A DNA stretch of 60,802 nt, counting the filler, from Trichosphaerium sp. ATCC 40318 (taxonomy: Eukaryota; Protista; Tubulinea): NCBI GenBank assembly GCA_038496445.1. It is 4 parts of 4 records of this genome, joined end to end, with 100 filler letters (N's around TTAATTAATTAA, not from the genome) between each part and the next. Parts side by side here need not be neighbours in the genome. Positions count along the whole stretch, not along the records: positions 27,454 to 47,965 come from JALMLS010000272.1; 3 more parts are not named here. One strand, given 5' to 3'. Position 1 is the first letter of the stretch; each line of letters starts with the position of its first letter. Of this stretch, positions 1 through 60,802 are shown in pieces. A program made the position numbers and the translations under genes. Under the pieces are notes generated by a model. The model had not been told where the DNA came from. It was given only the letters and a program-made list of their open reading frames with translations, and did not search any database.

Positions 1-885
1 TTATTAAATAAATGACAAACTCTTGTTGTGCTTATTCGCTCCCACTTGCCCAAGTGACTCAGTATCTGTGTAAGCGTCTCTGGTGGCACGTGTTGAATAG
101 ATTTAATGTATTCTTCACATTGGAGATGTTCTAGCGACATAGCAATTGTTATTTCCGTGTCTACGATATATTACGTAATGGGGTAAAATGGAAAATCAGG
201 TCGCGAATTTTCGCGTGTGCTATTCATCACCTCGCCCAATGCGTGATGTGCTTTTTATGGTTTTTATGGCGCTTATTTTTATTTAAAATGAGCTACAATA
301 TGACTGTTTTAGTGGGAATGTGGAGGTAGTGTAAGCGTTTAGTTAGACGCAATTTACTACAAACTTCCTTTAGCATCATGTTACAGCGAGGGTTGAGCAA
401 GTATTGTAAAGGAGTTCGAGATTTGAGAAAAAGTTAAGCAGCTTTCAAAGAACAAAACGTTGGAATCTTTTTCAATAATCCTCAAAAACCTGGCTTTAGA
501 AGCGAGTAAAACTGTTTCTAAACATATATAGATATACTATATTATATACTAAACTATATATCTATAACCGTATATATCTAGCGACAATACTTGACAATGA
601 TATTGAAACACGCGTAACACTCAACAGGTTTTTTATTATTATTATTATTTTTTTGTTTTGTTTTTGTTTTTTTTTTTTTTGGTTTTCCTTTTCTTTGCAA
701 GCCTTCCCTTCGCGCCAATTACGACGATCAGGTTTAAAGAGTATAATCTCAGCCCTATTACTAATACTATGACAGGTGATAAAAGATATCATCACTGACA
801 AGCTAGTAAAAGAGCACCTCTAGACTTGCAAAAAAAAAAATTTAAAAGAAATGCAAAAGTTGAGTGTTCTTGTTCCTTGAGTGTC

Positions 886-3600
886 TTATACTTCGTGCAT
901 GCTGGCCACATTCTTCGCAGGTGTTTTCATGTAGTGGAATCGCATAAATACTAACATAAAACCCACCAAGATTACAGCCTAAAAGAGTTGGTAAGATAAC
1001 ACAGAGAACGAGACATTTTCAAGTAATTCCATACAATCAAAGCAATAATTATCGCAGCTATTGCTACTCCTACAATACACGTAAGTAGCTGGCAAAGAAA
1101 TAGATGTACCTTTGTAACTATCGCCTTGTGGTGATATTATAACTTCTGGCGAACTTGATGTCGGAGGAGTGACGGGTTCACTAACTACAACTGGAGCAAT
1201 GGTCGTTGTCATTCCTGGTTCGACATATTCTACCTTTTTACAAGAAAAATTTAAGAAACTTCACTAGTAAAATATCACGTGCCTTGAGGTTATAGGAATC
1301 TGTTTCAACATGTCTGCAAGATGAAGAACATTGGTCATCTGGTACACCACATTGGCCTATAGGCGTACACCAACCGTACACTGAAACAAAGAAATGTCCT
1401 TTGAACTCGTTTTAAGAATAAAAAACAAAAGGTTTATTACAAACCTGGTCTGAAGTCTGGATCGTCGTGTTTGATCAGAACATGTCTTCTTTCAATTTGA
1501 GCCAGTTTCCATGAATGCGAATTCAGATTAGGCTTGACAATGCTTCTAATAGAACAGAGCTAAATAAAGAAACAAGAAAGGAACAATCTTTTACCTTGAT
1601 ACAAGAAGTTCTGGAAAGGACTTTGTGAGATCATTTTCGAGAGTAATTAAAACATCTCTATCGGATCTATCTACACAGAATTGATGGTACTCAAAACCAT
1701 TGGCTACAAGAGGGTTGTTGTCAACCGGTTCAAACAGTACATTTGATGGTGCTAAAAAAATAAAAGAGTTAAAAAAATCCCTTGCCAAGAACACATCCAA
1801 AGCGCCTCAACAGGAATATCCCGCAACCAATCGATAATGTATTCACGCACCAGGTAATATTGAAGCTGTAATATTATATTTTGCGGGACGTCTGTCATTA
1901 TGTCTTCACCACAATACGCATGAACGCCAATGTAATAGTCTCCCTAGTTGTTTGGGTTAGTACTAAAACAAGCGAGCTCATAAAAGCCTTGCCTTCTCGA
2001 ACTCAGGGTCCCAATGAGATATTGTCATATCTTCATCGCCCCAATCATACGAAGTCCATGTTAAATGATCCAAGGTAGGGTTTCTAGAGTATGTAAGAAA
2101 AAGTTAAGAAAAAACAACTAAATTCGCCTCAACGTACTTGACAGGGTACTTTCCTACATATAAGTTTGGCTGACCTTCTATAGTATTGACTTGAATACGT
2201 AGATCATGACATTCTTCCAATACTTTAATCTTATAGTACGTATAGGTGTCACACTAAAAAACAAAATAATTAAGGCTTAGATGACTTAACTGTAGCGTAC
2301 ATCAGCTTCTCCTGTTTTTGCTGTTGCGTTTAAGAGGATTTCTTGACTTTTAGGTACTAATTTTGGTGTTTCTTCACAAGGTATCTGTGTGAGTGAAACA
2401 GTCAAGTTGTAGGCGTCTTCAGAAACTCTTGTACAGCTTGAAGTACAATTTTCATCAGGAACGCCACACTCACCAACAGGAGTACACCATCCAAACACTA
2501 CAACAAAATCAGCCACAATGTCAGCGGTAAAATGACTTTACATCTCAATTTTAAGAACACGTGGGCTCAAGATAGAGGATAGAAAAAAATAGGAAAAATA
2601 TTTAGGTGCTGGTTTTTGATATCTTACCTGATACAAAATAGTGTCCATATCGAAAGTCAGGGTCATTATGTTTGATATCAACATGCCTTCTAACAATATC
2701 AGCGAGTTTCCAACTATGACCTTTCAATAGTGGTTCAACATGAGATTGCGAAACAAGCAATTCAGGAAACGATATTGATAGATCGTTATCAAGAGTAACA
2801 CGAATGTCTGTGCATATGTCTACAATCAATAATAAGCAAAGAGTCACTAGTAAACATAGATTAAACATACCTTCAGAAGCAGGTTTTGGAACACAGAACT
2901 TATGGTGGGTGTAGCCGTTGGCAACAAGAGGATTATTCACAATAGGGGCATGTAAAATATTATCTATTCAAAGTTGTAAGTGTTAAACAACAGCTATTCG
3001 CTCAGTTGAAACAAACTATAGGCAATGGCGTACATGTTGGTGGTACTAAGCTAGCTGTTATGTTATAAATGGCGGGTCTACCATCTAAAGACAGTAAGTT
3101 TAAAGTGAAAAAGACCAAGAAAACAAAATAGACTTGAGGTACCATTTACTTCAGTGCCACAGTAGCTCAGAACGCCAATATAGAAAGTGCCAATATCAAA
3201 TTCAGGATCCCAGTGGCTTATAATCATATCATCATCACCCCATTCTAAGGTCATAACGTCAGCAAACGTTTTAGAGTCCAAACCGTTTTAACTAACCGTA
3301 AGACGTCCACGTTAAATGATCTAACGTGGGATAACGTATAGGCGCTTTACTGACGTATAAATCGGGTTCTCCTAAGAGTTTTAAGGATTTCAACGTTATA
3401 TGATGACAACAAATACCTTCGATCCTTTCAATGTGTATACGAAGGTCAGAGCAGTATTCGGTTACTTCGAAAGAAAAGTATGAGTACGAATCACACTCAG
3501 TACGCTCTTCAACCGTCAGATCATGATGTAACGTAGTTATAGTTTGTGATATAACGTTTGTAGATAAAACAAGTAAAATAAGACACAGGAAGAGGTGCAT
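886..3600 (-). CDS. Multi-exon type I membrane protein with two tandem copies of a PPC-like (pre-peptidase C-terminal-like) beta-sandwich module, an S/T/P stalk and a C-terminal TM helix
   Basis: Signal peptide MHLFLCLILLVLSTNVISQ. Duplicated motifs EGEPDLYVSK..PTLDHLTWTSY.WGDDDMIISHWDPEF..FYIGV and EGQPNLYVGK..PTLDHLTWTSYDWGDEDMTISHWDPEF..YYIGV, plus NNPLVANG..H.FCV twice. Ends AVILVGFMLVFMRFHYMKTPAKNVASMHEV* (TAA 886-888). Confidence 0.7.
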
Positions 3601-4063
3601 TGTTGGCAAGTTTTTGTGAAAAGAAACGAAATTTCTAAAGAATCCAATGACTTTACTGAGTTTATCAGCAAATTCTGACTTTTCAAACGCATGTTAAAAA
3701 AAAAAGAGTACAGTCATGCAACAAGTTCATGTATTAATATATGAATGGGGTATGAGGTTCATTATAAGGTACACGTAGGTGGATTCTCCAAAAGGTCAAT
3801 ACTTCAATGTTTCTACTCATCCTTAAAATGTTGTATTTGTTCTCTTATTCACAGTCATTTAAGAAGCGTTATGGCTATGTTAGGATAAGTTTGGGTCTCT
3901 TGGTGTACAAGGAAGGCTATCAAAACCTAACTGAGCCTTCTTGTAACCGGAAAAGTAAGGCTCCTGAGATACAATAGCATTCGCAATATCAAACTAGCTT
4001 ATCTAAATCATCTCAAACAAGCACATCTCTGACGCTATTCCATGTCGCTAAAACATATCCATT

Positions 4064-4610
4064 GTGATCGCCATTAAATCTATTCAACACGTGCCACCAG
4101 AGACGCTTACACAGATACTGAGTCACTTGGACAAGTGGGAGCGAATAAGCACAACAAGAGTTTGTCATTTATTTAATAACATCATTCGCAATAACCTTGG
4201 CTTTGACAAACTATTATTGTATGTACCAACAGATTGTCATGTTCTGAAAGGCAATCCATTACTTAAAAACACTCGCATTATTTGTAAACCCGAAGCTCTA
4301 TCAGAAGCGGACTATTCTTGTCTTTCTGGTGTTAACTCAATAGATGTCTCATATTCAAAAATAACAGATGTAGGCGTTCTTGCTTTGCTTGATGGAGGAA
4401 TACATACTATCAAATACATTGTTGGCAATCTAGAAAAGTTGACATAATTGACGGGAAATCAATTTCAGATGAAGGAAAAGCATTAATACACGTCAATGAT
4501 CTATGCTTGAAGCGGTGTAACATGATAAAAGGCTCAGTATTGAAGCACCTGAGTGCTCTAAGGCGCTCTACAATCTTTACTAATATTACAAGTGCGCCTA
4601 CCTTGAAATA
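4064..4610 (+). pseudogene. F-box/LRR protein, apparently degraded
   Basis: F-box-like IQHVPPETLTQILSHLDKWERISTTRVCHLFNNII, then LRR_CC-like SIDVSYSKITDVGVLAL. No in-frame ATG, and the LRR text (ISDEGKAL...CNMIKGSVLKHL) continues in another frame after the stop. Confidence 0.5.
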
Positions 4611-4964
4611 GGCAGCTGCCTTCTTATGGTATAAGTCACCACCGCTGTACCATATCTCCATGCGCTGAATAGTCGCCAGTCTTAGTAATTGGTCTAAAAC
4701 TTGTCTAAACCTGCTCTCCACACCCAGGCGACTATGTTAACTGGTCCATAGCGCTCCTATTTTCGTACACAATCTTAAACAAATTTGAGCAGCATCCGCA
4801 GCGTTTTTTTCGTGTTCACAGAAACCATATTTTATTTTCGGACAATGTTACACGTCCAACACACTTTCCATATTGGGTACCCATGTACAAAGGGCTCCAA
4901 CGAGTATGTAAATATACAATTACACTTAAAACAATACATAAATACACCCATCTTCGGCATCATC

Positions 4965-7900
4965 TTAATTAGCAAATTGCTTTTTTAGTAGCCATAAAAA
5001 TAGTGCCTTGTAAAAGCCTTGGAGCTTCTTTGGATGCAGTAGGCGTCTTTGGTGTAGTTTATTTAGTTGAAGCCAAGCATCAGTTGTAGATGCATCTGTA
5101 CAAGGTACCTCAGCAGTTGATGAAGCACTTGAAGGTACTATTGTAGTTGCCTCCGTAAATAAAGTTAGTTCTAGAAAGTAAAGTTGGAAGTACCATTTAT
5201 TGAGCCTTTGTAGTTGGAGATTTAGTAGGAGCTTCAGTTGTAGTTGCAAGTGTCGTTGGAGTTTCATGCCTCCGTGGTAGGAGCCTCAGTAGTTGGAGCT
5301 TCTGTTGTAGGCACTTCTGTTGTTGGAGACTCTGTTGTTGGAGTTTCATGCCTCCGTTGTTGGAGCCGCAGTTGTTGGGGTAGCAGTTGTAGGAGCTACA
5401 GTTGTAGGAGCCTCTGTAGTTGGAGTGTCAGTAGTAGGCGCTACAGTTGTAGGGGTTTCGGTGGTTGGAGAAGCTGTAGTTGGTACTTCAGTGGTTGGCA
5501 CTAAAGTGGTTGGTGCTTCTGTAGTAGGAGTTTCAGTTGTTGGAACTTCAGTTGTAGGAGACTCTGCAAGCGAAGTTAGTATGCATAAAAAGCAAATAAA
5601 AAGTACCAGTTGTAGGAGCATCAGTAGTAGGAACCTCCGTAGTTGGAGCCTCAGTTGTAGGAGGTTCAGTTGTTGGTGCTACAGTTGTAGGAGCCTCTGT
5701 AGTAGGAGCTTCAGTAGTTGGAGCGTCAGTAGTAGGTGCTACAGTTGTAGGGGTTGCAGTGGTTGGTGCTACAGTTGTAGGAGCCTCTGTAGTAGGAGCT
5801 TCAGTAGTTGGAGCTTCAGTTGTTGGTGCCTCTGTTGTAGGAGTAGCTGTAGTTGGTGACTCTGTTGTTGGTGCATCAGTTGTAGGAGCCGCTGTAGTTG
5901 GAGCTTCAGTTGTAGGCGACTCTGTAGTAGGGGCTACAGTAGTTGGTGCTTCGGTTGTTGGCGCCTCAGTCGTAGGTGCATCTGTGGTTGGAGCTTCAGT
6001 CGTAGGAGCTACTGTAGTTGGTGCCTCAGTCGTGGGAACCTCTGTAGTAGGCGCCAATGTAGTAGGTGTTACAGTTGTAGGAGCTTCAGTGGTAGGAACC
6101 TCTGTTGTTGGCGCATCAGTTGTAGGCGATTCTGTAGTAGGGACTTCAGTAGTCGGTGCTTCGGTTGTTGGTGCAACAGTTGTTGGGGCATCTGTAGTTG
6201 GTGCATCTACAAAGAAAGTTAGTTGCTTTGGAAAGTAAAATACAAAGTACCAGTTGTTGGTGCTACAGTTGTAGGTGCTTCAGTAGTTGGAGTTTCAGTC
6301 GTAGGCACATCAGTTGTAGGTGGTTCAGTTGTTGGAGCCTCAGTAGTTGGCGATTCGGTGGTTGGAGCATCTGTAGTTGGTGCTACTGTTGTTGGTGCTT
6401 CAGTAGTAGGTGCATCTGTGGTTGGAGCTTCAGTTGTTGGCACTTCAGTTGTTGGTGCTACAGTTGTAGGAGCCTCTGTAGTTGGTGCATCAGTAGTTGG
6501 AGCGTCAGTAGTAGGTGTTTCAGTTGTAGGAGCATCAGTAGTTGGAGTATCAGTAGTTGGTGCTTCAGTCGTTGGAGGTTCCGTAGTTGGAGCTTCAGTT
6601 GTAGGAGCCTCTGTAATTGGAGCTTCAGTAGTTGGAGCGTCAGTAGTTGGAGCGTCAGTTGTAGGAGCTACAGTTGTAGGGGTTGCAGTGGTTGGTGCTA
6701 CAGTTGTAGGAGCTTCAGTTGTTGGTGCTGCTGTTGTAGGAGTAGCTGTAGTTGGTGACTCAGTTGTTGGTGCATCAGTTGTAGGCGACTCTGTAGTTGG
6801 GGCTTCAGTAGTTGGTGCTTCTGTAGTTGGAGCCTCAGTCGTTGGGGCTTCAGTTGTTGGAGCATCTGTCACTGGTGCATCAGTTGTTGGTGCATCTGTA
6901 GTAGGCGCTACAGTGGTTGGAGCCTCAGTCGTTGGTGCTTCAGTCGTTGGAGCTTCAGTCGTAGGAGCTACTGTAGTTGGTGCCTCAGTCGTGGGAACCT
7001 CCGTAGTAGGCGCCAATGTAGTAGGTGCTTCAGTGGTAGGCGCTACAGTTGTAGGTGCTTCAGTTGTTGGTGTGTCAGTTGTTGGTGCCTCTGTCGTTGG
7101 CGCCAATGTTGTTGGAACCTCTGTAGTTGGTGCTTCTGTCGTTGGAGCTTCGGTTGTAGGTGCATCCGTGGTAGGAGCAGCAGTAGTTGGAGCTTCGGTT
7201 GTTGGTGCATCTGTTGTTGGTGCCTTAGTTGTAGGCGCCTCTGTGGTAGGAGCTTCGGTTGTAGGAGCTCCTGTAGTTGGAGCTTCCGTAGTAGGGGCTT
7301 CAGTAGTAGGTGCTACAGTTGTAGGAGCTTCAGTGGTAGGTACCTCAGTAGTTGGTGCTTCTGTAGTTGGAGCCAGTAGTAGGTGCTACAGTTGTAGGAG
7401 CCTCAGTTGTTGGAGCCTCAGTAGTAGGGGCTGCAGTTGTAGGAGCCTCCGTTGTTGGCGCATCAGTGGTAGGGGTTGCAGTTGTTGGAGCTTCTGTGCT
7501 TGGTGCTTGTGTAGTTAGTGCATCTATTACTGTTAGATGGAAAAAGATAACAATATAAATCAAGTACCAGTTGTTGGTGCCTCAGTAGTTGGAGTTTCAG
7601 TTGTAGGTGCTTCTGTAGTTGGTGGAGGCGTCATTGGTGGCATTGTAGTTGGATGCTGTGTTGTTGGCGCTTCTGTTATTGGCGCAGCAGTTGTAGGAAC
7701 CTCTGTGGTTGGAGCCTCCGTTGTTGGCGCTACAGTTGTAGGTGCCTCTGTAGTTGGAGCATCAGTAGTTGGAGCCTCAGTTGTTGGTGTCTCTGTGGTA
7801 GGCGCTACAGTAGTTGGCGCTTCTGTAGTTGGTGGAGATCTCATTGGTGGCATTGTAGTTGGATGCTGTGTTGTTGGTGCCTCGGTAGTTAGAGGTTCCA

Positions 7901-9180
7901 TAGTAGGTGCCTTTGTAGTAGGAGCCTCAGTTGTTGGTGCTTCTGTCGTTGGCACTTCAGTTGTTGGAGCCTCAGTAGTTGGTGCTTCTGTTGTTGGCAC
8001 CTCTGTTGTTGGAGCTTCAGTTGTTGGAGCATCTGTTGTAGGTGCATCTGTAGTTGGTGCTACTATAGTTGGTGCATCTATCACTGTTAGGAGAAAAGTA
8101 AAAATTATATCGATCGAGTACCAGTTGTAGGAGCCTCAGTTGTTGGTGCTTCTGTCGTTGGTGCTTCGGTGGTAGGTGCATCTGTAGTAGGTGCTACAGT
8201 GGTAGGAGCCTCTGTAGTTGGTGCTTCAGGTGTTGGTGCCTCTGTAGTAGGCGCTACAGTGGTTGGAACCTCTGTTGTTGGTGCCTCTGTCGTTGGTGGT
8301 TCAGTGGTAGGAGCCTCTGTCGTTGGAGCTTCGGTTGTAGGCGCATACGTGGTAGGAGCTTCAGTCGTTGGTGCCTCTGTGGTAGGTGCATCTGTAGTTG
8401 GAGCCTCTGTTGTTGGTGCTTCTATAGTAGGCGCTACAGTTGTAGGAGCCTCAGTCGTTGGGGCTTCGGTGGTTGGTGCATCTGTAGTAGGTGTTACTGT
8501 GGTTGGCGCAGCTTTTGTTGGCCCCTTGGTTGTTGGAGTGCCAGTAGTTGGCGCTTTCGCTGTAGCCTCTGCTGTCAGTGCATCAGTGGTTGGAGCATCT
8601 ATAGTTTATTGTCTCAGTTGTTGGTGCGTCTGTAGTAGGTGCCACAGTGGTAGGAGCATCAGTTATAGGGGCCTTTGTGGTTGGTGCTTTTGTTGGAGCT
8701 TCAGTCGTAGGTACATTGGCGGTTGGAGCTGGGTTTTGGTGATAGGAGCATCTGTAGTTGAAGCTGTTGTTAGCAGTTCTATTGTTGGAGTACTTGCAGT
8801 AAGAGCATCAGTTGTTGGTGTGGCTGTGGTAGGGGCTGCAGTTGTAGGTGTAGTTGGCGCATCTATCACAGTTAGAAAGAAAGCTAAAAAATATCAAGCA
8901 AGTACCAGTTAGGTGCATCTGTTGTTGTGTGCAGCAATAGTTGGAGCATCCGTTGTTGGTGCAACAGTTGGCTGTGAAGCAGTGGTTGATGAGCTTGTAG
9001 AAGGTGTTTCTGTGACAGAAGTTAAGACAACGTATCATCAACAGTAATCCTTCTGTCTTGAACCTTCTTTTGTTGGCCTTTGTACTTGGTGCCTCAGTTT
9101 TAACATTGTACGTTGTACAACAAGCCTTGGAAGTTTAGTTGGCCCTTTTATAGTTGTAACTATAGGTGTTTCAGATATTG
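4965..9180 (-). CDS. Mucin-like Pro/Thr-rich protein made of pentapeptide (PTTEA/PTTDA/PTTVA) repeats, intron-interrupted, with frameshifts (possibly partly pseudogenised)
   Basis: Minus-strand ORFs 5346-5621, 5548-6057, 6219-7106, 7345-7563, 7560-8084 and 8663-8869 are separated by ~40-45 nt GTAC..AG introns. 5' end unresolved. Confidence 0.7.
5200..8960. repeat. Degenerate 15-bp coding tandem repeat (e.g. GTTGGAGCTTCAGTA), over 200 units
   Basis: Directly visible 15-nt periodicity across ~3.8 kb. Confidence 0.95.
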
Positions 9181-9352
9181 GAAATTTGTTTGCCAATGAG
9201 TGGTGTCTTTTTAACAGCTTACAAGATAACTTTTTGTTAAAACCTATTGTTGGTTAGAAAAACAAGATGTGAGGTTTAAAAAATAGATTACTTACCTACA
9301 GCATTCCCACACAAAACACCTACAAGAACCCTTTTTTGTGTTTACTGTTGCT

Positions 9353-10394
9353 TCAAGAAGCCACTTGTGATTGCCATTTTTGTTTCTTTTTGCTTCTGTC
9401 GCTGTTTGTTTGTTCAATATTTGAATATAGCGTACAAGGATTAGATTCCACAGGAAGTGATGTTATACAATCAATAAACCACCAAGTTCCATTGTTATTC
9501 ACATATGTTGCGAAATGTGGATGCGGTTTAGGCTGCCACATCAAAATGTAAGCTGCCTCCCAAGTTCTGCTTATGTAAGTGCAAATGCTAACTGTCTTTA
9601 CATACCTTCCATGGAGTTTAAAGTCTTAGGTAATTTGGCCATGTCCTGAACAACATTGGGATTTGGATACACTGTAATCAAAGCCGGTAATGTCACACTC
9701 TTTATCAAATTAGGTTGTTTTCAAAATAATATAAAGCTACATACCTTAGCAGCCTTAAACCCTCCCTCACTGCAAGTCAGACAGTTGTTTGAAACTGAAA
9801 GACGTTTATTAAGCCAGTTGCATATTTTTGCTTCAATATCTTGCTCTCCAAAAATGCACAACTGATGCAACACTCTGTAATCTGGATGTGTCAGAAGCAC
9901 GGATGGCAATAGTTTATTATGCTCACCTTCACATTTGCAACCGCTGTTATAGTTAGAAAATGCATGAAATGAAACACAAACACTTCTAACGTAGCTGTGA
10001 ATTTCACAGACACTAAAATCAGGGCTATATTTTCCACAGCGATGCTCCTCATAGTTATGTTCTATTTCCTTCCTCCTCTTTGGATATTTTGTGTAGCAAT
10101 GCTGTAAAAACAACTGAATAAATGTGTTTCTACTTCCATCTATGTTGTTAGATGTGAGTACTGTCGGGTTGTTGGGAATCACCTAAACTTTCTTAGTACT
10201 TGTGTATAGAACAACACATACGCAAATATCACTAACAAACTGTAAACCAGTGAAAACAGCATCCCAGGGACAGCTGGATTATTCCAACATGCGTGGGGTT
10301 TCAAGTTTCCTACGACTACATTAGCATGTTTGGGTTTCTTCAAACAGAAAATCACGTGATTGAAATTGAAGAAAAAAAAAAGAGTTCTAGCCAC
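9353..10394 (-). CDS. Hypothetical multi-exon protein, weakly ubiquitin-specific-protease/papain-like
   Basis: Exons join as ...NNCLTCSEGG...SVTLPALITVYP...WEAAYILMWQPKPHPHFATYVNNNGTWWFIDC. The last motif resembles a USP His box. No clear Cys box, and the start is uncertain. Confidence 0.3.
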
Positions 10395-11098
10395 GACAAG
10401 AGCTTGTCTTGCTGCGCACAGATATCAAATCTACACTACGCACACCATTTGCGTATGCTTCTTCTATTTAACCTGTGTTGGGTGAAAAAACTATCGCAAA
10501 TAAATACAACAGCGCTATTAACGCCTGGTAGGTGCTTTTAAAGCAGGTTGAGGCTGTACTTAATTATTGCTGTATTAAAACATACCGTAAGTATCGTAGC
10601 GTGCGCTCATTGCCAAAGACGTAATAATTACTCGTTTGTGTGGAGAATTATGTTATTTACTCTATAGTGCACAAAAAAAATATGAGTTTTCGGACTTTTA
10701 CAGAAAACCCTACAACACAATGTGGCCATCTGTTTAACCTCAAACCGTTCTGTATAGCATCACATTGTGTAAAAATATTCATTGAGACAGTGTGGGGCTC
10801 ATAAAAAGGACTTGTAGCCTATTCAGCGCACAGAGATATGAAGTGGGTTTTGAAAACGTGATTTGTAAACTAGATTCTTGTGTGAATTTTCTAGTATTGC
10901 GAAATTGTCTAGACAGCTCAGATACATAAACATGTCTAAGGATAAAGTCTATACCCCTACACACTCAGCGCGCTATACTTGCTATAGTGAGTCAATCACA
11001 TAGTTTAGTTCGCTAGTTGTCCATATTTTAGATATCGCTCCATAAACACCACACCCCATCTTCGGAAAAGTCCCAAAAACCACGTGTTGGCACTAATA

Positions 11099-12810
11099 AT
11101 GCGTAAATCAACAACACAACTTATAACGACACTTGTTATTGTCATAAGTCTCGTCCAAATTGCGAGTTCTGCGACGCTTTGGACAGGAGGCTTTGGTGGT
11201 AACTGGCAATCAAACTGGAATGTAGAACATGGCGGTATAGAGCAAAGAAGTGCACCAGGCGGTGGTACTATCGTAGAAGGTGATAAACTACGCGTAAAAT
11301 ACGCCCCAGTAAGTTAAAAAAAGGCGCTAGTAGCGCAAGCGTAATATCACGTGACAGGTTTTTTAACATTATTTTCAGGGTCATGCTGCTGCTAGTGGAG
11401 TATGGATGCTTGCTGTACCGGTTGACATTTCTTCACATCGTACAATATGCCTCAGGTACGCTAAATAGCATCAAAATGACACGTTTGGGCGTAAAACTCG
11501 CTTGTTTTGTTTCAATCGGGTGTTCAGAAAGCCCGACTACAGTTTTTTTTGCTTGCCTTTTGCGACAGCGATTGTGATACGTTTTCTATGCGTATAGCAT
11601 GAGCATCACGTGTTTTCTGGCTGCTATTTTGACATTTTATTGCTGGCTTGACTTGTACAGTAAAACCGATCTTGTGCTCACTAGTTTTAGTTACAAGATA
11701 AAAGTACCAAGCAACTTCGAGTTTAATCGTGGTGGAAAATTACCTGGTCTCTATGGTACTACTGGAAGCACAAACCTAAACTCTCAATGTAGTGGCGGTA
11801 ATCAACCAGGAAATTGCTATTCTGCTAGGTTTATGTGGCGTAAGAAAAGGCTAAAAACGATCGAAACTAACTTTTTTATTTAGGCAGAGACGGTGATGGA
11901 GAAATTTACGGATACATGCCTTATCCATCTAACACGTGCGTAGATTTTACTTTTTTGCAATCAAGTAATCTGTGCGGTTTAGCGTATGTAATCGCCCTGA
12001 GAATCATTGCGATCCTAACTATGGAAAATCTCTCGGAAGAGGCAAATGGCGTTTTCCAGATGATAACAGATACCACACTTTGAAACAAGAAATTCAATTG
12101 AATACTGGATCAAGCTCTAACGGTCGCGCACGAGTATGGCTTGACGGAGTACTAAAGACCGATCAGAGTAACCTTAAATGGAGACGAAATGATAACATAA
12201 AACACAAAGGAATATTCTTCAACACCTTCTTTGGAGGTACCTCTTTTTCTTTCTTTTTACACCCTTTTCGTAGATTAATTTCTCTTTTTTTTTTTCAGGT
12301 GGTACAAGCTGGGCTCCTTCTAGTACTCAATACCTTTACTTTGGCGATTTTGAAATATCCACAAGTTGTTCTGCCGGACCGTCAAACCAAGTATGCTTAA
12401 CACAAACAGTCACTAGGATTTCAGGATCTTCATTCACTGTTAAAGTTGATTATACAACAGCTACTAACCAAGACTTACGTACGTTGTTCTGCAAAAAAGA
12501 ATCACGTGATTTTTTTGGTTCTTTCTTATTTAATTCTGATAAAATACCAGGTGTTTCATTATTTACTACTGGTGGTTCGTATAGATCTCACAAGGAAGTG
12601 CGTGTGAACCAAGGATCTGGATCTAAAACAGTACGTTTATTGTTAACCCTTTAAAGCAAATATTAACAAACGCCCTAGGTTACAGTACCAACAAATGGAC
12701 ATTCAGGAACTGGATTCCGTATTAAGGTCTCTCTTGAGCCTATTGGAAAAGACTGGAGATCAGAGACAGCTGCTAAATACTTCAATATGGGCCAAACTGG
12801 TTGCTCTTGA
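11099..12810 (+). CDS. Secreted polysaccharide lyase family 14 (alginate/glucuronan lyase-like) with an extra C-terminal beta-domain
   Basis: Signal peptide MRKSTTQLITTLVIVISLVQIASS. PL14 motifs FEFNRGGKLPGLYG, CYSARFMWR, DGDGEIYGY, YGKSLGRGKWRF, NGRARVWLDG, GIFFNTFFGG and YFGDF. Last exon ends ...YFNMGQTGCS* (TGA 12808-12810). Confidence 0.88.
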
Positions 12811-12884
12811 GGTGAAGAATTCAATAAATAAAGGTTTTAGTTTCATAACGCGGCTGCCAAGTTTTTTTTATTAGTTAGCGACAT

Positions 12885-13321
12885 TCACATGGTGATCAAA
12901 GCGGCAAAAAATCCAAGTAGAAGAATAGAAACTATTGAAAAAGCTGCACTTGGTACTACTGGTGGGCTTGTTGTTGGACTGTCAGTTGTTGGTGGTACTG
13001 GTGCTTCAGTTGCTGGAGGCGCTGTGACAGGCGGCAATGTAGCTGGTGTTTCAGTTGTTGGAGGTACTGGTGCTGTAGTTGTTGGTGGCAGTGTTGTCAT
13101 TGGAGGTTCCGTTGACATTGGCGGTTCTGTAGACATTGGAGGTTCCGTTGACACTGGAGGCTCTGTTGACATAGGAGGTTCTGTTGATACAGGTGGCACT
13201 GTAGTTGTTGGCGGTGTTGACTGTCCTATGAGGAAGTAAGCTGTATGGTTCATGGAACTGTTCCTTTACCGTTTGAAGAACTTGCAAATACAATAACGAC
13301 TAATACGGCTAGAAATTTCAT
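12885..13321 (-). CDS. Small secreted Pro/Thr-rich surface protein with a GPI-anchor-like C-terminus
   Basis: MKFLAVLVVIVFASSSN, one intron, then GQSTPPTTT and (PP[VM]STE)x5, ending ...PSAAFSIVSILLLGFFAALITM*. Confidence 0.75.
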
Positions 13322-14039
13322 TATGTAAGAGTTAGACCTAAACCTTAGTAAACCACAAAACCCCAAATAATCTAAAAAAACCTAAAGGTTGCTTCCACAG
13401 CATAAAATTCCACTTTCTGTTTAAGATGGTACTCTGAACAAAGAAGAAAGATCGTACATTTGTTAAATGGAGTTGAGGTGTTCTGAAGGAGTTGTTGGTT
13501 ACGTTGTATTGCTGGTGCAAAAGTGTAGAATTTGGTTCTTAAGATATTGTCATTTCTAATAATTCAAGACACCGTGCGATAGCGCGTGAAGAAAACTCAT
13601 TTTTTTTAATACCCGCGCATAAATTACAAGGCTAAACAGCAATTTCCTTGTAACTAACAAGTTGTTACCTGGAGAAAGACGGAGAAGCCACGGAAGTTCT
13701 GAAAATAGTAAAAAAACAGTTTACAATTTTCGCTCGTAGACTAATTGTGAACACAGCGCTAACGATTGTAATTTGTTTTTCTTAAGGGACATAAATAAAT
13801 CGCGTGATATCTCGAATTAGTAAGAACCCGGACTGTTTGGGTAAACACGCCAAATCTCGAAGCCAATCTTCTTATAAGAAAAACAATGTTCTAGAATTCT
13901 TGTTTCTATAAACTATTGTTGCAACCTTCGTGATCATTATTAACGATCACCTTTATATTGAACACTCCCATTGAAATTCAACAAGTAGTAGATAGTCAAG
14001 ATGATATTTAATGTTCAGGATTTAAAGGCAGACTGATTG

Positions 14040-14290
14040 TTCGAACGTCTTGTTCTAATCTAGTTCGAATTATTTTATCGATATTCACGCCACACCCATT
14101 GGCTTACTTTGTGAGTAATGCTCGGGTTCTTATCCCGAGAAAAGCGACGGGGCCGAATGAAAGCGAACAGAGCCCTCTCGCATGCATTCGTTGTCCACAT
14201 CTTGAGTTAAATACAACTCAACTAGATTCGAGTCTTATGCTCACCCTTAACAACTCAGCAATTGTTCGATAGCGACGTTCGCCTTGGCGA
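14040..14290. ncRNA. Candidate structured RNA of unknown class
   Basis: Intergenic, GC-richer than its flanks, with at least six stems: TTCGAAC/GTTCGAA, TTACT/AGTAA, CTCGGG/CCCGAG, CGAATG/CATTCG, TTGAGTT/AACTCAA, and closing TATCGA/TCGATA. Confidence 0.3.
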
Positions 14291-14635
14291 TAACTGTAGA
14301 TAGTTTTAGGTTGTTCATAGATCCTCAAGTTGACAGTTTATGGCTATGTTCAATACTGCTACAGTACTTGTATGGACTTTGGAATATCCAAGCGCTAACT
14401 TGCACTAAAAGTATGTTAGATTTAACTAAATTACTCTTCCAAGTCAGTGAACTTTTTGTCCTCCAGTTGGTCTGTACCATTTGAAAGGCACTCTGAAAAA
14501 TGATGTTAAACGACTGACTTGCATACAAAAAAAAGCGGAAAAGTTGTTTATTATTTACAATGAATAAGAGTTTACTGTTATAACGTATACCAAGTATAGA
14601 GTACAGGTAAAAAAAAGGGAGATAGTGTATCCAAA

Positions 14636-15905
14636 CTATCCCATTAGTTGTGCTTTGATTTGTGCAATTGAGTTCTCATCCAAGTCAGGTGCACGTGATG
14701 TAGGTACATATTCTTTTTTAAGTTTTCCATAAATTTTACTATTTAATTGAATATCTTGATTTGCAAAGTTATCTTCGAACTCATCAAGGAAATCTTGGTC
14801 TTGAGACTTCCAGAATGAATAAGAGAGGACAATCTCGTGTACTTTTGCAAGAGCAGGATCACGTATAGCCTCTTGGTCTAACAAACAAAGGTCAATAAAA
14901 CGAACAAAGCTACAAAAAAACTTACCGATATAAAAGAAAACAGGCAAATCAACTGTTTCGTGAGCCCCTATTCTCTGTTCTTCAAAGCAAAAACACTGAA
15001 TCTTTGTAAAATATTTACCAGCTTCATAAGGAAATACATTATACGAAGCAATACCTAAAAGAGGGGTTACTAAAAACAAAAAGCTGAAAAAAATAAGAAA
15101 AAATATCCATTTAATAAAAAACGTGTTTTCCACATACCAATAATTGCTTCATCCTCATGATTTGTAACACGATAGAAAGCTAGTGTTGTTTCTCCTGGAG
15201 AACAGTTACACTTTCTTGAAGTGCCTAGACGAGTGGTTAGAGCTAATTTGAAAAAAAATCCGAAAAATGAAGTTTTTGGGGTTCTTTGGCACGCGCAACT
15301 GACGTACATCGAAATCCCAACGTAATCCATTAGCTGCATCGCATACAAAATCTACTTTAAACTCTCTGTCAACATCTATCATGTGTGGCGCTGGTTTATT
15401 TTCAGCTGGGTTCAGGTTAGTTTAAGAACAGTAGGAAAAGCTTGTGATACGTTATAATAACGCTTTCACGCGTAGTTACGCGCTTTGAAGAAAACATTGT
15501 TTCAAGTTAATAAAAACGGCGATTATCCCTCTACATTACCTGTTTGTGCGCCTCCGAAGCCTGTTGCTTGACAAAATATCCTGTACAAAGGTATGAAACA
15601 GTATGTGACACCAAACATAGTGACAGCAGTTGTTCCGAGCCAGTATAGGCGATTAATGTTCGTTCCAGTAAACCTAACGTTGGTGTAAGTTCAACTCAAC
15701 GGCATAATCTAATTTCTGCCTTGTTCTTGTTCTGGTTCTTGCTTGGTTCATCTCCTGTTGTTCCCGTTTGCTTTTGTCATGTTTACTGTAATACCGCCAC
15801 TGTTTAAACTTAGCACCACTCACTTGGGCCGTATGACGCGCATTACGCGCAGCAAACTATTACATCAGTGTACAGTAAAAAGAGACTATCTACGCGAGCG
15901 AACAT
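14636..15905 (-). CDS. COX11: Cytochrome c oxidase copper chaperone Cox11
   Basis: Motifs YCFIPLYRIFCQATGFGG, PGETTLAFY, YNVFPYEAGKYFTKIQCFCFEEQRI, VDLPVFFYID and IVLSYSFW. Mitochondrial-type presequence MFARFAARNARHTAQWRYYS. Confidence 0.93.
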
Positions 15906-16054
15906 CGTTTAACTTAATAACGGTGCTGAACTGAATAACGTAGACAGGGTGTTGTGTTTACGTGCTATTCGTAATCCGTAAACAATGAATGAAGCAAGAG
16001 AGGCAAAAGTCACCGAAAATCTGGATGAAATTGTAACTGCCAGGCCGAAGAGGG

Positions 16055-16154
16055 NNNNNNNNNNNNNNNNNNNNNNNNNNNNNNNNNNNNNNNNNNNNTT
16101 AATTAATTAANNNNNNNNNNNNNNNNNNNNNNNNNNNNNNNNNNNNNNNNNNNN
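16055..16154. other. Artificial contig linker (N44-TTAATTAATTAA-N44)
   Basis: Six-frame stop cassette flanked by Ns. Confidence 0.98.
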
Positions 16155-16283
16155 TGCTGCGGCTTCTAGCGCTTTTTGGTGGTTTCCAACCTGTCTGTAA
16201 TTCGTCCACAGCGACATTGTGATCCGTAATAGAAGCCTTCGTACCAGCCACAACTATAATTGCTTGTGCTTTTTGTAAGCCTA

Positions 16284-18666
16284 GCTGAACGTCCAGGAGT
16301 ATCCTGCATACTCAATGGAGCTGGTTTACGTAAAGGAGCAACAAAAGGAGTTTTTTGACTCTGTAATTGCGCCTAAACTAAACGTTAAAACATTTGACGC
16401 ATGGTACAAAGTCAAAAAGAATGATATTAGCCGTGCTGGAGGTGGTAGCATCGTAATACACAAGTGCGTATTTTTTGACACTTACAATCGCCAACAATCT
16501 CATCAGATACGGTGGATCTACTGCTGCTGCGCTTCAACGCATATTTCCAGCATTTCAATGGGATACAAGGCACTTTAAGTAAGCCATGACATCAAAAGTC
16601 ACAATTCTCATCTAAACTTCTGCCAGGGTTAAACGTCGCAAGTCTAATAGCGATGAATATGTTCCAGGCATATCTAAAAGCACTCCAGAGAAGTATAATG
16701 CTATTGCCGAGCACCTCAAGTTCAAAATCATGGATGACTTTCATTCTCTAACAGAAACAGATTTACAAAATCTTGGCTATTCTCAACTCCTCACCAAGTA
16801 ATTACAACATGCTATTTTTTATTTATACTAACAGCATGATATTAATAGGCATGGAGGGAGTATTATGCGTATGCTAAATGCACATTTCCCGAGTCACAGG
16901 TGGCAATCTTGGAAGTTTAAGTGCGCATACTTCTTAATTAAGTCTTGTTGTGGAAACTCCTTCTTCTTACCCTTGTTGTCAAGTATGGCCAAAATGGAGC
17001 TTGCCAGCGATCCAAAATATCAAGTTAATAAACTTAATGATATAGCAAGGAGCTTGGGAATACGTATACTTGATGACTGCATAGCAACAACACGTGATAA
17101 AGTTATCATTTTTGGAGGTTCTCAGATTTTATCAAGGTAAGTACACATGAATGCTAGCTGTTACCTCATCTTGCCTACAAGATATAATGGCTCTCTATTG
17201 ACGACATTACAAGCAGTTTACCCTTTTAAGCTATGGAGAGGATGGGAACTCATGTACGTCATTGGACGACTAACATCTCTAAAGTTTATTTTAGGGAATC
17301 AGAGAAAAGAGAAGCAGAACAAAGACATAGAGATATAGTCAACTCAATAGCTTGTCAGTTAGATATAAAAATTGTATCCGATTGGAATTCCATTCGCTTA
17401 GAACAAATCGTAGCGCATGGCGGTAAAGCGCTAATTACAAAGTACGTAGGGAATCATATTTAAGCAAGTATTGTAATTTGATGAAAGGTATCACTCTGTG
17501 GAACGCTTGATCTCTACATTATTTAAGTACGATTCTCGAGCACCTATGAGATCTACTGAATACTGGGAAGATTCAAGAAACCAAAGAGGATTCCTTGAAA
17601 TGGTTGGACGAGAGCTAGGACTAACAACTTTGGATTCTTGGTACATGCTGCTTGATACTTTTTTTTTCTGATAGGCATAAGGTATCGGATTTCAAAATCA
17701 CAAATAAGCAAACTGGGAGGCAATGGATTCTTAAAGCACTACCCTCAAGCTCTTAACCTTTTATCAAATAACTATGAGTGGCATTGGTTGAAATTTCCTT
17801 GGATGGGGAAACGAACAAAGCAACTGTGAGTGCGCTCTCGGATTTCGGGACTTTTTTTTTTCCTTGACATATTTTTGCGCTTTCTCAGTACTTAAACGTT
17901 CTTCTAGGCGATTGGTTCATTGTATTAAGGATATATTCCCTTCTGCACATATAGTAGAAGAACATTTTATTGGATTGAAAGGATCTACTGATATTTGGAT
18001 GACAGTTGATATTTATCTTCCAGATTTTAATATCGCTATTGAATATGAAGGTAAGACACCTTTTTTTACCTTTTGCTTATTGACACCGTTGCTTAAATAG
18101 GTGAACAACATTATCATGATAATCTGTTTGGAAGATTTCCTGTTAATGTACAGCATGCTAGAGATAATGAAAAGATTATACAATGCAAGGAGTCAGGTCC
18201 GTTCGAAAAGAAAAAATAGACCAACAAAATCACTAATATGATTTTTAAAAAAGGTGTCGAGCTAGTTCTGATACCGTACTGGTGGAGAGGTGACGTGGAA
18301 AGTATAATAGCGACTATCAAGCATTATGTACCTTCAATACCTTTACGCTCACCGCCTCATGTGGAGCCTCTTGGGTCTTGTATCTCACAGCAAGGTATTG
18401 TTTTGTCAGAGTTTTTTTTTTCAATACCGAAACCAATTATTAGCAAGCCATTACGCTAAATTCTATGTATAGGTGGCTTCAACACAATGTCTCCTTTCGA
18501 TTATAAAGTAACAACGTAAACAACATTTAGAATCAACCGTACAAAGAATGATGAGTCAGCGCTGACTATGCAAGAGAAGCGACTGCTTCCTAGTGCAATG
18601 ATTTTTCCAAGGTCGAAAAGAAAGAAGAGTATCAGAATAACATCGCCTGTAGTACGAGAAACATGA
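16284..18666 (+). CDS. Protein with ~5 tandem ~70-aa helical repeats followed by a PD-(D/E)XK (RAP/DUF559/Vsr-like) endonuclease domain
   Basis: Repeat consensus ~(F/L)..IA..L.....D.W..(I/L)....I...GG..LL.KY.GS....L...(F/Y)P...W..W.F. C-terminal motifs VDIYLPDFNIAIEYEGEQHY, RDNEKIIQCKESG and VELVLIPYWW. 5' end unresolved at the contig edge. Confidence 0.75.
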
Positions 18667-19377
18667 TTCAGTACAAGGGCATGGTAAATCAGCGTTTATG
18701 AGCTCGCTGAAGCCTTAAATTTCTTGAACAAGATTCAACAAAAAAACAAATTTGATGACGAAAATCTGACGTTCAAAAAAACCTGTGGTTGACAGAAATT
18801 ACTGAACTCATAATGAAAACCAATAGTAACAACTTTACAAGAGACAGAATAATAAAGATTTCAATTGAAAAGTCAGAAAACCGAATCCAAAAAAGTTTTC
18901 AAAGAAAACTGGGAAATTTCTGATTAACGTAACCAGACTGAAAAATTTTCGGCTGTTCTGAAAAGCTTTCTCCGAAAAGAATCAAAAATAAAGCGTACAG
19001 ATGTACTTCGGCGTTGAAAACCGATTTTTCGCGTTTTCTGAAAGATTGTACTCTGAAAGGACGAGAAGTCGTTTAAAATGCTTATATATGCTTTAAAACT
19101 ATCTATTGATCGTGTATAGAGCGTTTAAGCGTTGTTTTAATATCTTGATTGTGTGACACAAAAAATCCGCGCAACAATTTTGCGTCACACAACTTTTTTT
19201 TTTCGATACAATCTTATGCGCTGCATCTCGTATAAAGATATATTACAAGAAACAGAAAAAGTTTATGGAACCAAAAAACAACAAGGACGGTAGTAGCAGT
19301 AATATAAAAAGTATCAAAAAAAAACTATCTTCGTCTGATACAGATGAAGAAGATATTGCATTAGACTGCTATGTTGC

Positions 19378-20592
19378 TCAAGTATTTAGAGTTGAAACTC
19401 CATTATTTGAAACAGTAGGTGAACTACATACATCAATAACAATATATGTATGCGTTGCAGCATCAGAGGAGTCTATGAAAATGGTCATTGATGTATGTAG
19501 GTTTAGAACAACACCTCTTGTCCTTAAACGATCCAGAACTGTCCCCAGAATAACACCCTGGACAAAAAGTCAACAAGCGAATAAAAAAAAATAAAAGAAC
19601 AACAGAAACACGTTTTATGACAGCCAAGGCATATACGACCATGACTGGTTATATGGTACGTACCTTTGTATTTTCTACTACAGTGACATGCATTCCTGAA
19701 TGGATGGATGTCATATTAAGCATATGAGCTAAGGAATCGTATCTCAAGTGCCTACGAAAAAAAGTTTGCACAAGAAAGTAGTAATTTAATTATTTCATAA
19801 CACGTGATAACGTACATTATTTTATACGCTGCTTTACACCAATAAGTCTTTAAGATAGTATAAGTAGTTGGTTCAATAAGCTCAAATACCATCAGATACC
19901 TTTAAACCGTTAAAAGAGTGAAAACTAAGAAAAAACCCAGAAAGTGCAAACTTCGTCCAGTTTCAAACAAAAAACAAAATATACGACTTTGTTGTCTTTA
20001 CGCACTTTTTGGCTTTACGCTTGAGGTATTTTTCCTTTGCCATGTCTGTTCGCTTGTCAAAAGTTTTCGAGTTTTTAATTAACGCTTGTATTATATCTGA
20101 ACCAGAATACTGTTTTTAAGTATGGTTAGTGGTTTTTACGTAAAGTAAGAACAAAATCATTCTACAAGGATCCACTTACCCCTTTTTCGCGCATCTCAGC
20201 TACTTTTTTCTCGTCTATAACCTGTGCTTGTTCGTTTGGCGCCAGTTTTGCGGTTCCAGCACCAGTTGAAGCTAAAACGTATAAGATAACGTAGATATTG
20301 CTTGTTTACATTTAAATTCGTCGATTCCAGAGCCTTTGTATGGCCTGAAGTTTCTTTGGTGTAGCTCCCAAAATGAATCGTATTTTGCGCCTATTAGAGC
20401 GTCTACTGGGACCTGCTTGTGTCTACCGATATTCATCTTTCTAAAACGATTAAATATGATTACAACGCGTTATATTTACTTTCCGCGGCCAATATCAGCA
20501 AATAAGAAGCGTTCTCCGTTGATTTCGCGTAGAATGACATAACTACCGTCTGTAACGCAATCAACTTCTTCCTCTTCTATCTCTTTCTCCAT
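19378..20592 (-). CDS. TRM6: tRNA (adenine58-N1)-methyltransferase non-catalytic subunit (Gcd10/Trm6), N-terminal half only
   Basis: Motifs SGSDIIQALIKNSKTFDKRTDMAKEKYLKRKAKKY, LRYDSLAHML and GVILGTVLDRLRTRGVVLNLH. Homology is lost after ~19487, and no C-terminal RTHP motif is visible. Confidence 0.75.
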
Positions 20593-20776
20593 AATACGCT
20601 ATGTTACTCGTGAAGAGGCGCAATACAATGAAGGCAGACTGATTGTGACTTTTTTCGGAGGTACCTTATGTCTGAGTCAGCAACGAAGGAAGCAAATACT
20701 AACAAGGGCTCGCATTTTGAATTGAACCCGTTGCGACTCAAAATATTTGAAGAAGAAACACGTTTTTATTTTACAT

Positions 20777-23700
20777 CTATTCTTCGTCCTCTTCCTCATC
20801 TTCATTTTTAGCTTGTGATTCACCTTCTTCATCTTCGTCTTCTTCTTCTTCTTCTTCCAAACCTTCGTTATCACCCAACTCTCTAGGTGTTTCGAATGTC
20901 TCTAGAACTTCAACTTTATCACCGACCTTCCAATCATGCCAATTTTGAAGATCAATACCACATTCCATGTCAACACTAACGGTCTTTACTAACTCTTTAA
21001 AATGTCTTAAAGATCTTATTTTTATATCAGTAGCAATCATTTCGCCATCCCTTAATAAAAAAATTGAGCAATTTGCCAGACGTAGAGACAAAACAAAAAA
21101 AAAAAAAAGAAAAAAACTAAAAATCAAATTTGCGATGATGAGCTTCACCAAAATATAACTCAACAAATTATTTACACGGAAAATCATACTATAAATAATG
21201 GAATGAAAACGAAAAAAAAAACCGTCGTGCGCAACGACAGTAAATTGTTTGATCGTCAAATGTTAGTGGGTTTAAATTGACATTTTTGCCTATTTTAGTA
21301 CATACCTAATTATCTGACATTTGTTTGCACGTTTAATCTCACCCATACCAACACGGCAACCAGCAACAGTTACAATATTCTTCTTTACATTCAAATCAAA
21401 GGTTTCTAAGCACTCAGCCCAACCAATAATTTTTGTTCCCAGCTATTAAAAAAAATCAGAAAACCTCCGCATCGCGTGCAAAGAATAAACAACAGTAAAC
21501 TGCTTTCATCATAAACAGCCAAAATAACTTTTTGGTAAAAGGAAAGTACCTTTGGAGAAAGCTTTTCTGTAAGTGCCTGCTTGATCCAGTTCAAAAGTGA
21601 ATAAATTATTTTGAATTCTTTTGTTACAATCCCTTCGTCTGCTGCAAAGTTCTGTACATCTCTAGGATACCTCACATTAAATCCAACTACAATAGGTTTT
21701 CTAGGACTCATTTTTGCGGTCTAATAGTAGTAAGACACTGAACAGTCAATAACAGTTGTTGAAAAGTTATTAAAAGCAAAAGAGTTACCTTAATATCTTC
21801 TCGTTTAATATCACCTACAGCCCATCTAACAATCTTTGGTCGAACTTCCTTAGACTTTGGTAATTGATCTATAGCAGCCATCACAGCTTCAGCAGAACCA
21901 GCAAGATCTGTTTTCAATATGATAGGGACTTCCTAAATAAAGAGAGTAAACACTCAACTCGAACAAAGAATTAAGCAAAGTTTGACGTACGTCCTTTGTT
22001 TTTTGATCTTGTCTAGCTGCCTACAAGAATCGTTACGATAACACACGTGACGTTTATATAATATTCAAGATATGCAGCTCTAACGATAAATTTTATTGTG
22101 CGTACCTTTTGTTGTGTAACATAGACATCTTCATCTACTCCTTTCTTTACAGCTTCTAATCTATCATAGTGCTCTAACTCTATCTCTCTGATAGCTTCAT
22201 GAGCCTTAGACTTAAAGTCGACATTACTATAACGCAGTTAGTCACATCATCAAAGCTCGAAAACACCAAGTGTTATTTGTCAAAACATTACCTTGCACGT
22301 CTTCCAACAACCTCTTCTCTCAAATTGCGCACGCGAGAAGCCTCTTTTCTTCCTGTACTTACACCCAAAAATGTGTCTCCAGGACAAGGCATCTTACCCT
22401 GGAATCCAGTGACCATCACTGGCTTTGATAAAGGAGCCTCTTTAAGAACATTGCCATCAAGGTCCATTACTTTTTCAACTTTACCCATAGCCAATCCACA
22501 TACAAACCAATCTCCTTTTTTCAGTGACCCAACGGAAGGTACAACAATAGCGTATTCTCCTATTGAACAAAAATAAGAATATATTTACCCATTATCTTTC
22601 TGCCAGTTGAGAAAGCTGCAACAAAAGTTGTGGATTGCGTACCCAAAAACTTGTCTTTTTTTATCTCAATGACAGTTCCTTCAGCTTCACCATCTCTGTT
22701 ATCAGTTAATAAAATTTGTAGTTGGTTTATAAACTAACAATAGATACATACCGAGGTGCACGGATATCGAGTTCGTCAGCCTTTAATCGAATTGTATCTT
22801 TAAGTTCATCCAAACCCTAAAAATGTATATCATAAGCACGTTATAATATGACAGAAAAAAAGCTTCGTACAGCTCCTGAAAGTGCTGATATAGGAACTAA
22901 TGGTATATCACCTCCGTATTCCTCGATCTAACCGAATGTTAATGAACTGATGCTATAACATTCCGCAATTGCATAGAAAAGTTAAATTTCGTACTGAGAT
23001 GGAGTTAGAGTTTAGCTCTTTTTTGACACGCTCAATGTTGGAATGTCTCTTATCTGTTTTATTCAAAGCTATAATACAAGTTGATCCAGACTCAATGATG
23101 TCATTGTAAGCTATAATACGTAAGTAATGTACCTACAGTTTAAAATGGAAAAACAAAAATATAAACAAAAGAAACAAAAGAACAATCTCCTCGGCAGCAA
23201 GTAAATGAGACACTTACCATCCAATGTTTGCTCTTGAACACCGTCATCCGCAGCTATCACTAATATTGTAATATCTGTCATTTGAGTACCACGTTTTCTA
23301 AATACAAATTAAAAAAAAAAGAAAAAAAAATATCAAAATGAAAGTTTATATTACCTGACTTGATTGAAAGCTGCATGACCTGGAGTATCAATAAATGTAG
23401 CAGTAGAGTTTTTAGCAAGATCAACTTCGAAAGTAGTCTAGTAACAATCAATACTGACTTTTAAAAAACATGTAAAGAAGAAAAAAGCGTACAACACACT
23501 GTGTAATACCACCTGCTTCACCGCCAGCGGTATCACCCCTACGTAACTGATCTAGTAGTGTTGTTTTACCATGATTAATATGTCCAACAATACAAACAAT
23601 TGGCGCTAGACTGCGTTAATAAACAATCATGAGCAAAGTAAACCAGTTTTTTAACATACGTTTTACTGGGAAAGCACTTAAATCATCAGGCAAAGGTCTT

Positions 23701-24630
23701 GGATGCCTAAGATATTCACCCTTTAGCGATATTGTTGACTTATTTATTTTCCGTACTTGTCGCCTTCATATCCTGATTTACGGATTGGAACACGTTGAAA
23801 CAGTTCATTGGACTATAACAGGAAATTAAAATACAGCGATGCGGAACAAAACTTGAAATATATCCGTTAAGAATGGACACATACAACAATTAAATCTACT
23901 AGATCCCTATCAAGGTATTCTGTGTGATGCTCTGGGCATTCTCCAATTTTAATAAGCTCCTTCAAGATATCTAAAAATCAATTGTTGAGAAAACAAAGAA
24001 TTCGCATTATATCCTGATTACCGATAGTTCTGACGCTCAAAATATCGCCCAGCATCTTAGAATTTAATTCTTCAGGCATTACCACCTCTTTTCCCCCTTT
24101 AAAAAGCGTAAGAATAGAATGCGGTTTCTTTAGACTGCGTATGGGTGTATAAACGCCAAATTGACGCTACTACGCGTAGTGGGGCTAAACTGAAAGCTTT
24201 GAAGCAAGCTAGAATGCAACAATTTCAATAAAGCTCTAAAGTTTTTTCTGTTGTGTATGACGTACTCAAACGCCTAATACGCTTCATTCTCTTTCGTTTA
24301 GCAGCTGCTTCTCTGGCTTTTTGAGCTTTAGTCATAAACAATGGTCCACCACCTTTTCTACCCTTCCCTGTCATTATTTTAGCAACGACACTAAGATTTA
24401 AGTGTTTCCGTACTTTTACCAGCCCTTTGCAAGTGACTGTTTTTGATTTTTTCGTTAGCGTACTGCCCAAATGACTGATAATAAGACTTTTAGTAACAAC
24501 TCCCAACAATGAAGCTGAAATCGCCAAAAATCACAAAAACAGCGTACCGCCGCTACAGATATACGTTTAGCGTAGCCACGGGTAATAACCTACGTAAAAG
24601 GTTATGAACCACTGAGTTTAGCGCCATCAT
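20777..24630 (-). CDS. MTIF2: Mitochondrial (bacterial-type) translation initiation factor IF-2
   Basis: Motifs [73 protein letters not shown] and [20 protein letters not shown]. Start 24630 inferred. Confidence 0.92.
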
Positions 24631-25575
24631 ACTTTTTTATTGGTATGTACGCCAATTCTGGGGGCGCGAGACACCCTAGTAGCAGTTTTTAATCTGCACG
24701 GTACACGAAACATAGTAATCACTGTGGTAAAGTCTACAGTGTCATGCGCTATTCCACACGAGAATTAGAAGGGCACTTAGCATTTTATGTTTAAGTAAGG
24801 TCAAAACCAGCCAATCAAACACGTGCCACTTATTATCTGCACGCATATTAGGTCGTATATTAGCGTTTGCAATACAATTGAGGCGTTTCTAACTCAAGAA
24901 GTGCATACAGCGTTTAACAATTAACGCACCATGTTAATATACCCTCCGCGCGCACCCTACAGCCAAACTAAAAACGGCATTGGCTAAAAAAGAATGTATT
25001 TGTACAGATAGCATTTATTCCTTTGGCGGGCGCCGAATTTAGCACCAGAAGTATAAATACCAAGCAAGTTGGATACCGCGAAGACGCGAATGCAGTTTAA
25101 AACACTATTACACGCATTGCAGTACCACCAAGTTAGATTGCGGCACGTGCAATTCAACGGTCGCCGTTGTCCGATTGTACCAAAAGCGTTCAAAGCACTA
25201 GGACAGTACGTAAAAGTGTCATACGCATTTTGTTAGCACGTAAGTTTCACAGGTGCTGACAGTGGTTTGCTACAGAGCCATGAAAAAGTATCGAAGGAGA
25301 ATATTTATGCAAAGTAACGAATTATAAAGCCAGGTGAGCACAAACTATTTGAAAAAATGCGAATTTCATTTATTTTCTGCAATAATTTTGATTGATTTAG
25401 CGCGTAAGTTACGACAGTCGTCTTAGTGGTATAATCATAGGCGGGGAAGTTTATTGTCATTTTTTTTTTTGCAATGGCCCCTTGACCAAGTAAAAAAGAA
25501 TTACAATTTTATGATTGATTAAACACATCAAAACTGATCGGATGAGCTTGAAGATTCATTTCTATTGTATAACAG

Positions 25576-25648
25576 GCCGCGATAGCTCAGTTGGTAGAGC
25601 GTTAGACTGAAGATCTAACGGTCGCGTGATCAAGCCACGCTTGCGGCA
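25576..25648 (+). tRNA. tRNA-Phe (GAA)
   Basis: Full cloverleaf GCCGCGA-TA-GCTCAGTTGGTAGAGC-G-TTAGA CTGAAGA TCTAA-CGGTC-GCGTG ATCAAGC CACGC-TTGCGGC-A, followed by a T5 Pol III terminator. Confidence 0.95.
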
Positions 25649-25999
25649 AGTTACTTTTTGCCTTTTTTTTCCGCTATCTTACAATCTGCCACTGTTCTTT
25701 TCTTGCTGTGTATGCTATATTGGTACAATAAATACCTTCATATTGGTTTACGCGCGTTAGCAGCACACTTACAACCTCTTGCGTCTATGCTTCATTGAAT
25801 TTTTTTATCGTAAAATTAGAATCACATTTATGTTTTTTACAGTAAACGCATTATGTGAAAAGTAGAGCGATTGTCATCTAGCCAGAACGTACCTACAGCG
25901 TCACCAAAGTCTATTGGCGTGTATTTAACAAAATGATGTTGGTAATACGTAGGTAAACGCGGTATTTCTGTACTGTACATTACGTTTTATTTTTTGTTT

Positions 26000-26990
26000 T
26001 TATGTTCGTATGATAATAGTGTTCTCTCCTGCAATTCCAAGTCTTGCGTCCTCAGCAACAAGTTGTCTGAGAGCCTCTTCAAACTCGTCTCTAGGTACTC
26101 TAACATCGCTTTGATCAAGCAACTTATTATACAATACGCCCATCTTCATTGTAGGCGAGTTATGAGAATGAACTAACTTTTTAAGTTCTGTTGATAATGT
26201 GCTCAGCTTATCTTTATAAGATGAAGAGTGACCAGTCTATAAGAAGAAAGAGAATAAGAACACAAACAATTACGTGTAACCAAACGAAATAAAACAAAAA
26301 GAGTAATAAAACAACTTATCAGTAACTCAAAAGAGGCCTCGGACATTAAATTTCTTATCCGTTAGCAAAACCATTTTTTCTTGTTTTTTTCTTGCAATGT
26401 CTTTAAACAGCAACAAATTTACATTTGTAAAAGACAAGGTAACGTAGTAAAGATTTCATTCAAAACGCATATTATCTGTTGAGTTGATGGTAAAAAGATA
26501 AAAAGGAAACGTACTTGTAGTAGATCAATATTGATACGTCCAGTTCTTGGATCAGTGGCTGCTTGTTGTAATGCAACTTTCATTAGATGTATAGCTTGTG
26601 AGACATCACCAGGCTCTACGATATTAGATAATCGCATACGTGCCAATCCCTACCACACGTCAATACGTTGTACCATTGAGAAAGAAGAAAAGCGCCAAAG
26701 CTGCTCCAAAATTAAGGGAAAAAAGTTGCTTTTAGCTCTTAAGCGGCGACAGCAGTTTATTACTAAATATCGCTTCATGAACAGCACAAATGTGGTTTTT
26801 TGTATTGTATGTACTACGTTGAGGAGTTTTTATGTTTAAAAATATGACAGCAATAGCAGTAACATCAAAAATCGAAAATCGTTTCACATTTTTTTTATAA
26901 GTTATAAAAACACGGACCTCAGCGATACGAATAAGCGATTCAAGCTGCCTTGGTGTAGCAGAGATCGTTCTTCTAGATGTGCCCATTTGA
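26000..26990 (-). CDS. MCM4: DNA replication licensing factor MCM4, 3' exons only
   Basis: Motifs ISATPRQLESLIRIAE, ARMRLSNIVEPGDVSQAIHLMKVALQQAATDPRTGRINIDLL and TGHSSS, followed by a C-terminal winged helix. Confidence 0.85.
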
Positions 26991-27048
26991 AGAATAGATA
27001 CATAACTTGAAGTTCGAACGATTCAGCTTCTTTTTACTCTCGATACTA

Positions 27049-27353
27049 TCAGCATCTAAGTTTTTTGATAGCAGTGATTGCTTCTCTGACTTTCGCAGAG
27101 TTGAGTCTACTCGCATTAAGCACTTCATGAGCATCTGGTATATCAGCTCCTGGTCCTTTAGAAGCTTCAACCTTAAGCTCTTTCTCTAATTTCAACTCCT
27201 GATCGAGGTATCGTTCCATAGAGTTCAGTTGAGCTTCATTGTCCTGTAAGGTATCTCTGATTTCATTAGCATAAGTCATTGTAATCCTCGACTGATCTTT
27301 TGCTACTACAGCTACAGAGTCACTATAGTTACCAGTAGATGGCATCATAGACT
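27049..27353 (-). CDS. Coiled-coil coding fragment at the contig edge, not MCM-like
   Basis: 99-aa ORF (EIRDTLQDNEAQLNSMERYLDQELKLEKEL) running off the contig. Confidence 0.35.
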
Positions 27354-27453
27354 NNNNNNNNNNNNNNNNNNNNNNNNNNNNNNNNNNNNNNNNNNNNTTA
27401 ATTAATTAANNNNNNNNNNNNNNNNNNNNNNNNNNNNNNNNNNNNNNNNNNNN
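27354..27453. other. Artificial contig linker
   Basis: N-TTAATTAATTAA-N. Confidence 0.98.
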
Positions 27454-29953
27454 TTTCTATCGCTAACGAAGTGCTTTGAACAGAGCTGAAGGTCCAGTTT
27501 CGTTTATAAATAGGAACGGTTTATCTGCTTTCAGTGGTGATATAAATATTTCAGACGGTGTGACCGTTGATATGTCAGTGGTATGTGCGCATACTCTATA
27601 TTAATAGACACTTGTAAAAAATCTTCCCTTACATTTTTTTTTCCGTGCCCAGAATTCTAGCGTGGACAGCACTGTTACTGGCGGTTTCATTGGATTTTAT
27701 GGTGTTTTAAGATTCACGGGGATGTCTTCTATTACTGATGTAACAATAAGCGATAGCGTTAATCTTGATACTTCAGTGGAAAATGTACTATCGTTCGATG
27801 GAAAAATGGATAATGCTAATATAATCTGGAGAAGTTCTCAGCCTCTTCGTGTCGGTGCGTGAAACAGAAATTCTCATCAAAATAGCCTTCAAACAAACAA
27901 GCGCCACATTTAACAACTTACTTTATTATTATGCACGCACGTGCTAGTTTATAACTTTTTTTTGGTTCTCATATTTTTCTTTTTTTTAGAGCAAGTGAGC
28001 AGAGAGGTGAATGTCACTTTGAATACTGTTGCTTCTGCTGGTGACCTTATTCTTGCCAAAATATCAGCTGAGATTGCAGATCTTGCTATAAATAGAGTTC
28101 TGCGACTAATAGAAGGGTACATAAATCCCTGTGCTTGTTTATTAACCTACCATTTCTTAGAGCAAGGGTTGAAGCGACTATACTCCCAATGCAGTTTATG
28201 CTATCAACGTCCATTGAAGAATCTCAGCTCATACTATACACAGAAAATGAAGCAGGAGTGGTATTAAACGTAGACGCAGGAGCAGGGAGCACACTGACAA
28301 TTAGAAAAGGACTATTCAATTTAACAAGCGTAGTGGTATTACTTTGGGTTTAAATTTTTTTCAAACCATTTTGACCTATTTTTAGGACTTGACTGATTCG
28401 CAATCCCCTTTGAACATAATTGTTAATACGGCTGGTGTACTCTTTAAGAAAACAAACACTGTGGCATCAGTGACATCTATATCTCTTATATCTGGAGGAG
28501 CGCTAGGATTCCAGATCCTTTCGCTTGATGATATACAAACAAGCGGAACATTTTCTTCTGAGTTTGTCAGCAATATTTTCGGAGGCGAGTCGAGAATCAT
28601 TGTAGAATTCAGCGAATCTATAACTGCACCAAGTGAGCCAGTGGAAATATTGCTCATAGAGTAAGTATAACATCCAAACATACGCTATTTTTTTTGTCAA
28701 CGACAGTGTAATTGCTAATCTTATTTTTTTCTTGATTAGAACAATGGGGTTTTTTGATGAGTTGCCTACACTCGAAACGTCATACACTGGAAGTGATACA
28801 AGACTTAAAACAGATTTGAACGGGATCGTACTAGTCATAGAACCAGCAGTACCGTCATCACCAACCGACGCTCCAACAACAGCAGAACCAACAGCATCAC
28901 CAACATTAGAGCCAACAACCACACCACAACCAACATTATCGCCAACGCTTTCGCCTACTGTAGCTCCAACCAACGCTCCAACAGCACCTCCAACAGCACC
29001 TCCAACAGCGCCTCCAACAGCGCCTCCAACTAACGCGCCTACAAACGCGCCAACGGCTCCTCCTACAATCGCTCCAACGAATGCACCTGTACCTCCGCCA
29101 ACAGATGCTCCAACGAATGCTCCTGTGGCTTCTCCAACAGCACCGCCAACAAACGCACCGTTCACAGATGCTCCAACTAATGCTCCTGTTGCTCCTCCAA
29201 CATTAGTACCAACGAGTAATCCATCGCTATCACCTACCACTGCCCCTGTTTCAACACCTACAGCACCACCTACAAACCCACCTACAGATATGCCAACAGC
29301 AGCTCCAACAGACGCTCCTACTCAAACTGACGCACCAACAGATGCTCCAACGAATGCTCCTGTGGCTCCACCAACAGATGCCCCTACAAACGCTCCAGTT
29401 ACAGATGCGCCTACTAATGCTCCTGTGGCTCCACCAACAGCTGCTCCATCGAACCCACCTACAGATGCCCCTACGACAGAACCGCCAACGGATGTGCCAA
29501 CAGATGCCCCTACGACGGAACCACCAACGGATGCGCCAACAACTGCACCTACAACTCAAGAGCCTTCGGTGGAACCAACACCACAACCTACTAGTAGTGC
29601 TCCAGTTAGTGTTATGCAACCAACATTTGAACCAACACCTGCACCTACAACAAGAGCACCAAGGGCTCCATTAGGATCCCAACTAGTTTTTTGTCTCCAG
29701 GCTCTTCTCCGTCCAACTCAAGATGGTTGTTTGTACGTACTTTTTTTTTCTTACTGTTTGACACTAACAACATCGAATTAATAGGTGCACTTCAGTAGCT
29801 TGTGAGAATGTGGGAGGTGGTTTCTTGTGTCCAAAACCAAATGGCCAAGATTGTACTAGGACCTATCCGACCACAAGTGAGTTAAAAACTGTAACACTGA
29901 CAAAGAATTATGCGTTCGGACGTGGAACATGTACATGTGAGTTTTTAGTTTAG
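27454..29953 (+). CDS. 5'-truncated extracellular protein: beta-rich N-terminal region, long PT(D/N)AP stalk and Cys-rich C-terminal domain
   Basis: Spliced exons 27454-28660, PT-repeat ORF 28732-29781, last exon CTSVACENVGGGFLCPKPNGQDC...CTCEFLV*. Confidence 0.65.
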
Positions 29954-30164
29954 AACCATCTAATTATAACCATAAAAATAAAAAACAACACCTAAACAAC
30001 CAATTCATTCTTTCGCCTTGATCCAAGCACATAAATCTCGAAGGGTATCCAACCACATCTACTTTGTAAACTCGCTTTTTTAACCAATCAAGCATTTATA
30101 AATAAAATAAGCTTGTTTCTTTTGGTGTTGCAGTTAGACAAAAACTAGGCGTTGTCTTTGTTTA

Positions 30165-31779
30165 TTATTGCGGGACTTCGATAGGTTGTACAGCGGTATA
30201 ACTAAAATCCTCGTGTCCAGTAGTTACGCCATTAAACAAGTACGCTGGCCATCCTTGATCATTGAATAATACCTGTGAGCGTTCTCTCCTAACTACTGAT
30301 ACTTTTTGACCGTTCTCAAGAGATATCTCATTTGTAAATGCAGGTGCCCATGTAGATACTTCCCAGTCTATTCCATCAGGAGAAAAGGCAGTATGCCAAT
30401 GCCCAGTGTAATGTGGTAAGGAAGGTGAGTAATTTCCTCCTTGGAACAACATATGAAATGATCCTAAAATAAAACAATGTTAACACAAGTTGTATTATTA
30501 TGTTATTTCACTTCTTTTCCATTGTAGATCTATTGAAAATCCAAAACTTTGAGAGGTTAATATTTTAACGTTTTGGTGAAACCAGCTTAACATACAGTTG
30601 GTTGCGAAATAAAGCTGCAAAAACTGAAATAGCTGAAAAAAAAAAGTGTTAAAAAAAAAGAGCATGCACGTGCCGTCAGCAGGTTGTCTCCAGACATAAG
30701 CGTCTTCTCCATAAACAGGAATATTTTTACTTTCTGAGTAAGGCCCTTTCCAACTTGGAGCAGTAGCGATAGCGTATTGACGACAAAACCCTTGGGCTGA
30801 GCATCCAATTTTGTGAAACATGAGGATAGAACCTGTAAAAATAAAAGGCTATTAGTTTGTGCTTACTAATAAGTGCCGTTTCGTACCATTTGGGAATATG
30901 AATGGACTTGGGTTATTAAACGTCCATCCATTACTACCTTTGAATATCTTCCAAGGACCATTAAGACTAGGACTGTAAAGAACATTCGGCAAACCAGATG
31001 ATTCAATATCATATATTCCTAAATCTCTTTTACTACCACAAGTGCCGTTTGTTACTCCATTAGAGCACTTCATTCTATCTTTTGCTGGAACACCCCTTTA
31101 ATAAAAACAAACAATGTTAGCTAGCATGCGAGTCAAGTACAAGTGCGTTAGAAATGTAAAAAAGGGTGGACTTACTGTCCAATGTGAAAGATGAGATACA
31201 ACTTGTCTATTGGATCATAGTGAAGTGTGGTTATGCGCAAAAGGGTTCATCAAGGTTTCATGCTGTATATAAGGTCCTTGCGGGGTATCGGATATAGCAT
31301 GTGCTTGGCGAAAAGTGAGTTGACAACACTTGCTATAGAAACAAACTGTCGTACAAATAGCACTGTTACACTCCCATGAATTCAAACCGCAGTTATTCTC
31401 CATATTAGCCATAAACATGTGATACGAACCGTCATCTCCTTTCAAAACAGAACCTCCCCAGCTTGAAGAGTTAGATCTGTAAAAAGCTTTCGAAGTTTGA
31501 GCTGGTTTCAAGTTAAGAAGAGTGCAGTTGTTGCCTGGATGTATTAAATTAACAAAATTGAAGCCATTTAAAGATAGGAGCGCTTTTATTACCTGTCCAT
31601 GTTGAATAGCATTCGCATTTCGAAGAGACGCATTTCCCTCCATATCCACAATCGCGTTCGCTTGTACAAGCGCTTGTACCTATTTACGTTGAGTATACAT
31701 ACCTGCAATCTTTTTAAACGTTATTACCATACGCAAACACGAATACAATACATAAACAAATGAATAAACGGGCTAGCAT
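30165..31779 (-). CDS. Secreted GH43-like five-bladed beta-propeller glycosidase with an N-terminal EGF-like module
   Basis: Signal peptide MLARLFICLCIVFVFA. EGF-like CTSERDCGYGGKCVSSKCECYSTWTGNNC. Propeller motifs SWGGSV, YHMF, HAISDTPQGPY, FAHNH, NNPSP, APSWKGPY, EDAYVW, FHMLF, HTAFSPDGIDW and RRERSQVLF. Confidence 0.8.
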
Positions 31780-32335
31780 CACACGAAGAAACGATAAATA
31801 AAAATGGCGCACGTGTGAGTTTTCTGTTAAGTGAGTCAAATAGTCCAAACATGAAATCATTGGAAACATTACATTTACCAGAACCTAGCTTAATAACAAG
31901 CGCTTTGACCGCTACTATCGTTTTTTTGTTGCAATTAGTAAAAAGAAATAGCAATGACATCGAAACGGGTTACCTGACACAAACTCAGACATCACAAACT
32001 TATTTTCGGTCCCTGTTGAGACTATCTTGAATATTGTCATCAATGGTAGCCCACGTGGCATTATCTAGGATAATTACAAACAAGTTTCGTTAAACGACAC
32101 AATACAAACTGAAGAAGAATCTACAAACGTTAACCACCAGAAATGGGGTTCTAAAGCTGAAGAAATAGAGAATCGTGTCCACAAAAAACAAGTAGAAAAC
32201 ATGAGGAAATAAGTATTTCGTCAAATCGAAATTCTATGGGTTTGTTGAAAAATTCTATTTTTATCAACCACTATTTTCTAATGTAGTCAAGTACAACAAT
32301 AACACCAATTTATAACGTAACGGGAAGCACCTTGA

Positions 32336-33231
32336 ATGACTGAATGTAGGATAGCTGTATTTGGGAGCGGTGGTGTTGGAAAATCAGCACTTACGAGACA
32401 ATTAATAAGCAACCACTTCAGTGATGAATACGACCCTACCATAGAAGATTCGTAAGCGTTTTAATCAACTACAAACACTTTTTACGCAGTTTACTCGTCT
32501 TTTTGTTCAAAAGCGTTAAAACGGTTATGTAGGTATAGTAAAACATTTATTGTAGACGAAGAGACGCTTCTCTTGGAAATTCTTCATGTAGCAGGAACAG
32601 AAATATTCACTGCAATGCGTGATCAAGTAAGCACTTTGTCAGCTGCCATGTGTAACTAACGTATTCGTTAACGTACAGTTCATGAGAATAGGTGAAGGAT
32701 TTTTACTTGTTTACGCTATTACAAGCCGTGCATCTTTTGAAGAACTACCAGATTTCTATGACCAAGTTAGAAGGTACGGAACACATGATAAGTTGACAAT
32801 CCAATTACCCTCCTGGATCATAGCATCCATGACAGCCAGACTACCAATAGTCAAACATGTGCTACACAAACATTTCCCCTTCTATCCAAGGTTGAGGGAG
32901 CTTTTAGAGTAAAGAATAAACGTCAACTTTCTTTTTCCATTATTTTATCAAAAAAGGTTTTTGCTGATATTGGATTAGGGTCAAGGATCTAGATTCTGTC
33001 CCTTTAGTAATAGTTGGGAATAAAGTTGATTTAGAAGAACAAAGAGCAGTTACTAAAGAAGAAGGAGAAGAGCTTGGAAAGCATTACAGCATTCCTTTTT
33101 TTGAGACATCAGCTAAAACACGTGAAAATGTTGAAGAAGCTTTTTATCAACTTGTACGAGAGATAAGGAAGCGCCGAGATTCAGTTACATCAAAACCTAT
33201 CAAACAAAATAGACAGTGTGCTATGATGTAA
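32336..33231 (+). CDS. Ras-family GTPase paralog A (4 exons), divergent G3 box
   Basis: Motifs [24 protein letters not shown] (instead of DTAGQE), NKVD, ETSAK and CAAX-like CAMM*. Confidence 0.9.
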
Positions 33232-34009
33232 AAAGCCACTCGGTAGAGGTTAAGTAGCTTCAGAAATGTGGACAAACATTTTGGTAAGCCAAATGTACAA
33301 TAAATAGAATAATAAAATAGACATTTGTGGAATGGTGAATGAGTACATTGAGAAAAAAGCTGTTAAATATAACATCTACCTAGCTGAAAGCAATGTTGTA
33401 GTTGCTTCTATTAACAATGGTCAAGAAATAGTAATTAAAAGCCATGCACAGTGCAAAGCGAAATGTCCATTAAAACCAAATCTAGTTTCTTTGTGATAGC
33501 TATGTTCGTTTACCGGCTTATCCACTTATTAAAGAAGAAAGCCGTACTAGTGGTTTTTCGGAATGAACGCCCCAAAGCATCTTTGAGCTAGTAGAAATGT
33601 AAACGAGAGTTACGGCTCGTTGACAGTAGAATATTTTTAAAACAGCTTCTGGGCAAAAGATAAGCAAGGAAGATAATAGAAGAGATCAACAGCGAGAAGA
33701 AAAAGCATGTGATAGATCTGATGATAAACGTGGTGATGAAGATGTAAAAAACGATGATGAACGTGATAGGCGGCGTAGTGATGATAAAAAATCAGTTGAT
33801 GGGTCACCAAAAAAAAAAAAAAGAAAACTATGGATACTCGGTTTATAGCAAATGCTCAGAAAAATGTTAAAAATGTGTTACAGAAATCGATAAATACAGG
33901 TTAAACAAACGGAATTCAATTCAGAATCTGGAATTTTGATTGCTTTTTCTTCAAAACTGTTACTTTCAATGAAAAGAATACCACCAAGTTTAACGTCGAA
34001 AAATCATAA

Positions 34010-34267
<258 letters not shown>

Positions 34268-34489
34268 TATAGCCACTAATAAGCTCCCTTGTAAATAAAA
34301 AATGTACAGCCTACGAATTGCCGTTTACTGTAAGGTATGTTTGTTGTCATAACATTTTATCAGTCACCATATTTATTCGCCACAAGTAGCGAGTACCAGT
34401 ATCACTTTTTTCGTAACAGGTTTCATGTCATTTTATGAAAGATTGGTTTGGAGCAACTCCAAATGTCAACTCTTAGTGAGCAAAAATGT

Positions 34490-34690
34490 AGGATTGCTTA
34501 AGAATGGGTCAGTCCCGACGCGTAGGCAAATAAAAGTAAAGCAAAGAAACTTGTGATTCTGTAATTCCACATTTCAAGATGCCAAGTTCTTCAAACAAGA
34601 GTCTGTTATATCCCAGCATTGATCATTACTTAAGCTTTTAACATTGTTAACGATGTCATTCCTTCATCTGTTATTTGAGTTTATCAGAAC
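34490..34690 (-). pseudogene. Degraded LRR (Cys-containing type) fragment
   Basis: TQITDEGMTSL and NVKSLSNDQCWDITDSCLKNL, with a frameshift and stops. Confidence 0.35.
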
Positions 34691-35056
34691 TTAAGTTGTC
34701 ACGTGGTTGGTTGAAAAGAAATTGCTTTATTTATGACTTGTACAAGTAAGATTTACAATATTGCTATTAACCAATGAACAATGTCCATAAACCTCTTCAT
34801 AGTGCATCATGAAGCGTTCTTTAAATGTTTTAACTTGTACAAATACTTGAAGAGGAAACACATCAGGTGTTTTAGCATCTGCAACATGAATGTGACAACG
34901 TTTTCCTTGAAGAGAAAAGGTTCCTGGGGAACATTTTTCAGAGAACATGCGAAATGGAAGCCTAAAGCCTACTTGGGGTGCTAGTGATCTGTCGAAAAGG
35001 AAAGGTATTTCATACGTTTTTTTATCACCTGGTTTTAAGATTACAGTAAAATTATG

Positions 35057-37779
35057 GTGACTAGGAAAATGCCAACTTTTGTCAACTTTTTTTTGTCAAC
35101 TATTTGTCAATCCGCTATCAATGACTCTGACCATGCTATATTGTTGATTGACTTGACTACAGTTACATTGGATACATGTAAGACAATGGAATAGTATTTG
35201 AATTCTGATTTTGGCTTTGGGTAAAGGTGTGAACATGTGTAATATTTTGTTGACAAAACTTTTTTTCAGCGACAATACCATTTTCAATTGTTTCAGATAC
35301 TGAAAATCACCCCTCAGTGGAATTATATGCCGTTATAAATCAAAATAAAGTGTATGTACGTAATAGAACAAATTAAAAGTCAATAAAATTTATTTAAGTT
35401 GGTTGGCGAGATACTTTTTGAGTACACTTTTTTTAATTGTTATGGTTTTTTTCCTTCGTAGCTGCAGTCATGTTAATTAACCAAAAAACTTCTTACTTAC
35501 CTTTAATGGAGCTTTAAGACGTTGATTATGTTGGAGGCGTTGCTTTTTCTCCATCTTTTTTTTTTTAGCAGCTCTTTTTGCTTGTCTTTGTGCTTTAATT
35601 TTCAAAAGTGGGGTATTTAGTTTCTTCACTTTGACAACGTTAATTTCATATACCATAACAGTATTGGTCACTTACACCTCTTCTCAATTTTCTCAGCTTG
35701 ATCTTTTCGCCTCTTTAAAGTGACACTCTTAGGTGTGCCCACAGCTATTCCAATAACTGTGCGTTGACCATCTTTTAAGCTGCAAGTAGCAAACTTTACC
35801 AGTGAAGAAAAAACAACATCACAAGGACGTTTCCTTGTACCCTCATATGAGAGCACCTTTTTAACAGCACTGTTGTTACCTTCACTGATGTTATTGGTAC
35901 GCGTATGCTCCCAAGGGGTATCAGTAACTGTCCATAGCGCCCATGTAGATGGAGGACATCTAGTATAAAAAATGTAAGGTAAAAAAAAAGCAATAATTAA
36001 TAAACAAGTATTGAATAACGTACTTGGTGACTTCATCAGTAACATTCATGTATGTGTTGGCTAGGTACTTAATGTATGCTCTACAGTCATTTGTTTTTTC
36101 AAGTGCTTCCTTCTGAAAGGAATTCCAATAACGATAAAACTTTTTCTCATTTTTTTCATATAGTAAAGTTGTTGACACCAACTTACACCATCTATTCTCC
36201 TCTTCACGCCCTTCTTTCTTCATACCCAGCTCTGACCGCTTTCTTCTGTGCGCTTCAGCAATATGGTAGATACATTGGGATATTTTTAAAGGGCCCAGTA
36301 CATTTACAGCTGCTGAATAAAATATGAGTCTTCTAAACAAAAAATACAAAAAAGTTTACCTCGTTTCATATTTGTTTCTCCATCAGTCATCAACCGCTGA
36401 AAAGGCACTCCACATACACTTTTTAGATGCATGAATGCATACTCATACTCAGGAAGGTTCTTGGCATGCATGATTGCAAAGCTAATGCAGGTTCCTTTAG
36501 TACGCTTAGCTCCTTCTGCTTTCACCCAAAAAAACAAAGCCTACAAAAAAAAATAAAGAAGAGTTGTGCCTGTGTAGCTCTCACCTGCGCATTAATATCT
36601 GCTATTCCGTAGGTGCCATCAACAAAGAGTACACTGTTATCAAAATCACGTAAATAAGTGTTTAACTCAGGGTGAACAAATGATATGACATCATTCGTTG
36701 CCTGAACAATTCGTGAGGACAAAGGATGCATTAACCGAATGTTTGAGTACACCTAGTTTGTGTTAGTGTAAAAACATTTCTAATTAACCAAAAATAATAC
36801 CTCGTGGTGCATTTCGTGCCTACGGTGTACCTTACGCGCAAGGTATGCCATGTTGTCCGTGCTAGGTATTTCTGACGAATTCAGCGGATCATGAGCATCA
36901 TTCTCCAAAAATGATTTATACTGTACAGAAAATGATAAGGGTAGTGTCTAGAATAATTTGACGTACCACACTAAGCGGAGGTATCCCTCTTTCAATATCT
37001 TGTTCTATACTCCTTTTAACGCTATTATTGAGCTTCAGCTTCGATATGTGCACAGGACAGCACTCTTTTACATGTCCTAAACAAATATATTTACCATTTT
37101 GTTTAAAACAAATAAAAATACCTTCAGTTTCCTTTATGTTTAGTATTGACGTGCCTCTTCCATGTTTTGAGAGTATTTGTAATTTAGCTTTGCACTTACC
37201 GCGGTTTTTACAACGGTAATACCATGTGGTCAAATTGCCTTTTTCAGCATGTCTGATGGGACTGTACTGCCGAGCCCATCTTTTTTGAGGAGAACAATAA
37301 AAAATAGGAGTATTGCACTCCATCCATGTCAGCAATCCAATATTGCCCATTGTTGGTGTTGCTGGCCGTGTGGGGCATCTTTCTAGTGCTGTTAGCATTG
37401 CTAGTGTTTAATTGTGTGTTCAATCTTATTAAGTCTCACGCAAACTTTCAGAAAACACGGAAATGCATCTAACAAACGCTGTTAGAGCAAGTTTACCCTT
37501 TGTGTAAAAAACTCAGCCTAAAAATACTCAATGGTAGCATAGATACTGCTACAGCGCTTTTCTACGCATAGAAATGACATACAAGTAACACAGCTTGTGT
37601 AGATCAAACCTACAGTGAAAAAAAAAACCACGTGATTTGTACTTCCATGCCATGACACCAGAATATTATTGGAGGTATCACTACCTATTACAAGCACACA
37701 TCTTACCTGCACTACATAGTAAGAGATAGTTGACAGAATTGACAAATTGACAAAAAAAGTTGGCAAATTACCAATCACG
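35057..37779 (-). mobile_element. Mutator-like (MULE) DNA transposon, ~2.7 kb
   Basis: 9-bp TSD AAAATTATG at 35048-35056 and 37780-37788. Imperfect TIRs GTGACTAGGAAAATGCCAACTTTT and (rc) GTGATTGGTAATTTGCCAACTTTT. Internal MULE transposase. Confidence 0.9.
35400..37398 (-). CDS. MULE transposase (multi-exon) with an N-terminal WRKY/FLYWCH-type Zn finger
   Basis: YYRCKNRGKCKAKL..H; D1 FVDGTY; D2 LMTDGE; CxxH (CIYH); E in RTNNISEGNN. 3' end approximate. Confidence 0.88.
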
Positions 37780-38822
37780 AAAATTATGCATTCCAGTCCC
37801 GCATCTGTACCTTCTCCCATGAAAATCCGTCTTATTGTCTAAGTATCTGTGTTTATCCTTCACAGTAGGCTTCCAAATATATAAAACACTACCACCTTCA
37901 ATAACAGAACATTCTTCGATTTTGAAGCCATGACCAAGAAATACTTCTTCTTCGTTTACACCAATATTCTCGATTGTGAGTTTGAATGTTACTGTATCTC
38001 CTTTGTGAATCGTTATCTTATCGCATGTCAACTCTGATAGGACACAAGGAACAATTCTGTTTCGGTACTTTTTTTTCCACGTGGTCGCGTTGAAATCATA
38101 CAAAGTGGCTGGCATTTGCATAATCTTTGTATCTGGTAGCCACTTTTCTGTTTCAGGGCAGAATACTGAGGATACTAGTGTTAAACTTTTCTGTAATTCC
38201 GCTTCAGCTATGCTGTGGACTACCTTCTCTATTTCTTCGGCGTCGTAACCCCATTTCTTGTGGTATAAACGTTTAAAGATGTATTCTTCTTCAGTACGTA
38301 TTATTTCGTTTAAAGAGTGGTTTGATTGTTGTAATGAAGCTAAATCACGCCATGATAGGTTATTACTCACGATAATATTCAGCAATATCTCAATAGGCAT
38401 CGAAAACAAGTTTGTGGTGTCTGTGCATGTGCCAGAAGGAGAACTGCGCCTCGATGTTGCCATTCCTGTATCGGTTAAATAGAACTTTAAGCAAACAGAA
38501 AATTCTCCTAAGTGGGTGTAGTACTGTAATCCACATAATATCTTATCCATTCACATTAAACATATCTGATAGACATTTTGCTAAGGTGGTGCTCGACCAC
38601 GTTGAACCTGTGTTTGGTGCTTGTCCATGGAATCTTTCATAACTTAGTAAAGTAGTCTTTTCTTTCTGTGCAAACAAATTAGCAATGTCAATATTATTCA
38701 ACAACAATTACATGTCTATTTTCATAGGTATAGCAGAGTTGACTTGTCAACGCAAAGATTTAAAAGAGTGTATTGAGTAACATTGACAATTATGTTTATT
38801 GTTTGAAGTTGTAGTGGTGACT

Positions 38823-40416
38823 TTATGGTATGACAACTGCTAACAGTATTGCAATTATTATCAGAATAGTAACATGGATAGTTTTAAAACTTCCAGAACA
38901 AATGTTTCCAAAAACAGCAATGAGACTTGCACCTAAATGGAGACAACTCAATTCAAGTAAAGTAGAACGGTTTTTTAGTTTGATTGTGTACCTCGGTTCA
39001 CTGCCCGACCTGTAATGCAGTCATCGTTTACACCTTTGAAAACAACATTGACATCAGAAATAGTACAAGTGCTTTTGTATTTCAAGAGGACAGCCTCTAG
39101 TCCTGGTCCAAGTTGGAAGTTGACTTGAAGCGTACCTGCATAAACAATAAGTTAGTACTTGTTTAGCGAGTTTTGCCACATGTGGTTTCAATCTTTAAAA
39201 CCTTAAAAGTGGTACATAAAACAGATATTACCTTTGATGTCAAGGCAGGATTCAAAAACAATAGTTGTATTAAGGTTGAAGACGATAACTGAAGAGTTTG
39301 TAATGACAACAGCGTCTAGAAACCAGTTAATCTCACACTAAACTGTCTCAAATAAAAATAACGTACTTGTCCAAGTTATTTCTCCTTGAGGAAGTGTCAC
39401 TATACTATCTATAATGCCAGAACAATTGAAAACCGTAGAAGCAAGACATTGACAATTGAGATTACCAACAACACACTATGGATTCATTAACATTATTTAA
39501 GGGTGTCTTTGTGTACCGGTAACAAAGCCACACACTGTTGATCGATACATCTAATTATCAAGTTAACATCGCAAAAAATATTCAATTGAAAAAAAAAAAA
39601 GGAGCATACCTTTCACCTTGTGGACAAATTATTCGACTACGTAGACATATTGCGACCCAGTCGTCTAAAGAAAGGCACTGATCGATTGTACAAGGGATAT
39701 CATCATTACAATCATGGATATAAGGCTCCACGCAAACACCTAAGGCAATAGGTAACGTCAAATGGCATGATACAAGAACTGTTCAAACCGTTTTCTATTT
39801 TAGAACCAGATGTGCAACCGTCTCTGTCATTACAACGCCATTCAACGGATAAGTAAGGCCTAGTACTTTCAACAGTATGATCATCACTATTGAAACTACT
39901 AGAGCCTGCTTGCTGCATGATACTCCACCCGAAGTCGTCAGTAAAGTTATTGGCTGGTAATCCTTGGATATAAGCTAGCTTCGCAGTTAGTATTATTCAG
40001 AAAGACTATGGGCTTACAAGTCACATCAGTATGCACAACTTGACTATCTGTATATTTGAGGTCTGCAACGAAAAGACTTATATCCGTAGAAGGGATACCT
40101 ATTCAATGTTGTGATTGAGAGTTTGGTTAACCAAAGAAATAACTGGATTACCATAATTTGTAAATGTGACGTTAAATTCATCCCATCGTTTTGTGGCTTT
40201 GAAAATCTTTGCATCTAGCGCTGTATTACTTGATGTTACTGTAAAATTTGCGTTCATGATTTCTGCATTATCCGGTACAGGTCCACCTTGGGAAACGTCA
40301 AAAGTCAGAGTTTTAGTAGCAAACGCTCACACTATTACCTTGTCTTCCAAATATTTTAGGGAATCGTACAAGCCCAAAATGTGCTGAAGATAACAAAACA
40401 GTATCAAAGTTCCCAT
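38823..40416 (-). pseudogene. Membrane protein with a DNRLRE/CBM-like beta domain and a Dictyostelium CTDC-like Cys repeat, probably disrupted
   Basis: LTFDVSQGGPVPDNAEIMNANF..WDEFNVTF and TRPYLSVEW; DCNDD/IPCTIDQC split by a 2-nt frameshift at ~39700; C-terminal TM VTILIIIAILLAVVIP. Confidence 0.5.
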
Positions 40417-40850
40417 GAACGCCCTTTTTACTGGTAAGAATAATAAATGTTGCTTCTACATCACCAATAACAGATACAACTGTGCTTTGACTAACTAATG
40501 GTCATATTAATTGTAACGTGAAAGTTTATTGCTTTTTTTTAACAAGGCACGTGACTTTATCATAATGAATCGTTGTCAAATTGTTGTAAATCTTAGAACT
40601 GAAAAAGGGTTTGTAGTGAAATCGTGTTTGCTGTTTTTCAAGTTTTTTTTTATGTACCTGATACAACTACTAGTGAAAGGAAAAGCAACACATGTTTTGC
40701 GTTCATTCTGATGTACTTCTACGATAATATGTAATTCGAATATGCTTAACCAATCTGTTGAATTCTATTTTTATCATCAACCAATATTTTTAATGTGGTC
40801 AAGTAAGTACAACAATAACAGCAATTTATAACGTAACGGGGTTCAATTGA

Positions 40851-41470
40851 ATGTCTGTATACAAGATACTAGTTATTGGCAGTATTGGTGTTGGTAAATC
40901 AGCTCTTACAATACAATTAATAAGCGGCAACTTTGTTGATGACTATGACCCTACCCTAGAAGATTCGTAAGCGTTTTAATCAATTAACAACACTTTTAAC
41001 GTACTTTTACGCTTTTCTTGTCTCCTTGGTTCAAACGCGTTATAACGCTTATTTAGGTATCGTAAACGATGCATTGTAGAGGATGAGACTCTTGTATTGG
41101 ATATTCTTGATACAGCCAGAGATGACTTCTCTATATTACGGAACACTTGATAAGTTGACAATCCAATTTTCCCATTATTTTATCAAATAGGTTTGTTGAT
41201 TCATTTTAGGATGAAGGATCTAGATTATGTTCCTTCAGTAATAGTTGGGAATAAAGTAGATTTAGAAGAAGAGAGACAAGTTACTAAAGAAGAAGGAGAA
41301 GAGCTGGGAAAGCAGTATTACTCCATACCTTTTATTGAGACATCAGCTAAAACACGTGAAAATGTTGAAGAAGCTTTTTATCAACTTGTATAAGAGATAA
41401 GGAAGCACCGAGATCCAGTTACATCTAAACCTATTAAACAAATGAGACGTTGCACTATGGTGATGAATAG
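40851..41470 (+). pseudogene. Ras paralog B, pseudogene
   Basis: GSIGVGKS and DTARDD. Exon 3 is deleted relative to the paralogs, and there is a premature TAA at 41391-41393 where the paralogs have CGA. Confidence 0.85.
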
Positions 41471-41700
41471 TGAATACTGGTTTGACAACAATAATTAATT
41501 GGTTTTATCACTGACGGTTGGAACTACAAACCTGAATTTGAGCTTGATAGATTAGTTGTACTCTCATTTGGTTGACAGATAGGGTAGATTCTTCGTCATC
41601 TACACTGACATTTCTAATAATAAAATGCATTGAATTCTATTTTTATCATTCTAATGAAGTCAGTACAAGCAGTTTGTAACATAACGGGGAAGCACCTTGG

Positions 41701-42465
41701 ATGACTGAATATAAGATAGTTGTTATTGGCGATGGTGGTGTTGGTAAATCAGCACTTACAATACAACTTGTTCAAAACCACTTTGTTGATGAATACGACC
41801 CTACCATAGAAGATTCGTAAGCATTTTTAATCAATTAAAAACACTTTTACACAGTTTACTTGACTCTTTGTTCAACGCGTTATAACGCTTATGTAGGTAT
41901 CGCAAACGATGTATTGTAGATGAAGAGACGCTTCTCTTGGATATTCTTGATACAGCAGGAAGAGAAGAGTACAATGTAATGCGTGATCAAGTAAGCACTT
42001 TGTCAGCTACCATGTGTAACTAACTTATTTGTTAACGTACAGTACATGAGAACAGGTGAAGGATTTTTACTTGTTTATGCTATTACAAGCCGCACATCTT
42101 TTGAGGAACTACCAGCTTTCTATGACCAAGTTAGAAGGTACGGAACACTTGGCAAGTTGACAATCCAATTTTCACATTATTTTATCAAAAATGGTTTGTT
42201 GATTCATTTTAGGGTCAAGGATCTAGATACTGTCCCTTCAGTAATAGTTGGGAATAAAGTTGATTTAGAAGAAGACAGACAAGTTACTAAAGAAGAAGGA
42301 GAAGAGCTTGGAAAGCATTACAGCATTCCTTTTTTTGAGACATCAGCTAAAACACGTGAAAATGTTGAAGAAGCTTTTTATCAACTTGTACGAGAGATAA
42401 GGAAGCAACGAGATTCAGGTTTACCAAAACCTTTTAAACGAAAGAGACGTTGCGCTATGATGTAA
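41701..42465 (+). CDS. Ras-family GTPase paralog C (4 exons), natural Q61R
   Basis: [76 protein letters not shown]. Confidence 0.93.
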
Positions 42466-43104
42466 GAAAAACCTAGAGGGTTAAATAGTTCTTCAGGAAG
42501 GTGGACAAAGAGCCACCATTTTTCAAAGCAATATCCAAATGTACAATAAACAAATACTTGTATTTCGGTCTCGTAGTTAATAGGTGCATTTCGTCATGGA
42601 CTTGTATTTGTGACACTTTCTTTTAAATATACAGAAACTTGTGGATGTACGTAGTAGCCTATAATCTGTGTATAAGCGCCCTCACAATCTCCTTGAAAAC
42701 AGCAAAATATTAGGATCGTAAGAACAAGTACCCTACTTAGTATGAAAGATACTGTTTTGTCAGATATTGCCTATAGCCAGTGGAAAACAAGCTTCATTAA
42801 TAGCGTATGGCTTGTGGTTTCTGAGGCTAAATCTTTACACGCCGCATATCTCATTAGGCAGAGAAAACAAGTTGTCACTTCTGTGATTGGACTATTAACA
42901 CGTGCGCTCATTTTACCTTTGGTCAAACGTTTTTGGGTCTAGAGCTTCCGGCTTATTCCATAGTCACGCGCTCTTGACAATAAGACCAATCTTGTCAACG
43001 TACAAGTCCTACTTGAAAAATGCATGCGTCTAAAGAGTAAAAACAAACGAACAGGTGAAAACTTTTTTTAAACTCTTCATATTTATTCTTTTTTTTTTCC
43101 TTTT

Positions 43105-46100
43105 TTACTGGTTACTTTTCGCTTTTAATTGTGCTAATGCTCTCTTAAATTCTCCAACAACACGCTTTAGCTTCGGTTTCATAGTATCAGATGCTTCTGA
43201 AATCCAACGTTCGCATTGACGAAGAATATCATCACCATCAATGAGGAAATGATTTTGGATGACTTCCTCGAATCCTAAAACAAAAAAAAAATGTTAAAGA
43301 ACGCCATTGAATGTGACGTTTCTCTTCTTTTCTTTCGTACCTTCTGGAGGGTTTTTAATACTATCTACCATTGCCCATCGTATTGTATCATATTGGAGTT
43401 GTTCGTTATACTCCTTTGAACGTAAAGAACCTTCTTTTGTGTTTCTCTGTGCTTCATATGAAGGTTCATTAAAGTAAGGCTCTTCGATTAGTATAAGCCC
43501 TTGGATACTCACAAGCACCTGTGATGAAATCGTTAAAACAAGAATCACTAAGAATATAATAAAAGAAGTTGATTACAGGCGCGTATTACAAAGACAGAGA
43601 CAAAAATAAGAGGGAAGTATTTCGAGATAAAAAAATATTTTAAAAGGGATCGTACTTGGTACAGTGTTGATGATACAGAGTTCCATTTAGATGATTTGTC
43701 ACCATGCCATGTACCCAATAATGACAAGCATACTTTACCATCACTATATAGATTTGGATTATAACGAACTGTCCCATTACCAGTGGTCTAAGTTTAGTTA
43801 GTTTGTAGCTCTTTTTGGACAAAACAAAAAAAAAGTTTGACAACAAGGAAGTACGTACAGTTATATTTACAAGGGGTGGGTCGTTAGGATATGTTGGTGG
43901 AAAGAATATATCGAATAGAAAACATCCACATCCATAAGGTGTCCCTTTTGGTCCTGTGATGATCGCCTGTTTGAAAAAAAAAAAGTAAGAAAAAAATCAG
44001 AATTGTTTTTAAAGAAAGTTGGCATACCTTCATAACATCAATTCTCTCGTCGTCCGTTCTTACGAATACAGAAGAACCTCTGTTTATAGGTAAACTACCA
44101 GCAAGCATCTTACATTCCTAAAAGATGATAGTGAGTACACAACAACCAGAAAAAAAAAAATAGAAAAAAAGAAGAAACACGGAATTCTTTTGAAAACCAA
44201 AGTTGAAGACTTGCACGTGTTGTGCTGAAAAAAATATATTATGGATTTCAAGTCGCTAATTTTGTGAACATATTTTAAGTACCTTTGTCAAACGTTCTAT
44301 TTTTTGTTTATTGAACGAATTTTCGGACGATTTAATATTTTTAGCAAATCTATGCCTGTATTCTCCATTATCATCAAACATCTCAACAGAATCGAATACA
44401 AGATCTTGCAAGGTCTCCACATAAGCTTCATCAACCTCTATAAAACAATAAAAATCAGCACAAAGAATAACAGAAAAAGAAAACACGTGGAGCAAGCAAA
44501 AAAAAACCACTAATTGTTTGCCCTCTGTGAGGAGCGTACCGCGGTCTTTTTCTGCCTGGACCTCAGGACTTAATTCTACAAGCATAGGATCCTCAACTTC
44601 ATCAATTTGAGGTACTAAGGCGATAATTAGGAACAACCATCAACAGCAAAATAAATTTGAGTACGTTTGGCTTGTTCTGCTTCAAAGACAGCTAATACAT
44701 CAAAAACGAATTTTCTAAAGTTTCCAATGGCTTCTTTCGTTAGCAGGGAGTGTTTGTTTACAACATATAATGCTAAAAGATCAAAGTCAGTCTTAAAAAA
44801 AAACCAAGTAACTTAAACAATAACTTGGTTAAGTCAGATTTAGATCATAATCAACAATAATGAGCCTACCTTTGTTCATGTACTCATGAGCGTAATCCAT
44901 ATCTTCTGCAAACATATGAACAAATATTTTCTCATGAGCAAAACCCATTGTAATCGCTATGATGCGCTTCAAAAGATCCTACAAAGAAGCCATAGTTTAG
45001 TAAAAGTGACTTAAGATATTACGGTACTTACCTGTGGCTTAAAGTTATATTTTTGAGGGTTATCAACATTAAGATCGTTGAATTTAGGCCCTACTATCTG
45101 CTCATAGAAGCGGGTGAGCATAGAGACTGTTTTGAACGCAGTAAGTTTGTTTGACATAAACTTTGACGCTAGAGTCCTTGTGCTCGATAAATGCTGTAGT
45201 AACTCTAAAATAGCAATTGCAAGTGACATGAATCCCTAGTAGAAAAATTAAGAAACCAAGTAAGCTGTTGCTATCTACGCGAAAAAAAGAATACCTTGAC
45301 AGTCCTTTCTTGTACACCAAAGTACCCCTCACGGCGCTTTTTACTATAAAAATATGAGTTTCGAGTTTAAGCAATAGAAGGCTGTACGTTTCAGCAGGTT
45401 GAGCATTCCACGTAGCAACGTCTTTCATAGCCATTTGAAGCTGTTTAATATCTACTAATCGTCCCAACGCATCATTGAGTAGCATGATAGCATCGTTCAA
45501 TATTGTAGAAAGGAACTGTTGAGCTTCTTCTGACTTGTCATTTAACAGTAACTAATGTTAAAACAACATTAATGGCGGACTTTGTTCCAAATACTCGTGC
45601 ATACCTGAGTTATAATCTTTTTATACATTGGTACGCCCCATAGATCAGTAATGAGCATTGCTATGTTCCTTCTAACAGCGTATTTATCATACTTTTCTTT
45701 ATCAACGTCCAGGCCCTGTTTTTTAGTTAAGTCAATTCTTATACTGTTAAGTTGTATGTGCTTTTTTTTTCAAATTATACCTCTACTACATCTAGGTTGA
45801 TGAATGTATTCATAAGTCCAGGCACAAGATCTTTTTGACATCTTTTGTTGCTTATGAAGAAATTTTTGTACAGAGACTGGAAAGCAGACGTAGGACCCAA
45901 AGATGCTGTTTTGGAAAAAAAAAAGTTAAATATATAAATATCATTTTTATAATCGTTCTAATCTTACGTTGTGTGGAGTTGAATGAAAAAGAGTTTTGTT
46001 GGTACTTTGGACCTGGTGTCTTTCTTTTACTTTGGTATTGTAACTCAGCAAGTAAGGTAGCAAATTTAGCCCTAAGAGTAGTCATAAACTATAAAAAAAA

Positions 46101-47965
46101 GGAACCCAAAAAGTGTATTTTTTTCTTTTCCAGTTTGTTCTTGAACATACCTAACGATAGGGCTCTTTACAATATGTGTTGCATTCATAAATATAACAAT
46201 AAAATCAATAACAAGTCCAAGTCTTAGAGTATTCAGTATAGCCGGTTTTTGACGTGCTACAAACGCAACATATTGCTTGGAATAATTTAGCGTAAACTTG
46301 CTTCGATCGGATTTTGTAAACACGTACAAGTGGTACACGAATAAAGTACTCTGGGAATGCAGAAAATACTGCTTCAGCTTGTCCCTTAGGTTGGTATTCC
46401 TCGTAAGTTTTTACTAAGAAATGCATAGCAGTATAGCAGAAGCTAAAATGTAAGTTAGTTGACCATAGTGGCATAGAAAAAATGAAGGTACTTCAAGCAA
46501 CTGTTAACCAACTCGGGTGCAAGTGCGTGAGTATCCCATGCATCTACTAAAGCAAATAGCTTAGTTAATGCTTTATCAAGAGCCTTTCCATCTTTTGTTT
46601 GATGCCAGTCAGCTCCTTTAAATGTAGTGTAAGATTAAGCAATCGGGATGGAAAAAAAGTTACTAACCATAAAGTTTTTGAAGATTTGCAGCTTTTTGTT
46701 TCGTATTCAATAACGCTGTTAGATGCTTAGAATGACGCTCAACAATAGGCATTATTCTACGATAATATTATTACAAACTATAAGCCGTATAAAGAAAATA
46801 AAGAACTAGAAGGTACCCAACGAATATCATGTGAAACGTCGTAAAGAAAATATCTGTAATAAAGTTGAATGTTCCCATTTTTATCTTTGTATCCACAGCA
46901 ACATCAGGGTATGTTGATGTAAGTAATGTTGTTTGTTTAGTGTAATCTATCAATTGATTATACTAAAGGGGAAGAAATTGTTAGAGCTCAGCACATACAA
47001 AAAAATAACGATTTTTTTTTCTCACTCTGGCGTAGTGTGGATTGATTAATCGGATCTTGTCAGTTGATGGGTACAGAAAGGGCTTGCAAAATAGAAGCAT
47101 GATAGCAGTAAGATTTACTGAAAATGCATCTGATGACGCCATGAGAGATAACTACAGGTTTTTTTAAGAAGACAACACATGCAACAAGTTTTTTTTTCTC
47201 GAAAAAATAATAAACATACCTCGTAGTATAATGGATCATTTGCTGCTAATGTAGTGCGCATTTCATTAAGTTGTGCTGTTTTAGCGAACCACATGAGTAG
47301 TATTTTTCTTGCTTGTACATTAGGAGACTTAAATACGCATAGCTTCTTTAAAATAAAGTGCATCTCTCGCTATGAAAAAAAAAATAAGAACATTAAAAAT
47401 AAATCTTAAAGCTTTTGTGTCATTTACTGCATGCCTGTAAATACTTTTCTGTATTTATCTGATGTTGATGAAGAGCAGCAGTACCGCACTAGGGTAATCC
47501 TGATTTGATCACTATTAAAGTGATTGGTAGGCTATTCATTGAGGACAGTTGCAAGAAAGGTCCAATTATTGAATCATTTTCATTGAACGTGCAGTAGCTT
47601 GTTGTGTTTTCTCAAGCTCCAAACTGAATACTCTTATTAGCATTTTATACGCTCGAAAAAAAAAACAAACATAAAAACACGTGTAAATACACGTGCTACA
47701 TGAGTTTTTGTCTTTTTTTTTTTGAAGATGAATGTAGCGCTCTTACTCACCCTAGCATGCATGCAAATAGCTCCAGTAACGGTGGATAGTTCATAAGCGC
47801 TTTAAGTTTCTTGAAAAGCTCGAAATATCCGCTAAAAAAAACAAAAACCAAAATTAGCAAGTTATAGATAACAGTCAATGGTACGCACTTGAGAATACAT
47901 CACCTTGTTTTCACAACATGTTTCATTGCAACGACGACTTGTGAAACAAGTGGAGAGAAAACTAC
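43105..47965 (-). CDS. Ufd2/UBE4 (E4) core domain fused to a BIRC6/BRUCE-type ubiquitin-conjugating (UBC) domain; 5' end off the contig
   Basis: Ufd2 core motifs [45 protein letters not shown] and [24 protein letters not shown]. These splice in frame via GT-AG introns to [52 protein letters not shown] and EEPYFNEP. Confidence 0.85.
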
Positions 47966-48065
47966 NNNNNNNNNNNNNNNNNNNNNNNNNNNNNNNNNNN
48001 NNNNNNNNNTTAATTAATTAANNNNNNNNNNNNNNNNNNNNNNNNNNNNNNNNNNNNNNNNNNNN
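47966..48065. other. Artificial contig linker
   Basis: N-TTAATTAATTAA-N. Confidence 0.98.
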
Positions 48066-48129
48066 AAAAGCACATGGGCTATGAACGTGGAAATTGAGAA
48101 TCAGATATGCCTCAAAATATTGATTTTAT

Positions 48130-49145
48130 CAGGTCTAAAAAAATATACCAGTTTTTTTGGTATGTGCCACTTTTATACCACTTTTTTATACCAGTTTTTT
48201 ATGGTATATACCAAAAAAAGTGGTATATTTTGACTGAAATATACCAAAAAAAGTGGTATATTAACCAAATATACCAACAATATACCAAAAAAAACAGGTA
48301 TAAAAGCAGAAAATATACCACTTTTATTCACCAGAAAAAAAAAAATATACCACTTTTTTATACCAGTTTTTCATGGTATATACCACTTTTATATACCACT
48401 TTATGCCTACTTATGGTACACCTGCAATTCCAGAAAATACACTTTATTTAATACACAGTTTGTGAGTTACAAGTTTTGGACAATGTCCACTACAGTTACA
48501 TTACTATGGGCATCTGGAAAATTCGTCCATCTCCGTGAGCTTGCTGTACCTACTGTAAAAACATGCTGCGCACCTAATAAAAGTGGTTCCACCTGAATCT
48601 ATCAATTACTAAGGCCTAAGGAGGTTGGTTAATGTATATCAAACGAAAATAAAATAAAACTTTGTCTGGTACCCACGAACGTCTGTATAATACCTGCAAT
48701 ATAGTTTCCTTAATGTTGCTACTGGAAACAGGTCCTGCGGTTCGAATGAGCTTGGTTTGGTTAGATTCTATGATATACTAAGGTCCCCACGCACCGTTCA
48801 ATGTATGACGTCCATGATCGTTCAACAAGAAAACCCATTACCAAAAAGCTCCTTAATGACCTTCTTGAAGCATACCATAAAAGTGGTATATACCAATAAA
48901 AAGGTGGTATATACCACATACCATAAAAAGGTGGTATATACCACTTTATATACCATTTTTAGAAGGTCTCATTATGTGAATGAAAAGTGGTATATACCAC
49001 TTCCATATACCTCTTTTTTATTCACTTAATTTCTAAAAAAAGTGGTATTTCAAAATGGTATATACCAGTCCATATACCATTTTGTTGAAAAAAGTGGTAT
49101 ATACCATAAAAAAACTGGTATATACCACTTTAATTTTTAGACCTG
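48130..49145. mobile_element. Non-autonomous DNA transposon (MITE-like), copy 1
   Basis: 12-bp TIR CAGGTCTAAAAA/TTTTTAGACCTG and dense subterminal GGTATATACC motifs; near-identical to 53870-54929. Confidence 0.88.
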
Positions 49146-49172
49146 TTAATGAAATTCTCTCTTGAACCAATA

Positions 49173-49496
49173 CAGGTCTGAAAATTATCATGGTATAATA
49201 CCATATTTTATGGTACAAGCTCAGTATAATCCATAATTATACCATATAATTATACCATAAAATATGGTATAATACCATGTTTTTTGGACAAATGGTATAA
49301 CAGCCATTATACCATGTTTATACCATATCTCAATTTATAGAATATAATTATACCGTAAAACATGGTACTATACCATGGTATTATACTGCATTTTAAAGTA
49401 TATTATACCATGCATTATACCATATAATTATACCATAAAACACAGTATTATACCATGGTATTATACTGTATTTTACAGTATTGTATACCGTGCATT
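49173..49496. mobile_element. Left arm of a related CAGG-ended element
   Basis: Starts CAGGTCTGAAAATT, followed by ATGGTATAA/TTATACCAT subterminal repeats; no matching right end seen. Confidence 0.55.
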
Positions 49497-49759
49497 CAGG
49501 GCTGAAACTAAATGAGGCTTTTACAACAAATGCCAAAAAAATGCCATCAAATAGAGCCTTGTTTTAGCCTTATATGCCTTAAATCGGCTTCTTAAAAAAT
49601 GGCAATAATGACATGTAGCCTTATTTTTCAGGCATTGTGGCCTTTTTTTTTGTCCAAATTGCCTGTTATTGGTTCACTAAAATGCCGGGTTTTTGCTTGC
49701 TTGTTTAAACCACCATGGCAATATTTTTTAGGCAAAATTTAGATCTGCTGGCTACATAA

Positions 49760-49890
49760 ATGCCTTCAAAAAACGGGCACAACAACTGTCCGTATGCCTT
49801 CAAAAAACAGGCACAGCAGCCGTCTGTATGCCTCCAAAAAACAGGCACAACAACTGCCTGTATGCCTTCAAAAAACAGGCACAACAACTT
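49760..49890. repeat. 34-bp tandem repeat (~4 copies) within a third CAGG-starting element (CAGGGCTGAAA at 49497)
   Basis: ATGCCTTCAAAAAACAGGCACAACAACTG... at 49760, 49794, 49828 and 49862. Confidence 0.8.
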
Positions 49891-49959
49891 ACAAAAGCCA
49901 AACGACATTCAAAACACAGGTATATTAATTTATTTAAGCTACTACAGCACCACTATATT

Positions 49960-52900
49960 TAACGTGTAAACTCTAAAAATCCTTGGGCTTCCAATACACT
50001 AAGTGCTTCAATGGACATCTTATCAAGTTGTGCGTAAACTACAAAAAAATAAATGAATATCATAATCTAAACCACTTACATTCAATATAATGCATTCCCA
50101 ATGAAGCATTGTTTGCCAACATCATTTTTTTGAAAAAAGCTCGAAGAGCTGATGTACTTATTTCTTTTTTTTTATTTGTGGTAATGTGAGTGGATATATT
50201 GAAGTGACGATTCTATTGTAAATGTGAGTATTGTGATTTACAATTAAAAAACCATACTTGTTTAGAATTTATCAATGCAGTACTAATATAACGTCCCATA
50301 ATCTCACCACTTTGTTTAACATTTCCACTAAAGCGCTCAACTGTCACTATTCGTACAGAGAGATCAGCAACTCCCAATACAAGTCTACGATATTCCACTA
50401 TTGATGCTGAAAAGTGAAGTATTTGTTCAACATCACAATAAGGACCTACATAGTTTAATTGTTTGATAAAAATGATTGAGTGCTTACAAAACACGTAAAT
50501 AGCTTCATCTTTTATAGCAACCATAGAAAACCACGAACTAGATAACTTTACTAAACAAACACAAAGAGTTAGCGTACATATTGCCCACGCAATCATGAAT
50601 AAGATCAGCAGGGTCGGCAATGCGTTGGTCTCCATCAGTTAAAAATGGCACTAAAGCAAATATAAATGTCGTTGTGTAGTCGTCTGTCTGTTATAATGGT
50701 TTATAAACAACAAAACAAATTCTCAAACGTACCAAAGGTTCAATGGCCGAGAGTGCACAATCCAAGCCAATGATTTTATTAGCAAACACCGGAGCTTTAG
50801 CCCTTGTTGTATATAAATTTCTACACTTTGAAAATTTACATACCTTGCGTTCAAGCAATCAATGTAACTCTTCAGTTGATGTGCATTCGGAGCGCCATTT
50901 GAAGAGTACAACCAAACAAAATCACCAAAACTAAAATCTAAACCATAAAATGACACTTTGTCATGGAAAAACAGCTTTTTCTTTGCTGTTATAAGACTTA
51001 GTACAATTAAAAATGTTGTCAACAAAAAACCAAACCATACTCAGTTGACTTGCATCAAAGACACTATCAAAATCAATGGATTCAATATTGTCACTTGAGA
51101 TATCATCTATTCGTCCATCGCTCGGAGCTGAGCCAATAGGTGAACGTGTCGGCTGACTTGCTATGGGACGTTAATTATTTTCCAATAACATAAAATAAAA
51201 ACAAATAACTCACTGTGGTTCCTCCTAATATTAGCCATGAGACTGTCGTATCTATTTACTTGTGAGTTTATATTCACGCGGTTAATATAATTCTCACTAA
51301 AGAAAAAAATATTAGAGCAAAGCCATGTGTCTTGAAAAGTACATGTAAGAGTGAGCGTTTGTTCGTATAAACCTTTTGGTTACTACATGTCTGTAATCTT
51401 TATGTTCAATGTCTATTTGGAGAGGTGAATATGATTTCCAGAGTTTCGTAAGCTAACAATGTATTAAAAATTGTAGGTATACAATAAAAGTCCTTGTTTT
51501 CAAAATTCCGCACAAATTTTCTAAACATAGCTCTTGTGTTGTCCGTGACTTCAAATGTAAATTTTATATTCAAAAAACCATCTTTAATAGCAGAGTCAAA
51601 AATTTCCCCTAAAAAATAATAAAAAAACAATCTTTAATGTCGTTTATACGCACAAACTCCTTCGTAAGTTATGTGAGGCAAAGCGGCTCTGGTTTTGTGT
51701 AAAAATAATGTGATTGCTGATTTACACATCCGGAGTACTGTTTTATAGCGAGCAAGAATTCTGGGCCTCACATGCTCAAAACCAATATTTGAATGCTCAC
51801 TTTCATTCCACTGCGGCACCATTTCCTTATTCAAACATCTTGCTTTATCCACTGAACCTGTAACTCCGTTACGTAGCAAAAGAGGCACACCGCGGCTATG
51901 TGCAAAAGCCTATTTCAAAATTATTATTGTCACTTGCAGTATTTAATGTTATCAACGTACTAACGCTACAGGTGGTATCCACACCAGTGGTAAAATGAAA
52001 ACGGGATTTTGGATATAAATCCCACTAAATTCCTTTGTTTTAGGGATTTTTAAGGTAATTTGTGAAGAATTCTTATTTTTATTTTTTTTTATGGCAGGAT
52101 TTTTGATAGAATTACCATAATATTCCCTTAAATACGGAATTTGCAGAATTATTGTACAAAATCCACCAAATAATGTACTAATTTAGTTAGGGTTAGGGTT
52201 AGGGCTAGGGTTGAGGTTTATGAAAGTACAAATTAAGTTAGGGTTAGAGTTAGTTTTATATTTGCAAAAAACCATCAACACCTTAGGTACATAGGTTTTT
52301 CTAGCAAACAATATCCACATGCTATTATTAAAGGTGAAAAAAACAATGGTACAGGTTAAAGTGCGTTAATCCAAAAAGTAACGGAGAACGCGTTTTAGGT
52401 GGTTTGGAAAATCACTTAAACATAAATATCTCTTACTTATCTGTTTTAGGATGATTAAAGCATTGCAACAGCCTTATTACACCATTAAAGAATGTATTTA
52501 AAGCATTAACTCCAAGTACGTTGTTTTTAAAGCTTATTTCCACTTAATTTATCAAAAAACCCTACACGTTCTTAATTTAGCATTTACAAACGCATTAATT
52601 ATTGTTCAGGCTCTCAAAACCAAATGCAATCAAATTACTTCTTTCGTTTATGAAGACACAATGTATTTAACTTGTACGTGTTATTTAGGATGTTTGTATT
52701 TGTAATGATCAATAAATAAAATGACTTTGCGTTAAATCTGAACCAAAGTATCGAATAATATTTTGTGTAATTTATAAAGTATTTTTTATTGAAATCTACA
52801 AAAAATACATTAAGAAATGCTATAAAGAATACATAGAGAATTCTATATAAAATACATATGCAATTCCAAAAGTAATACTCTAAGAATTCTATGGGTAATA

Positions 52901-53560
52901 CTTACGGAATTTCATATAAATTCAATGGGAATGAAGGAAGAGTTTTTCCGTCTACTTTTCCCATAGGAAAACAGGGTGAATTACTTAAAAATTCCCATTT
53001 CTATTTTACTACTGTACTTTTTGAGTTGCTTTGTCGTCACTTCTTTTTTCTTTTTCCTCAATTCTTTTATGCGTTCACCTTGAGCTTGTACAATTGCTGT
53101 TAATGTCTGCAAATCAGCACACAATAGCCTGAAGAATGTATTTGTGATGTTAATATTAAAGTCTCCATACGTACTGTATAAATTCCAATACATCTTCTTG
53201 TACATCGCTGAAATTAGACTCTTGAAGTCGTTTTGGGTTTGGAGGAGTGTCAGACATTGGAAAAGAAATATTTTACTGAGTTTGACAAGTTCTTTTAAGT
53301 TGAAATGACATGGTGGTAGTAATTAACAAGGTAAATGCCATCGTCTGGGGTTTTGTACAATTGCGCTGGTTTATAAACTTTGTCCAGAGGTATACATGCC
53401 ATAGCGTTTTGAGGTTCAACACTACAACAAAAAATAAGAATGATAAAGTGAGTTTTAAAATTATGCTTACATTACTAAATCGCTAACTTTGTCATAGCGT
53501 TTATAATCAACTGCTTTAAAGTACCTGTGTCTGATTAAATGAAACACCAACAAATCACAA
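49960..53560 (-). other. Fragmented hypothetical minus-strand coding exons, probably transposon-borne
   Basis: Several spliceable ORFs (50213-50635, 50723-51025, 51406-51888, 52981-53260), separated by a non-coding block at ~51990-52975; no motif I can name with confidence. Confidence 0.3.
52183..52253 (+). repeat. Short interstitial TTAGGG-like array
   Basis: TTAGTTAGGGTTAGGGTTAGGGCTAGGGTTGAGG...GTTAGGGTTAGAGTTAG. Confidence 0.8.
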
Positions 53561-53803
53561 TCACGCACATTCCAAATATCAACACAATGGATCTGTCAAT
53601 AGCGCTTTGACATATAGTCTCAGCTTTGACATAAATGAGAAACTTTCGGGTAAAAATGAAATAAAATTTTTTTGAGCATAAGTATTACTAGTATAACACA
53701 ATATAAACTGTTTTGGTATTTTCGAAAATTTGAGGCAATTAAGTAATGTCAAACTTAATAACATACTCTTCAACAACCAGCATGACAGCATCTTACCATT
53801 GAA

Positions 53804-56800
53804 ATGTATTTAAAAGACTTTCCTTTAGCTGAAGAAGCTATTGAGAGCATTAAAGAGTGGGGGACAAATCAGGTCTAAAAAAATATACCAGTTTTTTTGG
53901 TATATACCACTTTTATACCACTTTTTTATACCAGTTTTTTATGGTATATACCAAAAAAAGTGGTATATTTTGACTGAAATATACCAAAAAAAGTGGTATA
54001 TTGACCAAATATACCAACAATATACCAAAAAAAACAGGTATAAAAACAGAAAATATACCACTTTTTTTCACCAGAAAAAAAAAAATATACCACTTTTTTA
54101 TACCACTTTTTTTAGGTATATACCAGTTATATACCACTTTTTTATACCAGTTTTTCATGGTATATACCACTCTTATATACCACTTTATGCTTACTTATAG
54201 TACACCTGCAATTCCAGAAAATACACTTTATTTAATACACAGTTTGTGAGTTACAAGTTTTGGACAATGTCCACTACAGTTACATTACTATGGGCGTCTG
54301 GAAAATTCGTCCATCTCCATGAGCTTGCTGTACCTACTGTAAAAACATGCTGCGCACCTAATAAAAGTGGTTCCACCTGAATCTATCAATTACTAAGGCC
54401 TACGGAGGTCGGTTAATGTATATCAAACGAAAATAAAATAAAACTTTGTCTGGTACCCACGAACGTCTGTATAATACCTGCAATATAGTTTCCTCAATGT
54501 TGGTACTGGAATCAGGTCCTGCGGTTCGAATGAGCTTGGTTTGGTTAGATTCTATGATATACTAAGGTCCCCACGCACCGTTCAATGTATGACGTCCATG
54601 ATCGTTCAACAAGAAAACCCATTACCAAAAAGCTCCTTAATGACCTTCTTGAAGCATACCATAAAAGTGGTATATACCAATAAAAAGGTGGTATATACCA
54701 CATACCATAAAAAGGTGGTATATACCACTTTATATACCATTTTTAGAAGGTCTCATTATGTGAATGAAAAGTGGTATATACCACTTCCATATACCTCTTT
54801 TTTATTCACTTAATTTCTAAAAAAAGTGGTATTTCAAAATGGTATATACCAGTCCATATACCATTTTGTTGAAAAAAGTGGTATATACCATAAAAAAACT
54901 GGTATATACCACTTTAATTTTTAGACCTGATCCAGGAATATTCAATGAAAGTCAATTAATTTCAAAACAAGCAGAAAATGAAACATTGTGTGTAGATTTC
55001 AAAGAAGTGATTAAACCAGAAAAATGTACTGATGAAAATTGGGAAAAATTCATGGAAAAAAAGATACATAGATGTAAATGTAATGGACAATGTTGGAGCA
55101 AATTTGACAAAGATTATTTATATGCTTTAAAAGCTATTTATTACTTTGCTGGTAGTTATAAGGATAAAATTGGTATTTTGAACAGAGGGATATATCAAAA
55201 AGAGGGAAAAACATCAAATAATTATTATATATTTTATGGAAATGGCACTAAACAAAAAGTATGTTGTTCTTTTTTTAAAAGTGTATATGGCATAAGTCAT
55301 GGGCCATTGCATTCAATCAATAAGTTTAGAACAGAAAAACTAGGATTTGTTGAAGATAAAAGAGGCTATCACAATAATAAATCAAATAGGTACTCGTTTG
55401 ATTGAAGTAACTACGCATCATATGTTATGTATACGGATCGGACCGATCCATCAGTTATAAGCTTACAATAAATATTTGTCATAACAATATATTGTATGTT
55501 TTGTTAACGGATCGGACCGATCCGTCTATATAACATTCTGTTTTATGTTGTCTAAACTTATAAAATATTTAAAAAAAGTGCTACTATGATAAAAACAATA
55601 CATACCTTCATAAAAAAACACAAAGTACAAAAAAGTCATTATGCTTTGGCAAATTATAAAACATACTGGTATTTTTCAGTAGGTCTTACTGAAACAATTA
55701 TGTACAAAAATTTAATCAAGGAAAATAACTGGCACAAAGCAATGCCTGCTGAAGAAGATATGGAAAATTATCCAAACATTGATCCAAACAATAATGTACT
55801 TTCATATAGTACATTTCACAGGTATTTATTGATGATTGTTGTAAAGTTTATTTTTATTGTAGATATTTTATGGAATATACAAAAGGTGTGTTTAAATTCA
55901 AAAAACCTCGAGAAGATGCATGTAACATTTGTTTTTGGTATAAATGCAAATATGCAGACAGAACAATAACTATCCAACAAAGAAAAGCTTTAAAAGAACG
56001 ACAGTTTATACACCATGCAATAGCGACAAGACGTACTGAATTTATGCGTTTCGATATGGGAGAAGAATTAAAACACACTGATGAAGAAACTCAAACTAAA
56101 TTAAAACTACCTGCACTGTTATATATGAAACAAAATGTGAAAGATATTATAGAGTTAGAAAGTTATTGGAAAAGTGCAATTAAAACAAATGGACATGCAG
56201 ATTGGTATAACAATCCAGTAGGCTGGCAATATGGTACAATAGAAGATGAAAACAAAGAGTATTTCATAAATGGCATATTGGGTATGACTGTGCACACCAG
56301 AACAGAGATTGATCAACACTCAATTTTACCACAAAGTAATACTAAAAAACGAAAGGCCCCTCCACTAAGAAAAAGAAGAAAAAAGCGTAAAATTACAGAT
56401 GTTCGATATTTAATAAGTTGGGAGGGATATGAAAGTGAGCCTTCATTTCACACAACAAAAAATATTGGCCTTTTTAATCCACGTTACTATGATACTTGGC
56501 ATTTGTATGAGACTTGGAAAAGAGCCACATCCACAGTGTTGTCAATAGATTATATGCAAATGACAAGCATGCCAAAGTTTAAAGACCAACCACAGATACA
56601 ATTTTATTTGAGGTACAAAAAAGTACTATAAAGTTACAATCATAAGACTAATTTTGAGAGCTTAGGTCACTATCGATAAATCCACTTGGCATCTATGATG
56701 CTAGCACAAAACAAACTACAATCTATTATTGGTCTGAATATATAGGAGAAAAAAAGGCGCATCAAACTATTTCTGTGATTTACAAGCATCTTATGTCCAT

Positions 56801-57824
56801 AAAGAATAAAAAAAGGCATTTGGTGATGTGGTCTGATAATTGCACAGCTCAAAACAAATGTTGGGAGCTGATAAAGTTTTATTGCGAGCTTGTTGATAGA
56901 AATATGTTTCTATCTGTAACTTTGAGGTATTTACGAATTGGCCATACATTTTTGCCTAATGATCGTGCTTTTGCCACTGTCAGGCTAGCATCATCCACAA
57001 GGTATATTTTTACATACAATTGTATTGTTAAAAAAGATTAACTTCATGTACAGGGAGCTTACTACTATGCAACACATACATGATTTATATAATGCACCTG
57101 AAAATGTGAGTGGAGTAGAAATGAAACAACCTGAATTTAAAAATATCAAACCTTTCATTAAAAGATGGAGAACACCAAGTAAAGATACTGAAGGCAATAA
57201 AAAAGCACTACACTTAAGAGGAATGGCAGAAATAATGTATGCATTCTGTTAAAGTGTATAACTTACATGTTTTTTCCCCATAGGATTTTAAAAGGAACCA
57301 ATGGCAAGGTGCACATGGTAGCTACATCAGAAATAGCAATAGGAGCAAAAAAACATATCTTTGATATGCACAACAGTAGAGCAAAAAATACACCATCGGT
57401 TTTTTTCAGCAACTTGCCTTGCACTTATTCTACATTTGATGAAGATACAAAACAAATGGTTGTAAACAAACGAGTACTTAAACCAAACAAAGTTTGGGAT
57501 ATATACAGTCTTGCACGCCAATTTCAACTAGATACAACAAGTCCCACTACATTGTACCCTAAGCCTGCCAGTCGTCCACCTAAAGGTAGAACAGATACAG
57601 TCTATACTCCACCACCAGAGAATGATTTATGGAATTTGTTTCATAGAGAACAATACACAATTGATGGATATGAAGAACAACCTACAATAAGTGATATTCT
57701 AAAGCACAATTCCAACATGGATGTAGATGAAGATGCTATTATTAGAGAAATGGAAAATACAAATGATGATCAAACAGCATTTATTGGAGGACCAGATATA
57801 GAAAACAGAGTACATCATGTGTAA
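53804..57824 (+). mobile_element. Sola-like (Sola1-type) DDD transposase gene, multi-exon, interrupted by the MITE at 53870-54929
   Basis: Motifs CKCNGQCW, VCCSFFKSVYGIS, DKRG.H, SHY, KPREDACNIC, VLSIDYMQ, LGIYD, YYWSE..G.K, LVMWSDNCTAQNK and GHTFLPNDRAF. Confidence 0.75.
53870..54929. mobile_element. Non-autonomous DNA transposon, copy 2, with a 2-bp AT TSD
   Basis: AAAT|CAGGTCTAAAAA ... TTTTTAGACCTG|ATCC; near-identical to copy 1, with a ~44-bp internal expansion. Confidence 0.9.
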
Positions 57825-57877
57825 AAAGTAAATAAATTTTATTTTAATTTTTCTAACTAACAAAATATATCACATCT

Positions 57878-60626
57878 TCATATACTGTGTTCATTTTTTT
57901 GCAATTCTTTTTCTTTTTTTCTTTGTTGGTTGGCCTTTTGGTGGTTTTCCAGGCTTTTTCTTTTTTTGTGTTTTCTTTGGAGATATTTGCTGTATATCAG
58001 GTCTTTTTTGCACATCTTTTTCTTCTTCTTCTTCATCATCTTCATTTTCACTGTCACTTTCACTTTCATCATAACTTGGTGTATGTTCTATTTGCCTTTG
58101 TGATTGTATAAAAGGAGTACCTAATATTATAAATATGGATATATTTTGTGTTACTTACTAGAAATAAGTTTTTGATATGCAACATTGCTAGGATGTACAT
58201 CAATTGTGATTTGCACAACATTTGAATCTTCTGGTTTTGAATAAGAAACAAATTCTTCAATTTCCAATATTTTATCTATAACCATTGTCATTTGTTCTTC
58301 AACATTTTTAGATTGAGATGGCTCAAACATAGAATCTGTATTTTTTTTTGAAACATCATCAATGTTTTGTTCAGAATCTGAAGGATTAAATTCATTATCT
58401 TCTCTGTCATGTTTTGTTGATGATGAAGATGACTCATCTTCTTCCTCTTTCTGTTTTGTTTTTCTACTTGATGTTTTTTGTGCCTTTGTAGAGGTTCTTT
58501 TTGTTGAACTTGAAGTGTTTACATCTTGCATATTCACATCATCATCATCATCAACAACAATATCAGCATTTTCGCTGGATTTATTAGATTGATGAGAATC
58601 TTTTTTGTCTTTTATGTAATTATCATATACTTTTACTTTGGCTACAAATAGTTATGTATTTAAATGTATAAAATGATGTTTTACCTGCCAATGTTGTCTT
58701 GTCTTTACCATAATGTTTGCTCCAATGAGATGTAGCAGCTTTTTCATGGTCAGTTAATGGTTTTCTGCTTTGTTTAGCTGACTTTGTTTGTTTCTGCTTT
58801 TTTTCCTTGTATTTCTTCATATTTTCAATAACTCTGCTATGAAGTGTTTTTCCTAGTATATATTTAGTACTAATATTATAAATTGAAAGTGTATACTAAT
58901 GTGCTTGTGCTCAGAATAATAGCTGTCATATGCTTGTAAGCAATTATAACCCATTGCCACTGTTACTGAATCATTTGAATAGTTTAATTCCTCTGTGCTT
59001 TTCCTTTGTTGAGCCAAAGGATGGTCTTTATCTTTTGCTGGTGGCCAACCTTCTGCAGGAGGAAATAATAGGGTGGGATCAAATGTGTATAGCCTTTTTA
59101 GGTGATTTGTATCATCTAAAGCCATGATATCTCTGTGCGTTAAAGGGTCTTGTTTTAAGTGTGTTTTAACAAAGTCCCATAACTACAAATATATGTTAAT
59201 ATTGTGTTATTGAAAAAATTGTACAGCTTCTAGTGTGTTTTTTGCATTTATGTATTGTTTAAACTTCTGTTTAGCTTTGGGATCACATGTATACTGTCTA
59301 TTTCCAACAGCTTTTAAAAACTAAACATATTAATAATATAACATATTAACTTTTTTTCTACAAATCAGTTTGACATGTTAATAAAACACAGAAATATATA
59401 TTACGTAAACGGATCGGTTCGATCCGTTGGTGAAACATTATAAGATATATTATGTGTACGGATCGGTTCGATCCGTTGGTGAAACATTATAAGATATATT
59501 ACGTGTACGGATCGGACCGATCCGTTGGTGAAACATTATAAGATATATTACGTGTACGGATTGGTCCGATCCGTTGACAAAACATCATGTATTTTATTAC
59601 AAATTTAGTTTTGCTAATGTTTGAACTTTGTACGTACTGCTATTCTCATCCTTTTAGGAGCTTTAACCCAAAATATATCTCCAAACCATCTTTGATTAAA
59701 GCCTGTAGGCAGTCTATTTAACTATATAGATAGTTAGTAGTTATGTGCATGTGCAACTATTTGTACTGAGGTTGCTTGTAAACCCATCAATTCAATAAGA
59801 TCTTTATCTATACCATGCAAAAAAGTCCCTCCTCTTACAATCAATTTAAACTCTCTGGGAGTTCTTACTAGGTTTGACACTCCAAGATCACAAAAGTTAT
59901 ACACCTAAACTATTAGTACAATAGAAAATAAAAATAATCTTACTGATTGAAAAGTTACACCAGGTTTCCTAGGAGACTTTCTTGTCACAGAAAAATCGCC
60001 ATTCTACATTTAGGTAAATGATATGATTTATATTGATATCGTACTTTTTCTAATCCATACTGTTCACAAAATTTATCATAACAAAATATCATTTTATCTA
60101 AAAGATGACTATCTTTTGTGGCCTGTCTCAATTTGTTCCATGCTGCACAAAAGGATATAATGCTATTTAATCTCACACGCACAGACAACCAACCCACAGT
60201 TTTTAATTGAAAATCCTTTTTCAAAATACTAAAATAAATATTAGTTATTGTGTATGAGTATTTGTACCATAAAGATGCTAGTAAACCATGAGAGCCATCA
60301 CCAAGACAAAAACCAAGATGAACTTGAGGTTTTCCTTTCCTTCCACCTGGTACATATAAAGTGCCACTTTCGACCAATAATATTTTTCTATTGTGTGGTG
60401 GACTTGCTTTTGTAGCTGCTGCCATTTGTAATAAAAAGTTTTCTAAATTAAAACCTCTGACTGGTAAAAAGCACACAAGGTCTGACATTGATGGAACTGT
60501 CAAACTTTTTGCTTTTTCTGCCGGTGTGTATGTTTTATTGCTAATATCAATAAAATGATCATCTTCTTTAAATAATTCTTGGTAATTATCAGGTAATGTA
60601 AAACAACTTGGGCCAGTTGTCATCAA
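57878..60626 (-). CDS. Hypothetical multi-exon protein convergent with the transposase (possible accessory gene), with an acidic/basic low-complexity tail
   Basis: ORFs 59985-60626, 58853-59125, 58623-58820 and 58151-58537 linked by short introns; the start may lie beyond the window. Confidence 0.5.
59395..59576. repeat. 49-bp tandem repeat (~3.7 copies), each carrying the palindrome ACGGATCG(G/T)NNCGATCCGT
   Basis: Palindromes start at 59409, 59458, 59507 and 59556; the inter-palindrome sequence is near-identical. Confidence 0.92.
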
Positions 60627-60802
60627 ATACCTATAGTAGATTAACTAATTGCAATAAACTAATACATACTTTTGATAATTATCTGTCTCTTTCATAGTTG
60701 ATATCATCAAAGACTTTCTGTAGTATTTCATTAAAAACCCTTTATAGTGGTACCATTAGCAAGTTGTAGACCAACAGCTTTTGGAAATAGTTCAAGTTTG
60801 AT

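What the first reader, a model, noticed from the sequence alone, without database searches (positions are those of the whole stretch)
43105..47965. Ufd2/UBE4 E4 scaffold whose U-box is replaced by a BIRC6-type E2 catalytic domain
Seen: the Ufd2 core runs to its normal end (...[13 protein letters not shown]...[18 protein letters not shown]). Where the U-box should begin there is only a remnant ([11 protein letters not shown], cf. DEFxDPLMxxLM). Canonical GT-AG introns then keep the frame into [15 protein letters not shown]...[15 protein letters not shown] and a full UBC domain with its active-site Cys ([11 protein letters not shown]). No stop or separate start lies between them. Established: Ufd2 uses its U-box to recruit an E2 for chain elongation on Cdc48/Rad23-linked substrates, and BIRC6/UBE2O-type UBCs work as E3-independent E2/E3 hybrids. 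Inference: a self-contained E2-E4 chimeric ligase, an architecture I do not recognise as characterised.
Basis: partly seen in the sequence, partly recalled or inferred. Interest (0 to 1): 0.85.

Follow-up and report, generated by a model that had tools for sequence, protein, structure and literature searches.

The report
Ufd2 core fused to BIRC6-type E2
A real, transcribed gene of an amoeba joins the scaffold of the ubiquitin chain-extending enzyme Ufd2 directly to a BIRC6-like ubiquitin-conjugating (E2) domain in place of the usual U-box; it is not a one-off, but belongs to an old, widespread protein family that sits in databases as "uncharacterized".

Summary
On the minus strand, 43105-47965, a multi-exon gene encodes a complete Ufd2 core followed in frame by a complete BIRC6-type E2 cassette: pre-UBC motif, UBC with catalytic Cys, and C-terminal helices. 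There is no U-box. Spliced RNA contigs from three studies, plus a 100% identical transcriptome peptide (Trichosphaerium sp., MMETSP0405), link the last core exons to the E2 exons without a gap. This rules out two separate genes or a misassembly.

The architecture is not unique. I collected 32 database proteins with Ufd2P_core + UQ_con and no U-box. They come from amoebae, amphioxus, a brachiopod, molluscs, an annelid, green algae and a euglenozoan. The ESM Atlas also holds a 64-member cluster with this architecture. The window protein aligns with them collinearly over about 890 residues (30-41% identity). Their UBC domains form one group (support 93/93), apart from true BIRC6 of the same animals.

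It lies in the most variable linker segment, which is predicted to be disordered.

I found no paper that describes the family. A self-contained E2-E4 function is a reasonable inference but is untested. The gene's N-terminus is cut by the piece edge, and 47370-47640 is unresolved.

The parts
43105..47965 (-). Whole gene as far as the piece allows: coding sequence from the piece edge (N-terminus cut off) to the stop codon TAA at 43105-43107. RNA contigs reach 43073, so the 3' UTR runs at least that far.
44665..47369 (-). Ufd2 core, resolved part: 15 exons (47369-47220, 47151-47026, 46962-46817, 46756-46668, 46615-46492, 46442-46328, 46275-46151, 46071-45968, 45905-45781, 45715-45605, 45551-45388, 45343-45295, 45235-45032, 44978-44870, 44772-44665). 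It ends '...AVFEAEQAK'.
   Evidence: RNA joints; model; Pfam Ufd2P_core on exons and on P0001; collinear alignment with 32 homologues; yeast Ufd2 244-873
47370..47965 (-). Upstream part of the core, only partly resolved. Weak but collinear matches to the family at 47962-47909, 47818-47753, 47646-47581 (one frame) and 47584-47534 (another frame). There is an apparent frame break near 47581-47590. 47370-47535 could not be joined. No RNA contig covers this stretch.
   Evidence: depth table
44540..44614 (-). It is spliced on both sides in RNA. It corresponds to the variable, predicted-disordered linker of the family.
   Evidence: Joints 44614/44665 (X3, X4) and 44437/44540 (X2, X3, X4)
44283..44437 (-). 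Pre-UBC exon with the conserved motif (..Y..L.D..FD..EM....HRF..NI), homologous to the segment directly before the UBC domain of BIRC6, plus the start of the UBC N-terminal helix.
   Evidence: cassette profile against BIRC6 4524-4798, E 1.5e-108
43341..44117 (-). UBC domain, four exons: 44117-44028, 43966-43859, 43787-43656, 43518-43341.
   Evidence: Pfam UQ_con; BIRC6 best PDB hit; RNA contig X4 record 13 spans all four
43728..43730 (-). Codon of the catalytic Cys ([11 protein letters not shown]). The NPN motif (HPN equivalent) and a five-residue loop equal in length to the BIRC6 'insertion loop' lie just upstream in the same exon.
   Evidence: Cys 31/31 and both Asn 31/31 in the family; loop by counting on the alignment against PMC13623948
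43108..43274 (-). Last coding exon: post-UBC helices of BIRC6 type ('FEEVIQNHF...QCERWI...').
   Evidence: helices 922-1000 in the AF2 model of P0022

Best explanation
SHOWN: the window carries an expressed, intron-rich gene, most likely from the amoebozoan Trichosphaerium. Its product is a complete Ufd2/E4 helical core joined to the complete C-terminal catalytic cassette of the BIRC6 type: pre-UBC motif, UBC domain with catalytic Cys and NPN motif, and post-UBC helices. In the modelled relative P0022 only about 24 residues between the modules are disordered. The cassette occupies the position of the U-box, which is absent. The gene belongs to a conserved family with the same collinear architecture in Amoebozoa, Metazoa, Chlorophyta and Euglenozoa. 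The family's UBC domains group together, apart from true BIRC6, so one old fusion event is the simplest history. INFERRED: in canonical Ufd2 the U-box only recruits and activates a charged E2 next to the core, which holds the ubiquitylated substrate or ubiquitin chain. Here the E2 is built in. The protein would be charged directly by an E1 on its own Cys, and would pass ubiquitin to ubiquitin or substrate held by the core, without a separate E2 or a RING/U-box. That would make it an E2-E4 hybrid comparable to the E2/E3 hybrids BIRC6 and UBE2O. The linkage type, substrates, Cdc48/Rad23 binding and the cognate E1 are unknown.
For: One transcript: X4 contig 13 (972 nt) runs from 43085 through all the E2 exons, the linker exon, and 44 nt into core exon 44665-44772. 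X3 contig 9 covers 44371-44763 across both junctions. X2 also shows joint 44437/44540. Peptide P0001 (MMETSP0405, 100% identical) links core exons 45551 to 44729 and overlaps X3 contig 9. Domains. Family: 32 of 32 proteins have Ufd2P_core + UQ_con and none has a U-box. The window model aligns in a single HSP of about 890 residues at 30-41% identity. An ESM Atlas cluster of 64 members is 100% PF10408 + PF00179. Taxa. The UBC tree puts the fusion proteins on one side of a branch, with SH-aLRT 95 and 93/93 with the C20 mixture model, and in 90% of bootstrap trees. Catalytic residues are invariant. AF2 model of P0022: pLDDT 83.7, pTM 0.83, with only about 707-730 disordered. Folds match Ufd2 and BIRC6 UBC. 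BIRC6 and UBE2O as E3-independent E2s: abstract of PMC12818219.
Against: There is no functional data of any kind. Support for a single UBC clade fell to 52 in one quick tree after three long branches were removed. No phylogeny of the core against canonical Ufd2 could be made, because only one canonical sequence (P0134) was retrieved. A U-box also activates E2~Ub allosterically, and nothing here shows what replaces that role. The N-terminal part in the window is cut by the piece edge and shows a frame problem, so the full-length product of this particular copy is not established. Logan contigs are assemblies, and some unspliced contigs also exist.
Confidence: 0.6

Rival explanations
1. The architecture is real but the function differs. 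The built-in E2 is not E3-independent and does not elongate chains. In this reading the Ufd2 core only delivers an ordinary E2 to Cdc48- or Rad23-bound clients where another E3 acts, or it serves as a substrate adaptor for (multi-)monoubiquitylation as in UBE2O.
For: No RING/U-box-like activating element was found by Pfam in any of the 32 members. UBE2O, the second-closest solved relative, multi-monoubiquitinates its clients (abstract of PMC12818219).
Against: The cassette is closest to BIRC6 over its whole length, including the extensions (E 1.5e-108 against 1e-56 for UBE2O). It replaces exactly the module whose job in Ufd2 is to bring in an E2. None of this is decisive.
Confidence: 0.3
2. 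This copy is a decaying or N-terminally truncated gene. The 5' exons no longer join in frame, and only a product starting at or after the Met at 47363 (about 916 aa, lacking the N-terminal region of the family) could be made, if any.
For: Collinear matches to the family change frame near 47581-47590. 47370-47535 could not be joined. No RNA contig covers 47482-47647.
Against: The downstream 918 codons are intact across 21 introns, conserved, and transcribed and spliced in three studies. A single-base error in an A-run of the assembly would explain the clearest break. RNA coverage is thin everywhere.
Confidence: 0.12
3. Two neighbouring genes (a Ufd2-like gene without a U-box and a BIRC6-like E2) are joined only by read-through transcription, by gene-model error, or by a misassembly around 44550-44770.
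For: None found.
Against: Spliced junctions 44614/44665 and 44437/44540 are seen in two and three independent studies. P0001 bridges 44870/44772. The same collinear fusion occurs in 32 proteins from distant taxa, including complete Trinity ORFs and RefSeq models.
Confidence: 0.02

Closest known systems
Ufd2 (yeast) / UBE4A, UBE4B (animals): E4 chain-elongation ligases
   Same: Complete Ufd2P_core. The family profile matches yeast Ufd2 244-873 (E 2e-81). The AF2 model superposes on 3M62/2QIZ/9KHS over about 770 columns.
   Different: There is no U-box. A covalently attached E2 cassette stands in its place. Sequence identity to yeast Ufd2 is only about 19%, and to the canonical P0134 about 24-27%.
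BIRC6 (BRUCE/Apollon), giant E2/E3 hybrid
   Same: The last 275 or so residues are homologous end to end (human BIRC6 4524-4798, E 1.5e-108). This covers the pre-UBC motif, the five-residue loop before the NPN motif, the catalytic Cys and the post-UBC helices. TM-score is 0.80-0.84 at 42-44% identity.
   Different: There is no BIR domain or giant BIRC6 scaffold; the N-terminal part is a Ufd2 core. The fusion's UBCs form a group separate from the true BIRC6 of the same animals (Branchiostoma, Lingula, Owenia, Liolophura).
UBE2O, E3-independent E2
   Same: A large protein with a C-terminal UBC of the same superfamily (E 1e-56). The concept of substrate binding and catalysis in one chain is shared.
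   Different: UBE2O's N-terminal domains (PF23043/44/46, as in the plant hits) are absent. The UBC is clearly closer to BIRC6.
Database-only Ufd2P_core + UQ_con proteins, e.g. Branchiostoma LOC109473492 (P0097), Lingula LOC106153808 (P0111), Scenedesmus 'ubiquitin elongating factor core-domain-containing protein' (P0132), Cavostelium (P0013), Pyxidicula (P0022)
   Same: Same collinear architecture, same conserved motifs and same UBC clade. The window gene is an orthologue or member.
   Different: 30-41% identity. Animal members carry 500-700 extra N-terminal residues without a Pfam domain. The window copy lacks its N-terminus (piece edge).

Membership tests
Canonical Ufd2/UBE4 E4 ligases | Complete Ufd2P_core helical domain | tested here: met
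   Exons and P0001 cover profile positions 436-615. Homologues that align collinearly with the window model cover profile 1-628. Yeast Ufd2 244-873 matches at E 2e-81. The window's own N-terminal part is cut by the piece edge.
Canonical Ufd2/UBE4 E4 ligases | C-terminal U-box (PF04564) that recruits an E2 | tested here: not met
   No U-box match on the linker exon at E<=10, nor in 8 members at E<=0.1, nor in 32 members at E<=0.01. The canonical control P0134 scores 3e-17. The linker is disordered in AF2.
BIRC6-type UBC cassette | UBC fold with catalytic Cys and NPN motif, plus BIRC6-specific pre- and post-UBC extensions | tested here: met
BIRC6 proper | BIR domain and giant N-terminal scaffold | tested here: not met
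   Pfam finds only Ufd2P_core, UQ_con and an overlapping UEV match in the family. The UBC clade is separate from BIRC6.
E3-independent E2/E3 hybrid enzymes (functional class) | Ubiquitylates substrates with E1 only | not testable with these tools
   Needs biochemistry.
Ufd2 core-UBC fusion family (database-only) | Collinear homology across the core, the linker position and the UBC cassette; UBC falls in the fusion clade | tested here: met
   A single HSP of about 890 aa with about 25 members, E down to 0. The window sits inside the fusion group, and its smallest supported set is 5 fusion rows at 100/96.
UBE2O | UBE2O N-terminal conserved domains (PF23043, PF23044, PF23046) | tested here: not met
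   Absent from all 32 members. Present in the plant UBE2O-like hits.

The most novel reading that the evidence does not exclude
The family is a third, ancient class of self-sufficient ubiquitin enzymes beside BIRC6 and UBE2O: an 'E2-E4' that needs only an E1 to extend or branch ubiquitin chains on substrates held by its Ufd2 core. On this reading it predates the split of amoebae and animals from green algae and euglenozoans, and was later lost in vertebrates, the fungi studied so far and land plants.
Probability: 0.35. Interest if true: 0.75.

Novelty: new variant of a known kind. Interest (0 to 1): 0.55.

Why it matters
Ufd2 is the founding E4, and its only known catalytic device is a U-box that borrows an E2. 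A current paper states that BIRC6 and UBE2O are the only two E2s that work without an E3 (PMC12818219). A conserved family in which the E2-recruiting U-box is replaced by the E2 itself is a natural "Rosetta-stone" fusion. It confirms the Ufd2-E2 functional link from an evolutionary angle. It also offers a compact (about 1000-1600 aa), possibly self-contained chain-extending enzyme for biochemistry and structural work, in tractable organisms such as amphioxus, molluscs and green algae. It raises testable questions: which E1 charges it (it keeps the BIRC6 loop that gates UBA6 versus UBA1 in humans), what replaces U-box activation of E2~Ub, and which linkages it builds. The value lies in the family, not in this locus: the window adds one more member and good splice evidence.

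Tried and rejected
(1) Pfam and PDB searches with the two short terminal core exons, the linker exon and the pre-UBC exon on their own gave nothing usable, because the exons are too short. This was solved through P0001 and family profiles.

(2) The exhaustive representative search with the 68-aa core exon returned only 7 hits. That was enough to find P0001 and P0005 but not enough for a survey.

(3) A core-only profile search meant to collect canonical Ufd2 was swamped by the candidate cap and gave a single canonical protein, P0134. So no core phylogeny and no profile-profile test of the U-box remnant could be done.

(4) U-box remnant: pairwise BLASTP suggested it, but L-INS-i alignment of 27 junctions plus P0134 did not reproduce it. 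I rejected it as a demonstrable feature.

(5) For the one intron that RNA contigs did not show, three in-frame solutions existed. P0001 selects 44773-44869.

(6) I tried to join the exons at 47370-47640 by GT..AG enumeration, tblastn and a family HMM. This is unresolved.

(8) Eight literature searches found no description of the fusion. The single paper that holds both Pfam names (PMC6548493) treats them as separate proteins. Subscription journals are not covered.

(9) The spliced protein of the window could not be passed to the search or fold tools, because there is no reference for a spliced product. Homologues P0005 and P0022 served as proxies.
Full report
**Observation.** The feature lies on the minus strand. 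Laying Logan contigs of four runs from three studies on 43000-47965 gave 18 spliced joints, all GT..AG on the minus strand. Contig 13 of run X4 (972 nt) runs from the 3' UTR (43085) through every E2 exon, the pre-UBC exon 44283-44437 and the linker exon 44540-44614, and 44 nt into exon 44665-44772. Contig 9 of X3 covers 44371-44763 over the same two junctions, and X2 also shows joint 44437/44540. One junction was not seen in these contigs, and three in-frame solutions existed for it. The peptide P0001 settles it: P0001 is 100% identical, comes from transcriptome MMETSP0405 (taxid 498012, Trichosphaerium sp. ATCC 40318), and reads "...EYMNK|[15 protein letters not shown]", so the intron is 44773-44869. 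P0001 overlaps X3 contig 9 by about 35 nt. The chain of evidence from core exon 45551 to the 3' UTR is therefore continuous. Two more introns (45716-45780, 46616-46667) follow from contig ends and reading frame. The resulting model is open for 918 codons, from 47369 to the stop at 43105-43107.

**Domains.**
- Exon 45390-45551 matches Ufd2P_core profile positions 436-481, exon 45032-45235 matches 501-564, and P0001 matches 470-615 of 628.
- A profile of the family's core matches yeast Ufd2 residues 244-873 of 961 (E 2e-81). That is right up to the U-box.
- The UBC exons match UQ_con.
- A profile of the whole C-terminal cassette aligns end to end with human BIRC6 4524-4798 (E 1.5e-108). The match includes the segment before the UBC ("LEekYV..LqFDtFEM..HY") and the helices after it. 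UBE2O scores 1e-56 and UBE2Z 9e-45.
- The catalytic Cys (codon 43728-43730) and both Asn residues of the NPN motif are invariant in 31 of 31 relatives.
- Counting residues on the alignment, the five-residue BIRC6 "insertion loop" (4649-4653, PMC13623948) has an equal-length counterpart here.

**The architecture is a family, not a curiosity.** The representative search found P0005 (941 aa): Ufd2P_core positions 17-628 of 628 plus UQ_con, with no U-box. Searches from P0005 gave 32 proteins with PF10408 + PF00179, and Pfam confirmed 32 of 32 for both domains and none for the U-box.

Named sources:
- Chordata: Branchiostoma
- Brachiopoda: Lingula
- Mollusca: Nucella, Babylonia, Littorina, Liolophura, Patella
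- Annelida: Owenia
- Chlorophyta: Scenedesmus, Haematococcus
- Amoebozoa: Cavostelium, Pyxidicula, and a member from the MMETSP0437 transcriptome (its organism field is cut off at "Sexangular" and I took it for an amoeba)
- Euglenozoa: Entosiphon

The ESM Atlas holds a 64-member cluster with both domains in 100% of members, with Porifera the commonest phylum. The window model aligns with about 25 of the 32 in a single HSP of about 890 residues that crosses the junction, at 30-41% identity.

In a tree of 123 BIRC6/UBE2O-type UBC domains, the fusion proteins form one side of a branch (SH-aLRT 95). That figure fell to 52 in a quick tree after three long branches were removed. With the careful C20 mixture analysis of 86 rows it was 93/93, and 90% of bootstrap trees showed a single change. 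True BIRC6 proteins of Branchiostoma, Lingula, Owenia and Liolophura fall outside this group. The fusion is therefore a separate paralogue in those animals, and one old fusion is the simplest history.

**Linker and "remnant".** Between the core end and the UBC N-terminal helix lie 58-105 residues. The first part is variable and the second part is the conserved pre-UBC motif.
- BLASTP against the one canonical Ufd2 in hand (P0134: core 43-666, U-box 708-757) puts it on "EIPDEFL".
- The multiple alignment does not reproduce that placement.
- No U-box signal exists in any member.
- In the AF2 model of the complete member P0022 (pLDDT 83.7, pTM 0.83), only residues about 707-730 are disordered, and that is exactly this stretch. 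A confident helix and strand of the pre-UBC motif follow from residue 731.
- Foldseek confirms Ufd2 for the core and BIRC6 UBC for the cassette.

At best the remnant is a vestige. It cannot be shown.

**Mechanism (inferred).** In Ufd2 the U-box brings a charged E2 to the end of the core, which holds the ubiquitylated client. Ufd2p adds K48 links onto K29-linked chains (PMC5303827, abstract), and structures of Ufd2/Ubc4~Ub with K29-linked ubiquitin exist (9KHS/9KHT). Replacing the recruiter by the E2 itself predicts an enzyme charged directly by E1 that transfers ubiquitin to whatever the core holds, as in the E2/E3 hybrids BIRC6 and UBE2O (PMC12818219). That the whole BIRC6 cassette with its extensions is retained and conserved suggests those extensions are needed for U-box-free activity. 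The E1 partner is open. The BIRC6 loop that excludes UBA1 in humans is kept, yet the PDB holds a Drosophila UBA1-BIRC6 complex (9QGG). None of this mechanism is tested here.

**Limits.**
- The N-terminus lies beyond the piece edge.
- Upstream of 47369 the family's signal is weak but collinear, changes frame near 47581-47590, and is unresolved at 47370-47535. No RNA covers that stretch. The cause could be an assembly error in an A-run or decay of the 5' end.
- The window's own spliced protein could not be given to the fold or search tools, so homologues served as proxies.
- Whether Trichosphaerium also has a canonical UFD2 could not be checked.
- Eight full-text searches found no description of the fusion. 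Subscription literature is not covered.

**Verdict.** I rate it a new variant of known kinds (Ufd2 E4 x BIRC6-type E2 hybrid), interest 0.55.

Noticed in passing
window 47370-47640 (minus strand): Matches to the family's N-terminal segment change reading frame near 47581-47590 ('..ATARSMK' in one frame, '[13 protein letters not shown]' in another, with the same spacing as 'TAREIEN....GFL' in relatives). 47370-47535 cannot be joined in frame. This is either a one-base error in an A-run of the assembly or decay of the 5' end.
   Followed up: partly
window 44438-44539 (minus strand): This 102-nt intron between the linker exon and the pre-UBC exon has no stop codon and is a multiple of three. The whole stretch 44259-44639 is one open frame, so intron retention would still give an in-frame product with 34 extra residues.
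   Followed up: no
window 44118-44282 (intron) and 43972-43999: A/T-rich low-complexity sequence here attracts hundreds of unrelated contigs (word depth 640-690 in X1, against 2-10 elsewhere), with loose ends that run into other sequence. It is a mapping artefact, not expression.
   Followed up: no
window 45293-45877: X3 and X4 also hold unspliced contigs across introns (45293-45554, 45539-45814, 45626-45877), with several base differences and small indels. These could be pre-mRNA, DNA carry-over or a diverged strain.
   Followed up: no
window 41193-41393 and 42046-42465 (+ strand): Two nearly identical Ras/Rap-like small GTPase gene fragments in tandem ('[22 protein letters not shown]...[16 protein letters not shown]'; the second ends in a CAMM prenylation box). 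They are convergent with the fusion gene's 3' end.
   Followed up: no
window 28732-29781 (+ strand): A 349-aa ORF made almost wholly of Pro/Thr/Ala repeats ('APTNAPTAPPT...'), mucin-like, in the most GC-rich part of the piece (0.48 against about 0.35).
   Followed up: no
ESM Atlas result, (rank 2): A cluster of 53 UQ_con (+RWD) proteins, 78% of them from Nucleocytoviricota, was the second-nearest by features (score 0.82, below the trust level). Giant viruses may carry BIRC6-like large E2s. This is a lead only.
   Followed up: no
P0134 (canonical Ufd2 from a JGI metagenome), residues about 690-710: Its U-box start reads 'EIPDEFLGMLSPSNGLWNPLANLPRSDPLMYTLM', which looks like a retained short intron in the gene call between 'PDEFL' and 'DPLM'. 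That weakens it as a reference for the remnant test.
   Followed up: no
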